Below, one piece after another: positions 1 to 64,000 of a DNA stretch of 64,000 bases. Position 1 is the stretch's first letter, and each line of letters opens with the position of its first letter. The stretch spans positions 32,001-96,000 of the forward strand of contig JAFGGO010000114.1 of the NCBI GenBank assembly GCA_016930515.1. Direction: 5' to 3'. Below the pieces are notes generated by a model. That model did no database searches and was not told where the DNA came from. It saw only the letters and a program-made list of their open reading frames with translations. A program made the translations under genes and the position numbers. Source of the DNA: Promethearchaeota archaeon (lineage in GTDB: Archaea > Asgardarchaeota > Lokiarchaeia > Sigyniarchaeales > SOKP01).

Positions 1-404
1 TAAATGGCGTATTCTCCGAATCCAACAAGCATTCCTTTGATGAAATAACACATGAATTTTTGAGGATTCTCTAATTCCTTGGCGACGTTTTCCTTATGCG
101 AAATCACAATCTCTTGTTCCGAAACATTTTTCACTTCAAATTTTCCCCATCCTAGCTGTGATAAAGTGCTAATAAATAGATTAGTCAAGTCTTTGAGAGT
201 TTTGGGTTTCATGCTAGTCTCCCAGTTTTGTATCAAGTCTCTGCCTGCCCTCTTACCGAGCCAGACAAGCAGGGAAACAACGCCTTCGCCGTATATTGAC
301 GCTAAAATATCGATGATTTGCGGTGGGAAAAAGACGAACCTTTCCTTGAACAGCTCGTACTTTCCCGTGCTATATTTTAGTCCCGTTAATTTTAAGTTCT
401 TCAT
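1..404 (-). CDS. V4R-domain (Bet3/TRAPP-like fold) protein, partial, runs off the window start
   Basis: Not in the ORF track. My translation from ATG at 404 is MKNLKLTGLKYSTGKYELFKERFVFFPPQIIDIL...WLGKRAG...LSQLGWGKFEV...MCYFIKGMLVGFGEYA, with the GWG and CxFxxGxxxG motifs typical of V4R proteins. Confidence 0.75.
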   Translation of the reverse strand, partial: MKNLKLTGLKYSTGKYELFKERFVFFPPQIIDILASIYGEGVVSLLVWLGKRAGRDLIQNWETSMKPKTLKDLTNLFISTLSQLGWGKFEVKNVSEQEIVISHKENVAKELENPQKFMCYFIKGMLVGFGEYAI

Positions 405-625
405 TATTACTATCTTTGTGATTCTATATTATATAACATTTACTAGATAAATTGACGAAAAAATTCACATTACAGGGTTTAAAAAAGTATCTAATACCTT
501 TCAAAAGTTATATTATCTTGAGATTTATATGATGATAAATCGTTGGATTGTAAATATTGGTCTAATAATCATTTATAATAGATTAACAATTAAAATCATT
601 CAATCAAAATTCTAAATCTAAAAAA

Positions 626-1588
626 ATGACCAAAATGAATTGCAATACCAATGAAATATGGACTGAAGACTTAACAAAGATTTATGGGAGAGGTCAAAAA
701 CAACTAATAGCCGTGAATAGTATAAGTTTCGCCTTAAAACCAGGTATTCACGGATTTTTAGGCCCAAACGGAGCCGGTAAAACATCTACGATAAACATGT
801 TAATAGGAGCAATCTCAGTTACAAGCGGCAAAGCAAAAATTAGGGATTTTAAGATAGGTTCCATTAAAGCGTTACGATTAATAGGATTCCTCCCGCAAAA
901 CGCTCCTTTTTACGGAAATATGACAGGACATCAATACTTATTGTACATGGCCCGTTTAAACCGCTTGACAAAAGCCGAAGCTTTGACCAAAATAGAAGAA
1001 CTCTTAATATTTTTCGATCTTGTTGAAGTAAAAGATAAAAAAATTGGAAAATATTCAGGAGGGATGAAGCAAAAATTAGGGATCGCAACAGCTTTAATTC
1101 ACGAGCCTGAAATCCTCATTTTAGACGAGCCTACTGCAAATTTAGATCCACTCGCTCGGGCAGATATTATTTCGAAGATTAAAGAATTATCAAAAAGGAT
1201 GAGCGTATTTGTATCAAGCCATATATTATCCGAAATCGAGCAGATGTGCGAGAGAGTTTTAATAATAAATAAAGGAAAGATCCTCGTTTCAGACACCATA
1301 AAAAATATAAAAAAAATGAGCTCGGCCTCAGCTAATCTCTTCGTAATTGATACAAGCGATAACAGAAAAATGATAGAAATATTAAACGCAAAGAATATGA
1401 TAAAAGAAGCACATATTAGAGAATCTGACAATAGGATCGTTGTTATAGCAAATGAAAATAACAACGATGTTTTTCAGTCAATCATTCCGCAACTGGTTGT
1501 AGAAAACAAATTGAAATTGATCGGATTTTATCAACAAGAATCTAGTTTACAAGATGTATTTGTTGAACTTATAGGAGGTGATATTTAA
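626..1588 (+). CDS. ABC-2 type transporter ATP-binding protein
   Basis: Walker A GPNGAGKT, signature YSGGMKQK, Walker B LILDEP, H-loop SSH. Confidence 0.95.
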   Translation: MTKMNCNTNEIWTEDLTKIYGRGQKQLIAVNSISFALKPGIHGFLGPNGAGKTSTINMLIGAISVTSGKAKIRDFKIGSIKALRLIGFLPQNAPFYGNMTGHQYLLYMARLNRLTKAEALTKIEELLIFFDLVEVKDKKIGKYSGGMKQKLGIATALIHEPEILILDEPTANLDPLARADIISKIKELSKRMSVFVSSHILSEIEQMCERVLIINKGKILVSDTIKNIKKMSSASANLFVIDTSDNRKMIEILNAKNMIKEAHIRESDNRIVVIANENNNDVFQSIIPQLVVENKLKLIGFYQQESSLQDVFVELIGGDI

Positions 1589-2565
1589 TGATACAAAAAA
1601 CAGTTCAGCACGAAGATTTAACCGTGTTAAGAAGATTTAAAACAAGCCCCGTACTCGAAATCGCACGCAAGACATTCTTACACGACTTATGCAATGTTAA
1701 AAGGCTTTTAATCACCTTGTTCTTGATGATATTAGTACCTTTTTTTGGAATTTTACTTGTGGATAAGAATCTAATTCCTGATATGACCACGCTTACCGGT
1801 TTCTTAGGTTTACTCGTGTTTATTTATACCTATGGACTTGTCTTCCCGATCATTATTATCATGTCGGGAACACCTCTAATTTCGGATGAATTAAACAATG
1901 GCACTATGTTAACGCTAATAAGTAAGCCCATTCGCAGAGAGGGTATTTATTTAGGAAAATTCATTGCATTATTTGCTTATGGAACCTTACTGAGTTTCGT
2001 ATCAATGTATATCGTGTCCCTCACAGGTTTTGTCAGATATCAATTTTTTGACAGCTTGGCGTTTTTTTGGATACATTTCTCGTATTCCTTCATTGTATTA
2101 ATATTATTTGGAGGGATTTCGATTGGAATTTCTGCGTTTTTTAACAGGCCGAGAAACGCAATGATGATACCCTTGATTATAGTTATCTTTTCCTTTCTAA
2201 TTGAATTATTTATCAAGCAAACAATAATGTGGAGCACTGCCATCGGAGAAAATTCGTTTTACGAGGACTTCCAATTCTATCATTTTGACATATCCTACCA
2301 CATGGCAAATGTGTACCTGTGGATGGTAAATCAAGCCGTACCATCAGCTTCAGACGAATGGGGCTTGTTTTTGCTCATGTTTGGAGTTTATAAAATCGTG
2401 CACCCCTATGTTTGTAATTTTTGGGGATGTGCCCAAGTACCTAGACCTGTATATTCGGGTTTTTATCCGCCCATTTTGTCGGGAGTTTTAATGGTTTTAT
2501 TAGGAATTATAATCTTGCTTGTTGGCTTGTTTTATCTGAAAAAAAGAGACATATATTCAAATTAA
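1588..2565 (+). CDS. ABC-2 type transporter permease
   Basis: About 6 hydrophobic helices and an ISDELNNGTMLTLISKPIRR...GKF motif. Translationally coupled to the ATPase, with SD GGAGGTGA upstream. Confidence 0.9.
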   Translation: MIQKTVQHEDLTVLRRFKTSPVLEIARKTFLHDLCNVKRLLITLFLMILVPFFGILLVDKNLIPDMTTLTGFLGLLVFIYTYGLVFPIIIIMSGTPLISDELNNGTMLTLISKPIRREGIYLGKFIALFAYGTLLSFVSMYIVSLTGFVRYQFFDSLAFFWIHFSYSFIVLILFGGISIGISAFFNRPRNAMMIPLIIVIFSFLIELFIKQTIMWSTAIGENSFYEDFQFYHFDISYHMANVYLWMVNQAVPSASDEWGLFLLMFGVYKIVHPYVCNFWGCAQVPRPVYSGFYPPILSGVLMVLLGIIILLVGLFYLKKRDIYSN

Positions 2566-2587
2566 ATTAAAAAGAGGTGAATTAAAA

Positions 2588-3370
2588 ACGAAGATCTATA
2601 AAATAGCTATCACATGCTTGCTTGGAACGCTTTTATTTGTTCCAATAATTGCTCGAAATGGGAATTGTAATTACCAAATTGGCGAACAGTCACTTGTCGT
2701 AACACCTAGATCCTATGTGGAGTGGAATGTTACGGAATGCCATAATTACGGAATGTGGCATAATCATGCATATAGGTACTCTTCTGTAAACGATAAAATT
2801 AGGTTCACATTTATAGAGGAAGGATATTTTACGGATTACGACACAATAGAGGATTATCCCTGTATCGTGGCAAAGTTGGACTATTATTTCTCTTCAATCA
2901 ACGATTGGAGAGAGTTAGATATCTCGTCTACATATTTAATATACGATCCAGACGATAAATCTTATTTTAGCATAGAAACGCCTTGGGGATTTTGGGATCC
3001 ATACCTGCTATTCGTATTTCCATCCACGATAGACTTGAATAGCTTGATTTATTCCTCTTTCGTACAAGAGGAATATTTCTTACATGATTATGATAATTAC
3101 CACATAAATACCAATTCGATTAATCTAACCAATAGCGACGGTTCTTACAACTACATGGAACTAAGGCTTGATGGAATCGTGAATAGATGGGAATATAGGG
3201 ACAATTGGAGCGATACTCAAATATCCGTGAGTTATCTGGGTCAAGGAAATCTCCAAGATTCCAGCGAAAGCATTCCCTTTGGAACAGGAGTTTTTATTGG
3301 TGTAGGTATATGCGTGATTGGCGTTGTGATTGTTGTTCATAAAAAACGCTTGACCGCGGAAAATCTTTAG
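2588..3370 (+). CDS. Secreted/surface protein with C-terminal Loki-CTERM-like anchor
   Basis: C-terminus SIPFG + hydrophobic helix + KKR. A full signal peptide (xKIYKIAITCLLGTLLFVP) appears only if translation starts at ACG 2588, 7 nt after SD GAGGTGA. The ORF track start is TTG 2618. Confidence 0.7.
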   Translation, partial: TKIYKIAITCLLGTLLFVPIIARNGNCNYQIGEQSLVVTPRSYVEWNVTECHNYGMWHNHAYRYSSVNDKIRFTFIEEGYFTDYDTIEDYPCIVAKLDYYFSSINDWRELDISSTYLIYDPDDKSYFSIETPWGFWDPYLLFVFPSTIDLNSLIYSSFVQEEYFLHDYDNYHINTNSINLTNSDGSYNYMELRLDGIVNRWEYRDNWSDTQISVSYLGQGNLQDSSESIPFGTGVFIGVGICVIGVVIVVHKKRLTAENL

Positions 3371-3531
3371 TGCTAGATTTATATCCTTTTTTTTTTTCTT
3401 CTTCTCTTTAAGCATACTAATATTTCTTAAAGCTCTTAAAATAGAATCATGCAATATATTTATGTAGACTCTTAGTTTATATATATCACCATTAATAAGA
3501 ATTATCTACACTTTAGATACCTTAAATTAGA

Positions 3532-4094
3532 ATGATGGAAACCTGGAAAGAATTAAAAAATGTTTTAATAAATTACAAAACCGGGAATTATCAACATAGG
3601 TCCTATTGTTCTGAAGCGGATGTTACTAAAGCTTTAGACGAAAAAAAGATATTGTATTTCCAGGTATAATTTATCCTATCGATTTATTTTTATTATTTAT
3701 ACCGATTTTGGTGATTGTTATTTACATTATTATGACAATTGGTTATACATTAAGGTGGGAGATGATATTATTTAACACATTATTCTACATTGTATTGTTA
3801 AATATTGAATTATTGAGTATTTTATAGGTATTTCTTAAATCAAGAATTTATATAGTTATCGGTCCTCAAGATATTCTAAAAATAGGCTATTTTAAAGAAG
3901 AGAAATTTTATTTCGGGAATTCAATAGATAATATCCTATATCTTAAAGATGAATTCGTGATTAATCGAAAAATTCGACTTTATAACAAATTACAACCATA
4001 AAGAATTTCCCGATAGAAATTGGATGAAATTGTTTGGAGATTTAATCCTTTCAATATGGAGCGAGAGAGAAAAATAGCAACAGATACAAAATAA
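3532..4094 (+). pseudogene. Frameshifted membrane-protein remnant
   Basis: Consecutive coding-like segments in different frames: METWKELKNVL..., then DIVFPGIIYPIDLFLLFIPILVIVIY..., then FLKSRIYIVIGPQDILKIG.... End point approximate. Confidence 0.45.
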
Positions 4095-4158
4095 CCTAAA
4101 TTTATTAATTGAATGATCCTTCCATTTAAATGAGAGTAAAAAGATAAAGAAAGTAGAT

Positions 4159-4878
4159 TTATTTCAAATTATTCAAGAATGCTCCAATTTCGTCCTTGGA
4201 ACATATCTTGAATTGCTTGTGCTCGGATTTGACATAGCTAAGCCTTAAGGTGTCCTTGGTGATCTCGTCTTCCACGGACTCTTTCAAGGCGTTTAGTGCC
4301 AAGTTGATGAGTTCGTCAAAAGTGAGGTCTGGCTTATAGTTGTTCGTGATGTATTCACGGGCGGTAGTTTCTCCGCTTCCGATGGCATAACCCTTGAAAG
4401 ACCTGTAAATTCCGCTCGGACTCGTGGTATATATTTGCGTTCCCTTAGCGTCAATTCCAATGAAAAAAAGAGCACATCCAAATGGTCTAATACCGCCGTA
4501 TTGTGTGTACATCTGCTTCATATCAGCAATCGTCTTGACGAGCATGCTAAGGCGGACGGGTTCGTCGTAGGTTAACCTGAACGACTGCGCTTGAACCCGA
4601 GCGTAATTAATAAGCATTCTCGAGTCTGCGTGCAAGCCCGAGATTGCAACTCCAATGTGTTGATCTATTTGAAAAATCTTATCGATGGCGTCGGCATCCA
4701 TGAGGGTCGATGGGACCTTAATTTGCGCTGCAAGGCAGACATCCGTATTGGATTTAACCGCAACAGCCAGTGTACCTCGCCTAACCGCTTCTAGAGCATA
4801 TTCAACTTGATATAGCCTCCCTTCAGGGCTAAAAACCGTGAGAGCTCTGTCATATGCCCTTCCTCCTGCACCAAACAT
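4159..4878 (-). CDS. psmA: 20S proteasome alpha subunit
   Basis: N-terminal YDRALTVFSPEGRLYQVEYA signature and GGIRPFG motif. Confidence 0.97.
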   Translation of the reverse strand: MFGAGGRAYDRALTVFSPEGRLYQVEYALEAVRRGTLAVAVKSNTDVCLAAQIKVPSTLMDADAIDKIFQIDQHIGVAISGLHADSRMLINYARVQAQSFRLTYDEPVRLSMLVKTIADMKQMYTQYGGIRPFGCALFFIGIDAKGTQIYTTSPSGIYRSFKGYAIGSGETTAREYITNNYKPDLTFDELINLALNALKESVEDEITKDTLRLSYVKSEHKQFKICSKDEIGAFLNNLK

Positions 4879-4988
4879 GATGATCGTGAATTATTATTTT
4901 AATTTTATATTGAGTTGATTACGATATTAACTATCTAAATCAACAACAGAATTTTAATTTAATTGATTTTTTTTATAAAAAAGAGTGC

Positions 4989-5537
4989 TTATATTTTTCC
5001 AGAACTTTTTAAAATGGAAATTGTCAGGTCCTTGAAAATGTTTCCTATCTTGATGTCTTGCTTGGCGCTCGCTTCGATGTACGATATTGCCCCTAGCTCG
5101 TTCTTGTAAGATTCACCGTCTTGTGAGCTCACCTCTCTCGTATCGTCGGTGGTTATGTCTAGCTTGTTTCCTACTAGGATATATGGTTTACCAGCACCAA
5201 TGACTTTTTCAACTTCGCTCTTCCAACCTGCCAAGTTTGCAAAAGAGCTCCGCCTCGTCAGATCAAATACGAAGACAACGCCGCCACTCCCCCGATAAAA
5301 AGGAGGTCGGACGAACGAAAAGTGTTTTTGTCCTGCCAAATCCCATAATTGTAATTTTACGGTGACATTTGGATATTCGGGCAATTCCACGGTCTTTGTA
5401 GAGAAGTTGGACCCTATAGTCATGATATAATTTTCCTTGAAAGTGTTTTCGCAGAATCGAAGGACCATCGAGGTCTTTCCAACCCCTCCATCGCCAACAA
5501 CGCAAATCTTATAGATGTAATTCTTGTTATCCGACAT
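4989..5537 (-). CDS. Rab-like small GTPase
   Basis: G1 GDGGVGKT, G2 TIG, G3 WDLAGQ, G4 NKLD, G5 EASAK. No C-terminal prenylation Cys. Confidence 0.95.
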   Translation of the reverse strand: MSDNKNYIYKICVVGDGGVGKTSMVLRFCENTFKENYIMTIGSNFSTKTVELPEYPNVTVKLQLWDLAGQKHFSFVRPPFYRGSGGVVFVFDLTRRSSFANLAGWKSEVEKVIGAGKPYILVGNKLDITTDDTREVSSQDGESYKNELGAISYIEASAKQDIKIGNIFKDLTISILKSSGKI

Positions 5538-5746
5538 GATTCAAAATATGCAATTTGTATTTACTAATAATGACAATAAATCAATATTGTAAATATTGCT
5601 TAAAAAATTTTTATTTTATTTACAACAAGATATTAATCCTACTATTTTAATGTATTTTTTTTATAATCGAAATAAAAAACATTTTAATAATAAAATCGAG
5701 ATTAGTAAATAAATTAAATAAACAAGAATGGACAAGGAGGATTAAT

Positions 5747-6031
5747 ATGGATAAGCTAGCAGATAAGCTTTCTCCAGAGCTTCAAGAAAAAATAGGAAAA
5801 AGCGTGGAAAAAGTATTTTCTAAAATGCTTGAAAAAGCATCAAAAGGAGAATCAGTAGAAGGTTTAATAAAAGCATTACTCGTAGAAAAAGTAATGAACA
5901 TGGTTGGTGCTCTCATCAAGCGTCCCGTCGTTAAAAAATTAGCTAAAGTGGCAGTAAAAAAAAGAGTGGATACCATGTGGGAGAAAAGAAAGGACCAACT
6001 ACTTTCGAAGATAAAAATAGAACTCCCTTAA
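5747..6031 (+). CDS. Small basic helical hypothetical protein
   Basis: SD-like GGAGG upstream of the ATG. Lys-rich 94 aa, with the stop overlapping that of the convergent gene. Confidence 0.7.
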   Translation: MDKLADKLSPELQEKIGKSVEKVFSKMLEKASKGESVEGLIKALLVEKVMNMVGALIKRPVVKKLAKVAVKKRVDTMWEKRKDQLLSKIKIELP

Positions 6032-7749
6032 TTGGTTCTATTTCGTAATTGTTTTTTATCAATGTTACCTTCAGCAGTTAAGGGTAAATCGTCTACAAAT
6101 TGAATGATTTTTGGTACTTCGTACGGAGAACATCGTTTTCGGGCAAAATCCTCGATTTCTTCCTTGAGTGATTTCTCATCTTTATCTGTTTGATAATCTT
6201 CATCTATTTTAATAAAAGCTTTCACGATTTCTGAACCAGGCCGTTTTGGATTTGGAACGCCAATTATTGCGAGGTTATCAATGGCGGGATGCCTATAAAT
6301 TGTTTCTTCGACTTTCTTTGAAAAAACCTTGTATCCCGATACGATTATCATATCCTTACTTCGATCCACTATCTTGAGATATCCCTCTTCGTCCATCACG
6401 GCAATGTCGCCCGTGTGAAAAAAGCCTTCTTCATCAATCGCGTTCTTCGTTTCTTCGGGCTTGTTGTAATAGCCCTGCATTACTTGCGGACCTCTAACAA
6501 AGATTTCTCCAGGAGCTCCTAAAGGTACTTCTTTATTAGAAATAACATCCACGATCTTGATCTCAGTATTCATAATGGGCAAACCAATCGACCCGGGTTT
6601 TTTCTTTCCCTTAAAAGGATTAATGGTGATTACCGGAGAAGTTTCGGTCATGCCGTATAATTCTAATAATTTTCCCTCCCCGATCACGGATTCTAAATCT
6701 TCGTAGATTTCAAGAGGGAAAGGAGCTGCGGATGTGAAGCAATATTTTAGATTGGAAAAGTCAAGTTTTTTGAAATTTTCGTTATTAAGTAAGAGTTGGT
6801 AAAGAACAGGAACATTAGTTATTATTGAGGGTCGATTATTTTTTAGAGCATCAATGATATAGTTGATATCACGAGGGTCCGGCACGAGTACTTGTTTCTG
6901 AGCGTTAAACAAGCAATTTAAGCAGAAAGACAATCCAGCTATGTGAAAAAAAGGGAAACCAGTGCAAGCAACGTCCTCTCCTCTTTTTAATCCAAACCAT
7001 TCATTTAATATCACGAGGTTTGAAAGAATATTCGAATGAGTTAACATTGCACCTTTTGGGGGTCCCGTCGTGCCACCCGTATATTGTATGCAAGCAATAG
7101 CGGAAGCGTCATGATCCACATCTAACGGTGTCGAGGGATATTTTTCTAAGATATCTTCGTGAAAATCCAGAAGACCTTTCCGGAAGAGTGGTTTTATTCG
7201 ATTTTTCGTGTATCTACTTTTAAGAGTGTCCGAATCGCTTCTAAATTTTGATATAAAAGCATTGAAATCGCTAATAACAACGAGTTTTAATTGAGGAAGA
7301 GTAGATATAATTTTTTCAACTCGATTAACAAAGTAAGTATCTAGCGTTACGAGTGCAACCTTTTTTCCTGCTTCTAATATATCGCTGAGTTGGTATTGGA
7401 TTTGAACATCTCTAGAAAGAATGCTAACGCCCGAGACGATACAACCCGCTTTTAAGGTTCCTATTAAAGCTATTACATATTCGATATTATTCGGTAAGTG
7501 GATCGCAACCACGTCTCCCTCTTCTAATCCGTTCTCGAGTAATGCGTGGGCAAACTGATTTGAATATGCGTTTAATTGATTGAAAGTAAGTTCCACTCCT
7601 AAAAATTCTAGCGCGATCTTGTCTGGAAAATCGTCTATAGATTTTTGAATTGCGTTAGCAATCGAACCTAACGATTCCCACCTATCAGGATCCAAGTCCT
7701 CAAGACCTTCGTCCCAATATTTTTTCCAAAATCGATCTTCATGCGACAT
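6028..7749 (-). CDS. Long-chain acyl-CoA synthetase (AMP-binding/ANL family)
   Basis: YTGGTTGPPKG, YGMTE, TGD and DRSKD motifs. The A10 motif reads AEGNID instead of GKI. Confidence 0.92.
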   Translation of the reverse strand: MSHEDRFWKKYWDEGLEDLDPDRWESLGSIANAIQKSIDDFPDKIALEFLGVELTFNQLNAYSNQFAHALLENGLEEGDVVAIHLPNNIEYVIALIGTLKAGCIVSGVSILSRDVQIQYQLSDILEAGKKVALVTLDTYFVNRVEKIISTLPQLKLVVISDFNAFISKFRSDSDTLKSRYTKNRIKPLFRKGLLDFHEDILEKYPSTPLDVDHDASAIACIQYTGGTTGPPKGAMLTHSNILSNLVILNEWFGLKRGEDVACTGFPFFHIAGLSFCLNCLFNAQKQVLVPDPRDINYIIDALKNNRPSIITNVPVLYQLLLNNENFKKLDFSNLKYCFTSAAPFPLEIYEDLESVIGEGKLLELYGMTETSPVITINPFKGKKKPGSIGLPIMNTEIKIVDVISNKEVPLGAPGEIFVRGPQVMQGYYNKPEETKNAIDEEGFFHTGDIAVMDEEGYLKIVDRSKDMIIVSGYKVFSKKVEETIYRHPAIDNLAIIGVPNPKRPGSEIVKAFIKIDEDYQTDKDEKSLKEEIEDFARKRCSPYEVPKIIQFVDDLPLTAEGNIDKKQLRNRTN

Positions 7750-7904
7750 TTGGACTTAAAAAATTACGATTTAATCTCTATTTGTTTAACCAAAGAATAA
7801 ATAATTAAAGAATTGGTGTTATAAATTTCTTTTTAAAGTTCCATCGAACAATATTCAAACTCTCATTCACACTGATTATTCGTTTTGTTTAATCACTAAA
7901 AAAA

Positions 7905-9725
7905 CTATTTCTTTCTATTTTTCACAGCATCATAAGTATTTGCCACAATATCCTCATCAAGCCATTCTTCTTTGAGGAGAAATCGTTGGATGAACTGGTT
8001 TGGATTCTTTGGAATTTCTGTTCTAAATTCAATATATCTAGGAACCATAAAGTACGCAAGTTTTTCTTTCATAAACTCGTACAATTGCTCGTATGAAAGC
8101 GCTCCTTTTTTCTTTTGTACAACACATATTTTTAATTCTTTTTTTTGGGTTGTTTTGTCTATAACCTCAAAAACTGCACTTTCTACAACAAGTGGATGAG
8201 AATTTGCAACACGCTCAACATCCATAGCGAAAAAAATTTCGTTATTACGTTCGATCATATCGTCCTTTCTTCCCAAGAAATAGATATAGCCCTCGTGATC
8301 TTTATAACCAAAATCACCTGTAAATACCCAGCGGTCTGGCCCAATTTTCATTGAAGTATCGTCTTCCAAGTTATAATACTCGAATTGAACGGGTAATTTC
8401 GCTCGCGAACATATTTCACCGATGTTATCTCTACCAGGGGGTAGCTCGTTTCCTTTCGAATCTACTATCTTTATCTCGTATCCTTTAGCAGGTTTTCCTA
8501 CTGAACCGCTTTTACCGCCTTTCGAACCCAAGATATTCATGGCTATTCCCACGCCTTCGATTAAGGTCCAAAATTCAATTATTTGGATTCCAAACCTTCT
8601 TTCTATCGTATCCCATATGGTTTTCAAGGCTCCTGGACCAAATGCGTATTTAATCGAGTGTTTTCTCTCTTTTTCTGAAGGAGGTTGATTAACTAGTTCA
8701 GACAAATACGCAGAATAATAACAAAAACAATCGGGCTTATATCGATCAATATCGTCCCAAAAGGTGTTCACATCGAATTTTTCAGTTAGCACGATTGATT
8801 TATTATAATACATTGCAGGAATTACGATTAAATATCTCGCTAGCGCTTGAGCTAAAGGTAATGGACAATAGAACTTGTTCGGTCCGAGGCCAGGTCCTAA
8901 TTCTTCAAATTCTCTTCCTACAGTAATACCAGATAGCGTGTAAAAGTTCCAATAAAAAACACCTTTCGGATTTCCTGTGGTTCCAGAAGTGTAAGAAATT
9001 TCAAGTGGAGAATGACTTCTAATGTCGATGTTTGGATTAGAATCGTCTTCTGATATAATTTCATTGAAATCTATTTCGTCATCATTAAAAATATGTGTTT
9101 TTGGAACATTTCGAATAATAATCGTCGAAATATTTTTGTAATTATCCCTATATTCTTTAAAAAACTTGTAAAATTCGTAGTCGATAATTATGATCTCAGT
9201 ATCGCTGTTTTTTAAGATGTATTCTATAATTGACAATCGAAATGACATGTTGATTGAAACGAACATGGCACCTATTTTCGCGATTGCAAACCAGGTAAAA
9301 AGTATTTCAGGACAGTTTGGGAACAATACGGCTATTTTAGGGGTTTTTAACTTTAACTTTTCGAGTAATTTTAAAAGTCCATTTGCATACCTGTTTGAAA
9401 TGTTATTTACATCTTGATAAGAATAAACCTGATCCTTGAAATACAGGAATGGCAAACCTTTATTCAATAAGGCTTTATCCTCCACAATTCTTGCAACAGT
9501 AGCGTCTTCAATTCCAAACCTTTCAGTAATCTCGTGTAAATCATAACTTTTTTTTATAATAATACTTCCTCCCCTGAGCTCTACATTGACTTCTTCTTTA
9601 TCCCTAAACGGAAAAGAAGGATCTTTCGATATTTTACTAGGAATATAAACCCATAGACTGCTATAACCTCGATTTCCTGATTTTTTCTTCGATATCTTCC
9701 CTTTACCCGATTTCACAATTTTCAC
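7905..9725 (-). CDS. CaiC-like acyl-CoA ligase homologue with N-terminal AbrB-like domain
   Basis: YTSGTTGNPKG, TGD and GRKDD motifs. The N-terminal ~60 aa (SLWVYIPSKISKDPSFPFRDKEEVNVEL...IIIKK) match the AbrB/MazE swapped-hairpin pattern. Confidence 0.85.
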   Translation of the reverse strand: MKIVKSGKGKISKKKSGNRGYSSLWVYIPSKISKDPSFPFRDKEEVNVELRGGSIIIKKSYDLHEITERFGIEDATVARIVEDKALLNKGLPFLYFKDQVYSYQDVNNISNRYANGLLKLLEKLKLKTPKIAVLFPNCPEILFTWFAIAKIGAMFVSINMSFRLSIIEYILKNSDTEIIIIDYEFYKFFKEYRDNYKNISTIIIRNVPKTHIFNDDEIDFNEIISEDDSNPNIDIRSHSPLEISYTSGTTGNPKGVFYWNFYTLSGITVGREFEELGPGLGPNKFYCPLPLAQALARYLIVIPAMYYNKSIVLTEKFDVNTFWDDIDRYKPDCFCYYSAYLSELVNQPPSEKERKHSIKYAFGPGALKTIWDTIERRFGIQIIEFWTLIEGVGIAMNILGSKGGKSGSVGKPAKGYEIKIVDSKGNELPPGRDNIGEICSRAKLPVQFEYYNLEDDTSMKIGPDRWVFTGDFGYKDHEGYIYFLGRKDDMIERNNEIFFAMDVERVANSHPLVVESAVFEVIDKTTQKKELKICVVQKKKGALSYEQLYEFMKEKLAYFMVPRYIEFRTEIPKNPNQFIQRFLLKEEWLDEDIVANTYDAVKNRKK

Positions 9726-9891
9726 AATGATTTTTTACTTAAGTACTTTTATGATTAGTTCGTCAAAAAAGATTACTAATTTTCTTCGAAATATTACCAT
9801 TATAATTGAAAAATCTGAGAATAAGAAGAAAAAAGAATTTTTATTTTTTTTGTAATAAAAATAAATACGTTAGAACAATGCAATGTCTAAT

Positions 9892-11895
9892 TTATATGGG
9901 AACATCTCGATATTGGTCCTTGAGATTTTCAAAATTATCGAGATTATAATGAGGAAAGTATAAGGAAAACGCATATTCTTTTTGAAATAATGGAGAAGAT
10001 GCAATTTCGTGATATTTTACCTCGTGAGCGATCCTATCAGCAAGATTTCGTTCTTCGTAATCTTTAATGAATAATTGAGCTCCCATTCCAGCAGAATTTC
10101 CTACTTGATAGATTTGCTCGGGAGCGATTTCGGGGAACAATCCTATAAAAGCAGCGTTTTCTTTCTTAATATAGTTCCCAAAACCACCAGCTAAAAGTAC
10201 TTGTTCGAGATCGAGCTTGCTTTTATTCTCCGAACCAAGAAGTAAATTAGCAGAGCTAAGAAAGGCTCCTTTCGCAAGTTGGAGTTGTCCCAAGTCTTTT
10301 TGAGAAATCGTTATTTCCTTAACATCACTTTCTTTTGGATCCAAATCTAACGCTCCAATATCCCATTCTGATTTGTAAACGATGTAGTGGGGTCCGTCCT
10401 CTCGTTTTACGATTCGTCGGTGATTTGCGACTTGATCTGATTTCAAATTAAACTTACCCGCTCTTGTAATTATCTTGGATTTTAACATTTCGGCAACAAT
10501 ATCAATAAGGCCTGATCCACATAAACCGAGGGGATTCACGTTTCCAATGACTCCTATCGATGGTTCCAAGGAGTTCCTATCGATATTTACAGACTCGATG
10601 GCCCCTTCACATCCTCTCATTCCGCATGATATGTGTGCCCCTTCTAGGGCGGAACCTGCGGCGCAGGATCCTGTAACCAAACCATTCTTGTTACCTAAAA
10701 CGAGTTCACCATTGGTTCCTATATCGATCAAGAGCGAATATTTATCGTATTCGTATATTTTCGAAGAAACTATGCATCCAATGGTATCCGTTCCTACATA
10801 ACCTGCAATGACAGGAGGGGAATAAATATTGATATTTGGACTGCAATTTATGCCCATTAATCCCGCACTCACATTAATCGGAGCTTTAAAGACGGGTACA
10901 TAAGGAGAAATGGAAAGATATTCCGTTGGGATCCCAAAAAACATGTGATGTATACCCGTGTTTCCAACGATTGCGATATCTTTAATTTGAGCAAGGGAAA
11001 TTTTTGCTTTTTTGGCGCAATCTTCCATTAGTTCATTAATGGCGCTTATTAATAGGCTTTTTGCGCTCTCTATGCTTTTATGTTTAACAATATATGTGAT
11101 TCTCGAGATTAAATCCTCTCCAATAACAACTTGAGGATTTAACATTGAAGATATTGCCGTAAGTTCTCCCGAATCCAGGTTTATTAGATATCCGACCACG
11201 GTTGTTGTCCCGATATCGAACGCCATGCCATATATATCATTAAAATCGTGTCCAGCCTCTACATCAAAAAGATTCCATTCGTTTTTGCCAGTATTTCTCC
11301 TAAAAAACGCTGTAATTGCACCTTCCTTTTCCCTCATGAGAAACGGAAGCTTTTTAGAAATATTATATAGGCAATCGTTTACCTGCAACGATGAATTATC
11401 GTCGTATAGTTTATGATTGCTCTGATCGCTTAATATTGCGTCATTCAAGCCAGTCAAATCGTTTCTTTGAGTTTTCAAATCCGTTGTTTTGATAACATAT
11501 TCTCGAGCAGATACGAGCGGTTGCATTTTATGTACGATTTCGATGCCTAAGGCGTTCAAATCCGAATCAATTAAAATTTGACTCCCCTTTGGAATTAATG
11601 CCTCGGTTAAATAAACCCTCAAGTCTCCAAGTACTTGAGCCTGGCATGCAAGTCGATAACCATCAGCAATCTTTTCTTTTCCAAGCACCTTTAGTTCTTT
11701 TTCGTTCGGTTCGGAAATTTTTGGTTTCGGGTCCATGATACGGATCAAACATTTCCCACAGGTACCCTTACCAGCGCATAACGCACCAATCGGGTAATTC
11801 AAGGCTAATAAGCCTTCATAAACCGTGGAACCGTTCTCCACGTGCAATCTTTTTGATACGGGTTCCAATATAAGAGTACTTCTTTTATGTTCCAT
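9892..11895 (-). CDS. RACo/ASKHA-type ATP-dependent corrinoid reductive activator with N-terminal [2Fe-2S] domain
   Basis: CAGKGTCGKC...RLACQ, DIGTTT, DIGTNGE, GLCGSG and LAGGFG motifs. Confidence 0.93.
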   Translation of the reverse strand: MEHKRSTLILEPVSKRLHVENGSTVYEGLLALNYPIGALCAGKGTCGKCLIRIMDPKPKISEPNEKELKVLGKEKIADGYRLACQAQVLGDLRVYLTEALIPKGSQILIDSDLNALGIEIVHKMQPLVSAREYVIKTTDLKTQRNDLTGLNDAILSDQSNHKLYDDNSSLQVNDCLYNISKKLPFLMREKEGAITAFFRRNTGKNEWNLFDVEAGHDFNDIYGMAFDIGTTTVVGYLINLDSGELTAISSMLNPQVVIGEDLISRITYIVKHKSIESAKSLLISAINELMEDCAKKAKISLAQIKDIAIVGNTGIHHMFFGIPTEYLSISPYVPVFKAPINVSAGLMGINCSPNINIYSPPVIAGYVGTDTIGCIVSSKIYEYDKYSLLIDIGTNGELVLGNKNGLVTGSCAAGSALEGAHISCGMRGCEGAIESVNIDRNSLEPSIGVIGNVNPLGLCGSGLIDIVAEMLKSKIITRAGKFNLKSDQVANHRRIVKREDGPHYIVYKSEWDIGALDLDPKESDVKEITISQKDLGQLQLAKGAFLSSANLLLGSENKSKLDLEQVLLAGGFGNYIKKENAAFIGLFPEIAPEQIYQVGNSAGMGAQLFIKDYEERNLADRIAHEVKYHEIASSPLFQKEYAFSLYFPHYNLDNFENLKDQYRDVPI

Positions 11896-11983
11896 TTGAG
11901 ATTCCTTTTATCAAAATATTTCCATAAATAAATAAATATCATAATAAATTTAATGTAAAAAAAATAGATTACGAAAAATAATT

Positions 11984-12646
11984 TTAATTTCTTAACCAAA
12001 TATCGATAAAATCGACTCCTTCGATAGCGTCCTTTGTAAAAGCGTCTACTTTCAATTCTTCTGCGATATCTTCAGAAACGGCAGCTCCACCGAGAATTAT
12101 CTTAGGGTTTAACTCCAGATTTCCGTTTTTCAGGAGTTCTACCGCTCTCTTTACGGCGGGCTCCACGGAAGAGAGAAGGAACGATATTCCTATAACTTTA
12201 ACATCTGGCAATTTTGCGGCTTCTAAAAAATCTTCGGGACTTACATCAACACCAAGGTCTATTACATCCATTCCAAACGATTTCATTATAGCAATTAAAA
12301 TACTTTTTCCCAAGCTATGGATATCTCCTTGGATCGTTCCAATAACGACTTTTCCCTTATAATTTCGAGCCCTTGCAAGTTCTTGCCTTTTTTCTTCGTC
12401 AATCGTGAGTAGTCCGTCGCTTAAAGCTTCAGCGGCCAAGATGAGTCCCATCTCTCCCGAATCTTCAAGGCCTTCGAGAACTCCTCTTTTAATTATTTTA
12501 ATGGTCGATATGCCAGCGTCTATAGCGTCCTTTATTACGGCTTTCATGGAATAAAAGTCCAAGGATCTCACGGCGTCTACGATGTTATCGATGTATTGCT
12601 TATCTTCTTGTAAGAGTTCTACATGTTCGGTCTCAACATTCTGCAT
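11984..12646 (-). CDS. Corrinoid (cobalamin-binding) protein of methyltransferase systems
   Basis: B12-binding motif GDIHSLGK...SFL...GGAA and a short N-terminal cap. Confidence 0.92.
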   Translation of the reverse strand: MQNVETEHVELLQEDKQYIDNIVDAVRSLDFYSMKAVIKDAIDAGISTIKIIKRGVLEGLEDSGEMGLILAAEALSDGLLTIDEEKRQELARARNYKGKVVIGTIQGDIHSLGKSILIAIMKSFGMDVIDLGVDVSPEDFLEAAKLPDVKVIGISFLLSSVEPAVKRAVELLKNGNLELNPKIILGGAAVSEDIAEELKVDAFTKDAIEGVDFIDIWLRN

Positions 12647-12689
12647 TTTTAACCATCTCTTTGTTTAAAATTAAAAAAAAATTGTTGAA

Positions 12690-13496
12690 TTACATGATAA
12701 ACACAATTCCGTGCCACGCAACATAAGGCACGCCAGTCTTATCGTGTTCGGGATTAATGACATATAAGGGCTTCTCTCCGCACTTAACGGCAGTTGCGAA
12801 TACATCAACTCCACACGCTTCTAAAGCTGGGCGCGCTCTTAAATACTGTCGGCACAATTCTCCCTCGAGAGAAGGACATTTTGGAAGTTTTTTTTGTTGC
12901 ATCAAGTCCTTAAAGAACTCTGCAGTCCACATTCCACATCCAACACAAGGACCACCTTTAAAGCCCATTGCGAGGTAATATCCGAGGTAGGTCGCTTCTG
13001 CTTCCACCCACGAAACGATCTCGTTCAGTAAATTCACGTCGCCGTGAACGCCAGTCAAGATACTGGGAAAGATGTTGTTTTCCACTGGCGGGTAAATTGA
13101 AACCATGATGGCGTAGTTATAGCAATCCACGATTTCCCGCATTTCTTCTGCGGTGGGCGAATGTGGCGGACAATTCAAGTTGGAACCGTAACCGAAACAT
13201 ATCGGAACTCGGCATTTCATTCGAACACGCGGATCAATAATGACATTTCTCGGATCGATGAACTTGGCGTGACCAACACATTCAACCTTATACTTCTCAA
13301 TCGCGTCTTTTATATATTTATTGGCTCTCTTCAGGAGCTCGTCGAAAATCTCTTGTTTTGGTTCGAGCTGCATGGGCGAGGGTTCCCTTCCATACTTTTT
13401 TGGCAATACCCTACGCCACTTGTAGGCCATCTTCGAGTCTTCCCGGTCTACATCGGGGATTGGGACTGGTTTAGACGATTTAGTTGGATTTTGCAT
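12690..13496 (-). CDS. DUF2284 family Cys-rich predicted metal-binding protein
   Basis: RMKC-x4-C-xGYG-x4-CPP, GPCVGC and CRxxxxARPALEACGVDVFATA motifs. Confidence 0.85.
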   Translation of the reverse strand: MQNPTKSSKPVPIPDVDREDSKMAYKWRRVLPKKYGREPSPMQLEPKQEIFDELLKRANKYIKDAIEKYKVECVGHAKFIDPRNVIIDPRVRMKCRVPICFGYGSNLNCPPHSPTAEEMREIVDCYNYAIMVSIYPPVENNIFPSILTGVHGDVNLLNEIVSWVEAEATYLGYYLAMGFKGGPCVGCGMWTAEFFKDLMQQKKLPKCPSLEGELCRQYLRARPALEACGVDVFATAVKCGEKPLYVINPEHDKTGVPYVAWHGIVFIM

Positions 13497-13549
13497 TAGT
13501 TTTACCTTGTTTTTCTTGTTAATCTAGTTTTCCTATTGTTTTATCATAT

Positions 13550-13579
13550 TACTAACGTAAACCGAGGCTTAGGTTAGTA
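13550..13579. promoter_or_regulatory. Imperfect palindrome, putative operator of the DUF2284-corrinoid-RACo operon
   Basis: TACTAACGTAA-N8-TTAGGTTAGTA (10/11 match), immediately downstream (minus-strand sense) of TTATAA at 13583-13588. Confidence 0.5.
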
Positions 13580-13841
13580 GTGTTATAACTAATATTAATC
13601 GATTGTTTAAAAAGATATCTAATTGAATAAGCGTTCATTTGAACCGGCATTCACTTTATTAAAAACGCTCGAATATATTAATAAACCTCCGAATCGGGTA
13701 TTTCAAGCGAATATTTTGATATCTTTTTAATTTCACGGAATATAAACAAGATATAAATTCTCAATTCCATAGTTATAATTTAAAGACAATTTCTGCTCAA
13801 AATCTAATAAATTAGAAGATTTGATACATTCTGAAAATTTA

Positions 13842-14290
13842 TTAGATACATTTAAAAATTAAAAAAAGATTCAAAAAAAAATCTATTTTAGGTGATTTTT
13901 TGATTATTATCGCTGCAACAATAGAGATCCGTGCTAATTCCAGCAAACAGTAGCAAGAAATAGACTCATCTGACTCTGAAAGCTTAACAAAAACAGAGAT
14001 CTCATTTGACAGAGAATTCCCATTTTCGTTAAATGCCATAACTTGGAAGTAATATCTTCTGTTATCCCACCAAGATATATTCGCTCCTCCCGAACCATCG
14101 CTAGTTATCTTGGAGTGATATCGAATATTCGTTGCGTTGTAAATTAGAACGCCCGAGGGATTCCACATTTCCTGACGAATCTAATTTCTAAGATCGTATT
14201 TCCTCGTAAAATACATCATACTACTAATAATCGCATTATAATAATCAGAATTAAATTCTTTTTATTTTTACTTCCAACCATCTCTCCCTT
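13842..14290 (-). pseudogene. Collapsed remnant of a large surface protein (repeat + FN3-like end + Loki-CTERM-like tail)
   Basis: Fragments KLDSSGNV, ITSDGSGGANISWWDNR, YYFQVMAFNENGNSLSNEISV and ESISCY...IIIKK joined with no intact start. 5' boundary approximate. Confidence 0.6.
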
Positions 14291-14423
14291 GTTGGTTCAC
14301 GATCAATATAGGGACTATAAAGGTGAAATTAGGCATTAAATTAGAGATCCTTTTCGCTTCCGCGCCTATCAGAAAATTGTCGGACCATGAACATTTTATT
14401 CTTGTGAATTACTACCTCGCGAG

Positions 14424-15176
14424 ATGCAGTTTGACTCGGGATTTAGTGTGTTTCGATCGAACAAGGAGCGTTCTATCGTCCCTAGCGGGGAAAAAGCCTT
14501 GGACGAGATTCTTTCGGGAGGTTTCCATCGAGAGCTCGTCTATCTCATCTACGGAGACAAGAAAAGGAGCGCAAGCGTCTTGCTTAGCACCTCAGTCGAG
14601 GCGCAAAAGGCTTGCGTCAACGGAGGAATCGGAGAAAGAGCGCAAGTAGCATTCATAGACGGTACGAATCGATTTAACCCTTATGACATCAGCAAATACG
14701 CCGTTTCGCAGCGTTTATCGCCACAACGAGTGTTGGAAAACATTCTTGTCGCTCGAGCGTTTACTTGGGACCAAATGATAGAGATCTTGGAAAATAGACT
14801 TTCTAATCTCGAGGGGATCAAGGTATTACTCGTCTCGGGAATCACGTGCCTGCTTCAAAACCACGATAAGCGAACCTTCGAAGACTTGCTCCGGGCAATA
14901 GGCGGTATAAAAAAAGCGCTTGAAAAGTCAAGGCCCTTGATCGTTTTAACCGCCCCCTTGAACGAATATTCCCTGTTTCGACCCGAAGGGGGAAAAATTC
15001 TCGCTCATTTTGGAAGCGTGTTGGTCTTGATAAACGATAACGAGCGCTTCACGGAATATACGCTCGTTCAGCACCCCTACCTCCCAGAACGCAGGATTTT
15101 GAGGTGGAAGCCCAGAAGAAGCAAGAGGCCCCTGTCCTGCACCACGCGAAACGCCAAGATTGACAATTGGTTTTAA
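14424..15176 (+). CDS. Inactive RadA/Rad51-like protein (PolB2-associated type)
   Basis: SGEKALDEILSGG, FIDGTNRFNPY and VARAFTWDQ are RadA-like. Walker A is degenerate (YGDKKRSAS). C-terminus is PIP-like (NAKIDNWF). Confidence 0.85.
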   Translation: MQFDSGFSVFRSNKERSIVPSGEKALDEILSGGFHRELVYLIYGDKKRSASVLLSTSVEAQKACVNGGIGERAQVAFIDGTNRFNPYDISKYAVSQRLSPQRVLENILVARAFTWDQMIEILENRLSNLEGIKVLLVSGITCLLQNHDKRTFEDLLRAIGGIKKALEKSRPLIVLTAPLNEYSLFRPEGGKILAHFGSVLVLINDNERFTEYTLVQHPYLPERRILRWKPRRSKRPLSCTTRNAKIDNWF

Positions 15177-15183
15177 CATGAGA

Positions 15184-16356
15184 CTATAATTTTTTCATTT
15201 CCTTGATTAAAGAAACGATAGCTTGATATTTTTCGAGCGCTTCAGCAACATTTTTTTTTTCCAAGGCGTTCAAGCAGGCTATATTTATCGATCGTATTTG
15301 ATTCTTGAGATTTTTGCTTTTCTCGAGTCGTTCTTTTTCTTCGTTTATCGATTTTTTGATGTCGTCCAAAAATGCCTGATATTTCTGCTCAAGTTCCTGA
15401 TTGCCCGATGAACGCGAAAAAGAAATGATGGTCTCACAATTTGAGATCGCATTATCGAAAAACCCTTCTTTTAGATTTTGTTGAAAGTCCAGCTCTAATT
15501 GAGCAATATTTTCTCCAACTTTTTGAAATTCTTCTATAGCAGTGGTGATTTCTTTTAAGCGATTCTCTAACTTGGGAAGCAGTTCGTTCATCTCCTTTAA
15601 TTTAATCAAGGCGATTTCAAGAGTGATTTCATTCTTAGCTTCTTCAAATTGACCGCTTTTTTCTAGTTTTTTGCTCGTGTCGATTACTTTTTCGATTTTT
15701 TCGTATGTCTTTCGAACTTCCTCGTATTCCTCGTATTTTAATTTTTGTATGAGGCTGTGCTCTAAAGTGCCCCATTTTCTCTGATATAATTCTTTTTTGA
15801 CACCTTCGAGGGTATATATATGTTCCCAAGCCCGGTCTATAACATCGTTTGCCTTATCAATAGCTTGGAGCCTTATGGCGTTATAAAATTGAATTTCCAA
15901 GCGATCGAGAGATTCTACTTTATTATCTTGTTCAACTTGATACCCCTTCCAAATTTCTTCGTCCTTATTAATACAATAATTTGCCGAAGGATAGCGAGAG
16001 AGGTTATAATGTTGTTGATATTTTTGTTTGAACTCCATTACGAGCTCGTGGGCTTTTTTAATATCGTCCACATCCAAGTAGTCGTCAAATTTTTCTTTTA
16101 ATTTATCGCTCAATAGTACAAGGTCAACGGTTTTTGATTTATTGGTAGAAGTAGATCGTATTTTTTCTATGTAATCTTGTTGTTCTTTTACAAATTGCTC
16201 CAAGTTTATCTTCCGAGCTAAATCAATTATCCTTTCCGAAATTTTCAGGGCTTGATCGACTTTTCCCGTGCTATAGCAACTAGCTTGTGAAAGTTTAAGC
16301 TCTTCTATTTCAGCTATGATTGCGATCTTATCGAGGTTATCTGATTTTGAAGGCAA
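15184..16356 (-). CDS. Helical-repeat/coiled-coil protein, paralogous to the C-terminal part of the upstream gene
   Basis: Shares AHxLVxxFKxKY..NLS..P and AIxNCExII motifs with 16370..18772. SD GGTGA lies upstream of the TTG start. Confidence 0.8.
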   Translation of the reverse strand: MPSKSDNLDKIAIIAEIEELKLSQASCYSTGKVDQALKISERIIDLARKINLEQFVKEQQDYIEKIRSTSTNKSKTVDLVLLSDKLKEKFDDYLDVDDIKKAHELVMEFKQKYQQHYNLSRYPSANYCINKDEEIWKGYQVEQDNKVESLDRLEIQFYNAIRLQAIDKANDVIDRAWEHIYTLEGVKKELYQRKWGTLEHSLIQKLKYEEYEEVRKTYEKIEKVIDTSKKLEKSGQFEEAKNEITLEIALIKLKEMNELLPKLENRLKEITTAIEEFQKVGENIAQLELDFQQNLKEGFFDNAISNCETIISFSRSSGNQELEQKYQAFLDDIKKSINEEKERLEKSKNLKNQIRSINIACLNALEKKNVAEALEKYQAIVSLIKEMKKL

Positions 16357-16369
16357 GAAACAATATCAC

Positions 16370-18772
16370 CTAGGAATCGTTTTTAAAGTCCTCGAGTTGT
16401 TTAATGATCGTTTCAAAAGCGTCCAAGGATTCGTTAAACTTGCTCTCGTCCAGGAAATTAATTCCCTTATTACTCAAGAGTACGATTTGGTCTAGCAATT
16501 GTTCGTATTTTCGAGATTCTACCTCTTTGATTTCGTTTTCCAGCTCATCTTGGAGAGACGCTAATATTTTCTTAAATCGTTCTTCACAACTCTTTTCGTT
16601 GTTGTCCCGAGCTATTTGTAGTGCTTTTTTACAATTCTCCATTGCTTTCTCAAGCTTGTGCTCGTTCCTATCTGATTCAATACTTTTTTCAATATCTTCA
16701 ATTTCATGTAATATACTGGTCTTTTTTTGTTTCAAGAGTTCCATGTCTTTTTTGATATCGTTGATCTTGTTCTTGAGGTCATTAAAACAAGCATCTTGAA
16801 TCTCTTCTTCGATTGATACGATTTTAGAAATTGCTTCTTTAATTTTATCTTCATTCTTCAATTCCAAGACTTCTTGAAGTAATGAATCTGCTACTTCCCG
16901 AGTTTCTTCTATTTCATGATTGATGTCTTCAATCCGCTCAGAGAAATTCTGTACCAACGCATTTTCCCCACTTTTCTTAGAGATCTCAATGATTTTTTCG
17001 CAAATCTTTATTGAATCGCTAAATTCGTGTTTATTTTCGCTTTTATCTAATTTTTGCTTTAGTACATTCAATTCAATCCTAAATTGTGCTTGATTCTCTT
17101 TTTCTTTTAATAATTCGTGTTTCATATTTTCTAATTGGGATTTTTGATCCTTAAAGTCGGGACCGTGTAATTCCTCTAGCATGGAATTGATTTTAGATAT
17201 CGCTTCATCGAGCTTGCCCATCTTTTGAAGCTCCATAAGTTCTTCAATCAGGGTTTCGGCAATTTCCTTGGTTTCCTTGAGTTCTAGCTCGATATCTTCT
17301 TTAAGAAGCGTGAATTTCTCCACGAGTGAGTCATTTTCCTTTTTTTTAGATAATGCGATTATGTTTTCACAGGCAAGTATTGCTTGGGTCAAGAAATTAT
17401 TATTCTTACTCTCCATAAGATCAAGCTCTAAAGAATTAATTTTTTCGTTAAAATTAGCGAGTTCAAATAGTTCAGAAGTTAAGCTTTTTTCTAGCTGTTC
17501 TAATTTTTTCTTTTCTTCAATAAAATCAGAACTACTTAATTTTTTCATCACGGAAGAAATTTCTTTAATAGCTTCTTCAAGACGATTTTCTTCTTTTAAT
17601 ATCAAGATTTTTATCAAGCTCTTTTCATACGCTTGCCTGTAATTATCCAATTTTTGTCTCAGGGTTTTGGAGATTTCCACATATTTTTTCTCCAGGCCAA
17701 ACTTTTCTGTTCCAGGCAAAATTGATAATAAAGACTCGCAATTCTTGATTGCATCTCCTAAATGATCGTCTTCCAGATTAGATTTTATCTCCGATTCCAA
17801 AAGATCTATTTTGTTCAGGATTTTTATTCGTTCTTCTTCCGTCTTTTTTTTTTTAGAATTGAATTGAGTTTCTAACGATTGCCACTTCTTTTTTATCCCC
17901 TCGTCAACGACCTTGTTTAACAACTTTTTGGCTTTTTCAAGAGCTTCAGTTGCGCCTTCCATTTCGTTTTTACTAACAAGCTCGGAAAATTCGCTTTCAA
18001 TTCTTATTAGTGATTGAAGGTTTTTATCAACTGATGCCATTGCAGCTTGCTGAGCGTTATCGTCCTTTAAGAAAAGCTCCTCGATGATCGGAATGGAAGA
18101 AAGGTTCACATTAAATGTGCTGTATTTTTTCTTGAAATCACTGACCAACTTGTGTGCCTCTTCATATTTATCGTTTTCCAAGAACTTATCAAATAGTTCT
18201 TTTACTGCTTGAGCTTCGTTGGTTATATCTTTGACTAAATTCTTAAGTTGCTCTCGTTCCTTTAGATTTTCAATGAGTTCTTTTTGATCTTTTTCGAGTG
18301 CTTTGTCTTTTATTTCTTTTGACAATTCGATAATGCGATCCGAAATGACAGTCGCTTCTAGATATTTTTCTTCCTTGATAAGAGAATCCATCTCGTCTTT
18401 TAATTCGTTTATTTCATCCACGATAGGAGCAAGGATGTCCTCTTGGGCTTTAATGTGTCCTTCTAGGTCTTGTTTCTTGAAACTAAATATTTTAAAAAAG
18501 TCAAAGGGTTCTTCGCCAGATTCAATAGTAATATTTCTCAAAACCGCAAGATCGGGGTATTTTCGGGCAAATAATTCTCTTATTTGAGGAATATATGCTT
18601 TAAGCGTATAACTAGCTGATTTACTCACCCAGATATACATTCTTTTCGACTTTCGCGAATATATCGCCAATATCGTGTATAACGTAAATAGATCAAGGGG
18701 ATCGTCTGGAGTTTGCTCTTCAAATGTTCCTGAGTAGCTTAATTTATAGATTTTAATGTCTTTATCAGCCAT
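16370..18772 (-). CDS. Gelsolin-like domain fused to a long helical-repeat/coiled-coil region
   Basis: N-terminal MYIWVSKSAS...TIESGEEPFDFFKIF fits the gelsolin-domain pattern. It is followed by ~120-aa E/K-rich repeats. Confidence 0.7.
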   Translation of the reverse strand: MADKDIKIYKLSYSGTFEEQTPDDPLDLFTLYTILAIYSRKSKRMYIWVSKSASYTLKAYIPQIRELFARKYPDLAVLRNITIESGEEPFDFFKIFSFKKQDLEGHIKAQEDILAPIVDEINELKDEMDSLIKEEKYLEATVISDRIIELSKEIKDKALEKDQKELIENLKEREQLKNLVKDITNEAQAVKELFDKFLENDKYEEAHKLVSDFKKKYSTFNVNLSSIPIIEELFLKDDNAQQAAMASVDKNLQSLIRIESEFSELVSKNEMEGATEALEKAKKLLNKVVDEGIKKKWQSLETQFNSKKKKTEEERIKILNKIDLLESEIKSNLEDDHLGDAIKNCESLLSILPGTEKFGLEKKYVEISKTLRQKLDNYRQAYEKSLIKILILKEENRLEEAIKEISSVMKKLSSSDFIEEKKKLEQLEKSLTSELFELANFNEKINSLELDLMESKNNNFLTQAILACENIIALSKKKENDSLVEKFTLLKEDIELELKETKEIAETLIEELMELQKMGKLDEAISKINSMLEELHGPDFKDQKSQLENMKHELLKEKENQAQFRIELNVLKQKLDKSENKHEFSDSIKICEKIIEISKKSGENALVQNFSERIEDINHEIEETREVADSLLQEVLELKNEDKIKEAISKIVSIEEEIQDACFNDLKNKINDIKKDMELLKQKKTSILHEIEDIEKSIESDRNEHKLEKAMENCKKALQIARDNNEKSCEERFKKILASLQDELENEIKEVESRKYEQLLDQIVLLSNKGINFLDESKFNESLDAFETIIKQLEDFKNDS

Positions 18773-18933
18773 GTGACTATTCTCGTTTTGGTTTACTTAT
18801 ATCAAAAATAAATAATAATTTCTATATAAATATCGTTATATCAAAAAGGTAGGATGGTATTATTAAGTTTAGTTTTGGCGAAATGATTAAATTAAAAAAA
18901 AAAATATGGATATTTTTAATGGCATAAACGGCA

Positions 18934-19329
18934 TTAAGGTCCGAATATAATCCCAATACCAAGTGTTATTCCCATAATTATCCCTATCGTGACGAACACG
19001 GCAAGTATAACCAAGAGCGCGATTACAAGCGCCAAAATTGCTACGATTATTGCCATACAAAAACCTATATCGTGGCGCTTTCCAATAAAATAAAAAATCA
19101 AGATCAGCATAATAATCGCGATTATCCAATGAATAAATACAAAGGAAAAAAGAATGGTGACCACGAAAGCCGTGAGAAATACCTCTCCAAAATCAGTATG
19201 TTTTGCGTTCACGATTGCCAGTGCAATTTTAAGAAAAATGGTTGTAATGACCAAGTTAATGATGATCCAAAAAAATATTATTAGTGTTATTGTCAAAACA
19301 TCTAAACCAGTCCACCAAGCGTATATCAT
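18934..19329 (-). CDS. Small 4-TM membrane protein
   Basis: Four hydrophobic segments in 131 aa. Confidence 0.8.
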   Translation of the reverse strand: MIYAWWTGLDVLTITLIIFFWIIINLVITTIFLKIALAIVNAKHTDFGEVFLTAFVVTILFSFVFIHWIIAIIMLILIFYFIGKRHDIGFCMAIIVAILALVIALLVILAVFVTIGIIMGITLGIGIIFGP

Positions 19330-19419
19330 ATTTTATTCTAACTCGTTATATTAATAAATTTTTTACATTTTAAGGATTAAAATAAGTATCTTTTTTTAAA
19401 TATCAATTTGCTTGAGAAT

Positions 19420-19848
19420 TTAACCTTCTTTTTTCTTGTAAAAATTTTCGTTCTTTGACGCCAAGGTTAAATCGTCTCCACCATACCTGACCTTTCTGGC
19501 GTTATAATATAAAATTGTTTTTTCTTCGCAAATCTTGTTCCATTCGATGATCCCGTGTTTCTTGATCATTAAAAGATTATAGATCTTGGAGTTATGGGGC
19601 AAAAAAATCTCGTAATTCACGATCGGCTGGAGTTTTTCGCATGGAAATTCGTCGCACTCGTAGCAAAAATTATAACTCTTTCCAACCACGCACTCGTATG
19701 TCTTACAAACGGGAAAATTCTTGACTTGTCCACCCTGTTCTCGACAACCCCTACAGTCGTGCGCTTTTTTTCCAGGGCATTTCTTGCAGTAAATACCGCA
19801 TGGAGCGTGATCGTTGAAATACAACCCAAAGGAACACAAATTTGTCAT
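19420..19848 (-). CDS. DUF3795 family Cys-rich protein
   Basis: APCGIYCKKC, CRGCR, C-x4-C and FCYECDEFPC motifs. Confidence 0.85.
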   Translation of the reverse strand: MTNLCSFGLYFNDHAPCGIYCKKCPGKKAHDCRGCREQGGQVKNFPVCKTYECVVGKSYNFCYECDEFPCEKLQPIVNYEIFLPHNSKIYNLLMIKKHGIIEWNKICEEKTILYYNARKVRYGGDDLTLASKNENFYKKKEG

Positions 19849-19956
19849 GGATTATTATCATGATTACTTCTTAAAAGATTTGATGGTAAATCAGAAAACA
19901 CGCGAAGGGGAGCTTTATTTATTGCGCCTTGAGTTTTTTTCCTCAAATCAGTATAG

Positions 19957-20238
19957 GTGAAGAATATAGGTCGCACCGTCCCATCTTTTCGTCCCGCTCT
20001 CGAGTACGAGATAGAAAGCTGGAATAATTTCAAGAGAGCGCTCAGGCCCGATGATCAAGAGAATTTTCATAAATTAATGAACCACGCCCGCATTCATTCA
20101 GACGCTGGAAGTATGAGCGCCCGGCCAATGCTTTCGGAGGTTATTTTCATGTCAATTGCGATCGAGCAAGAAAAACGAATTAAAAAATTACAAACAGAGC
20201 TTGAAGCATTGAAGAAACAGGTCGAAAGGAAGGATTAA
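19957..20238 (+). CDS. PolB2-associated small helical protein (arCOG07300-like)
   Basis: GRTVPSFR...WNNFKRALRPDDQ motif directly upstream of polB2. The true start may be ATA at 19966. Confidence 0.85.
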   Translation: MKNIGRTVPSFRPALEYEIESWNNFKRALRPDDQENFHKLMNHARIHSDAGSMSARPMLSEVIFMSIAIEQEKRIKKLQTELEALKKQVERKD

Positions 20239-20245
20239 AAACAAT

Positions 20246-22651
20246 ATGGCTTTTCAAGAAGATTTTTATGGTTGGTTGCTAGACGCCACAACTTCCGGAG
20301 ACGGAATGTTGCTTTGGGTAAAATTAATCAAGGAGAAAAAGAACGTGCTGCTTCACCACGATTTTCACCCAGAATTTTTTGCCGTCCCAAAATCAGGGAT
20401 TGGTAAGGATTTTACTACTCTAAAGCAAGTGTTGATGTCCCATCCTGGCGTGAAAAGCGTGCGAACCTGCGATAAATATATTAGTTTAGAAGATCAAACT
20501 AAATCGACGGTATTCGGGGTGCGCATCGAAAAACCTTCCTTATTCAAATCGACGACTAAAGAAATAGGCGAGATTGATCTTTTCACCTTATATAACATCG
20601 ATATTCCCATTTCTCAAATGTATTTTTATGAGAATGACTTATTTCCAATGGCATTCTGCCGTTTTAAAGTTGCACTCAATAAGAAAGGGCTTGATTCAAA
20701 GGAGTATATTCGATTGATCTCCTTGGATTTAATGGATAACAACGAGAAGTTGTATTACGAGTTACCACCACTTAAAGCAATTTGGTTAGATGTTAATATT
20801 CGTAAAAAAGGACTGAGACCGTATTTTAACGATCCCTTGATATGCACAGAAATTAGCATCGTTGAACAAGACGAGAGCGGAATACCAAGAGCGGACGGAA
20901 AGCGAAAAAGAAAGATCTGCATAGATCTAGCGGACGAAGCAGAGATCCTAAAAAAGACAAGCGAAGTTATCGAAGAGCTCGATCCCGACATCGTCCTCAC
21001 ATGCGGTGGAGACGAGTTCGTATTCCCGTATTTAATTGCTCGAGCTTCAGAGAACGGGGCATCTCATAAACTCTACTTTTCGCGAACGAAAACACCTTTA
21101 AAGCAATGCATTTTTAACCTATCAGGAGGATCCGACCACTACATGTCGTATGGAATGATAATGCGTCGATCAAAAACCCAGGTCTATCTAACAGGAAGAT
21201 TCCACTTGGATACGACAGCGTATGGAAGCCTTCATTTCAGCGAGGGAAACATTCCAGGTGTCATCGAAGTAGCTCGTGTTTCTCGCGTTCCTCTCCAAAG
21301 GTTATGTCGCATTACCATAGGAGGAGCACTACAATCCATCCAATTTTACAACGCTTACAAGCTGGATCACTTGATTCCGCCTTTTAAAAAAAGTCCGGAA
21401 GGATTTCGAACGGGAATGGACTTGATTAAAGGCGATCGCGGGGGACACATCTTCGAACCCATAGTAGGAGTATTTGATCAAGTGGTCGAGCTGGATTTTT
21501 CGTCTATGTATCCTTCTCTCATGGCAAATTTTAACATATCTTCGGAAACAATCAATTGTGCCTGTTGCAAGGACGACGGCACGGGCATCAAGGTACCGGG
21601 ATTGAACTTTTACATCTGCTCGAAAAGGGAGGGCATCATATCCAAATCGATACGACTCCCGCTCGAAAAAAGGTTAAAGTACAAGAAAATCGCTCGCGAT
21701 ACCGGCAACCTTCGATATAAGTTTACCGATATTGCCTTGAAATGGGTTCTTGTAGTTTCTTTTGGATATTTAGGGTTTCGAAACGCGCGCTTTGGCAAGA
21801 TCGAAGCGCATCAGACGGTGTGCGCGTTCGCTCGCGAGTTCTTGATGCGTTCCGCAGAAATCGCGCAAAATCACGGCTGCAAGGTCGTTCACGGGATCGT
21901 GGATTCGATATGGCTTCAAGACGAGAAGAACAGGGATCCAGAAGAGTTTAAAGAAGTAACCCGAAAAGTTGCTCAAGAGATCACGGAACACACCAGCATT
22001 CAGATGAGTTGGGACGGCTTTTTCGATTTCATCGTCTTTCTTCCCTCTCGCGCCGAGCCTGACATACCGACGCTCAATCATTATTGGGGCATCAAGAAAG
22101 GGGGTGAAGTGAAGGTAAGAGGGATCGAAGCTCGCAGGAGAGACGCACCAAACATCATAAAAGAAGCGCAACTAGCGTTTATCGAAGAATTTAAAGGAGC
22201 AAAAACGGTAGAAGAGTTCGTTTCAAGAGTTTCCAAGGCAAAAAGTGTTTTCTACGAATACATTGACAGGATTGAAACGGGTCGAGCATCGAGGGAGCAA
22301 CTCACGATCAAGCAAAAAATCTCCCGTTCACCCGCCCAATACAAGGTAAACTCGTATCAAGCAGTTGCCGCCAAGCAATTGGAACGATCTGGCGTCGTTG
22401 CTTCCGCCGGAAAGAATGTGCGCTATATCATTTTAGACGCCGAAGCAAGTCCCGATTTTCCTGAAAGAAAAGTCGTACTATCCGATCTTTACGACCCCAA
22501 GAAACACCATTACGACAAGAAAAAATACGTGGAATTACTGAAACGAGCGTTCGAAAACATCGTGCCGTTCCCGATTCCCGAATTGGACGATCTTGTAAAG
22601 TCCGATTTTAACAGGAAATCCACGCAAAAAAATATCACGAATTTCGTTTAA
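20246..22651 (+). CDS. polB2: Family B DNA polymerase, PolB2 group
   Basis: Motif A LDFSSMYPS, motif B ALKWVLVVSFGYLG, altered motif C HGIVDS (canonical YGDTDS), KVRGIEARRRD, and C-terminal PIP-like QKNITNFV. Confidence 0.93.
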   Translation: MAFQEDFYGWLLDATTSGDGMLLWVKLIKEKKNVLLHHDFHPEFFAVPKSGIGKDFTTLKQVLMSHPGVKSVRTCDKYISLEDQTKSTVFGVRIEKPSLFKSTTKEIGEIDLFTLYNIDIPISQMYFYENDLFPMAFCRFKVALNKKGLDSKEYIRLISLDLMDNNEKLYYELPPLKAIWLDVNIRKKGLRPYFNDPLICTEISIVEQDESGIPRADGKRKRKICIDLADEAEILKKTSEVIEELDPDIVLTCGGDEFVFPYLIARASENGASHKLYFSRTKTPLKQCIFNLSGGSDHYMSYGMIMRRSKTQVYLTGRFHLDTTAYGSLHFSEGNIPGVIEVARVSRVPLQRLCRITIGGALQSIQFYNAYKLDHLIPPFKKSPEGFRTGMDLIKGDRGGHIFEPIVGVFDQVVELDFSSMYPSLMANFNISSETINCACCKDDGTGIKVPGLNFYICSKREGIISKSIRLPLEKRLKYKKIARDTGNLRYKFTDIALKWVLVVSFGYLGFRNARFGKIEAHQTVCAFAREFLMRSAEIAQNHGCKVVHGIVDSIWLQDEKNRDPEEFKEVTRKVAQEITEHTSIQMSWDGFFDFIVFLPSRAEPDIPTLNHYWGIKKGGEVKVRGIEARRRDAPNIIKEAQLAFIEEFKGAKTVEEFVSRVSKAKSVFYEYIDRIETGRASREQLTIKQKISRSPAQYKVNSYQAVAAKQLERSGVVASAGKNVRYIILDAEASPDFPERKVVLSDLYDPKKHHYDKKKYVELLKRAFENIVPFPIPELDDLVKSDFNRKSTQKNITNFV

Positions 22652-22859
22652 AATATCGTTTTATTTTTTTAATTGGTAGAGACCTATTAAAATATTTGAC
22701 CTATTAAAGAACTTAATATTTTGTTCCTGTATAATCTAGAGAAAATAAAAAAAGTTGCCCATAATGTTAAGATAATTTTATGCTAAAGTAAAATGAGTTC
22801 TAAATTTCAATTAAAATAAAAAAAGAAAGATTTAAGTTTGAATTTTTTAAATTTTAGAA

Positions 22860-23066
22860 TTATTTGGGAAGTTCAGCGTCTGGTCTCGCTTCCGTGGCAG
22901 GCTTTCCTTCAATACCCCAATGGGCTTTTGGGACCTCGTGAACGAGAACCTCAACCGCTTGTTTCGGAATTCCGATGTTAACGAATACATCAGTCACTCC
23001 AGCAATTACTTTTTTTATGATTTCGTCAGAAATTCCCTTCCACAAATATATTTGAGCTAATGGCAT
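22860..23066 (-). CDS. 4-oxalocrotonate tautomerase family protein
   Basis: N-terminal catalytic Pro (MPLAQI), HEVPKAHWGIEG motif, 68 aa. Confidence 0.92.
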   Translation of the reverse strand: MPLAQIYLWKGISDEIIKKVIAGVTDVFVNIGIPKQAVEVLVHEVPKAHWGIEGKPATEARPDAELPK

Positions 23067-23172
23067 TTTTATATCCTCGTTTTTTTTTATTGATTATTGT
23101 TTATTCTAATACTGAGGGAATGTTAAAAAATATTTACTTGAAGAATTTAAGAGAAATTTTTATTCGTTACTA

Positions 23173-23865
23173 TTACCAAATAAAAGGAATGAGTCTTTTT
23201 CTCACTTTCTGAGCGTACTCTGCATATCCTTCAAGGTTTTTTAGTAAAAATCTTTCTTCAATAATGATCCGCAATACAAACAAACCCGCCATGAAGAAAA
23301 CTGGAATAAGCCCATAGAAAGAACCCAAAGCAATTGGAAGCGAAAAAAAGGCCAATAAATACCCAAAATACATTGGATGGCGCACGATGGCATAAGGACC
23401 CTTTGTGGCAACTTGATGTTCCACTAACTCTTCAATTTTTATTAAGATCGCAGCGAAAGAATTTTCTTTTAACGAAATGAATTTTATTATAAAACCTAAA
23501 GCTAACCCCAAGTAGCCCATTAAATTACACCAAATTGGCACGAAAGTCCAGCGATAAGACCCACCGTCCAAGCTAACAATAATAAATAACGCTAAAAAGA
23601 GAAGCCCAAGCAGGCTTATAAAAACGATATCTTTTTTTAAAGCATGTTTCAACGACAAGCGCCTTCTTAACACTTCTGGATGGTATTTATTGAACCAAAA
23701 AAGAGAATACGCTCTTAAAGTACCATATAAAATCAAACTTACCCACGCATCTACCCAAAAAATATTACCCGAGAAAAAAAATAAAACAAATCCAAAAAAC
23801 CCAACTTCACCAATTATTGCTAAAAATAGAATAAAAAAAGGAAATTGTTTTGCATCCTCTGGCAT
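23173..23865 (-). CDS. Isoprenylcysteine carboxyl methyltransferase (ICMT/PEMT-like) membrane protein
   Basis: GPYAIVRHPMY, EERFL and YAEYAQKVRKRLIPFIW motifs. Confidence 0.9.
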   Translation of the reverse strand: MPEDAKQFPFFILFLAIIGEVGFFGFVLFFFSGNIFWVDAWVSLILYGTLRAYSLFWFNKYHPEVLRRRLSLKHALKKDIVFISLLGLLFLALFIIVSLDGGSYRWTFVPIWCNLMGYLGLALGFIIKFISLKENSFAAILIKIEELVEHQVATKGPYAIVRHPMYFGYLLAFFSLPIALGSFYGLIPVFFMAGLFVLRIIIEERFLLKNLEGYAEYAQKVRKRLIPFIW

Positions 23866-23931
23866 ACAATAAGAAATTACAATATCCCAATTAAATTTGT
23901 TTATAAAAAAGAAAAATAGAGTAAATATATT

Positions 23932-24543
23932 TTACATGAAAGGTTGTCGAATGAAATTTTTCATCATTCCAACTTTAACTCTATTCTGATTGCTGATATA
24001 TATTTCGTGATTTTTCTGCGTGATGTCCATCGAAAGTGCCACCGTTTTCCTTGATAAAAGCATTTAATTTCTTGATTGTTAATGGTTCTTCCGAATAGGA
24101 TCCAATATGTGTTAATTGTGCTGCCCTTCCTTATTTAAGCGACTTGAAATACAGCCTATCAAGCGTTTCGGATAATTCTGGCTTCTTTTTTTGGTGGTCT
24201 CGATAGCTTCCTTGACATCTTCCTCCATTATCCCGTCGGGTAGCATTATCATTATAATCCATTTCCAGTTTACTCCATTCGATTGGACGGACCTCCTCAT
24301 ACTACCGCGGCTCATTAGGGTCGCTTAGAAGGATTCGACATAATCCTTGCATTGTGTATTACTCGTAGGCTTGATTATGTACGAGGCAGGATATATAGTG
24401 GTCATTTCATAAATACATTCTTGACATTCTCCCGGGAAGTCTTGCCCGTCAACGATTAGGTATTGCTATTCTGGAATTTCAACGAGAACGACTTCTTTTG
24501 AACCAGATTGAAATTATTCCTTCATGGTTTATTTAAAATCCAT
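23932..24543 (-). pseudogene. GyrI-like small-molecule-binding protein pseudogene
   Basis: Reads MDFK*TMKE*FQSGSKEVVLVEIPE*QYLIVDG with three in-frame stops, followed by frameshifted WKWIIMIMLPD and THIGSYSEEPLTIKKLNAFI...HEIY segments. Confidence 0.8.
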
Positions 24544-24556
24544 TATTACCGCTATA

Positions 24557-24691
24557 TTAACTCCCTCGCTGTTGGAAACTTCCTGTTGGGCATTTATCCA
24601 CGTTTGCGTTTGCGGGAACTTCGTGTCCAAAACAGTCCCCCTTCACATCGTCTAGTGGTTTGTAAAATTTACAATCCTTACATTGTGCCAT
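24557..24691 (-). CDS. 44-aa four-Cys protein (CxxC...C...C), reminiscent of BssC-type small Fe-S subunits
   Basis: MAQCKDCKFYKPLDDVKGDCFGHEVPANANVDKCPTGSFQQRGS. ATG 24691 is the likely start rather than the ORF-track start. Confidence 0.7.
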   Translation of the reverse strand: MAQCKDCKFYKPLDDVKGDCFGHEVPANANVDKCPTGSFQQRGS

Positions 24692-24760
24692 TTTTTTCAT
24701 CACTTTTGATTTTTCGTTTTTTTTCATACTTTTTAATTTGACTATCAATGATATTATTAG

Positions 24761-24820
24761 GATTTGTGACAATAATAACATATTGATAAATCAAAATCCT
24801 TATATATGGTGTCACAAATC
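24761..24820. promoter_or_regulatory. Inverted-repeat operator in the divergent promoter
   Basis: GATTTGTGACA (24761-24771) and TGTCACAAATC (24810-24820) form a perfect 11-bp inverted pair that flanks TATA-like TTATATAT. Confidence 0.65.
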
Positions 24821-24858
24821 ATTTCATTAAGATTATCAGTTATTTTAAATATTTAAAA

Positions 24859-25875
24859 ATGAACGAATACGACCTTTCTTACTTGTTTGAGATTGGATTT
24901 AATGAAATTCAAACCAATACCTATAAATATCTCCTTTCTCACAAGTCTGGCACGATAAACCAGATCAAAAACGATTTAGGATATTCTTACGCTCAAGTTA
25001 ATAATGCGCTGATTTTTTTAAAAGAGAAGAATCTCCTCGAGGTTTCCTCAGATTCAAAACCTAGTCTATTCGTTCGAAAAAATCCAAAAATCGCCTTGAA
25101 CAACTTATTTAACGAGTGGTTCCAGAAAATTGAAAAAAGCATCAAGCAACTCGACGAGGTCATCAAGATTCAAGAGACTAAATTTGGTCGATGTGTAAAA
25201 GAAGTCACCTTCTATTATTATTCGGATCTGGCGTTGGGAATAAATAATTTAGAAACGATGATCGAGAGAGCGGAATGCGAAATTTTAATGACTTCCTTAC
25301 CAATATCGCTTTTAAAAAAGATCGAACCGTCGCTTTACAACGCATTCACTAGAGGAGTTTCCCTTAAGATGTATTTTTCAGAAGCCGATTTTGAACGAAC
25401 TGAAAACTACCTAGAACGAATTTTAGACCTTTTAAAACGCGTGAGGATTAGAATAATCCAAACAGGAGAAAAAATCTGCCAAGTTGTGAGGTACAACGAC
25501 GAGATAGTAAACTCTGGAAATGTTTTTATCGACAATAAATTCTTGAACTCTATCGTTTTTAACGAGAACAACGTGCTTGCTTTTGATGGGCATTTTAATC
25601 CTGGCGTGATTCAACAAGTCAAGAAGTATTTTGATCTAAAAACAGCAATAAAGATTATTGAGATAGAATATCCAGAGCCGATCAAAAGCGTTTTGAACGC
25701 TATTGAACGAAAAAAGGAGATCAAAACCAGAGATCTGAGCCAAATATTAAAAATAAGCGGAAAAAAGCTGAGAGAAGTGCTCGATTTTCTGATAAACGAG
25801 GGAATTATTCGTGAAGAAATCGTGCAACAAGAACAAGTTGGTAGACCTAAAAGAATTTATTCTATCGTAGAATAA
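24859..25875 (+). CDS. TrmB-family transcriptional regulator with a second, C-terminal wHTH
   Basis: N-terminal wHTH (GFNEIQTNTYKYLL...KPSLF), central TrmB effector-like domain (AFTRGVSLK), C-terminal wHTH ending GRPKRIYS. Confidence 0.85.
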   Translation: MNEYDLSYLFEIGFNEIQTNTYKYLLSHKSGTINQIKNDLGYSYAQVNNALIFLKEKNLLEVSSDSKPSLFVRKNPKIALNNLFNEWFQKIEKSIKQLDEVIKIQETKFGRCVKEVTFYYYSDLALGINNLETMIERAECEILMTSLPISLLKKIEPSLYNAFTRGVSLKMYFSEADFERTENYLERILDLLKRVRIRIIQTGEKICQVVRYNDEIVNSGNVFIDNKFLNSIVFNENNVLAFDGHFNPGVIQQVKKYFDLKTAIKIIEIEYPEPIKSVLNAIERKKEIKTRDLSQILKISGKKLREVLDFLINEGIIREEIVQQEQVGRPKRIYSIVE

Positions 25876-26000
25876 TCAAGCGATTTTTCAATCGTATTTA
25901 GAATCGTTCATATCAAGTCGATATTATCAGCTCGTAAATAATTTACTATTTAAAAATTCTGTTCTAACTATAAAATAAAATAGAACTGTTTTGAGCTTCT

Positions 26001-26261
26001 ATGGAGATTTTCATAACTTATATTTCAATGGGACTGTCATTAGTTTTAATTATCGGATTCTTATACTTGTTGTTTTCTAATAAATCGCTTAAAAAGCGAT
26101 TGGAGGATATTAAAAACGATATAGACCTTTCAACTGCGATTTACGAGATAAACGACGAAAGACAGAATAAATTTAAGAAAGCACCTCCCTTGAAAGCGAA
26201 ATTAAAAACAGAGGTCGAAGACTCATGTCAATTATCGTTAGATTTTTTTTTCAAAAAATAG
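26001..26261 (+). CDS. Small single-pass membrane protein with C-terminal PIP-box-like motif
   Basis: N-terminal TM helix; ends QLSLDFFFKK. Confidence 0.7.
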   Translation: MEIFITYISMGLSLVLIIGFLYLLFSNKSLKKRLEDIKNDIDLSTAIYEINDERQNKFKKAPPLKAKLKTEVEDSCQLSLDFFFKK

Positions 26262-26402
26262 TGGTGCTTGCTCAAACAAGTTTATTTATAAAACTTCATT
26301 ACCTATAAGGAAAGAAAATCACATCTATCTATATTTATTTGGTGGTGTAAAATTCGATATATTGAATACCAAGTCGTTTTAGGAGATTCTCCCGGAAGGT
26401 TA

Positions 26403-27449
26403 GTGGTAGAAGACATCAAGAAAGTTGCAAGTAAGGGAGAAAAAAAGGAGCAAGCACCATTACCTCAAGAACAAAAGAATGTCTTATATGGAGAAGGTAT
26501 AATCCATCCGCTCTCTGAAGAGACTTATCTTTGGACCTATTCCCTAATCTATAGGAACAAGAATTTCGATGTCATAAAGTTTAAATCAAGCTGGTCCTGG
26601 AAGGCCGATCCAGAAGGTGTTCAAGACTTAGTTATGGACAAGGCTTCTCATGTAGGTGTCGTTGCAGGTGTGTTTTTCATAATGATTGACGATCAAGTCG
26701 AGGAGAACTTTTCAAAGCTAGCAGATATGATGGATGCATTTATTGAAAAAACCAGCTCGCAAGAAGCCCCATTTATCGTGTATGGATTGATAGAAAACAA
26801 GCAGAAAATCGCTGAACTCAAAACTAATAAGGACCAACTAAAGAACTTGTCAGATGTGAAAAACTGGGTGCAAAAAAACGGGGGAGAGTTTCGACTCGAA
26901 AATCTAACTGAAATACAGGCAAATATCCAATATTTGGTCTCAGATTACACGCACTTCATCTTGACGAGCACAAAAGCAACAACTAGCTATCCTGGACTTA
27001 AAATAGGAGAGGTTCATTTCTTGGATTACGAAGACCTTAGCGCCTTACAAGAAATCGAAAAAGCCTTAAAGGAACAACTTAAAGCGGGTGAAACCGTGGA
27101 TAATTTGCTTTCCCAACTGTTTTTCAAGTACCTCAAAAAAATAGAGTTCAAAGAGGAGATATTCGAACGACCCGTTGAAGTCGTGGAAGCAAGCGTGCCT
27201 ACAATAGAACCAGGGGTACCGCCCCCCTCTAAAATCAAGATAATTTTAGAGGAAATTCGAAGAGGGATCAGGCGCCAATGTCCCAAGTGTTTTAACTCGG
27301 ACAGGGAAATGATACGAGAAGTGATTGATCACGATAACTTGATATACGACTTTGGGACCGATAAGATTTATGGATTTAAATACATCTGCGGACAGTGCGG
27401 TCACGAGTGGAAAACTGAAAAAGATTGGGCTTCCGAAACGGTTGATTAA
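26403..27449 (+). CDS. Hypothetical protein with C-terminal Zn ribbon
   Basis: CPKC...CGQCGHEW. The middle region resembles the beta4-alpha3-beta5 segment of small GTPases. Confidence 0.8.
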   Translation: MVEDIKKVASKGEKKEQAPLPQEQKNVLYGEGIIHPLSEETYLWTYSLIYRNKNFDVIKFKSSWSWKADPEGVQDLVMDKASHVGVVAGVFFIMIDDQVEENFSKLADMMDAFIEKTSSQEAPFIVYGLIENKQKIAELKTNKDQLKNLSDVKNWVQKNGGEFRLENLTEIQANIQYLVSDYTHFILTSTKATTSYPGLKIGEVHFLDYEDLSALQEIEKALKEQLKAGETVDNLLSQLFFKYLKKIEFKEEIFERPVEVVEASVPTIEPGVPPPSKIKIILEEIRRGIRRQCPKCFNSDREMIREVIDHDNLIYDFGTDKIYGFKYICGQCGHEWKTEKDWASETVD

Positions 27450-27522
27450 TGATCGAAACCTTTTTAATTCTTTTTTAATGTTTTATCGTACGCATTTTCA
27501 CTTCTTATTTTAAAGTAAATGG

Positions 27523-28704
27523 GTGTTAAGAATTAAAGTCACATACGCAGATAGGATTGGCAGGCTCCCTAAATACATTTTTGCCGCCATCGAAGAATTA
27601 AAAGCTGAAAAAAAAAGGGAAGGTATTGATCTCATTCTTTTAGGAATAGGAGACCCAGACCTCACGACGCCAGAATTCATCGTAAACGAGTTGATCGAGC
27701 AGGTCAAGCGCCCTGAAAATCAAAATTATCCCACTAGTATGGGTGAGCAAGACTTTCGAGAAGCTGTTTCGAGATGGTATAAGGTACGATTTGGCTTGGA
27801 TCTCGACTCTGGAAAAGAAGTGACGCACTTGTTAGGGGGAAAAGAAGGAATCGCCAACATTGCGCGCGCGTTCGTGAATCCAGGAGACGTGGTACTCTGT
27901 CCAAATCCGGGATATCCCGTATACGAGAACGGAGCAACGAAATTATGCGACGGAAATCCGTATATAATGCCCTTAACAAAAGAAAACGAATTCCTTCCAG
28001 ACTTGGACGCGATTGATAAAAGGGTGCTTAAAAGGATTAAAATGATGTACTTGAATTACCCGAACAACCCAACGGGCGCAATTGCCCCCATGGAGTTCCT
28101 AAAAAAGGCATCCGATTTTGCCGAAGACAACGGATTTTTCATCGTTTACGATAATCCTTATTCCGAGTTTACATTCGACGATTATATTGCCCCTTCAATC
28201 CTTCAAGTATCTGAAAACCATGTGGAAATAAACAGTGTCTCTAAGATGTTTAATATGACGGGATTTCGATGCGGGTGGGCAGCAGGAAATTCGGATATTG
28301 TCGAAGGTTTACGAAAGGTCAAGTCCCAAATCGATTCAGGAGGATCAATATTCATACAAAAAGCGGTTATAAAAGGACTTGACCAATACACTTCCGAAAA
28401 AAAACCTGAGATCGTGCAAAAAAATATGAAAATCTACGAAGAACGACGAGACATACTCGTCAATGGATTGAACGATATGGGCTGGAAGACCGAAAAACCA
28501 GTAGCGACGTTTTATGTGTGGACACCTATTCCAGAAGGAGAGAAAGATGACATGGAATTCGTCAAAAAGCTCATTAATGTTGGCGTTGTTATAACGCCAG
28601 GAGTGGGGTTTGGAGAACACGGAAAAGGATTCGTGAGGTTTGCCTTGACTCAACCTATTGAGAAGATAAAAGAGGCCTTGGAAAGAATTTCTAAAGTCAT
28701 CTAA
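27523..28704 (+). CDS. Class I/II PLP aminotransferase (LL-diaminopimelate aminotransferase-like)
   Basis: LGIGDPD, NYPNNPTG, DNPY, SVSKMFNMTGFRCG (PLP Lys) and GFVRFAL motifs. Confidence 0.9.
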   Translation: MLRIKVTYADRIGRLPKYIFAAIEELKAEKKREGIDLILLGIGDPDLTTPEFIVNELIEQVKRPENQNYPTSMGEQDFREAVSRWYKVRFGLDLDSGKEVTHLLGGKEGIANIARAFVNPGDVVLCPNPGYPVYENGATKLCDGNPYIMPLTKENEFLPDLDAIDKRVLKRIKMMYLNYPNNPTGAIAPMEFLKKASDFAEDNGFFIVYDNPYSEFTFDDYIAPSILQVSENHVEINSVSKMFNMTGFRCGWAAGNSDIVEGLRKVKSQIDSGGSIFIQKAVIKGLDQYTSEKKPEIVQKNMKIYEERRDILVNGLNDMGWKTEKPVATFYVWTPIPEGEKDDMEFVKKLINVGVVITPGVGFGEHGKGFVRFALTQPIEKIKEALERISKVI

Positions 28705-28750
28705 TTAAAATTATTTTAAGTTTAATTTTTACTTAAGAAAATAAATACTT

Positions 28751-29242
28751 TTATTCTTTAAGTCTTCGAAGAGTTTCTTCCAAGATTTTTATTACTTGTT
28801 TCTTATAAGAGTCCTGTTCAAGATAATTATAACTAAAAGTTTTCCAATGAGGTCGCTTATGGCCAATTTTAAATTTAACGCCGTTCATTTCGGTCATATA
28901 CGAATTTGCATCGAGCTTGGTTGCAATTTGATCAGCTATTATATACCAATGATATTTTGTTTGGACATTTGCTCCCGAATTAAAAGGTGCTATATGCATT
29001 CTTGATTTCAAGCTATTGAAGGAAAAGCTCCATTGATTAGGACTCAATTTCGTTTCGTGCCACTTGCCGTTATTGTAATTCCAGTTATGTGAATGCCCAA
29101 TCGTCATTCCAGAATATGTGGAGTTATTATACGATTTTAACTTGTTATAACTATCCTTTCTAGGTTGATTTTTTTTATATTTTTGACATGTTAGATTTTG
29201 ATGTTTTAAGAGTATCATGTTATCTATTTGTTCGTCCGACAT
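28751..29242 (-). CDS. Conserved hypothetical beta-rich protein
   Basis: YSGMxIGxSHxWxY..GxWxETK...YHWYIIADQ...KLDANSY...GHKRP. I recall this pattern from an uncharacterised bacterial/fungal family. Confidence 0.75.
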   Translation of the reverse strand: MSDEQIDNMILLKHQNLTCQKYKKNQPRKDSYNKLKSYNNSTYSGMTIGHSHNWNYNNGKWHETKLSPNQWSFSFNSLKSRMHIAPFNSGANVQTKYHWYIIADQIATKLDANSYMTEMNGVKFKIGHKRPHWKTFSYNYLEQDSYKKQVIKILEETLRRLKE

Positions 29243-29429
29243 ATAATAGATACTGTTTGAATCTCTATTAAAAGGGTAGAGGCATCTAGATTTTCGATTT
29301 TTGAAGAATTTATAATTTTTTTAGATGCATTCAAATGAATCTTACTAACATTAAACATAGTGCCGATTATTTCCTTATAAATTAAAATGAAATCGTCGGG
29401 TATGAAAACAGAATAAAAAACAGAAAAAA

Positions 29430-29747
29430 CTAAGAAAGTTTTCGATATTTCTTTCTTAGATGGGCATTTTTGATCTCGTCTTCAATTTGAGTGAAAAGAC
29501 CAGAAGGTTTAAATTCCTTGCTCGTAGTTTCAAGCACCATTTCGTTTTGGTTGTCCTTAGTCCTCTCTTCTTCAGAGAGCTGTTTTTCTCCTTCTTTTTC
29601 GTAAAAATCCGTGGACATTCTCTCCATTTTCTCGCACTTGCTGTGGTTTTCGCTTGTCAAATAATTGAATTCTTGTAAATTAAGGTCGAAACGAATATTT
29701 AAACGTTCTGAATTAGATTTTATCAACGATTTTATCTCAATCCTCAT
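29430..29747 (-). CDS. Hypothetical protein
   Basis: Charged ORF. ATG 29747 (MRIEIKS) is more plausible than the ORF-track TTG. Confidence 0.5.
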   Translation of the reverse strand: MRIEIKSLIKSNSERLNIRFDLNLQEFNYLTSENHSKCEKMERMSTDFYEKEGEKQLSEEERTKDNQNEMVLETTSKEFKPSGLFTQIEDEIKNAHLRKKYRKLS

Positions 29748-29892
29748 AGCATGGTAAAGCCTTATAATCTTTGTTTGGTATATTAATCTATTAAAAAACA
29801 AAAATTGGTCTCCTTTTGATTTAAAAAGCAAAGGAAAGATATATAATATAAGCGGGCGTTATTGTTTCCGTGATAGATTCGGTGAAAATCTC

Positions 29893-30837
29893 ATGAAATC
29901 AAGTGCATTTGATAAAGATGAATCAGTTTACAAGAGAAGAATGAAATATATTTGGAAGTTTTTCTGGTTTTCAATATTTTTATTCGTGTTTCCCTTAATC
30001 TCAGGCATTGTTGGTGGTTTAACCATTAATTTCGTTATTGGCGATGGTTACATTGCATTTTGCATAGGTTTCATGATCGCAATTTTTGTTGGGATATATT
30101 TTTATAGGCATTACGATAAGTACAGAAATAATCCCTTTTTTACGAACCAAAAAAAAAACTTGAGATCCCGAATTGATATTGCGTTTATAATTTCCATTAC
30201 ATCATTGCTTGTTCCGTTCATGATAAATATTGTTAGTTTCTTGCTTGTCAAGCTTTATCTATTTGAAGCATACGCCTTAATTTCGTATATATTAATCTAT
30301 CCGTCCGTTTTTATCTATAATTTTTACAAACCCATTGATTACTACAATCCATCTGATAAGGAGTTTAAAAATAGCAAGAGTTTCAAACTTTCAATGAAAA
30401 TGATTTATAACAACATATATCTTGTGAATTATGTTGTTAACATCCTATTCCTCGGAATATTCATCCGATTGCGATTTTTTTATTCTTCCTTAATCTTGAT
30501 TTATGCTATATTCTATTTCATCACCATTTTCAACACAAAAAAAGAGCGAAATAGAATTTTGAAGTTAATGGAAAGAGAGGAAGATTTCTTAAAATCATTG
30601 ATATCATTTAAAAAAAATATGACTAAAGCAATAATTGGATTGATTTTCAGTATAGTCGTTTTCGGCTCGATCGTTGTTATTATTGAACAAGGTACCTTAC
30701 CAAGTATTTTCTATGGTTCACTGTTGGTAATTACTGGCATCTTGTTGTTATATAAAACGATTAATTATGTGAACATACATTTTGAAAGCGTTCTTTCTTA
30801 TTTAGAAAATCCCATCAAAGGAGATGATCTTTCGTGA
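29893..30837 (+). CDS. Multi-pass membrane protein (about 8 TM)
   Basis: SD GGTGA and hydrophobic helices; overlaps the start of the giant membrane protein gene. Confidence 0.85.
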   Translation: MKSSAFDKDESVYKRRMKYIWKFFWFSIFLFVFPLISGIVGGLTINFVIGDGYIAFCIGFMIAIFVGIYFYRHYDKYRNNPFFTNQKKNLRSRIDIAFIISITSLLVPFMINIVSFLLVKLYLFEAYALISYILIYPSVFIYNFYKPIDYYNPSDKEFKNSKSFKLSMKMIYNNIYLVNYVVNILFLGIFIRLRFFYSSLILIYAIFYFITIFNTKKERNRILKLMEREEDFLKSLISFKKNMTKAIIGLIFSIVVFGSIVVIIEQGTLPSIFYGSLLVITGILLLYKTINYVNIHFESVLSYLENPIKGDDLS

Positions 30838-33800
30838 ATGATTCTACCGATAGATTAAATAAATACAAGAAATACAATTCTCTTTTAACCGGATTACTCA
30901 TTGCAAGCTTTCTATCGTTCTCTTTCTTAGAACTTATTTTATTAGGGAGCTTTATCTTATTTATCGTACAAGTTTCATTAGTTGCTCCGTTAATCTACTT
31001 ATTAGCATACATCGAACACGAACGCCATTTAAGCAACAATAAAGAGAATATAGCCACTTATTTGGTAAACACGATAAGTCTAATAACGGGAATAATTTTT
31101 GGACTTTTAGGATTTCTTCCTTTTAACGTGCAAATCGTCATTTTTTGTATTTTCATGCTTTTCAGCTTTGAAGGATTCGTGAGAATTGGTTTTTTCAGAA
31201 AGGAAACGATAATATGGTTTCAAGATATTTTAGCAATGATAGTATATCTCCTAATCACATATTCTTTCGGGTATCCCGCAATTGAAAGTGCAATCTTAAA
31301 TACATTTCATTCCCAAATCTTAGAAACCGCAACTATCATATTAGTTAATGGCATGATAATCTCTGGAATGTTTTTGCTTTCTTTTTATCTTTTATCTATT
31401 AGAAAGGCTTGGAAAAACGAAGCGAGGGTATTTCACTTGTTAATAACGATAAATTTCTTGATATTAGAAACTTTTGCGTTTGTGTATATTAATTTGTGGT
31501 TTTATTATTCTTATCAAATAACCGCTTTCTTAAACTCCTTGGTTTTAAGCATCGTTTTCTTTCCCACGATCTTGTTACTTTTCTTGTTTCTAAACTGGAC
31601 GATAAAGATATTTTCGTACGATAGATTTAAGATATATTTTTATAACGCCCTTTGGTTCCAAGTTTTTACCGTTTTAGGCTTAATTGAAGTAATTCTAATT
31701 AACGACATCCAAGGAATATTGTTTTGGATCATGTTGGATGTCTTGCTTTTCTTTATCGTTTTAAATTTCATCTTAAAACTAGGGAATTCTTTGGGGAAAA
31801 TAAATAATATGACTAAAAGCACTTTTAAGACCATATTTTCCATTGTTCTGGTCTTTGAATTTCTTGTTTTATCGTTTCTCTTGTTATCGCAGATAGTATT
31901 GATAAAAATCCTTGCTCCCATTGATAATATCATCGTGTCGTCTTATATCGCACTAATATTCATGACTACACTAGCCAACGCGTTGTCCATAGAAGAGAAA
32001 TTATTCTCTAACATTGTTTCTAGAATTCTAACTATTACTAGCCTTATCTTGCTTCCATTTATCGTATCTTGGTATGTTGCGCTTTCATTAATAAGCTTTG
32101 CCTTGATTTACATTTTACCACCTATTTTATTTTGTTTGTTATTATACCTTCCCTTAATTTATATGATTTATTTTGGATTCGGAACAAGGACAGCAACTTA
32201 CACCTTTTTTTTGGATAGTCTTTTACTATGGATATTTGTGGGATTATCCCCGATTGTTCTGAATTTTGAAAACCCCATCCTTTCTCAAGTTGATGTATTG
32301 AATCTAACGCTACTTTGCGTTAGCTTTTCTACTATATATTTAAGATTAACATGCAAAAAGCTAAATATCCTTGATATATTTACTCGATTACTGCCAAAAA
32401 TATTGATGGTTGTATTATTCGTTTTTTCAGGGACATTCCTATTTTATTACAGCTTTCTAATTTTAAGATCTTTTCAAATCGCCTTTTTATTATCTTTTAT
32501 TAATTCATCTCTTTATTTGTTTGTTCCAATGTATATATCTTATAAATACGATATTTTCCAGCGTTTTTGGATGAAATATGTTATTTTTTTAAATAGCATT
32601 GCCTTGTACGTTTTCATTGTTTTCCTACCAATATTTATTGGATTAGATATCGGTGTAAGGGTTACTTCGGTTGCGATTGTTACACCAACGCTTGTTTTAG
32701 CGTTCACATTATTAATTTTCCTAGAAAAAGTTGCAAAAAAAGTAGAATTCGGGGATAAAACCGTGTTAAATCTTAAAATCGCCCAAATACCAGTATGGAT
32801 CGTTATTTCGATAATCATCACATTTTCTGTCGCTTATAATTCATTTCAATTCGACATTTCGACTTCAGTTCTCGTTAGTGGCACGATTTTAATCTTTTTT
32901 GGATTAAGCGTGTTTACATGTTATTTATTGTATCTCGTAGAAAAAAAATTATCGCGAGATCAACCAAATACTCGACTTTTAATCAAAACACGCGAAATTT
33001 ATACCATTTTTCGTACAATTATCTATTATGGAATTGTGGTATCGTTATCGGTTTTAATCTCTTCGGCATTAGAAATCTTACTTCAGAATTCACCCATTGC
33101 TTCGGAATTTCCGAGCCTATTCTTTGCAGTTAACGCATTAATCACTACATTTATAATATTTGTTGTGTTGATAACAACGGATCGCCTTATTCAAGTAACT
33201 TTTCCAAGAATAAAAGCTTGGGTGGCTTCAATATCGTGGCTCAGTTTGAAGATGTTTCTCATCGTTTTCATTCTAGTAATACCTTCAGGATATTTATATT
33301 ATATTAACATTCTTTCCGCCTTTATCACTTTCGCTTTTTTAACACCAATCACGCTTTATCATGTAGAAAAAATCAACAAGTTATCTGATAAACGAGTGAT
33401 TTTCTTAAAAAAAACAAATCATTTAATATTCTTAATCGCTACATTTACCTTCTATATAGTATTATTCTTGTTTATAACCTTGCAAGTGAATTACTTTGCA
33501 ACAAATCTCGTCGTGCTTGGATTATTATTTGCTTGTAACTTGTTCTTGCTTTTCAATTACATCTTAAAGAAATATAAAAAGAATCAGGAACGACAAACGC
33601 TTTCGGAAGTGTATAAAATCTATGTTTCCTTTGTCTTATTGAGCGCAAGCTTGCTTTATATCGCACCGATCTTTTGTATAGTAATATTCATCGTTGGTGC
33701 AGTGATAATCCTTTCCGATCGTAGTCCGAATTTTATTAACAAGGCGTTAATTTATGCAATTCTATCCATTTGTGCTAATATTTTAGTTTTTTCATTATTA

Positions 33801-36800
33801 GATATCTTTTCGATCTTTTCTAGTGTTAGCGCCATACCTCTTGGATTTTACATAATATTGTACTTGTTGTGTTTAATACTTACGATTGCATTTTCAGTGA
33901 TATTAAACTTGGAAGGGAATAACAATTTTGAATTGCTCGCCTTATACGGAAGTTGCGCAATCTGGTCATTTTTTTACATTGCAACTTATTTTTCAAATAT
34001 TTTGTTACTATACAACATGACAATATCCCTTCTCGAGTTCTTGATATTGATGGGAGTAACTCTTTTTCGGAGGAAAGATGAGAGATATCGCTTTTTCATA
34101 CGACCCTCAATCTTGTTATTCATATTTGACTTGATAAGTTATTTATCGTACGGATTTTTCTTCGTTAATCCCATCTATAAAGAGATTAATCCGCTCTTGA
34201 CGCTCACTTTAACAATTTCAATTACCGATTTAGCATTCATCTGTATTTACAGGGATCTGAAGGACAATGCTCGAAGAAGATCGTTTTCTCTTGCTCTAGG
34301 ATCTTTAATTGTTGCTTTTCCTGCATTTATTGGTCTTTTTTTAGTATCGTACTCGATTGCACCAATCGAATGGCCACTCGCAGTCACGATTGCTCTTAAT
34401 ATTCTTGTGTTCTTATATTTTCTTTCGGTAGGTGTTTATAGGTGGAAGCTTTCGCGTGCTATCTGGGATTCAGCGTGGTGGGCGTGGAACTTACTCCCAA
34501 TAATAAATGTCTTTATGATTTATCAAGCATTGTCTGGAATAGACGTAATTACGAATGCACTCCAAGTTGGAGGAACCCAAATTACAGGTTCGCTTATTTT
34601 AACGCTGATAATTTTTTCGTTGTTGTACCTACCAGTATTGTACACGAAGATCAAGAAGCATTTCTACACATGTCTAATTTTTATTTGGACAGAAAGCTTG
34701 GTTTTGATAATTTGGATAACTTTCAACATCTTTTTTGAATATCCTGGGTTAATCGTCCTATCTAGCTCAATCATGGCAATCATCTTGCTCATGCCATTGT
34801 TGTATAAGCTGAATTATTGGCGATTCGTTTCTACTTTCTGGTGGATCTTGACAATTATTAACGCCTCCTTTTTTATAATCTTGCTGATTGTCAATGGGGT
34901 TGAACTAGCGATTTCTATTTCCACAGGCATTATATTAGCAAGTATTTTCTTTATGATTTATTCGTATTTTCCAAATATAAAACATAAAATATTATACATT
35001 GCGTGTTCTTACACGATCCTAATTGCAGGAATATTTTCTCTTTTATCGTTTATCATTTATTTCATTTTCTACAATCTATTGATATCCATTAATATCTCAA
35101 GCATAATAATCGCGTTTAGCCTTTTTACTTCGAAATATCTAAAGTTTGAAAAATTAGATCCAAAGCGATATATCCACCTTTTTATTTCCACTCTTCTCAT
35201 ATGGCACTTCTCGTGGCTTACATATAATACATTTTCGCTAGTCAAGGGTCTCGAATTGTTTTCGATCTTTCTGGCTATAGCGGTGCTCGGAGGAACCTTG
35301 TTTGTGTTTAGTTATTACGACATGTTGATAATTGAAATAAATAAAAAAATACCATGGCTAACAATGACAGTTGGAACGTCTTTTGCAGTGATATCGCTAT
35401 GTTTCACGGTGATTCCGTCTTTTTGGATTAATTTGGCTATATTCGTGTTAGTTAACATCGTTTTTGCGTATTTCTGGTTTGGAAGATATAAATATTTACT
35501 TTGGTACGCTTTTCCAGTGCCCTTTGCCTTGTTAATCCAAGAATCAATGCTAATGATCTTAATTGTTCGTCCCTACTGGGCCCTATCGCTTTCCATAACT
35601 TATTTAATCATTTTTCAAATATTCGTCAATGTATTCAATCAAATTCGTAGGGATAAACTTTCAAATGGATTGATGAAATTCTTTGGAGACCAAAAACATG
35701 TTAAATTGAATAATATCGCTTGTTTTTCGAGTTATGCTGCTTTAATACCCTTATTCACTTTTCTTGTCGTTCCTTTTTCGCTAGAATACAGGATTTTAAC
35801 ATTTCTTATCACTCTATCGTTTTTATTAATATTAACATTAGGATACATAAACAAATCGTGGACTAGGTTAGAAATCGGAACTCTATCAATGGTTAAATAC
35901 AAGTCAAAACTGGAATTTATAGTTTATTTGATGCTATATATCGAATTGGCGGTATTAACTCTTTTTATTGGCATGAACACCTTAGGAGCTCTTACAAGCA
36001 GTCTAATCTCTGCTTTAATATTATTTGCACTCGTGAGCTTGGACTCTTCGACCATTAAACGAGTGAATCATCCCATTATCAACTTGATCTCCTTTACCCT
36101 GCTATACGCACTTTTCCCTTTCGCTTTAGTCGGAATTTTTGTTCAATACAAGTTATTAAACATTGGTTCTAGCGCAATAATCGTGTTGCTAGAAACAGTA
36201 TTTACATATTATGCGTTTTATTATGTCCATAAACTCGTTGGAAGCGAAAAAACGGAAAAAATTAAAAAAATCGCTGGTAGTTCAATTGCTCTGCTTCTTT
36301 ACGTGGAGTTATCAATAAGCATCTTTGGATACTTGATGTTGATCCAAGAATTAATGATAAGCTTGCTAGTGTCTTCAATGTCACTTCACGGATTTGTAAT
36401 ATTGGATATTTTATTAATCAAAAGAGTTAAAAATCGAATCTTTCCCCTAATATCATTTAGTTTTGTTTACGTCATTACTCCGATTACGCTAATATTATTG
36501 TTTGATCAGTATCATCTCATTAACATTGCTTCGATCTCCTTAATCGTGTTGCTTGAGACCTTTTTCACTTATTACGAGCTTCATTTAATTTTCAAAATAA
36601 CCCAAATCGAAAGGACCAAACAATTTAGAAGATTTTTGAAAAATTTAGTTATTTTTGCGATATATATCGAAATAACAGTTATATTATTTGGATTGTATAT
36701 TTCTATTTTCGAAACTGTCGTGAGCTACTTGATTTCACTCGTCGTGCTAATTTTAATACTAGGAGCCCATATTTCTTTTGCAGGAAAGAAAGCCCTGATG

Positions 36801-38543
36801 AAATTATATTATCCTGCCCTTGTTATTTCATATTTTAATGCAACAGTATTGATCCTTGCATTGATCGCATTGCTTTCTCAAGTTAATAGCATCTTTTTGA
36901 ACATTTCGATTTTAGTATTTTTAGTCCTGCAATTGATTACAAATCAGCTGGTTTATCTCTTTCGAGTTAAAATAAGTCGAAGCGATTCGATGAAACAAGA
37001 AGTAGATAATGGAATATTAACAGCAAGAATGAAGGGATTTAAGATCCTGGGTGGATTGATATATCTTTGGTCGAGCATTTGCGTTGCTCACGGATTGATA
37101 TTGATTAATCTAGATGTTTCTCTTATTGTTTTAATCGAATGTATCATCATTCACGCCCTTATGAAAGTTGATTTACACGGATTGAAGCTATTAGGAACAG
37201 AAGCAAATTATTTAGAAGTAGGATCCTGGGCGGGTTTGATGGTTTTTTCTTGGATATATCTACTACAAGCGTTTTTTATTTTGGGTCAATTAATTCTAGC
37301 AATACCCTTGGCGATTTTCATATTCGTTTTGGAAGTATTCTATTTCTTTTACTTGCTTGAATTTTTATCGTTTATTAAAGAGAAAAAAGAAAAAATCCAA
37401 CACTTCCTCGTGTTAATACTCTACGGAAATTTTGTCTCTTGGCCAATTTATTTCGTATCGAACGACATGATATTAAATCTTAATTTAGTGTTAGGATCGT
37501 TAGGCGTTCTATTTGCCGTCGCTCTCTTCGACGCATCATTCAAGGCATTTAAAGAAAGCTTGCGATTAACATTAATAAAAACATCGTTTTTATTGATTGG
37601 ACTGATTCTTTCCATCGACCTTTTCTTCTACTTACAAATTGCCGTACAACCACAAGTTTCGAATTTTTCGTTTGGTACAAACCTGTCGCTCGCCGTTTTG
37701 CTCTTTTGGGTCTTTCTTGGTTGCGTCGTGCTCCCCTTAAAATTAAGCCACTTTCACGCCTTTCTCTATTGGATCGTCCTTTCAGCAAGCTCCAGTTTGG
37801 CCATACTGTTCGGATTGTACATGAATCCTGCTGATTTTTTGGAAAGCATTACCGTGGGAGGCTTGATTTTTCTCATATTCATCTGTGCTTTTCCATTTAT
37901 TTTCATGTTTGAAGAACTCGTGGAATTTTTCAGTAAACTTTGGGATATCATCCTTGCAAAGCTTAGAGCACTAAAGAAGGCAATATTACACTTTTTTAAA
38001 AAAATTGGGCGCTTTTTCAAGAAGCTTTATTTAGCTATTATCTCGTTTTTGAAAAAGAATTTCAAATACATCTATTTAATTTTCAACATCTTCGTTTTCA
38101 TTTTAATAATATATTTGGGAATGACATATTTGAACCTCGCCTGGTATCACGCAATGCTCATTGGATTTCTGGTGATTTCCATCCTGCTTTATTTCATCTC
38201 ACCCGCAAGAACGGAAGAAGATCCAGTAAAGCAATTTAAGTGGAAGTTGGGAACTTATTTTGCCGTTTGGTTGAGTGTGACCACCTTGATAGCTGTATAT
38301 ATTACATACGCTCCCAAGATTAGCGATATCATTTCTACATTGACCGTGGTTCTCGTGTTCCTCACGAGTTCCGTCATTTTGGGTGCCATCATACTGATCG
38401 ACATTTATCGAAGGGAAAAAGCGGGAAAAATTTCGATTAAATGGAGGTATTATACAACGCTCTTTTTCATATTATTATTGATTGGAGCAATAGTTACGGG
38501 TGTCTTTTTAGGAATTAATTTCGTTGAGGTTGTAATTGATTGA
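30834..38543 (+). CDS. Giant 2569-aa polytopic membrane protein
   Basis: Uninterrupted 7.7-kb ORF made almost wholly of hydrophobic helices with short basic loops. Contains an internal 121-aa repeat. Confidence 0.9.
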   Translation: MNDSTDRLNKYKKYNSLLTGLLIASFLSFSFLELILLGSFILFIVQVSLVAPLIYLLAYIEHERHLSNNKENIATYLVNTISLITGIIFGLLGFLPFNVQIVIFCIFMLFSFEGFVRIGFFRKETIIWFQDILAMIVYLLITYSFGYPAIESAILNTFHSQILETATIILVNGMIISGMFLLSFYLLSIRKAWKNEARVFHLLITINFLILETFAFVYINLWFYYSYQITAFLNSLVLSIVFFPTILLLFLFLNWTIKIFSYDRFKIYFYNALWFQVFTVLGLIEVILINDIQGILFWIMLDVLLFFIVLNFILKLGNSLGKINNMTKSTFKTIFSIVLVFEFLVLSFLLLSQIVLIKILAPIDNIIVSSYIALIFMTTLANALSIEEKLFSNIVSRILTITSLILLPFIVSWYVALSLISFALIYILPPILFCLLLYLPLIYMIYFGFGTRTATYTFFLDSLLLWIFVGLSPIVLNFENPILSQVDVLNLTLLCVSFSTIYLRLTCKKLNILDIFTRLLPKILMVVLFVFSGTFLFYYSFLILRSFQIAFLLSFINSSLYLFVPMYISYKYDIFQRFWMKYVIFLNSIALYVFIVFLPIFIGLDIGVRVTSVAIVTPTLVLAFTLLIFLEKVAKKVEFGDKTVLNLKIAQIPVWIVISIIITFSVAYNSFQFDISTSVLVSGTILIFFGLSVFTCYLLYLVEKKLSRDQPNTRLLIKTREIYTIFRTIIYYGIVVSLSVLISSALEILLQNSPIASEFPSLFFAVNALITTFIIFVVLITTDRLIQVTFPRIKAWVASISWLSLKMFLIVFILVIPSGYLYYINILSAFITFAFLTPITLYHVEKINKLSDKRVIFLKKTNHLIFLIATFTFYIVLFLFITLQVNYFATNLVVLGLLFACNLFLLFNYILKKYKKNQERQTLSEVYKIYVSFVLLSASLLYIAPIFCIVIFIVGAVIILSDRSPNFINKALIYAILSICANILVFSLLDIFSIFSSVSAIPLGFYIILYLLCLILTIAFSVILNLEGNNNFELLALYGSCAIWSFFYIATYFSNILLLYNMTISLLEFLILMGVTLFRRKDERYRFFIRPSILLFIFDLISYLSYGFFFVNPIYKEINPLLTLTLTISITDLAFICIYRDLKDNARRRSFSLALGSLIVAFPAFIGLFLVSYSIAPIEWPLAVTIALNILVFLYFLSVGVYRWKLSRAIWDSAWWAWNLLPIINVFMIYQALSGIDVITNALQVGGTQITGSLILTLIIFSLLYLPVLYTKIKKHFYTCLIFIWTESLVLIIWITFNIFFEYPGLIVLSSSIMAIILLMPLLYKLNYWRFVSTFWWILTIINASFFIILLIVNGVELAISISTGIILASIFFMIYSYFPNIKHKILYIACSYTILIAGIFSLLSFIIYFIFYNLLISINISSIIIAFSLFTSKYLKFEKLDPKRYIHLFISTLLIWHFSWLTYNTFSLVKGLELFSIFLAIAVLGGTLFVFSYYDMLIIEINKKIPWLTMTVGTSFAVISLCFTVIPSFWINLAIFVLVNIVFAYFWFGRYKYLLWYAFPVPFALLIQESMLMILIVRPYWALSLSITYLIIFQIFVNVFNQIRRDKLSNGLMKFFGDQKHVKLNNIACFSSYAALIPLFTFLVVPFSLEYRILTFLITLSFLLILTLGYINKSWTRLEIGTLSMVKYKSKLEFIVYLMLYIELAVLTLFIGMNTLGALTSSLISALILFALVSLDSSTIKRVNHPIINLISFTLLYALFPFALVGIFVQYKLLNIGSSAIIVLLETVFTYYAFYYVHKLVGSEKTEKIKKIAGSSIALLLYVELSISIFGYLMLIQELMISLLVSSMSLHGFVILDILLIKRVKNRIFPLISFSFVYVITPITLILLFDQYHLINIASISLIVLLETFFTYYELHLIFKITQIERTKQFRRFLKNLVIFAIYIEITVILFGLYISIFETVVSYLISLVVLILILGAHISFAGKKALMKLYYPALVISYFNATVLILALIALLSQVNSIFLNISILVFLVLQLITNQLVYLFRVKISRSDSMKQEVDNGILTARMKGFKILGGLIYLWSSICVAHGLILINLDVSLIVLIECIIIHALMKVDLHGLKLLGTEANYLEVGSWAGLMVFSWIYLLQAFFILGQLILAIPLAIFIFVLEVFYFFYLLEFLSFIKEKKEKIQHFLVLILYGNFVSWPIYFVSNDMILNLNLVLGSLGVLFAVALFDASFKAFKESLRLTLIKTSFLLIGLILSIDLFFYLQIAVQPQVSNFSFGTNLSLAVLLFWVFLGCVVLPLKLSHFHAFLYWIVLSASSSLAILFGLYMNPADFLESITVGGLIFLIFICAFPFIFMFEELVEFFSKLWDIILAKLRALKKAILHFFKKIGRFFKKLYLAIISFLKKNFKYIYLIFNIFVFILIIYLGMTYLNLAWYHAMLIGFLVISILLYFISPARTEEDPVKQFKWKLGTYFAVWLSVTTLIAVYITYAPKISDIISTLTVVLVFLTSSVILGAIILIDIYRREKAGKISIKWRYYTTLFFILLLIGAIVTGVFLGINFVEVVID

Positions 38544-38572
38544 TTTTTGTTTATTCAAAAGCATTTTTTTTA

Positions 38573-40309
38573 TTATTTGATATAAAAACCCGTTCCAATT
38601 TCCTCACCTAGCGAATTTTTCAAGGTTCTGAGAAAATTTTCGTATTTTTTTTCAAATATCTGGCACGATTTCGTCCTGTAAAAGCCGCAATAATTCTTTC
38701 CATCTTGAATCATGTCTTTAAAAGGATAATCCTGCCACATCGCGGCTTTAAAAGGGACTTTTAGAATCAGGAAGTTCGTCCCTAAAGGGGTATCGCTTCC
38801 ATCAAATAATTCTTTATTTACACCAAATAATTTTATTTTCAGCTTGAGCCTGCCCTCGTGTTGCATCTCGTTTTTGAAAAATTTCTTGAACTCGTCCGTA
38901 GGAGTTAGCCTAATGTAAAAATCGTGTATAGATGCAAGATTAGGGTAATATTTAAAATCTTGTAACTTTTTCTCCTCAGATGCATCCATATAATATGGAT
39001 TTTCGTCAAGGATTATATTTTCCTTCATAATATCTGCGATAATATAAGCCATCTTAATATATTTCATTTGACAATCTGGACGCTTGACATAGACACAAAA
39101 AATTCTATCGCCATTCGCCACCGATGCGGATTCTCGTTTCTCTTCCCAATTAATTGGTTCTTTAGGTAATTGAAAAAGAGTATTTCTGGCTTCTTCCAGT
39201 AATTCTTTCCAGTTGCGCTCTTTTCCCTTTCGCACCTCTTCGAATTCTGGATCTTTCAAGATTTTCTCCACGAGATCTATTATTTTAGGCGTGCATTGTT
39301 GATATAACCACTCCAATTGATATTTTGAATTGCTAGTTCGGATGCCATAAAAATCTAATGGGGCATCTTTAAATACTTGTTTCCAGTCCCTAATGTCTTG
39401 ATAATCGCTTTCCTTTATCATGCTGATGAATCTGAATAGATTTATGGAATCTTCATGCCAAATATCGTTTTCCATGTGAAGCTTGAAGTTGTAAGTCATT
39501 AACTCAACCAAGGTACATAAGTGAGAGAATCCTTCGATATCAAGATATTCCTTTGCATTACTATTAATATATAGGCCTTCTAGCAATATAAGTCCATCGA
39601 GACCTTCAATTTTTTCAATTGGTAAATCAACTAAGCCTAATATTCGCAGATTAGAAAGCGAATCGAGGTTTTCTATCTTTGTAATGTAATTTCCAGACAA
39701 GTACAATTTTTTTAAATTAGTCAAATGATTCAATTTTTCGATTTTATTGATTTCGTTGCCACCCAAACTCAGAACCGATAGATTTCGAAGTTGATCGATA
39801 TTTTCTATTCTTTTTATTTTATTTAAATCTAGTTCTAATTCTTTGAGATCGTTCAGATTTTCCAATCCTTCGATCTTCTCGATTTGATTCGCCGAAAGAT
39901 AAAGCTGCTCCAATTTAGTGCAATTATTTATGTTTTGAATCTTGTTGATTTGATTATTGCTCAGGTCTAACGACCAAAGATCGCTGAGATGCTGGATTCC
40001 CTTGATCTCGGTGATGTTATTCTTGCTTAAATTAAGACGCTTGAGTTTGGTAAGGTTTTCCAAGCCTTTAATTTCGGTAATTTCGTTTTCTTGTAAATCA
40101 AGATCTATAAGGTTAGGAAGACACTCTAATCCCGTAATATCTTTTATTCGGTTATCCCCAAGCAAGAGAGTATCGATGTTTTGGCATTGATCCAATCCTT
40201 CCAATTCTGATATTGATTCCATGCCTGCCATCTTTAGAGATAGGGTACAAGAACCGTAAGCAGATACAACGGGATGAGATTTTCCTCTATATATCACGTG
40301 ATCTTCCAT
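38573..40309 (-). CDS. SDS22-like leucine-rich repeat protein with unknown C-terminal domain
   Basis: Repeats of LxxLxLxxNxIxxIEGLE. Confidence 0.92.
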   Translation of the reverse strand: MEDHVIYRGKSHPVVSAYGSCTLSLKMAGMESISELEGLDQCQNIDTLLLGDNRIKDITGLECLPNLIDLDLQENEITEIKGLENLTKLKRLNLSKNNITEIKGIQHLSDLWSLDLSNNQINKIQNINNCTKLEQLYLSANQIEKIEGLENLNDLKELELDLNKIKRIENIDQLRNLSVLSLGGNEINKIEKLNHLTNLKKLYLSGNYITKIENLDSLSNLRILGLVDLPIEKIEGLDGLILLEGLYINSNAKEYLDIEGFSHLCTLVELMTYNFKLHMENDIWHEDSINLFRFISMIKESDYQDIRDWKQVFKDAPLDFYGIRTSNSKYQLEWLYQQCTPKIIDLVEKILKDPEFEEVRKGKERNWKELLEEARNTLFQLPKEPINWEEKRESASVANGDRIFCVYVKRPDCQMKYIKMAYIIADIMKENIILDENPYYMDASEEKKLQDFKYYPNLASIHDFYIRLTPTDEFKKFFKNEMQHEGRLKLKIKLFGVNKELFDGSDTPLGTNFLILKVPFKAAMWQDYPFKDMIQDGKNYCGFYRTKSCQIFEKKYENFLRTLKNSLGEEIGTGFYIK

Positions 40310-40343
40310 TTTAATTTAACCAAGTTTATTTTAAGAATATTTA

Positions 40344-42044
40344 TCATTTAAGATAAAATCCCGTGCCAATTTCTTCACCTAGCTCGTCTTCTAAAATTTT
40401 AAGAAAGTATTCGTATTTTTTTTCAAATATCTGGCACGCTTCAGTCCTATAAAAACCGTAGTAGTCCTTTTCGTCTTGAATTATGTTTTTATAAGGATAT
40501 TTGTTCCACTTTTCCGCGCTAAAAGGGACGCTTAAAATCAAGAAGTTCGTCCCCAAATGAGTGCCATTTGCATCCAGAAGGTCCTTGTCCATGTGAAATA
40601 ACTGTATTTGCAGCTTGAGCCTGCCCTTGAGTTTCATCTCGTTTTTGAAGAATCTCTTGAACTCTTTTGAAGGTGTGAGTCTAATGTAAAATTCATTAGA
40701 AGGCGCAAGGTTCGTCCAATATTTTAAACCTCCCAGTGTTGTATCTTCAGATGTTTCTATGAGGTACGGATTTTCGTCAGGGATTATATTTTGTTTCATG
40801 ATATCGTTGATAAGATCAGCCATCTCAATATAATCCATTTGATAATCTGGTTTCTTGGCATACACGCAAAAGATTCTCTCTCCATCCATTTCAGAAGCTA
40901 ATTTTCGTTTTTCCTCCCAATTTATTGGTTTTTCAGGCGGTTTGAAGAGATATTTCGTGGCATGTTCAAGCACATCTTTCCAGCGTCCCTCGTCACCCTT
41001 TCGCACTTCTTCGAGCTCGGGATCAGTTAAGATCTCCTCTACAACATCTAAGATTTTCGGCGTGCATTGCTTATAAAACCACTCTAATTGATATTTTGAA
41101 TTAAAACCAAAAAAACTATCGAATCCCCAAGCAGCGAGGTCAATTATTTCTTTCCAGTCTTCAATGTCCCGATAATTATCCTCCTTAATCATGCTTATGA
41201 ATCTAAAGGTCTTAAGGGCCATTTCATACTCATCTTGATATATTTCAAGATTAAAGGATTCAGTTTCAAAGTCCTCCAAGTTTCCCAATCGAGCAAGTCC
41301 TTCGATGTCCAAGTATTTTTTGATATTACTGCTAATAGTTAACACTTCTAAAGATACAAGACGGTCGAGACCCTCGATTCTGACGATTGGAAGATACTTT
41401 ACATGTAGTCTCTTTAAATTAGTAAGAGAATCAAGATTTTCTAGTTTTGAAATGGGATTTTCGGACAAGTTCAATGTTTCTAGATTCGTCAATTCATCGA
41501 GATTTTCAATACGGGTAAGTTCGTTTCCCCTCAAGTCTAACCATGTTAGTTTGGACAAATGATTGATGTTCTCAATTGCTTTTATTTTATTTTCTTCGAG
41601 TTTTAATTCCTTGAGGTCTTTCAGATTCTCTAGTCCTTCGATTTTTTCGATATCGTTTCCCGAAAGATCAAGATGTTCCAATTTTTTACAATTTTCTAGG
41701 TTAGTAATCTTTTTAATTTTATTATTACTCAGGTCTAAATGCAAGAGATCGCTGAGATGCTGGATTCCCTCAATTTCAGTAATGTTATTATTGCTTAAAT
41801 TAAGACGCTTGAGTTTGATAAGGTTTTCCAAGCCTTTAATTTCTTTTAATTGGTTATCGCTTAAATCGAGATCGCCGATATTTTCACATTGATCGAATCC
41901 CTCTAAGTCCGATATGGACTTTAAATCTACACCATTCACCGATAATTGAAAAAAATGAAATGGTTTATGGACGGGATAAGATTTTCCCTTATATTCGACA
42001 TGATCTCCCAAATTTTTGTCACTAATCTTTATTGATGAATTCAT
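40344..42044 (-). CDS. SDS22-like leucine-rich repeat protein, tandem paralogue
   Basis: Same architecture and C-terminus (GEEIGTGFY) as the adjacent gene. Confidence 0.92.
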   Translation of the reverse strand: MNSSIKISDKNLGDHVEYKGKSYPVHKPFHFFQLSVNGVDLKSISDLEGFDQCENIGDLDLSDNQLKEIKGLENLIKLKRLNLSNNNITEIEGIQHLSDLLHLDLSNNKIKKITNLENCKKLEHLDLSGNDIEKIEGLENLKDLKELKLEENKIKAIENINHLSKLTWLDLRGNELTRIENLDELTNLETLNLSENPISKLENLDSLTNLKRLHVKYLPIVRIEGLDRLVSLEVLTISSNIKKYLDIEGLARLGNLEDFETESFNLEIYQDEYEMALKTFRFISMIKEDNYRDIEDWKEIIDLAAWGFDSFFGFNSKYQLEWFYKQCTPKILDVVEEILTDPELEEVRKGDEGRWKDVLEHATKYLFKPPEKPINWEEKRKLASEMDGERIFCVYAKKPDYQMDYIEMADLINDIMKQNIIPDENPYLIETSEDTTLGGLKYWTNLAPSNEFYIRLTPSKEFKRFFKNEMKLKGRLKLQIQLFHMDKDLLDANGTHLGTNFLILSVPFSAEKWNKYPYKNIIQDEKDYYGFYRTEACQIFEKKYEYFLKILEDELGEEIGTGFYLK

Positions 42045-42139
42045 TTATTGTTTTGATAATAATAAATCTTTTTGATAAAAATAGTTGAAATAACAATTAA
42101 GGGATAATTAGATAAAAGGGAGGAAAAAATAAGCGTGGC

Positions 42140-42367
42140 TTAATTTTTGAGATTTTTTTGTTTCCAAGCACCCAGGAACTCTTTAAATTCGTCCTTGTCG
42201 ATTCCAAGAGAATTAACCCTTTTTTCTTTCTTTGGTTCAACCTTTTCTTGCTGATCATTTAAATTGATCTTGGAAAATTGCATGGACCAGTCGTAATAGG
42301 AACTCGAACTTGCTTGCATTGCTTTTGACATGATTTTAAGTTGTATTAACGGAATAATAAACGACAT
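42140..42367 (-). CDS. Small hypothetical protein
   Basis: 75-aa ORF with ATG start occupying its own intergenic space. Confidence 0.55.
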   Translation of the reverse strand: MSFIIPLIQLKIMSKAMQASSSSYYDWSMQFSKINLNDQQEKVEPKKEKRVNSLGIDKDEFKEFLGAWKQKNLKN

Positions 42368-42568
42368 GAGTGTGAAAATTTTCTAAAACATCTAGGCGCG
42401 ATATTTAATATTTTGTCGTGTTTATTCACTTTTAGAGCGCTTAAACCGGTTTTTAAGCAATAATCGAGTTTTTTTAAAAGCAATATATAACAAACAAGGT
42501 GATAATAACCTTTAAATAAAAGTGCTTGATTACCTACATTTAATCTAAACTTAACGAGCTAAAAATTA

Positions 42569-43105
42569 ATGGCAGAATCAGAACAAGTTAATGTTAAAGA
42601 TTGGATAACGCTCAGTTCGGTCATGATAGGTGCCGTGCTGACCATACTCGCCTTGATCTGGCAAGTACCCCCAGTAGGAGACAAAGCTATCGTTGTTGCA
42701 ACCTATCTCTTGATGATTTCCTTTATTTTTTTTGTCAACTCTGTATCGTGCAATTCGAAAGCAAATTACGAGGCGCGAACGGGAAAAGCATCAGGGAAGG
42801 TCGTGGATCGATTCGTCGCTTTTGCTGAATATTCCTTCGGAATTGGCTTTACTTTCATCATTTGCGGATTTTCGATCCTTGGTTATGGATACCTAATGGG
42901 ATATACAACATCAAGCAACCAATTATTAGCATTGATATTTCCAATCACTTTCATTGTCGTGACCTTGTTTATAATGATGGTATACAACACCCTAAATTCA
43001 GGTTCACCTATTGGAAGCTTGAAGAGAAGTATCTGGTCAATAGTTGAAATCGCTTGCGTTGTTCTTATTGCAATGGATTATTTTGGAGCGATCGTAATTC
43101 CTTAA
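42569..43105 (+). CDS. Membrane protein (about 5 TM)
   Basis: Hydrophobic helices; T-rich terminator-like tract after the stop. Confidence 0.8.
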   Translation: MAESEQVNVKDWITLSSVMIGAVLTILALIWQVPPVGDKAIVVATYLLMISFIFFVNSVSCNSKANYEARTGKASGKVVDRFVAFAEYSFGIGFTFIICGFSILGYGYLMGYTTSSNQLLALIFPITFIVVTLFIMMVYNTLNSGSPIGSLKRSIWSIVEIACVVLIAMDYFGAIVIP

Positions 43106-43211
43106 ACATTTTTTTTTTTAATTTTATTTCTAACATTTTTTAAATTAATGAAGTATAATCAAAGGTACTTATTTTATACGATTAATTATACAACATAATT
43201 ACATATTATAA

Positions 43212-44351
43212 GTGTTTAAGTTGAATATTGATAAAAAAGTCCTGAATAAAGCCGCTAGAACCATCGCTAAGGCGGGAAAGATGCCATTTCCGGTAACTGA
43301 AACGTTTTTAAGCGTATTAGATGTTCTCCTCACGGACGAGCAAGCGAGATTTATTGCTGATGTATTTACAAAACCCTCACTCACATTAGAACAAATTTTG
43401 GAAAAGGTGGATCAAAAATACGATAAAGATGCGATCGTGCAATTGCTTGGTAAATTGTTAAAAGGAGGAATAATTTCTAGCGCCATATCTCAAAGCGCTG
43501 GCGTTCGCGTCTATCGCTTGATGCAACCCGTACCGGGCCTGATGGAATATTCATTGCTGCGTGGCGAAACCACCGAAAAGGAGAAAAAATTGGCGAAATT
43601 ATGGGACAAATTATACAAGGAATTAAGCAAGGGCACTCAAAAAAATTACGATTTCGTAATTCCCCAATACGAAAAAATTCCTGCAATTGATAGGGTTGTT
43701 CCAGTCGAAGAAGAGATAAATCTTGAGAAGATCGGACAAGAAGCAATAACCCCCTTCGAGGAAGTTTCTAAATTCATAGATAAATGCGATGATATTGCCG
43801 TTGCTCATTGTTATTGCCGTCATGAAAAGGACTTACTTGGAGACCCTTGCAAGCTGAATGCACCTAAGAAAAATTGCTTTTTCTTCGATAAAAGCGCAAA
43901 GCATATAATAGAACACGAATTTGGAGAATCAATTAGCAAGGAAGAGGCCAAGAAACTTTTTAAAGAGGCGGAAGATTACGGACTTGTTCACAAGGTCTTT
44001 CACGTGCAAGCTAATCCTGAGGGGAAAGTAGAAGCGATATGCAACTGTTGCAGTTGTTGCTGCGGAACTTTTCACTTATATAGAACGGGTGCAATGCCAT
44101 TCACAACCCTGACTTCTTACATTGCAGAAATAAATCCAGACGAATGCGTGGGATGTAATGCTTGCGTGAACGCTTGTCCTATAGAGGCACTTGAAATACA
44201 CGAAGATAACATTGCATCTCTAATTGAAAATAAATGCATTGGTTGCGGAGTGTGCGTTCACATGTGCCCTCAAGAACCAAAAGCTATTTCGCTGAGAAGG
44301 ACTGGTTTGCGGAGAGTTTTCATTCCACCTCCTAAAATAACTAAAAGCTGA
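43212..44351 (+). CDS. Fe-S protein: N-terminal helical/wHTH-like region, Cys-rich CNCCSCCC motif and 2x[4Fe-4S] ferredoxin domain
   Basis: HCYCR, ICNCCSCCCG, CVGCNACVNACP and CIGCGVCVHMCP motifs. Confidence 0.9.
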   Translation: MFKLNIDKKVLNKAARTIAKAGKMPFPVTETFLSVLDVLLTDEQARFIADVFTKPSLTLEQILEKVDQKYDKDAIVQLLGKLLKGGIISSAISQSAGVRVYRLMQPVPGLMEYSLLRGETTEKEKKLAKLWDKLYKELSKGTQKNYDFVIPQYEKIPAIDRVVPVEEEINLEKIGQEAITPFEEVSKFIDKCDDIAVAHCYCRHEKDLLGDPCKLNAPKKNCFFFDKSAKHIIEHEFGESISKEEAKKLFKEAEDYGLVHKVFHVQANPEGKVEAICNCCSCCCGTFHLYRTGAMPFTTLTSYIAEINPDECVGCNACVNACPIEALEIHEDNIASLIENKCIGCGVCVHMCPQEPKAISLRRTGLRRVFIPPPKITKS

Positions 44352-44615
44352 AAAAGATTTTAAAAGATAAATTCTATTTAGGTTATTTAATACAAGACTG
44401 AATGGATTGGGAACTAGCTCAAAGACCATGTCATCAAAAAAAATTTTGTTTTTCTAATCCATTTACGAATTTTGACATTTCATTTTGGACACAATCGTTT
44501 CTTTGAATTATTTTTATTATTCAATTGGGATGTATAAAATTTCGCTTAGTATTAGAAAAATTACCAGACAACCAAGAATATCAGAAGGAAACTCTGATGA
44601 TAGAAAAAACAATTC

Positions 44616-45263
44616 TTAATATTTTTTAAATATCGTATAAGATCCGAAAACAATAATCCAAGACAGGATTGTTAAATGAGAAATCCATTCAATTAGAGGT
44701 ACCCACGTCACGATGAAAACTAATTGCATTATTCCTGCGAAAAAGAACGGCACGGCAAAATATCTTGGAAACACTAAAGGTTTATCTTGAATGTAATAGC
44801 TATAAATAACGCAATAGGTTGCTGTCCCTAGAAAGCAAACATCTGCAAACACACCGTGAAGCAGAAAAAAAAGGCTTTCTTTTGTTGCTGATAAAGCCAA
44901 GCACACCCCAATCAGTAGGAGAGCAATGTAGGCTACGATATTAGCGTATTTAGCGAGAGTTATCCATCTACTTGGCCCCTGTCTTGATTGAAAGAGGCGT
45001 CCGATATATACGCTAAAAGGCAAGCCCAATATTCCTGACACCATAGCACCGATATTAAAGAACATGAACCCCCTAGGGTTCATTTCTGGAGTACCTAAAT
45101 CGCTAATCATGTATGATAACAGGTTATAATCCTCGGGATAGAATTGTAGGGCAATAATCTCTCCGATCAGCCCTGCTAACATCGATAAGACCCCAAAAAC
45201 GCCTCCAGGCAGTAGGACGAATAATGAATCACCAAACTTGCTTTTACCGTTTACTTGAATCAT
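44616..45263 (-). CDS. DUF998-like membrane protein
   Basis: YNLLSYMISDLG..NPRG..FFN motif and a conserved His in TM4. Likely start is ATG 45263. Confidence 0.75.
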   Translation of the reverse strand: MIQVNGKSKFGDSLFVLLPGGVFGVLSMLAGLIGEIIALQFYPEDYNLLSYMISDLGTPEMNPRGFMFFNIGAMVSGILGLPFSVYIGRLFQSRQGPSRWITLAKYANIVAYIALLLIGVCLALSATKESLFFLLHGVFADVCFLGTATYCVIYSYYIQDKPLVFPRYFAVPFFFAGIMQLVFIVTWVPLIEWISHLTILSWIIVFGSYTIFKKY

Positions 45264-45406
45264 ATACTTGCCTTTAAATGAATTTATATTATAATATGAA
45301 GGAGAAAAATAAGAATAATAAAAAAGGATTAGCATTAAATTTGAATTAATTTATTCTCAGTAAGGATTACTAAATAAAAAAAATCACAACTATAGAAATT
45401 CTTAAA

Positions 45407-45595
45407 TTGTTATCTGATATGCAAGATATTATGATAAAAGTAATGTTTTTTAAAGATCACTACAAGAAAGCTACCAGGCAATTGGAGGAATTTTTATCGT
45501 CTTTTCCACACGATTACGATATGAACAACATAAAAATATCAACATCAGGTCCAGGAGACGTCTTACGAATAGTAGTTCTTTATAAATGGCTCTGA
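45407..45595 (+). CDS. Small hypothetical protein (Cse60-like pattern)
   Basis: IKVMFF...LEEFL...NIKIST...IVVLY beta-alpha-beta-beta pattern. Confidence 0.5.
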   Translation: MLSDMQDIMIKVMFFKDHYKKATRQLEEFLSSFPHDYDMNNIKISTSGPGDVLRIVVLYKWL

Positions 45596-45809
45596 AAAGC
45601 GAATTTATCCAAATATTTTATTTTTTTTCTATTTGCATAAAATGTAAACCTTGACTAATACTTTCTAAAAGTCTTTTCCCCTTTAATCAAAACAACAGTT
45701 CAGTTTATAGCATTATTAATAATTCCAATTATTTCAAGGAAGAGCATCTTGCATTTAATGATTGAATTAATCAGAGTTATTTTAATACAATGAAAAATAG
45801 GTACAAAAT

Positions 45810-46913
45810 ATGGATTTAAAAGAAATTCTTCAAACGATCCTAAACCTCGCAAGCACTCGAGCACCTTCAGGATTAGAGAAAGCAAGAGGAGAGAAGTACA
45901 AGGAAGAAATGTTAAAGATCCTAGAAGTTAAAGACTTGAAAGTACAATCTGATCCTCTTGGAAATTATTACGCGAGGTTAAAAGGAACTTCCGGAAAGAA
46001 AGCCATTGCGATACTAGCACATATTGATGAGATTGGGGGCACCATCCGCAAGATAAAGAAGAACGGTTTCTTGGAATTTTCAAGAAGAGGCGGTTATGAG
46101 GGTAGGTGGTTGGTTTCTCGAAAAATCCTTATATTAAATAAGGAAGGAAAATGGATCAACGGCGTGATTACCGGCAGATCCGCCCATTCAACCCCAGATA
46201 AACTTCGAAAAGGAGAATTCATCGATCCATTAGAGATGGAGATTTACATCGGAGCAAATACGAAAGAGGAGGCCCTAGATGAATATAAGATTCACGTCGG
46301 ATCACCTTTCGTCTTTTCTGGCGAGTTTGGGCTGCTTAACCCGAATATAAATCAAGACATCATTGCAGGATACTCCATGGATAATTTAGCTGCCTTGGCT
46401 TGTCTCGTTGTTTTGACCCAAAAATTAGTTAACGATTTGACGAACGATTTTGGAAATCTCAAGATATCACACGATGTTTACCTGGTCGCAACCACTCGAG
46501 AAGAAATAGGAACGGAGGGTGCCTATTATTTCGTCCGTAACAATCCGATAGAAAAAGTAATTGCTATTGACATTGGTCTGGTTGCAGATTTTTCAAATAG
46601 CGTAAATTCTGACATAAAACTCAAAGGTGGTCCGGTGATCATATGGCAAGAAGGAAGGGGAGGAGGCGTTTTAGATTACAATTTCTGTACCCAACTCATG
46701 AACGTCGCCGAAAAGAACTCACTTCCTTATCAAAACGGAGTGGTTGAGTTTTACGGTTCGGACGCTGGAAAAAGCCAAAAGTGGTTAGGTGTTCCTTCTG
46801 CGTTAATAGGTATCCCCACAATGTTCAGCCACAATGTTCCTGAAGTAAGCACGCTTAGCGGAATTGAGGCAGCAGCAGAGCTTATTTTTCAATATTTAAA
46901 ACGCTTGAAATAA
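45810..46913 (+). CDS. M42 family metallo-aminopeptidase
   Basis: AHIDEIG, MDN, TREEIG, DIG and C-terminal His metal ligands; SDAG motif. Confidence 0.9.
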   Translation: MDLKEILQTILNLASTRAPSGLEKARGEKYKEEMLKILEVKDLKVQSDPLGNYYARLKGTSGKKAIAILAHIDEIGGTIRKIKKNGFLEFSRRGGYEGRWLVSRKILILNKEGKWINGVITGRSAHSTPDKLRKGEFIDPLEMEIYIGANTKEEALDEYKIHVGSPFVFSGEFGLLNPNINQDIIAGYSMDNLAALACLVVLTQKLVNDLTNDFGNLKISHDVYLVATTREEIGTEGAYYFVRNNPIEKVIAIDIGLVADFSNSVNSDIKLKGGPVIIWQEGRGGGVLDYNFCTQLMNVAEKNSLPYQNGVVEFYGSDAGKSQKWLGVPSALIGIPTMFSHNVPEVSTLSGIEAAAELIFQYLKRLK

Positions 46914-46989
46914 ATAATATTTTACTTAAAACCTATTTTATTTTGGATCAATTTTTTTACTTTTAATATCTAACGATAATTTGTTTGAA

Positions 46990-47559
46990 TTAAAATAAAA
47001 ATCTCTCTTTATTTTTACTTGCTTCTTGCAAGTTTTTTTGGAGTCTTTTATAAGTGCTTAATTCTAATTCCTGATACAATCCATCAGATTCTTCGATGCT
47101 TAATTGGTCTAGATATCCTTCCTTGACTAAAAAAGTCATTACATTTAAATTTCCAGCTCTAAACCTTTTCATGATCTCTTGCTTGAATACTTGTTTAGCC
47201 TTTAAATCTCCTGCATTAGAGAGTTTTTTAAGTAATGGAAACGCAAGGTTAGAGTGAAGTATTTGAGTGTTGTAATCGTTTTCGTACCAAGCCTGTAAAT
47301 TCGATGCGTGAGCCCAGAATTCCGTATCAGGCGATATAATAGTTGAAATATCTTCATCAAGCTCAAGAGAACGATCTAATTTGTCAATTTGGACATCAAT
47401 ATTAATTTCATCTAAGGGCGCGGAATTAACTTCGCTTTGCTTTTCTGAAGAATTCATTAAGAGATACTTACATTGCAAGAACCTCCTGTTATTAATATAT
47501 ATTACTGTCTGTTCGTTTTCCAGCTTGAGCTTTAAAATAGGGGTTATCGAGATTTCCAT
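46990..47559 (-). CDS. Stand-alone copy of the N-terminal domain found on Loki-type LRR proteins
   Basis: LKLE...TVIYIN..RFLQCK...EFWAHASNLQAWYENDYNTQILHSNLAFPLLKKL aligns with the N-terminus of 59696..61159. Confidence 0.85.
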   Translation of the reverse strand: MEISITPILKLKLENEQTVIYINNRRFLQCKYLLMNSSEKQSEVNSAPLDEINIDVQIDKLDRSLELDEDISTIISPDTEFWAHASNLQAWYENDYNTQILHSNLAFPLLKKLSNAGDLKAKQVFKQEIMKRFRAGNLNVMTFLVKEGYLDQLSIEESDGLYQELELSTYKRLQKNLQEASKNKERFLF

Positions 47560-47566
47560 CGTGATT

Positions 47567-48253
47567 TCAGGTTCGTTTGGCGATCGTGAGCATTATGATG
47601 TAATCCGCTACTTCTTCGGCGTTGTCAGTAATTGCTTCCATCGCAGATATGCAATTGTGAATTTCGATGGCACTAAATGGATTGACATCGGGATGATTAG
47701 AAACCAAATTTCTATAAACATTGACCTTCAAATCGTCGACCTTATGTTCTAGAAAATTTACTTCTTCCCCTAATTGATGTATCTCTTCTTCTTCTTCTGC
47801 GTGTATCAATCTGTCAACCATTAATGTAAGTTTTTTCACGCAATCTACGGATATATTAGCCATCTTCATTAAATATTCGTGAACATCTTTATGTAACTTT
47901 AAGAAATCGCCATAATTCATGTAAGTAAGGATTCTTGCGCTAGCATTTGCAGCATTAGCGACATCGTCAATTCTCTTAACGAGATGCGTGAGATTCTCTC
48001 TAATTACAACATTTATTTCTGCCTTGGAAAGCCCATTTAGGATATTTCTTCGAATGCCATCGGCTTGATGTTCTAACTCGTTAACCCTAAAGAAAACTTT
48101 CAAAGCCAAGTCAACATCCTTTTCTTCTATCAGAAAGGACAATCCTTTTTCAAATTCCACGACGCATTCTAAAACTTTCTGAGCGTGAATTAACGTCTTG
48201 TTAATTGCGCTTTCTTCATTCCTAGATTTAAACCATTCAAATAAAGAACTCAT
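47567..48253 (-). CDS. DUF47 / PhoU-like phosphate transport regulator
   Basis: LEHQADGIRR, IDDVAN, LEHKVDDL and ITDNAEEVAD motifs. Confidence 0.92.
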   Translation of the reverse strand: MSSLFEWFKSRNEESAINKTLIHAQKVLECVVEFEKGLSFLIEEKDVDLALKVFFRVNELEHQADGIRRNILNGLSKAEINVVIRENLTHLVKRIDDVANAANASARILTYMNYGDFLKLHKDVHEYLMKMANISVDCVKKLTLMVDRLIHAEEEEEIHQLGEEVNFLEHKVDDLKVNVYRNLVSNHPDVNPFSAIEIHNCISAMEAITDNAEEVADYIIMLTIAKRT

Positions 48254-48289
48254 TTTCTATCACTTCATATTATCTTTTTTCATTAGTTT

Positions 48290-49513
48290 TCATTCCAATT
48301 TAAATACTTCCTTTATATATTCTTCTCCGGGATGTTCGAATAAAATTCCCAATTCCTTAGGAAAATAAACGGTTACTTCTGAATTTTCAACAAAATTTTT
48401 ATGAATCTCAGAAGTCGCAAGCGTAGATATGATGATTAATTTTTCCGTTCCATTTAATTTGCAAAGAACTTCAAATCGATAAAAAGCACCCATAAATTTT
48501 CGACGCTGAATCCTACCGAATAATGAATTACGCTTCTCGACCGTGCGGTCTCCTAATCGTATTTTGATGTGATTCGCTCTTACAACTAAGAGTACTTTTG
48601 TACCATGTTCGAACTTTTCATATAGTTCTTTTCTAATATAAGTTGCAATAGGTTTGCTTGGACCCAAATCCACTAGTATCGGATATGAATCTTGTTGTAA
48701 TTCTGCAAAAAATTTATCCCCTCTTTTTGATTTCGAATGGATATCCCAAGTTGGTTCTTGATCTTTCAAGCAGGTACCATCAAAACAATTAATTTCGCTT
48801 AAAAAGTTTGCTACGAATAGGTCGTTTGGCCTGTAATAGATTTCATAAGGAGTTCCGATTTGCATTACCTTTCCTTCGTTAATCACGGCAATCTTATCAG
48901 CAACCATCATGGCTTCTTGTTCTTCATTAGTCACATGTACGACAGTGAGTTGTAATTGAGCTGATTTTGCCATTTGAAGGAGTTCCCTCCTCAAGCTCAT
49001 CCGTAGTCCAGCATCTAATGCTTTTAACGGTTCGTCTAAAATCAACGTTTTTGTTTGCTCCAAATTCATAAGTGCCCTGCAAAGAGCGACTCTTTGTTGC
49101 ATCCCACCGCTCATTTCTTTTGGGAGCGCTTTATTTCTTCCTGTTAATAAAGTCATCATGAGGACTTGCTCGACAATAGTTTTAGTTTGATTTTTATCGC
49201 GAGCGTGCACTCGACTACTATAAGCAATATTGTCATATATTGACATGTGAGGAAAGAGGGCATAATTTTCGAACATAAACCCAATATTTCGTGCGTCTGG
49301 TGCAAGTTTAGTTACATCTTTTCCGTCAAAGTATACTTTTCCTGAATCTGGTTTGATCAAACCAGCAATCAATTTCAATAGAGTAGTTTTGCCAGCTCCT
49401 GTTGGTCCCAGCAAGATGAAATATTCGTTATCCTTAATTTTTAAGGAGACATTGTCAACTGCCTTAATTTTTTTATATGATTTCGAGACACTTCTGAGTT
49501 CTATAGTAACCAT
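48290..49513 (-). CDS. ABC importer ATPase (PotA/MalK-like), H-loop His replaced by Asn
   Basis: GPTGAGKTT, MSGGMQQR, LILDEP, HVTNEE; C-terminal TOBE-like region. Confidence 0.93.
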   Translation of the reverse strand: MVTIELRSVSKSYKKIKAVDNVSLKIKDNEYFILLGPTGAGKTTLLKLIAGLIKPDSGKVYFDGKDVTKLAPDARNIGFMFENYALFPHMSIYDNIAYSSRVHARDKNQTKTIVEQVLMMTLLTGRNKALPKEMSGGMQQRVALCRALMNLEQTKTLILDEPLKALDAGLRMSLRRELLQMAKSAQLQLTVVHVTNEEQEAMMVADKIAVINEGKVMQIGTPYEIYYRPNDLFVANFLSEINCFDGTCLKDQEPTWDIHSKSKRGDKFFAELQQDSYPILVDLGPSKPIATYIRKELYEKFEHGTKVLLVVRANHIKIRLGDRTVEKRNSLFGRIQRRKFMGAFYRFEVLCKLNGTEKLIIISTLATSEIHKNFVENSEVTVYFPKELGILFEHPGEEYIKEVFKLE

Positions 49514-49525
49514 AACAGATCACCT

Positions 49526-50671
49526 TTATATGAGAGATAATTCATTTAATAAGTCTTTTGGAGCTTCATATATATGTATATCGTCCTTATGAATTCCTAC
49601 TAAAAGTGCTTCTCCTGGAGCAAAATTTTCTTCAAATGTGCCAGGTTTAATAGATATAAAAATGTCGCCACTATCCAAGATAAAATAGAACCTCTTTGTC
49701 GCTCCAATAAATCTGGACGATTCGAGCTTGGCGTTAAATATCTGGATCATCTCCCAATCGTGTGGACTAGTTTTAAAATCGTAATCCTTAGGAAATATAT
49801 AAACGTCTTCGTAACGAAATGCAATAACCACATTGCTATCAAGATCGTATTTATTATTCTTATTATTACATACCAAGCTAGGGCCTCCCAACCTAAGCCT
49901 CACATTCATCTGATTTTCATCAAACAATTTTAAAACATATCCCTGGAGAAAGTTGGTTTCTCCTAAAAAATTTGCAACAAATATGCTATTAGGGCGTTCG
50001 TACAGTTCATAAGGTGATCCTTGCTGAAGTATTTTTCCACCTCTCATTATAATGATTTGATCTGCGATGGCCATTGCTTCTTCTTGATTATGCGTAACAT
50101 GAATTGCCGTGAGTCCTAAGTCTTTAATGAGATTCCGTAACTGATGTCGAAAGACATTCGAAACTTTTGGATCTAAGGATCCCAATGGTTCGTCCATTAT
50201 CAGTATTTTTGCCCCAGTTGCAATCGCTCGGGCAATTCCCAACTTTTGTAATCCAGGGTTCCCAAATATTGAGGGAAATTCATCGGTATACTGAGATAGT
50301 TCCACCGTTTTCAAAGCTTCTTCTGCTTTCTTAACAATGACATCGTCAGAATATCCTCGCATTTCCAAGCCAAAGGTCACATTTTCCCAGACGGTGAGAT
50401 GCGTAAATATTTCAAAATTTTGGAATATAAAACCCATATCCCTGTCTTCTGGAGGAATTCCACTCATGTCTTTTCCATCAATCTTAACCACTCCTTTTGT
50501 AGGTTTTTCCAATCCGGCGATCATTCTTAATGTGGTAGTTTTTCCACAACCGCTTGGACCAAGGAGGAAAACAAAATCACCATCTTTTATTGTTAGTGAT
50601 ATATCTTCAACCGCTACTACTTTTCCTTCGTTAAAAGTTTTTGTTATATTCGAAAGTTCTATCATTGGCAT
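49526..50671 (-). CDS. ABC importer ATPase with degenerate signature motif
   Basis: GPSGCGKTT, LIMDEP and HVTHNQ are intact. The signature position reads IFGNPGLQK instead of LSGGQ. Confidence 0.93.
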   Translation of the reverse strand: MPMIELSNITKTFNEGKVVAVEDISLTIKDGDFVFLLGPSGCGKTTTLRMIAGLEKPTKGVVKIDGKDMSGIPPEDRDMGFIFQNFEIFTHLTVWENVTFGLEMRGYSDDVIVKKAEEALKTVELSQYTDEFPSIFGNPGLQKLGIARAIATGAKILIMDEPLGSLDPKVSNVFRHQLRNLIKDLGLTAIHVTHNQEEAMAIADQIIIMRGGKILQQGSPYELYERPNSIFVANFLGETNFLQGYVLKLFDENQMNVRLRLGGPSLVCNNKNNKYDLDSNVVIAFRYEDVYIFPKDYDFKTSPHDWEMIQIFNAKLESSRFIGATKRFYFILDSGDIFISIKPGTFEENFAPGEALLVGIHKDDIHIYEAPKDLLNELSLI

Positions 50672-52330
50672 TTAAAATACGCCTCCCTTCTTTTTGACTG
50701 CACGTAACGCAAAGATTAAGAATGCCCCGAAGATTATCACCAGGATGCTGGCAAAAACAGCACTCTGCCACGCAGTTGCTTCGACCCAATCAACAATCAA
50801 GACGGGAACCGTGCGAACACTCCCCATGACGACGATTGTTGCCCCAGTTTCTCCTAAAGAACGCGTAAAGACCATAATGGCACCTGCAATTATTCCCTGC
50901 TTGATGTTTGGAAGAGTTATTCTCCGAAAAACGGTTAAATCACACGCCCCTAGCGTTCTTGCAGCTTCCTCGACGCCCCTGTTAGAACCCTCCAAAACCC
51001 CTATGATCGGACGAACCATATAGGGAAATGTAAAACATATATGGACGAAAAGTATCATTAAAAAACCAGGGGTGAGTAATCCCAGTCCTGCGGGACCCCA
51101 AAAGAGGAAAAGTGCAAATCCTAATGCAGCCGAGGGTATTGCTACAGGTATATCAAGTAAGGTATCTAAGATAGTAATTACCTTACCCCATTTACGCCTG
51201 GTAATGATATAGGCGAAAGGTATTCCAAAAACGATATTTATTGCCACTGCTAAAGCGCCAATTTGAATCGAATAGATCATGCTTTTATAGAGGAAAACCC
51301 ACTTTTGATCTTCACCTCCAAGTTCTTCAAAAGCAGATCCTCCCGAGAATTGAGTGATAACATAGAACGCGGGTATTAAAATCATTATAATTAAGATTCC
51401 CATTGTTGCGATATCTCTAAAATGGCGAAGGTATTTATGACTTAGTTTTTTTTCTAACTTTGGTATTACTTTTTTTAAAGGAAATCCAATTTTCCTCGTA
51501 AAAAATTTTATCGAAAAGAGCAATATTAAAGAAACCAATATCAATATTGCAGCGACGAGCGATGCAGATGGCAAGTCTAGCTGTCTTCGAAATCCCACGA
51601 TTAATATGGGTGCAGTTTCAACAAGACCAGATATGATAATCGTTGCTCCTGTTTCTCCAAGACTTCGTGTGAAAGAAAGAATGGCCCCAGCAATTATCCC
51701 TTCTTTCATCATTGGGAGCGTTATAGTCCTGAATACTGTTATTCCAGAAGCCCCTAGCGTTCTTGCTGCGTCTTCGTAGAGCGTATCGGTTTTTTCCAGG
51801 ACGATTTTCATATTGCGAACAATATAAGGGAAAGTAAAAACGATATGCCCTAGTATTATTAATTCAAACCCCGGAACGATTCCAAAAATGCCCCAAAACA
51901 ACATTAAAGAAAAGCCAAGGGTGCTCGTTGGAACGGCCATTGGTAAGTCGACTAGTGCATCGAGAATTTTTTTACCTCGAAAGTTATAGCGAGTAAGGAT
52001 AATTGCCGTGGGAAATGCTATGATTAAGTCAAAAATTACGGCGACCGTGGCAATAAAAAATGAGTTTCCTAAAGCTTCAAGAATTCTTTGCCACTTTAAA
52101 TCCCCTAATAAAGGATCGTTAAAGACCGTTTGGTCAATAGAAGAAGTGTTTATGAAGATTGTCGAGAAAATATTGATGATTGGTCCTATAATGATGAGGA
52201 AGAAAAAGACTATAGTGATAGCATCAAGAATCTTTCTATATAATGGTTTTGAGAAAAGTTTATCAACTCTTAAGCTAAGAGAAAGTTGATTTCCATTGGT
52301 TTTTTTTTGTTTGTTTAATTTCGCTAACAT
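50672..52330 (-). CDS. ABC importer permease with two fused TM domains (ModB/CysT/FbpB-like)
   Basis: Two EAA loops (EDAARTLGA, EEAARTLGA) and two TRSLGETGAT motifs. Confidence 0.93.
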   Translation of the reverse strand: MLAKLNKQKKTNGNQLSLSLRVDKLFSKPLYRKILDAITIVFFFLIIIGPIINIFSTIFINTSSIDQTVFNDPLLGDLKWQRILEALGNSFFIATVAVIFDLIIAFPTAIILTRYNFRGKKILDALVDLPMAVPTSTLGFSLMLFWGIFGIVPGFELIILGHIVFTFPYIVRNMKIVLEKTDTLYEDAARTLGASGITVFRTITLPMMKEGIIAGAILSFTRSLGETGATIIISGLVETAPILIVGFRRQLDLPSASLVAAILILVSLILLFSIKFFTRKIGFPLKKVIPKLEKKLSHKYLRHFRDIATMGILIIMILIPAFYVITQFSGGSAFEELGGEDQKWVFLYKSMIYSIQIGALAVAINIVFGIPFAYIITRRKWGKVITILDTLLDIPVAIPSAALGFALFLFWGPAGLGLLTPGFLMILFVHICFTFPYMVRPIIGVLEGSNRGVEEAARTLGACDLTVFRRITLPNIKQGIIAGAIMVFTRSLGETGATIVVMGSVRTVPVLIVDWVEATAWQSAVFASILVIIFGAFLIFALRAVKKKGGVF

Positions 52331-52352
52331 TTAAATCAATTTATAAAAGTAA

Positions 52353-53492
52353 TTATGCTGTAGCTTTACAAAGATACCACAAATCAGGAATTTTAAGTAA
52401 GACATTTCCACTATTAGGCGTATTAAGTTCTGGCACGCTAATATTATAACGAATTCCGTGAGATTCATAATTAAATATAGATGGATCAAGTGGAATCGTA
52501 GAATCAATGGGTCTAAACCCATATCGCATAGCAGAAATAACCGTATCTCTTTTGTTTAGAAAATCAAGAAACGCTTCTGCCACATTTCTCTGTTCTGGAG
52601 AGATCCAATTGGCATTTAACACGCAAAATGGATGATCGCTGTATAATGTACCTTCTTCGGGGTAAATGGCAATGATCTTGCCACCCGTGGCCGAATTGGA
52701 AATATCACTCACGAGATTTTCGTATAAAAAAGCAATATTTAAAGAATCTGGGCCCCCATCCTTCATATATCGAGACAAGAAACCAGTTGATTTTCCATAT
52801 AATACGGCACTTGATTCGAATTCTTTTATCCATTTTTCGACATCAGGATTGAGAAGGTCTTCCATCGTGAGATTTTCTGATGCCTTTTCTGAGGCTGCCG
52901 CTAAGGCCATAATAGTTGTCATGAATCCCGAATTAGATAACCTTGGATCTGTATGAGCCATTCTCATAATTACGCTAGGATCAAGGTTAAGGCGCCTTAT
53001 ATCTGCAAGGCTTCTTATAGCATGTGTTTGGTTGAAAGTTTCCCAAGTAGCTATTACTATAGGAGAATATATGATTTTAATTGCTTCGTCTATTTTCACA
53101 AGATCGTCTCCTTCGGTGTAATCCTTCCATTTCGTGTTGAGAAAAGGCATCCAAATCGAACTCGCAGGACTCCAAATCGTTGGATGGATCTCATCATTAA
53201 GAATACTTATAATGGAATCCGAAGAACCATATGGATGCATTTCAATCGTAATTTTTTCCTCAGGATGTTCTCTAGACCATTCTTCTAAAAAATTATTGTA
53301 AGCTACGGTCATCCAACTCGCTTTTTCTGAACTATATATGATTGTTATGTGTACTCCGCCTTCTCCACCAAGAAGAACTGCGTTTGTAATAAGATCTCCA
53401 GAAACGAATCCAATAATAAATAGAAGAAATAAGGATCCAATGCTCTTTTTTCTGATTTTTCGAGAGCTATTTTTTTTTTTCTTAATTCTCAT
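52353..53492 (-). CDS. Membrane-anchored extracellular solute-binding protein (class II fold)
   Basis: N-terminal TM anchor; SSEK, PTIWSPASSIW, TDPRLSNSG, AIYPEEGTLYSDHP and YGFRP motifs. Confidence 0.88.
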   Translation of the reverse strand: MRIKKKKNSSRKIRKKSIGSLFLLFIIGFVSGDLITNAVLLGGEGGVHITIIYSSEKASWMTVAYNNFLEEWSREHPEEKITIEMHPYGSSDSIISILNDEIHPTIWSPASSIWMPFLNTKWKDYTEGDDLVKIDEAIKIIYSPIVIATWETFNQTHAIRSLADIRRLNLDPSVIMRMAHTDPRLSNSGFMTTIMALAAASEKASENLTMEDLLNPDVEKWIKEFESSAVLYGKSTGFLSRYMKDGGPDSLNIAFLYENLVSDISNSATGGKIIAIYPEEGTLYSDHPFCVLNANWISPEQRNVAEAFLDFLNKRDTVISAMRYGFRPIDSTIPLDPSIFNYESHGIRYNISVPELNTPNSGNVLLKIPDLWYLCKATA

Positions 53493-53496
53493 AATA

Positions 53497-53595
53497 TCAA
53501 ATAAATAGACTTATATAATTATCAACAAGGCTAAATATTATTCCAAAAACGATCCCAACTACGAGGATGACTAAATATAAAAATTCTCTTTTCAT
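53497..53595 (-). CDS. 32-aa single-TM peptide at the head of the ABC operon
   Basis: Below the ORF-track cutoff. Translates as MKREFLYLVILVVGIVFGIIFSLVDNYISLFI and stops 4 nt before the SBP start. Confidence 0.55.
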   Translation of the reverse strand: MKREFLYLVILVVGIVFGIIFSLVDNYISLFI

Positions 53596-53683
53596 AATAA
53601 TATTGTCCAGCCTAATTTGTTAATCAGTTTAGTTTTTGCAATTTTTAAGATTTTATAAGACTAAATGGTTTATTATATAATGG

Positions 53684-53725
53684 TCTATAGAATATAGAGA
53701 ACTATAGAGAATATATATGGAATAT
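53684..53725. promoter_or_regulatory. Tandem TATAGA(GAA) repeats upstream of the ABC operon
   Basis: TCTATAGAA-TATAGAGAA-C-TATAGAGAA-TATATATGGAATAT next to TTATATAA at 53673-53680. Confidence 0.55.
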
Positions 53726-53868
53726 TTTTTAACCATGATTTTATTGAATTAAAATAATATTAGTTAAGATGATTATATTCTTAATATTCATATAATAGCA
53801 ATTCAGTTTTGAGAGCTTGATTAAAATCCTAAATCGTAATAAAAAAGGATAAAATATTAATTATTTTT

Positions 53869-54561
53869 TTATAGAACATTAGAACTTGTTAACAATTGCA
53901 TTATATAATCAGCAACAATTTCGATCGAATCAGAAATCGCTTCCATTATATCCATTGTGTTTCCAAATGTAAAAATAGTGAAGGGATTCACATTATATGG
54001 CGTTTCTTGAAGGCTTTTTCTGAGCTTAATGTTTATTATATCTATCTCGTGTTCGAGGAGGTTGATTTCTTTTGCAAATGCTTTTACTTGTTGTCGATCG
54101 CCTAATAAATTAATAACGATTTTATCCAAGTATTCGGCGCATTTCACGGTCGTGTTCATCATCAAGTCGATTAATTTAATTGTTTCTTCGCTACTTTGCT
54201 CCCAGAATTTTATTGGAATCGTTGCTATTCTTCTCGCTACTCCCGTTGCGCAATTTGCAACATCATCTAATCTTTTTATTAGATGCGATAAATCTATCCT
54301 CACACTTGGGTTTAATTCGCCTTTTGATATGCCAGTTAATATTTCTCTTCGAATACTATCAGCTTCCCCTTCGAAAACATCCACTTCGTGAAAAATATCA
54401 TAGCACTTCTCGAGATCTTTTGATTTTAACAATAAAATCATTCCCTCGTTCAATTTGAACACGCATTCTTGCACTTTTTGAGCATGTTTTATTGCTTGTT
54501 CTAAAACGGATGTTGCTGTCTTTTTTTTAAAATATTCTATCAATGAACCCATATTATTCAC
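53869..54561 (-). CDS. DUF47 / PhoU-like phosphate transport regulator
   Basis: FEGEADSIRR, LDDVAN, LEHEID and ISDSIEIVAD motifs; downstream of pit. Confidence 0.92.
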   Translation of the reverse strand: MNNMGSLIEYFKKKTATSVLEQAIKHAQKVQECVFKLNEGMILLLKSKDLEKCYDIFHEVDVFEGEADSIRREILTGISKGELNPSVRIDLSHLIKRLDDVANCATGVARRIATIPIKFWEQSSEETIKLIDLMMNTTVKCAEYLDKIVINLLGDRQQVKAFAKEINLLEHEIDIINIKLRKSLQETPYNVNPFTIFTFGNTMDIMEAISDSIEIVADYIMQLLTSSNVL

Positions 54562-54605
54562 ATCGCTTCCTATTATTCCTATATTTTTTTACTTTAAATA
54601 TTTAT

Positions 54606-55628
54606 TTAATGAAATCCATTTACATAAAACCCAAAATAGACTAACCCTCCTACAAGTGCAGAGATCGGTAAGGTTAGAAACCAATACAATGCCATTTTTC
54701 CAATTCCTCTATAATCAACTTCTTGTTTCTTAGCTACATTCAATCCAATTATACAAAACACGATCACGTGACTATGACTTATTGGTATGCCTAAAGGAGT
54801 TACCACAAACAACACAATAAATGTTGCAAGTTGAAGTATGAAACCTTCGCTTGGGCGCGCATCGGTTGTTTGGCTGGCTAAGTTTTTAATAACAAAACGA
54901 CCTGCAATATATATACCTAAGAGTGCAAAAATTCCAAGAAAAACTTTCCAAAACCAATACGCACCTAAATTTAAGTAATTTTCATCGAATAAAGCATAAA
55001 TTATTCCCAAAGCTTCTGCGGAATTTGCACCCGTATATATAGACACGCCAAATACTGCAAGTAATAATGCCCATGAGAATGAATTTTCGGATTTTTCTAT
55101 AGAATTCAATCCTTTAAATCTATTTAAGAAATACTTGGCTATGATTTTATAAAAAAGATAAGTTAAAAGAAACCCAACCACCGGACTTAGGAGCCAACCA
55201 ATACCAATCGAAATCATTATTTCCCAATTGAATGCTCCAGATATATTTATGTTCTCGAGTGAGATAAAAACAATAATAACGCCAAAAATCGAACCAAATA
55301 GTGAATGTGTCGACGATAAAGGTATTCCTGAGAAACTTCCGATTATTAACCAAACAATTGCGCTTATTAGAACGCTTAACAGCATATATATGGTGTATGT
55401 AACATCTTCACCTACAAATTTCTTACCTACCGTGCTGGCTACTTCTTCTGAAAGAAATATAGTACCAATTGCTAAACCAACACCACCTAATATAAGAACG
55501 CTTTTAAATTTGAGGGTCCCCGCAGCAGCTAAAGGTGCAGGTGTCTCATCGTTTGCTCCAATGGAGAAAGAGAGGAAGAGAGCAAGTAAGATTAATACTA
55601 TAACTATGTAATTACTTAACTCTTCCAT
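54606..55628 (-). CDS. pit: PiT family inorganic phosphate transporter
   Basis: GAND, GIPLSSTH, GANSAE and GIPISHSH motifs. Confidence 0.92.
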   Translation of the reverse strand: MEELSNYIVIVLILLALFLSFSIGANDETPAPLAAAGTLKFKSVLILGGVGLAIGTIFLSEEVASTVGKKFVGEDVTYTIYMLLSVLISAIVWLIIGSFSGIPLSSTHSLFGSIFGVIIVFISLENINISGAFNWEIMISIGIGWLLSPVVGFLLTYLFYKIIAKYFLNRFKGLNSIEKSENSFSWALLLAVFGVSIYTGANSAEALGIIYALFDENYLNLGAYWFWKVFLGIFALLGIYIAGRFVIKNLASQTTDARPSEGFILQLATFIVLFVVTPLGIPISHSHVIVFCIIGLNVAKKQEVDYRGIGKMALYWFLTLPISALVGGLVYFGFYVNGFH

Positions 55629-55646
55629 AAAAAGCTACCGTAATAA

Positions 55647-56327
55647 CTATTTAAAAATTAGATATTTAGTCGATAAGAACTGAATGTATTCCGAAAAGTT
55701 CTTGATGTGATCAGCCATCATCATTATATCTTCTATAAGCTCTTTTAAGTAAAGATATGTACGACTTAAATAATCCATATCGTAATTCCAAAGGCGATCT
55801 AGGAGATTCCATTCGATTTTTCGCATTTTTCTTCGTTCTTCTTTGATTTCTTCGCAAGTTTCATATGCTTTTTCAAGATCAATGCTTACAAGCTTTACTG
55901 CGCTCGTTATTTTATTCGATAAATCCTTTAAAGAATTTTTTATATTAGTAATACCATTCTTAAATTCATCATCGGGAAAAATAACTTTATACAGGAGCAA
56001 TCTATGAGCCACAAATTCTCCTATATCCTTTATTTCGTTAATCTTAGAAAATAACTTGAGTCTATCTGCTTTTGTAAATGAAGATTTTTTTGATCTATAT
56101 AACCTTGATTCAAAAGACTTCTTAATTTCTTCTTCTTTTGCCGTTTGAATAACTTCTTTAAGACTCGAGGCAAATTTGTCGAAGTCTTCCTGAATTAACC
56201 ATTCAATTCCTTCCATGAGTTTAATGTTTTGATCGTTAATGCTCTCCATAAATATATGAGTTAGCTCATCGATATTTAACTTTTTAAACTCTTTTTCTGA
56301 ATTGGGTAATGTCATTCTAAATACCAC
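55647..56327 (-). CDS. Divergent DUF47/PhoU-like helical protein
   Basis: FTKADRLKL, EERRKMR and IEDIMMMADHIKN motifs; lies between phoU and pit. Confidence 0.7.
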   Translation of the reverse strand: MVFRMTLPNSEKEFKKLNIDELTHIFMESINDQNIKLMEGIEWLIQEDFDKFASSLKEVIQTAKEEEIKKSFESRLYRSKKSSFTKADRLKLFSKINEIKDIGEFVAHRLLLYKVIFPDDEFKNGITNIKNSLKDLSNKITSAVKLVSIDLEKAYETCEEIKEERRKMRKIEWNLLDRLWNYDMDYLSRTYLYLKELIEDIMMMADHIKNFSEYIQFLSTKYLIFK

Positions 56328-56496
56328 GATAGTAGGAATTAATTTTTTGCCTAATTATCATCGCATATATCCGTGCTCAATTATTTTTAGGTTCTGATGT
56401 TAATATATTTCTAAAAATTATATTGTTTAAATTATTATAGGTTTCTTAACTCCTTAAAATTTTTTTTGTCTAAAGCAGTTTTAAATAAAGGTATTC

Positions 56497-57495
56497 TTAA
56501 TTCATCAAGTAATCAATGATAAGTTCAGTAATGTCAGAAGAATATTCCCCTGCTCTTCTAATGCTTTCAATGATATAACTTAAAGCGATGGTTAGGTGTA
56601 AATTACCATTGCTTGTTAATTGATTTATTTCTTCACAAGCAGCGTTCAATTCTTTTACGGATTCAATATTTTGATTTGACATGTTTATGTTCTTTTGAAG
56701 TAAAGCGTCTAAACTATTATTTAATAATTTCATTGATATTTTGCTAGCGCGAGATATATCATCAATAGTATTTGAATCTATTTCATATTTAATCAAATTT
56801 TTCACATTTTTCGCTAAATTTACGCCGTGATCAGCAATGCGTTCTAAAAGTCTTCCAATTAAATGATAAAAATGCGCTTCTTCTAATGATACACCCATTT
56901 TTTGAGCAAGTATGATATCTCTCAAGGCTATATTAGTCTGCCTTGCGATTAACCATTGTAATCTATCGATATCATCATCACGTTTAGCAATGTCATCTGC
57001 CAATTCTTGGTTACTCGTTCTTAAAGCTTTAATTGCGTCCAGATGCATGTTTTCAGCAATGATGTACATTCTCTTGATTGTTTTATGGAAAGGCATCTCG
57101 TTTGGATTTAGTAAATCCTTTAATGTAATCTGATTTGAGGTTTCTTCAATTATTTCGGGACCAATCACAATTTGAGTGAAATATATAATCTTTTCCCTGG
57201 TTTTTGATTCAATTTTTCTGCTTGATTTAATAACTAGTTTTGTATACCCCATAATATAAGCCCCTATCAGTAGTCTAAATAAAAAATCATTATCTTTTAC
57301 CTCGTCGAAATCGATATCTTTTTTTCTCTCCACGCCACGTGGGTCTACTTGTGGAGTGATTAACAAATTGCCATCGGGTTGAGTAATGATACCTAAGAGA
57401 TCGTTTTTCTTGATAGAGCGCTTTTTAATCCACTCTTTTGGGAGACTCACAATATAAGACGATCCTCCAGTCTGTTGAACTTTCCTCGTTTCCAT
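56497..57495 (-). CDS. phoU: Archaeal phosphate uptake regulator (AbrB N-terminus + PhoU domains)
   Basis: METRKVQQTGGSSYIVSLPKEW, RDDDIDRL and LERIADH motifs. Confidence 0.95.
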   Translation of the reverse strand: METRKVQQTGGSSYIVSLPKEWIKKRSIKKNDLLGIITQPDGNLLITPQVDPRGVERKKDIDFDEVKDNDFLFRLLIGAYIMGYTKLVIKSSRKIESKTREKIIYFTQIVIGPEIIEETSNQITLKDLLNPNEMPFHKTIKRMYIIAENMHLDAIKALRTSNQELADDIAKRDDDIDRLQWLIARQTNIALRDIILAQKMGVSLEEAHFYHLIGRLLERIADHGVNLAKNVKNLIKYEIDSNTIDDISRASKISMKLLNNSLDALLQKNINMSNQNIESVKELNAACEEINQLTSNGNLHLTIALSYIIESIRRAGEYSSDITELIIDYLMN

Positions 57496-57710
57496 TTAAA
57501 TACCACTAATTATTATATATATACAAGTTATTCAAACTATATATCATATATATAGAATAATACATTACTTAAGAGAATATCGAGTCTAAAAAGAATTCAC
57601 TAAGTTATTATATTAATTTTCATTTTTTTCAAATCTATATATTAGGACTAAAAAGTATAGAGTTAATTATATAAGATTTTATAGAGTTAAATTTGATAAA
57701 AGGCAGGTAT

Positions 57711-59309
57711 CTAATAAAGTGGAATTCCAACAACACTTTTATGATATTTCTTTCCAAGCATTTTCATCAATGTGGGTACAATATCGGTCGTTTTACAGAA
57801 TGGAATCCTTTTTTGCAGAATCTCTTCAGATCCCCCAATGATAAGAGGCACTATTGAGCTTTTTCTGAGGCCTATATCGTGCGTGTAATGCGTATAACGC
57901 TCGTTTTTCCCATGAGACACCTTGTATAAAGTCCTTCCAAGCGTGCTCACGATTACATCGGCGCTTCTCGAGTTTTTGAAGTGGCGTGGGATGAGGTCAG
58001 GATACATGGCATGGTCTAAGTGGTATGTATATTCTAACCACTCGTCAATAGAGTGATACTTTCCATCTATCAATCTTGCAGCCTTATCGTCGTTGAAATA
58101 GCCAAACACATCGTTATTATCGTCTTCGCTTGAATATTTAGTTTTATACTGAGCTCCAGTGCCCTTATATTCGATAGAACCAGTAAGGATTTTGTGATTA
58201 TTAGGATTTTTCCTTTTTAAATAAATCGTTCCTTTTTTATAGGTATTGTCGTCTCCTCGAAAATACATTAATTGCACTCCTTTTAGTTGAAATATTTCTT
58301 GGATCATATCTTTTTTTTTGGGACCAAAATTCTGAAGTTCCTTCAGGGTAGGACGAGGCCAATAATTGCCATTTCTAAGATTACTAGAACCCTTGAAATG
58401 AAAATGCCCAACACTCGCAAATTCAGCGATGTTAACTGTTCCTTTGGGATTTTTACGCTCGTGATAATTTTTCAAACCCGTCCTTGAGTAAAAATGAGAT
58501 ATGTTTCCTATCTCCTTGACTCGATAATTACCATGGTCTGATGTGATTGCTATGGCTGTATCGTTTAAATAACCCAATTTATCGAGTTCCTTGATTAAAA
58601 CGCCAATTAATCTATCTATCAATAAAATATTAAGTTTATATAAAGAACTATCATATCCAAAAGTGTGCATCAAAATATCGGGCGTCATAAACCACAGGTT
58701 GCTTCCAATCGGTGCTTCATTGGTTTTAAAATACTTTTTTGGATTCTTGAAAGTATCTATGAGTTTTCTAACCACGATTCCATTTGCGTGAGCCATGAGT
58801 CTTGCAACATGTTTTTTTCGAAGAAACCCAAGGGTTAACAATTCGTAATATAAAGCGAGCCTTATCTTGTTTTTTGGAAAGATATAATTAGCTCCTCGTG
58901 AAATTAGTTGAGTTATACTCGCTCGATTGCCCTCCCCGATCATTTCCAACCAAGTTTGGCAATTCGTACCCAAATCAGAGTTCAGCTTATATATTTGAAG
59001 GAGCTCGTTAGTTCCAATTCCTCCATAATCCCTTAATTCGGGTGGTGTCGTCGCTCTATCCATCCAATGATAAGCGGTCACGCCATGGCTTGGCTCGTTC
59101 CTAAAATCACCCGTGTAAGTACCAGTGAGAATTGTAGGGTGCGTGGGATATGTGACTGAGGGAAAATCAGTACAGCAATTCTTTGAATAAATTCCAGTTT
59201 CTAATAGGTTTTTAAAATTCGGTAATAATCCTTTTTCGACAAAAGAAAAAAAATGACTTGCCCTTACATCGTCTATAATGCAAAAAATGACCCTATTTAT
59301 TTTATTAAT
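57711..59309 (-). CDS. Alkaline phosphatase superfamily (nucleotide pyrophosphatase/phosphodiesterase-like) enzyme
   Basis: The frame extends 228 nt upstream of the ORF-track start to include IIDDVR and FPSVTYPTHPTILTG (Thr nucleophile). Also PDILMH, TSDHG and THD. No ATG/GTG/TTG precedes the IIDD motif, so the start is probably ATT 59309 after SD GGTGA. Confidence 0.88.
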   Translation of the reverse strand: MNKINRVIFCIIDDVRASHFFSFVEKGLLPNFKNLLETGIYSKNCCTDFPSVTYPTHPTILTGTYTGDFRNEPSHGVTAYHWMDRATTPPELRDYGGIGTNELLQIYKLNSDLGTNCQTWLEMIGEGNRASITQLISRGANYIFPKNKIRLALYYELLTLGFLRKKHVARLMAHANGIVVRKLIDTFKNPKKYFKTNEAPIGSNLWFMTPDILMHTFGYDSSLYKLNILLIDRLIGVLIKELDKLGYLNDTAIAITSDHGNYRVKEIGNISHFYSRTGLKNYHERKNPKGTVNIAEFASVGHFHFKGSSNLRNGNYWPRPTLKELQNFGPKKKDMIQEIFQLKGVQLMYFRGDDNTYKKGTIYLKRKNPNNHKILTGSIEYKGTGAQYKTKYSSEDDNNDVFGYFNDDKAARLIDGKYHSIDEWLEYTYHLDHAMYPDLIPRHFKNSRSADVIVSTLGRTLYKVSHGKNERYTHYTHDIGLRKSSIVPLIIGGSEEILQKRIPFCKTTDIVPTLMKMLGKKYHKSVVGIPLY

Positions 59310-59467
59310 TTCGATTCACCACGTTCACTCTAAATATGCTAATAGAAGGTTTGAACTTAAAGATATTTATGACATCATAAGAAAATTTTTTACAAACTAA
59401 AAAAATTTGCTCTTGATATAATAATCATATAGTAAATGTGAACCATTATCGATAAAAAGGAGAAGAA

Positions 59468-59568
59468 AGCCCCCGGGGGGATTTGAACCCCCGACCTTCT
59501 GATTACAAGTCAGATGTTTCACAGAGCGTTGAGGTAACGATACTTCTATACCGCTAAGCCACGGAGGC
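59468..59568 (-). tRNA. tRNA-Thr(UGU) with a 29-nt intron at a non-canonical D-arm position (about 24/25)
   Basis: Acceptor GCCTCCG/CGGGGGC, anticodon arm TCTGA-CTTGTAA-TCAGA, T arm GGGGG-TTCAAAT-CCCCC. Removing 59517..59545 restores the D stem GCTT/TAGC. Confidence 0.93.
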
Positions 59569-59695
59569 TTCGATTAATATTCATCAATAATTCTCTACTG
59601 CTAAAAATTCTTTTTTCTTAATAATTTTTTTGGTAATTGATAATTCCACTGAATTAAATATCTTGATTAATCCAAATATGTTGTCTAAATTTTGT

Positions 59696-61159
59696 TCATA
59701 AAAAAACTTTTTTTAATGCGCCTTTTTCTCTTAAACGATTAATTTGACTTTTTATATTTGAATTAAGATCTTTAGACATTGGATTTCCAGTCGTATCTAA
59801 CATTTGAAGCGATGTAAGATTTTCAAACGAATCGGGAAGCGAATCGAGCTGATTATGCCCAATGTATAACTTACAAAGTGAAGAGAGGTTTCCAATTGAT
59901 TTAGGAAGAGATTTCAGGTGATTACTCCATAAAAGTAATGTATGAAGCGATGTGAGGTTGCCGATTGAGTCAGGAAGATATTTAATTTGATTCTCGTGTA
60001 AAAACAATTCTTGAAGTTCCGTGAGAATGCCAAGCCAGTCTGGAATAATTTCCAAGTGATTCGAACCCATACTTAATCTGCGGAGTGAAGTGAGATTTCC
60101 GAGTGATTCAGGAAGCAAACATATATTATTTCTTTGAAGGCTTAAACTGTGAAGAAAATTGAGGTTTCCTAATGATTCGGGAAGAATTTCTAACTGATTA
60201 TTATTAATATATAATTCTTCTAGAGATTTGAGATTACCGATTGAATTTGGAAGCCCTATTAGAAAGTTATCGTCCATATCAAGAACTTTAAGAGAGATTA
60301 GGTTCCCAATAGATTTGGGAAGCGACTTTAACTCGTTACAAATTAGATTTAGATTCTGGAGCAGTTTTAGATTTCCTATCGACTCGGGAAGCGTTTCTAT
60401 CATGTTATGTTCTAAATTTAAGGATTTTAACCCATTTAGATCTCCAATTTCTATAGGCAAGCTTTCTAAGCGATTAATCATGAGGTTAATTTCTTGTAAT
60501 GATTTGAGATTTTTTATTGATGCAGGGAGCTTTTCTAATTTGTTATTAAATAAATTAAGATAACGGAGCGAATTAAGCTTATATAATCCCTCAATTTCTT
60601 TTAAATCCGATATTTCTCTATTGCTGAGATCCAACATTCCATTCACAACAGGAATTTTATTACCATTCAAAACAACAAACTCAAAAAATGTTCTTAATTC
60701 TTCTTCGTTTAAAAAATCCATATAATTCTCTTCTATCAAATATTTGACGACCGTAGGAACGCCGTTTTTAAGCCTTTTTACGATTTCCTCCTTGAATACC
60801 TTCTTGGCCTTCTGATCTCCTTCTTGACTTAATCTTTTCAGTAATGGGAATGCCATATTCCTGTGGAGTAGTCTCGTATCGTAATTATTGCCCACCCAAG
60901 CTTGAAGATTCGAACAATGACCCCAAAACTCTTCTTCGGAAGTTATTTGCAAGTCGCTTTTCTTTTCCATATTCATTAGTTCTAATTCGTCAATGGATTG
61001 GATCTCGTTCTTGCCAGATCCTCTCTCAAGAGAAATTTGTAACGCAAGAGATTTGCATTGTCGGAACTTTTCTCCTTTCACATAAATGTGGGTTTTTCCA
61101 TCTTCAAGTTTGAGTTCGATGTATTTATTAATTCGAAAAATGTGATGCCGTATTGACAT
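59696..61159 (-). CDS. Leucine-rich repeat protein with Loki-type N-terminal domain
   Basis: EEFWGHCSNLQAW...LAFPLLK-type domain followed by about 12 LPxSIGNLxxLxxLxL repeats. Confidence 0.93.
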   Translation of the reverse strand: MSIRHHIFRINKYIELKLEDGKTHIYVKGEKFRQCKSLALQISLERGSGKNEIQSIDELELMNMEKKSDLQITSEEEFWGHCSNLQAWVGNNYDTRLLHRNMAFPLLKRLSQEGDQKAKKVFKEEIVKRLKNGVPTVVKYLIEENYMDFLNEEELRTFFEFVVLNGNKIPVVNGMLDLSNREISDLKEIEGLYKLNSLRYLNLFNNKLEKLPASIKNLKSLQEINLMINRLESLPIEIGDLNGLKSLNLEHNMIETLPESIGNLKLLQNLNLICNELKSLPKSIGNLISLKVLDMDDNFLIGLPNSIGNLKSLEELYINNNQLEILPESLGNLNFLHSLSLQRNNICLLPESLGNLTSLRRLSMGSNHLEIIPDWLGILTELQELFLHENQIKYLPDSIGNLTSLHTLLLWSNHLKSLPKSIGNLSSLCKLYIGHNQLDSLPDSFENLTSLQMLDTTGNPMSKDLNSNIKSQINRLREKGALKKVFL

Positions 61160-61283
61160 AAAAATAATCTCTTTTGAAGTGTACCTTTACTAAAATTCTG
61201 ATGATTTTATCTTGAAAAAAAAATACTCAAATAAATTTAAACTCATTTGGCATAAAACTGAAATGTCAAACACGAAAATTATA

Positions 61284-61877
61284 TCATTTAATGTTTTTCT
61301 TCAAGAGAGCTATTGCTTCTAATCTCGCTTTTAACAACGATTTTTCCTTAATTCCTTCCATTTCTTTTGACGGACCGATCTTTTCTTTTAAAACTCTTTT
61401 TAATAGTAGGTATTCGTCTTTCTGCGAGATGAAGGGTTCTACTTCTTCTTCGTGTATGAATTCCTCTATAGTGGTTTTTTTACCGTTATTATTTCCTTCC
61501 GTGAGGTCAAATCTATGATTGTTAAAAACTAAAAAGCAATGTGTTATGGGAATATAGGGAATTTTATATCTTTCAACAATTTCTCCTGCACCATTCGATA
61601 TTTCTTCCGTAAAACGATAAACGCCCACATGTTTACGAAGAGGAATGTTCAATTCTTCGGCAAGAGTGGCAATTACGCCGTGTTTTGTAGTACAAGTACC
61701 TTTTTTTTCCTTGAATAAGATCATTTCGTCATCTTTATTTGAGTTGTAGCCATAATCCATCTCATGAACGAGCAGGCATGCTTCCTTAAACGATTTTACG
61801 CCCATCTGTATGAACTTTTTCGACATTGGCCCTGAAATAACGATTTCGGCATCTGGTAAATAATCGTACGAATCCAT
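61284..61877 (-). CDS. Transglutaminase-like (Cys-His-Asp) protein
   Basis: GTCTTKH, THCFL and RFDLT occur in the order expected for a papain/transglutaminase-like triad. Confidence 0.65.
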   Translation of the reverse strand: MDSYDYLPDAEIVISGPMSKKFIQMGVKSFKEACLLVHEMDYGYNSNKDDEMILFKEKKGTCTTKHGVIATLAEELNIPLRKHVGVYRFTEEISNGAGEIVERYKIPYIPITHCFLVFNNHRFDLTEGNNNGKKTTIEEFIHEEEVEPFISQKDEYLLLKRVLKEKIGPSKEMEGIKEKSLLKARLEAIALLKKNIK

Positions 61878-61939
61878 GTTAAAATAAAGTAATTAATTTT
61901 TATTTGAATAAAAATATCAATTTGAATTTATTATTCTTT

Positions 61940-61958
61940 TCTCTATAGACTATAGAGA
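61940..61958. promoter_or_regulatory. Perfect palindrome, putative operator
   Basis: TCTCTATAG-A-CTATAGAGA in the divergent intergenic region. Confidence 0.55.
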
Positions 61959-62100
61959 TTGATATATCTAAAAAATTACACTAAAGGAGAGATTGAGCCA
62001 TTTATTAGGTGGATATATAAATCTTTGCCTACACAAATAATTAAAAACTAAATTATCTTTTTTTTACACATACAAAATATATTAATTCGTTAACAATAAC

Positions 62101-62448
62101 ATGGCACCACACATTGACAAGGACGAAGTGACGAAACTTGCTTTTCGTCGATACAAGAGCGACGAACCGTACGAGAAATCGGTGTGGTATTTGGCAGAAC
62201 TCTGTTGCATAATTAATAGGAACTTAAAAAATGGTTTCGATATCGAACCTTTAGAAACAGACAATTTAATTCTAATGTTGAGAGACGATGTAAACGGAGA
62301 AGTAAAGATGCCATCGCAAGACGAGATAAGAAGCGTTGCAGAGGTTATTTACAACGAGAATCCTCCAAGATCGGAGCTTCACTGGTTTATTGCCGAAAAA
62401 ACCTTACTTTTAGAGGAAATAAAAAAAGTTCTAAGTTCAAAAGCGTGA
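62101..62448 (+). CDS. Small protein with two DUF2934-like helical repeats
   Basis: DEVTKLAFRRY...SVWYLAE and DEIRSVAEVIY...LHWFIAE. Confidence 0.7.
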   Translation: MAPHIDKDEVTKLAFRRYKSDEPYEKSVWYLAELCCIINRNLKNGFDIEPLETDNLILMLRDDVNGEVKMPSQDEIRSVAEVIYNENPPRSELHWFIAEKTLLLEEIKKVLSSKA

Positions 62449-62549
62449 TTTGTTCGTTCCCCAAATCCAAACCGATTTGTGATTTACTTAATTTTTTCAA
62501 TTAGAACTTTCAAAAAAAATAAGATTTAAACCAATCTTATATTGGTTCC

Positions 62550-62933
62550 TTAATCCAAGTAATTTTCCTCATACCAATCAAAAAGTAGCGGTATGTTTTC
62601 AATGATACGATAAGGAATCGATTTATGAACTAGAGCGATAAAAATTCTTTTTTGAGATCTCACTTTCTTGTAATATTCGTTGTCGTTAATTAATTTTAGA
62701 TCATCTTTATGTTCCGTATCGATATGATAAATAAAATATTCGCCCATATAAGCACACTCCTTACCCCAAGAATATTCAATTTCGGATTGGATGATAGAAA
62801 CAAACATGTCAAGGTAGTTAGGAAGGAGTATTTCACCATGAATCCAGCGTTTTTCTGAAACTCCCAAGGCAAAGAACTTTCCCACGACATCCGTAGGTTT
62901 GTAATTTTCCAGTATTTTTTCCTTATTTACCAT
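62550..62933 (-). CDS. Hypothetical protein
   Basis: 127-aa ORF with ATG start and no recognised motif. Confidence 0.6.
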   Translation of the reverse strand: MVNKEKILENYKPTDVVGKFFALGVSEKRWIHGEILLPNYLDMFVSIIQSEIEYSWGKECAYMGEYFIYHIDTEHKDDLKLINDNEYYKKVRSQKRIFIALVHKSIPYRIIENIPLLFDWYEENYLD

Positions 62934-63125
62934 CTAAATAGTTAAATAGTCAATTGCGTAAAAAGCTTATTTTTAGGCCTAATCGAAAAATTTCGACGAG
63001 ATTAAAATTATAAAAGTGCAATACTGCTCGCTTTTATTAAGGAAGGAATAGATTGAATTATAACCAATCATGTTATATAATACCTAGGAAGACTAATCAA
63101 AGTATTCACGAAGTAGTTGTTTAAC

Positions 63126-64000
63126 TTGGCAAAAAAAAAAAATAATAAAGAAGAGACTCAAAAGTCCTTGGATTTTTTCATGGGAGCACATAAACCTAAA
63201 GGGGTAAAAAAAAAAACAGAACCTGAGGAATTAGCATCTAAACAAATGAAAGAAGAGTCAATAGGAAAAACAAGCTCACAAAACTCAAAAGATGAGGGAC
63301 AGAAGGAACAACAAAGCTCTCCTAAGAAAAAAGAGCCGATCAAAATTCCACCAAAACTATATTTTAAGGAAAGAGAGCTCGATTTTGGAATGAAAGAAGA
63401 CAACATCGAGCTCGAAATTTTAAAGAGAGAATCAGTAAGCTCAAAATACCTTCGTTACTTGATTAAAAAAGGGGATATCGTGGAGAATCTCGATAGGGGA
63501 TTATTATTAGATGTTGATTACGATGGTGGTCTCAACAAGGCATATTGCAAGTTTTACGATATAGATACTCAAGAAATAAAAATTTGGATAGACACGACAA
63601 ATCACCAACCTTATTGTATAAGCAAGCTCTCAAAAGACAAGCTTGAGAACAACATCGAATTAACTAATTACGAGGGTTTCAATCGTCTCGAAACGGTGGA
63701 AAGAACGGATCTATTACGCGACATTACTACAGAAATGACGAAGATATACGGAAAAACCCCTACGAACATAGGTGGTGCAGGAATCAACATTCGGAATATT
63801 TTAAACGGGGAGGCTTGGGAGGCGGATATTAGATATCACCACAACTACATTTACGACACGGGTCTGATTCCAGGATTGGTATATAAAATTTCAAACGGAA
63901 AGATCGAAATTTTAAAAGGTGATGAAAATAAAAAAGCGGAAGAGATAGAACAAGTTACACATGATTTTATGGCTTTATTCAAGAACGAAAAGCCAGAAAT
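63126..64000 (+). CDS. polB1: Family B DNA polymerase, PolB1-like, partial (runs off the window end)
   Basis: Not in the ORF track. My translation from TTG 63126 is MAKKKNNKEETQKSLDFFMG...GLLLDVDYDGGLNKAYCKFYD...DTTNHQPYC...AWEADIRYHHNYIYDTGLIPG, matching the PolB1 N-terminal domain with an N-terminal PIP-like motif. Confidence 0.88.
   Translation, partial: MAKKKNNKEETQKSLDFFMGAHKPKGVKKKTEPEELASKQMKEESIGKTSSQNSKDEGQKEQQSSPKKKEPIKIPPKLYFKERELDFGMKEDNIELEILKRESVSSKYLRYLIKKGDIVENLDRGLLLDVDYDGGLNKAYCKFYDIDTQEIKIWIDTTNHQPYCISKLSKDKLENNIELTNYEGFNRLETVERTDLLRDITTEMTKIYGKTPTNIGGAGINIRNILNGEAWEADIRYHHNYIYDTGLIPGLVYKISNGKIEILKGDENKKAEEIEQVTHDFMALFKNEKPE

Follow-up and report, generated by a model that had tools for sequence, protein, structure and literature searches.

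A conserved archaeal ABC importer whose paired ATPases deviate reciprocally from the canonical motifs

Two adjacent genes in the window (the whole 64-kb stretch of DNA that was analysed) encode ABC ATPases by homology, neither of which, judged from its motifs, is a complete canonical one: ATPase A (alpha) is without the signature, and ATPase B (beta) is without both the Q-loop Gln and the H-loop His. ABC dimers form head-to-tail, and each of their two ATP sites combines the Walker motifs, Q-loop and H-loop of one subunit with the signature of its partner. When this geometry is applied to A and B, every deviation is placed in the same composite site, which leaves the other one consensus, as is the case in 45/45 orthologous Asgard pairs. 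A first-pass annotation of this DNA had proposed this shared location of the defects for the pair in the window, and the wider comparison upholds it. We consider it probable, at roughly 0.72, that A and B form an obligate heterodimer with one consensus and one hydrolysis-impaired site, and that this dimer is the motor of an importer. The reciprocal pattern itself also occurs in E. coli LivG/LivF; what is new here is its occurrence in an importer that combines MalK/CysA-type ATPases with type I (BPD_transp_1) permeases.

The importer operon

The gene order is binding protein, fused two-half permease, ATPase A, ATPase B and a PhoU-like DUF47 protein (Table 1). Both ATPase genes were confirmed from the ORF list and its translations, with an intergenic gap of 12 nt, and the DUF47 gene starts 36 nt downstream of ATPase B. 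The 189-aa ORF that follows, for which neither a Pfam or NCBIfam match nor a counterpart in distant loci was found, is possibly the last gene of the operon. A and B are each present as a single copy in the source genome. The features of a type I importer are present, with a co-encoded substrate-binding protein and BPD_transp_1 domains, PF00528 matching the fused permease twice and an EAA-type coupling loop being readable in each half. Pfam matches mark the neighbourhood as phosphate-related, with a PiT permease, three DUF47 genes, a PhoU-domain regulator and an NPP phosphodiesterase.

Table 1. Genes and ATPase motifs of the importer locus, in positions of the window
Feature	Position	Strand	Remarks
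189-aa ORF	46990..47559	-	7 nt past DUF47 gene
PhoU_div/DUF47 protein, 228 aa	47567..48253	-	Pfam PF01865, E 1.4e-22
ATPase B (beta), 407 aa	48290..49513	-	signature intact; Q-loop and H-loop catalytic residues replaced
ATPase B, Asn196 replacing H-loop His	48926..48928	-	codon-level check
ATPase B, Walker B Asp-Glu	49031..49036	-	codon-level check
ATPase B, signature MSGGM	49100..49114	-	codon-level check
ATPase B, Glu82 replacing Q-loop Gln	49268..49270	-	codon-level check
ATPase B, Walker A GPTGAGKTT	49382..49408	-	codon-level check
ATPase A (alpha), 381 aa	49526..50671	-	catalytic motifs intact, signature lost
ATPase A, H-loop His194	50090..50092	-	codon-level check
ATPase A, Walker B Asp-Glu	50189..50194	-	codon-level check
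ATPase A, FGNPG replacing LSGGQ signature	50252..50266	-	codon-level check
ATPase A, Q-loop Gln84	50420..50422	-	codon-level check
ATPase A, Walker A GPSGCGKTT	50534..50560	-	codon-level check
Fused permease, 552 aa	50672..52330	-	two BPD_transp_1 halves (PF00528)
Substrate-binding protein, 379 aa	52353..53492	-	first gene of the operon; Pfam SBP_bac_11, E 1.8e-15
DUF47 gene, upstream	53869..54561	-	Pfam
PHO4/PiT permease, upstream	54606..55628	-	Pfam
DUF47 gene, second upstream	55647..56327	-	Pfam
AbrB/MazE-PhoU regulator, upstream	56497..57495	-	Pfam
NPP-type phosphodiesterase, upstream	57711..59081	-	Pfam

Motifs of the two ATPases

An ABC_tran domain is found in both ATPases (PF00005, 99 and 113 bits), and their nearest structures by sequence are 1v43, PotA (8y5f) and ModC (3d31). 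Both proteins score below the NCBIfam cut-offs of PotA, CysA, UgpC, WtpC, ModC, MalK, PstB and PhnT2, the best of these matches being PhnT2 (286 and 290 bits, where the cut-off is 458). The motif columns were checked against ∼140 canonical CysA/PotA/MalK-like representatives together with E. coli LivG/LivF and OppD/OppF. The first-pass annotation had described ATPase A as keeping Walker A, Walker B and the H-loop His with FGNPG in place of LSGGQ, and the codons bear this out. Its description of ATPase B, with an MSGGM signature and an Asn for the H-loop His, was also correct as far as it went, but the change of the Q-loop Gln to Glu had been missed. The Met that ends the ATPase B signature is not itself a deviation, in that LSGGM also occurs in otherwise fully canonical relatives among the ∼140 representatives. 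ATPase B further retains the Walker A Lys, the Walker B Asp-Glu, the D-loop and the A-loop aromatic residue, and carries a C-terminal TOBE-like domain.

Conservation and distribution

The unusual residues are shared by orthologues, and the first-pass reading thereby passes its own check, under which canonical motifs in orthologues would have spoken against it. Among the 120 nearest homologues of ATPase A, the motif states are kept in all (FGNPG in 118, FGDPG in two), and among those of ATPase B the Q-loop Glu, within FMFENY, and the H-loop Asn are each found in 120/120. Across the 45 orthologous Asgard pairs, alpha keeps the Gln, the Asp-Glu and the His in every case and the Walker A Lys in 44, while Ser-Gly-Gly is present in none of the alpha signatures; other Asgard lineages have WGNGD, LS[TAVD]P[ED], LNTPE, LTAPQ or VAAAD at this position. 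The beta proteins are the mirror image. All 45 have an xSGGM signature, and none has Gln at the Q-loop position (42 Glu, three Ala), with Asn at the H-loop position in 38, Gln in four and His in three. The catalytic Glu is lost from four of the beta proteins (Walker B Asp-Glu 41/45) and the Walker A Lys from one.

The same reciprocity is seen in the invariant positions. K44, Q84, D160, E161 and H194 do not vary in 36 alpha orthologues, where the signature positions do, and S135, G136, G137, M138, Q140 and R141 do not vary in 33 beta orthologues, where the catalytic Glu and the H-loop position do. Conservation of the catalytic residues in alpha and of the signature in beta is what a heterodimer with one live site predicts, and the pattern is far beyond chance. 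Within the family, alpha and beta have median dN/dS values of 0.08 and 0.11. Because orthologues share the states, dN/dS is near 0.1 for both genes and the replacement residues are conserved, the sequence comparison supports the view that the asymmetry is held by selection and not by decay, as the first-pass annotation had argued from the matched degeneration.

The genes for A and B are adjacent in 45 of 46 Asgard loci. One genome goes against this pairing: in G279 (locus L041), which scores only 63% complete, alpha is present but broken after about residue 330, and a beta profile search found no beta orthologue. In a tree made with a quick method, the Asgard alpha and beta clades have SH-aLRT values of 98 and 97 and branch congruently, with weak deep nodes and with canonical outgroups that fall beside the Asgard alpha clade. 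Shared operon content suggests a single duplication as the origin of both the alpha-beta pairs of Asgard archaea and the beta-alpha pairs found in other archaea; because of the position of the outgroups and the weak deep nodes, we do not claim this.

Twenty distant Asgard loci and other archaeal phyla have the same gene set, and the operon recurs in Nitrososphaeria, Thermoprotei, Methanobacteriota and Thermoplasmata, where the asymmetry is milder. In most loci an orthologue of the binding protein precedes the permease. A DUF47 gene stands beside the ATPase pair in most Asgard loci, and also in Nitrososphaeria, Methanobacteriota and other archaeal loci. In a genome scan with the alpha alignment and generic Walker A and H-loop patterns, canonical bacterial ATPases made up most of the matches listed; the only relevant matches in this list were in Thermoplasmata (L072) and Bathyarchaeia (L073), and no cultured model organism carrying the importer was among them.

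Heterodimer model

The two nucleotide-binding domains are not identical, as a heterodimer requires: A and B are paralogues with 38% identity across this domain and fall in separate clades. The two halves of the fused permease likewise differ from each other. We propose that the importer is binding-protein-dependent and driven by an obligate heterodimer of paralogous MalK/CysA-type ATPases. The first site would be formed by the Walker A, Q-loop, Walker B and H-loop of A and the xSGGM signature of B; it would be consensus, and its hydrolysis would power transport. The second site would be formed by the Walker A and Walker B of B, with its Q-loop Glu and H-loop Asn, and the FGNPG of A. This site is predicted to be hydrolysis-impaired and to serve as a non-catalytic hinge or a regulatory site. 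It probably still binds ATP, because B retains the Walker A Lys and the A-loop aromatic residue. Neither homodimer would hold a complete site. We infer the assembly of the heterodimer from gene adjacency, co-divergence and reciprocal conservation, and the loss of hydrolysis at the second site from the motifs. The DUF47 protein is a candidate regulator of the importer.

A predicted complex of A and B with two ATP scored 0.79, compared to 0.01 for the best control, and a score of 0.79 is reached by 58 of 80 solved complexes and by two of 110 mismatched pairs. At least 83% of contacts recur between runs, and the pLDDT of the partner is at least 80. The score speaks to likeness only, since it may reflect the MalK, ModC and similar dimers that have been solved, and the model does not discriminate A/B from A/A or B/B.

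Alternative explanations

The strongest competitor is a heterodimer in which both sites are catalytically competent, the odd residues being a lineage-specific alternative chemistry. The Walker A Lys and the Walker B Asp-Glu are retained in nearly all beta proteins (44/45 and 41/45) and, together with the D-loop, leave room for residual hydrolysis at the second site; among close homologues, the replacement residues hardly vary; and E. coli LIV-I imports with the same residue classes, while no paper was found showing that its second site is inactive. We nevertheless consider this explanation unlikely. In HlyB, MalK and other ABC ATPases, hydrolysis falls sharply once the H-loop His or the signature Ser/Gly is lost. 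The signature chemistry of alpha is also not fixed across Asgard archaea (FGNPG, WGNGD, LSxPE, VAAAD), and such variation fits a γ-phosphate clamp that has been lost and not one that has been replaced by a new one. Finally, some beta proteins have lost the catalytic Glu (4/45) or the Walker A Lys (1/45), neither of which we report as lost from A.

B might instead not be a motor subunit but bind ATP as a sensor or regulatory partner, perhaps together with DUF47, in which case the complex would be a phosphate-status sensor or a gated pathway with little net ATP-driven transport. The consistent linkage of a PhoU-like DUF47 gene to the ATPase pair, the phosphate regulatory cluster in the 64-kb window, and the presence of a separate true PstB and a PstS-like protein in the genome are all in keeping with such a role. 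It is made improbable, more so than two competent sites, by the complete set of importer parts, comprising a binding protein and a two-half permease with EAA loops, and by the composite site that is both consensus and conserved, which a sensor alone would not need.

A still poorer account has A and B each forming homodimers that act as alternative energisers of the same or other permeases. Shared "multitask" ATPases are known in other importer families, and the complex prediction is compatible with homodimers. Such dimers would, however, have either two sites that lack the signature (A2) or two in which both the H-loop His and the Q-loop Gln are missing (B2), and the genes are adjacent in all but one Asgard locus and co-diverging. 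The invariant parts are the signature of B and the catalytic residues of A, and this is explained only if the two face each other; we therefore regard independent homodimers as very unlikely. Strain-specific decay or sequencing error is rejected with near certainty by the orthologue comparison, given that, for each protein, 120/120 homologues taken from independent assemblies have identical states and that dN/dS is ∼0.1; nothing was found in its favour.

Beyond the single-site heterodimer that we prefer, a more far-reaching scenario can be drawn, which we offer tentatively and think somewhat doubtful as a whole. The system may be the first MalK/CysA-type importer lineage of the type I fold to run on a single hydrolytic site, having evolved stepwise in archaea, with the near-symmetric pairs of Methanobacteriota and Thermoplasmata at one end and the fully lopsided pairs of Asgard archaea at the other, and having converged with bacterial LivG/LivF on the same replacements. 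The second site may then be a permanently ATP-loaded hinge, and a docking or control point for DUF47 that couples uptake to phosphorus status.

Comparison with known transporters

The closest sequence relatives of the ATPases and of the permease halves are in the type I importers ModBC-A, CysPTWA, WtpABC, PotABCD and MalFGK2, whose ATPases also have C-terminal regulatory domains, but these systems use a homodimer with two consensus sites. E. coli OppBCDF, whose permeases are of the BPD_transp_1 type, resembles the importer described here in having two distinct ATPase genes in a type I importer. Unlike A and B, however, both of its ATPases are consensus, with FSGGM, Gln and His in OppD and FSGGQ, Gln and His in OppF.

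The same reciprocal pattern, in the same columns, is found in LivG and LivF of the LIV-I system (HAAT), which are likewise two separate paralogous importer ATPases. In the aligned columns of the E. coli proteins, LivG has an intact Gln and His with LAYGD at the signature, while LivF, with the signature MSGGE, has its Q-loop Gln changed to Glu and its H-loop His to Gln. Membership of the importer in HAAT (LivHMGF-type) was rejected, as its permease belongs to PF00528 and not to BPD_transp_2 (PF02653), the family of LivH/LivM, and ATPase A is only 27% identical to LivG and 24% to LivF. With this low identity, the different permease family, and no C-terminal TOBE-like domains in LivG/LivF, the likeness is convergent. 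We found no paper that discusses the LivFG asymmetry in a literature survey of incomplete coverage, and this identical pattern seems largely unremarked; the archaeal pairs would allow a comparison with it.

In Bacillus subtilis, sequence analysis has assigned one degenerate ATP site to RbsA and NupO, which also belong to binding-protein-dependent importers (PMC11466899). These differ from A and B in having both domains in one polypeptide and a permease of another family, and their degeneracy includes loss of the Walker A Lys, so that ATP binding is probably absent, whereas B keeps this Lys. The first-pass annotation had called the asymmetry unusual for a type I importer. This stands for the combination of a BPD_transp_1 permease with MalK/CysA-type ATPases, but not for importers generally, in view of LivG/LivF and RbsA/NupO. 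A degenerate-site importer with a MalF/ModB-type permease and MalK/CysA-type ATPases was not found described in the literature covered, which is incomplete.

One consensus and one degenerate composite site are also characteristic of TM287/288, TAP1/2, CFTR, BmrCD and PatAB, but these are built on the exporter fold, their transmembrane domains are fused, and they work without a binding protein. The usual hallmark in exporters is a Walker B Glu to Asp change with a changed signature, compared to the Q-loop and H-loop changes and full loss of the signature seen here. ATP is bound at the degenerate exporter site but not turned over, and this site keeps the domains together; reviews present degenerate ATP sites as an exporter feature (PMC3971661; PMC7756269).

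Work on degenerate sites has so far dealt almost exclusively with exporters. Among type I importers, MalFGK2 and ModBC serve as textbook examples of machines with two sites. With a conserved type I importer in archaea in which just one site is consensus, one could ask directly if a single ATP per cycle suffices for binding-protein-dependent uptake. Its orthologues, which range from near-symmetric to fully asymmetric, would form a natural graded series in which to study the way a site is lost and the reasons for it. The importer also marks a widespread, uncharacterised archaeal uptake system linked to PhoU-like DUF47 proteins.

Binding protein, permease and candidate substrate

The binding protein is anchored to the membrane by an N-terminal helix (residues 18–42 in the AlphaFold model, pLDDT 91) and is modelled with a class II binding-protein fold. 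It matches no NCBIfam model, and a sequence search of the PDB found no relative. A fold search returned general cluster-D binding proteins only; the nearest folds, at 12–16% identity, are those of sulfate-binding protein, the hexose-phosphate proteins AfuA/VcA0625, PotD/F and FutA, with sulfate-binding protein the closest (14–15%).

The setting recalls PstSCAB-PhoU, which is also an ABC importer in a phosphate cluster with a PhoU-family gene behind it, but the binding protein here is not PstS-like and the partner is PhoU_div/DUF47 and not PhoU. Membership in the Pst system was rejected: the permease scores are far below the cut-offs for PstC (79 vs. 196 bits) and PstA (69 vs. 193), the PstB score of 135.5 against 343 is that of ATPase B, the model being absent from the listed matches of A, and the binding protein has no match among the NCBIfam models. 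A true PstB is encoded on another contig, and the genome also has a PstS-like protein.

The substrate is probably an anion tied to phosphorus metabolism, such as a phosphate-like oxyanion or an organophosphate, and this is the least secure part of our interpretation. Some observations speak against a firm assignment: the folds nearest to the binding protein include sulfate, hexose-phosphate, polyamine and iron binders, and the genome has a true PstB of its own. The permease has its best scores with sulfate, molybdate and tungstate models, passing TIGR00969 (sulfate, 248.7 vs. 240) and TIGR02141 (molybdate, 221 vs. 183) only when its two halves are summed. It falls below the WtpB, CysT and CysW cut-offs, as the ATPases do for CysA, WtpC and ModC. 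Next to one of the Nitrososphaeria homologues lies a gene for a tungsten-type aldehyde oxidoreductase.

Motif states of the two ATPases

The importer operon is tightly packed on the minus strand, with intergenic gaps of 0 to 36 nt, and its two ATPase genes each occur once in the 4.0-Mb genome. ATPases A and B are paralogues with 38% identity across the nucleotide-binding domain. ATPase A retains Walker A (GPSGCGKTT), the Q-loop glutamine (Gln84), the Walker B Asp-Glu pair and the H-loop histidine (His194), and carries FGNPG at the signature position. ATPase B has Walker A (GPTGAGKTT), the Walker B Asp-Glu pair and the signature MSGGM, with Asn196 at the H-loop position. Every motif named in the first-pass annotation is confirmed at the level of translation and codons, and comparison with about 140 canonical relatives upholds the motif columns. 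One deviation is added to those already listed: Glu82 replaces the Q-loop glutamine of ATPase B, and this third change falls in the same composite site as the other two. The last operon ORF has no Pfam or NCBIfam match, and no counterpart in the distant loci compared.

Genes of the importer operon and of the adjoining phosphate-type cluster
Feature	Position in window	Strand	Content or basis
Phosphate-type cluster	53869-59081	-	DUF47, PHO4/PiT permease, DUF47, AbrB/MazE-PhoU fusion regulator, NPP-type phosphodiesterase
Binding protein	52353..53492	-	SBP_bac_11 (Pfam)
Fused permease	50672..52330	-	Operon gene between binding protein and ATPase A
ATPase A	49526..50671	-	Translation and codon-level check
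ATPase B	48290..49513	-	Translation and codon-level check
DUF47/PhoU_div gene	47567..48253	-	Operon gene after ATPase B
189-aa ORF	46990..47559	-	Begins 7 nt past DUF47 gene

Conservation of the asymmetry

The 120 nearest homologues of ATPase A (72-88% identity) stem from numerous independent assemblies, labelled as Loki-, Thor-, Odin- or Hermodarchaeota. Their catalytic motifs are all intact, and the signature position reads FGNPG in 118 and FGDPG in 2. The nearest homologues of ATPase B have FMFENY, VTN and L/MSGGM in 120 of 120. Across 400 genomes scanned within the phylum, orthologues of A occur in 53 of the 134 genomes of the window's own family, with remoter ones (40-54% identity) in other orders and classes. 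Gene order in 20 distant loci is binding protein, fused permease, A and B in nearly all, and a DUF47 gene usually adjoins the ATPase pair. Decay or sequencing error is ruled out by these motif states, orthologues and conserved gene order. Within the family, median pairwise dN/dS is 0.08 (A) and 0.11 (B). The earlier argument for selection holds, and the complementary defects on which it was built are real.

Both sets of substitutions also co-occur across orthologues, as the first-pass annotation had proposed to check. Among 45 Asgard pairs, A keeps the glutamine, Asp-Glu and histidine in all 45 and the Walker A lysine in 44, while Ser-Gly-Gly is found in none; the signature position reads FGNPG, WGNGD, LS[TAVD]P[ED], LNTPE, LTAPQ or VAAAD. 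In B, the signature xSGGM is kept in 45/45, the Q-loop position is Glu (42) or Ala (3), and the H-loop position is Asn (38), Gln (4) or His (3); four lineages have lost the catalytic glutamate, and one the Walker A lysine. The invariant columns are K44, Q84, D160, E161 and H194 in A, and S135, G136, G137, M138, Q140 and R141 in B. The Asgard A and B clades (support 98 and 97) branch congruently in a quick maximum-likelihood tree, which indicates that A and B have been inherited as a pair.

Genome G057, of another Asgard family (f16), has an A (alpha) gene (C73, 2474-3613) that is 73% identical to the window's A, on a par with genes from the window's own family; horizontal transfer or bin contamination could explain this. 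Genome G128 holds two complete operon copies, L043 (contig C6) and L044 (contig C3), with different ATPase signatures (LSVPD vs LSDPE). In G279 (L041, 5910-7268), an alpha with the degenerate signature LSTPE continues as unrelated sequence from about residue 330 onward, and the beta profile finds no beta orthologue in this genome; this is probably a disrupted operon and an exception to the paired pattern.

Architecture of the ATP sites

In every solved ABC dimer, the two domains share each ATP site: one supplies Walker A/B, the Q-loop and the H-loop, and its partner supplies the signature (PMC3971661). By this geometry, an A/B dimer would have one site with all the intact parts, its catalytic motifs from A and its signature from B, and a second with all the deviant parts. 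The signature would be missing from both sites of an A/A dimer, and the Q-loop glutamine and H-loop histidine from both sites of a B/B dimer. The invariant parts, which are the catalytic residues of A and the signature of B, oppose each other in the consensus site, while the drifting or replaced parts oppose each other in the second. This meeting of invariant parts in one site is the strongest argument that A and B may form an obligate heterodimer with one working site, and the mechanism proposed in the first-pass annotation, a heterodimer with one consensus and one degenerate site, is the best-supported reading.

Because Walker A and the A-loop aromatic residue of B are conserved, ATP binding at the second site has probably persisted, like that of TM287/288 or CFTR. 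The replacement residues are fixed within the family, a sign that the site keeps a non-catalytic role and is not simply neglected.

Modelled as a complex with two ATP, A and B pass with a score of 0.79 (best control 0.01). Solved complexes attain this mark in 58 of 80 cases and mismatched pairs in 2 of 110. Since homologous dimers are solved, the score speaks to likeness only. Contact agreement between runs is at least 83% and partner pLDDT at least 80, and the modelled interface is MalK-like in its swapped C-terminal domains and its contacts through the D-loop and H-loop. The modelling suggested earlier shows likeness to solved dimers; it does not discriminate between the heterodimer and either homodimer.

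A graded series in other archaea

Among the 50%-identity clusters nearest A, many further non-canonical signatures precede the canonical LSGGQQQRVALARA set, and named members come from Hod-, Hermod- and Heimdallarchaeota, Nitrososphaeria, Thermoprotei, Thermoproteota and Methanobacteriota. The fused permease and two ATPases recur at loci outside the main Asgard clade (L054, L065-L072), mostly together with a PhoU_div gene; the ATPase order there is reversed (B-like, then A-like). An SBP_bac_11 gene is called alongside in only some, and in L065 and L069 no binding-protein gene is called beside the permease.

The asymmetry in these loci is milder than in the Asgard pairs. The A-like signature is LSGGA in L069 (Methanobacteriota), L071 (a metagenome contig) and L072 (Thermoplasmata), and LSRGA in L068 (Thermoprotei) and L054 (an Asgard outlier), all five with a canonical B-like partner. 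L070 combines VSGGV with an H-loop Asn in the B-like subunit, and L065 (Nitrososphaeria) combines ISSRG with an H-loop Gln. These graded states suggest that the A-type subunit loses its signature first and that the H-loop and Q-loop of its partner change later, the latter seemingly more than once and to different residues (Asn, Gln). One origin for all the ATPase pairs is likely, although the deep nodes of the tree are weak.

Comparison with known importers

Reviews describe degenerate ATP sites as an exporter feature (PMC3971661; PMC7756269), and such sites are noted in the fused importer ATPases RbsA and NupO (PMC11466899). The textbook LIV-I importer of E. coli K-12 shows the same reciprocal asymmetry as A/B, including the Gln-to-Glu change. 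LivG (L152, 2725-4207 with livF) has the signature LAYGD with Gln and His intact, matching the columns of A, while LivF has the signature MSGGE, a Q-loop Glu and an H-loop Gln, matching those of B. A literature search of our library found no paper discussing this LivF/LivG asymmetry. Unlike the A/B importer, which has BPD_transp_1 permeases, LivH and LivM are BPD_transp_2 permeases, and LivG and LivF share only about 25% identity with A and B, so the resemblance is convergent.

In the type I Opp importer, the two ATPases OppD and OppF differ from each other, yet both are consensus, and the closest sequence relatives of A/B (ModC, CysA, PotA and MalK) are homodimers. The rarity claimed in the first-pass annotation therefore stands for MalK/CysA-type, BPD_transp_1 importers but not generally, given LivG/LivF and RbsA/NupO. 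A degenerate-site motor in an importer of this type is the new part, and no new principle; it is conserved in Asgard archaea and occurs in graded form across other archaea.

Substrate and phosphate context

In family-model comparisons, the two halves of the permease are similar to sulfate, molybdate and tungstate permeases. A and B resemble PhnT2, PotA, CysA and WtpC, scoring under the cut-off of each of these ATPase models. The predicted structure of the binding protein is confident (pLDDT 91), and its nearest folds, at 12-16% identity, are a sulfate-binding protein, the hexose-phosphate binders AfuA and VcA0625, polyamine binders and iron binders. The operon lies directly downstream of the phosphate-related cluster on the same strand, three DUF47 paralogues occur within 9 kb, including the copy in the importer operon, and the DUF47 linkage persists across phyla. 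A genuine PstB and a PstS-like protein are encoded elsewhere in the genome, which makes the importer a further system beside Pst, not a substitute for it. With modest confidence, we propose an anionic and probably phosphorus-related substrate.

In the Nitrososphaeria locus L065 (1-3200), the two-ATPase importer and PhoU_div gene adjoin a tungsten-type aldehyde:ferredoxin oxidoreductase, a ThiS/MoaD-like gene and a radical SAM/SPASM gene, suggesting a possible connection with tungstate or molybdate in this lineage.
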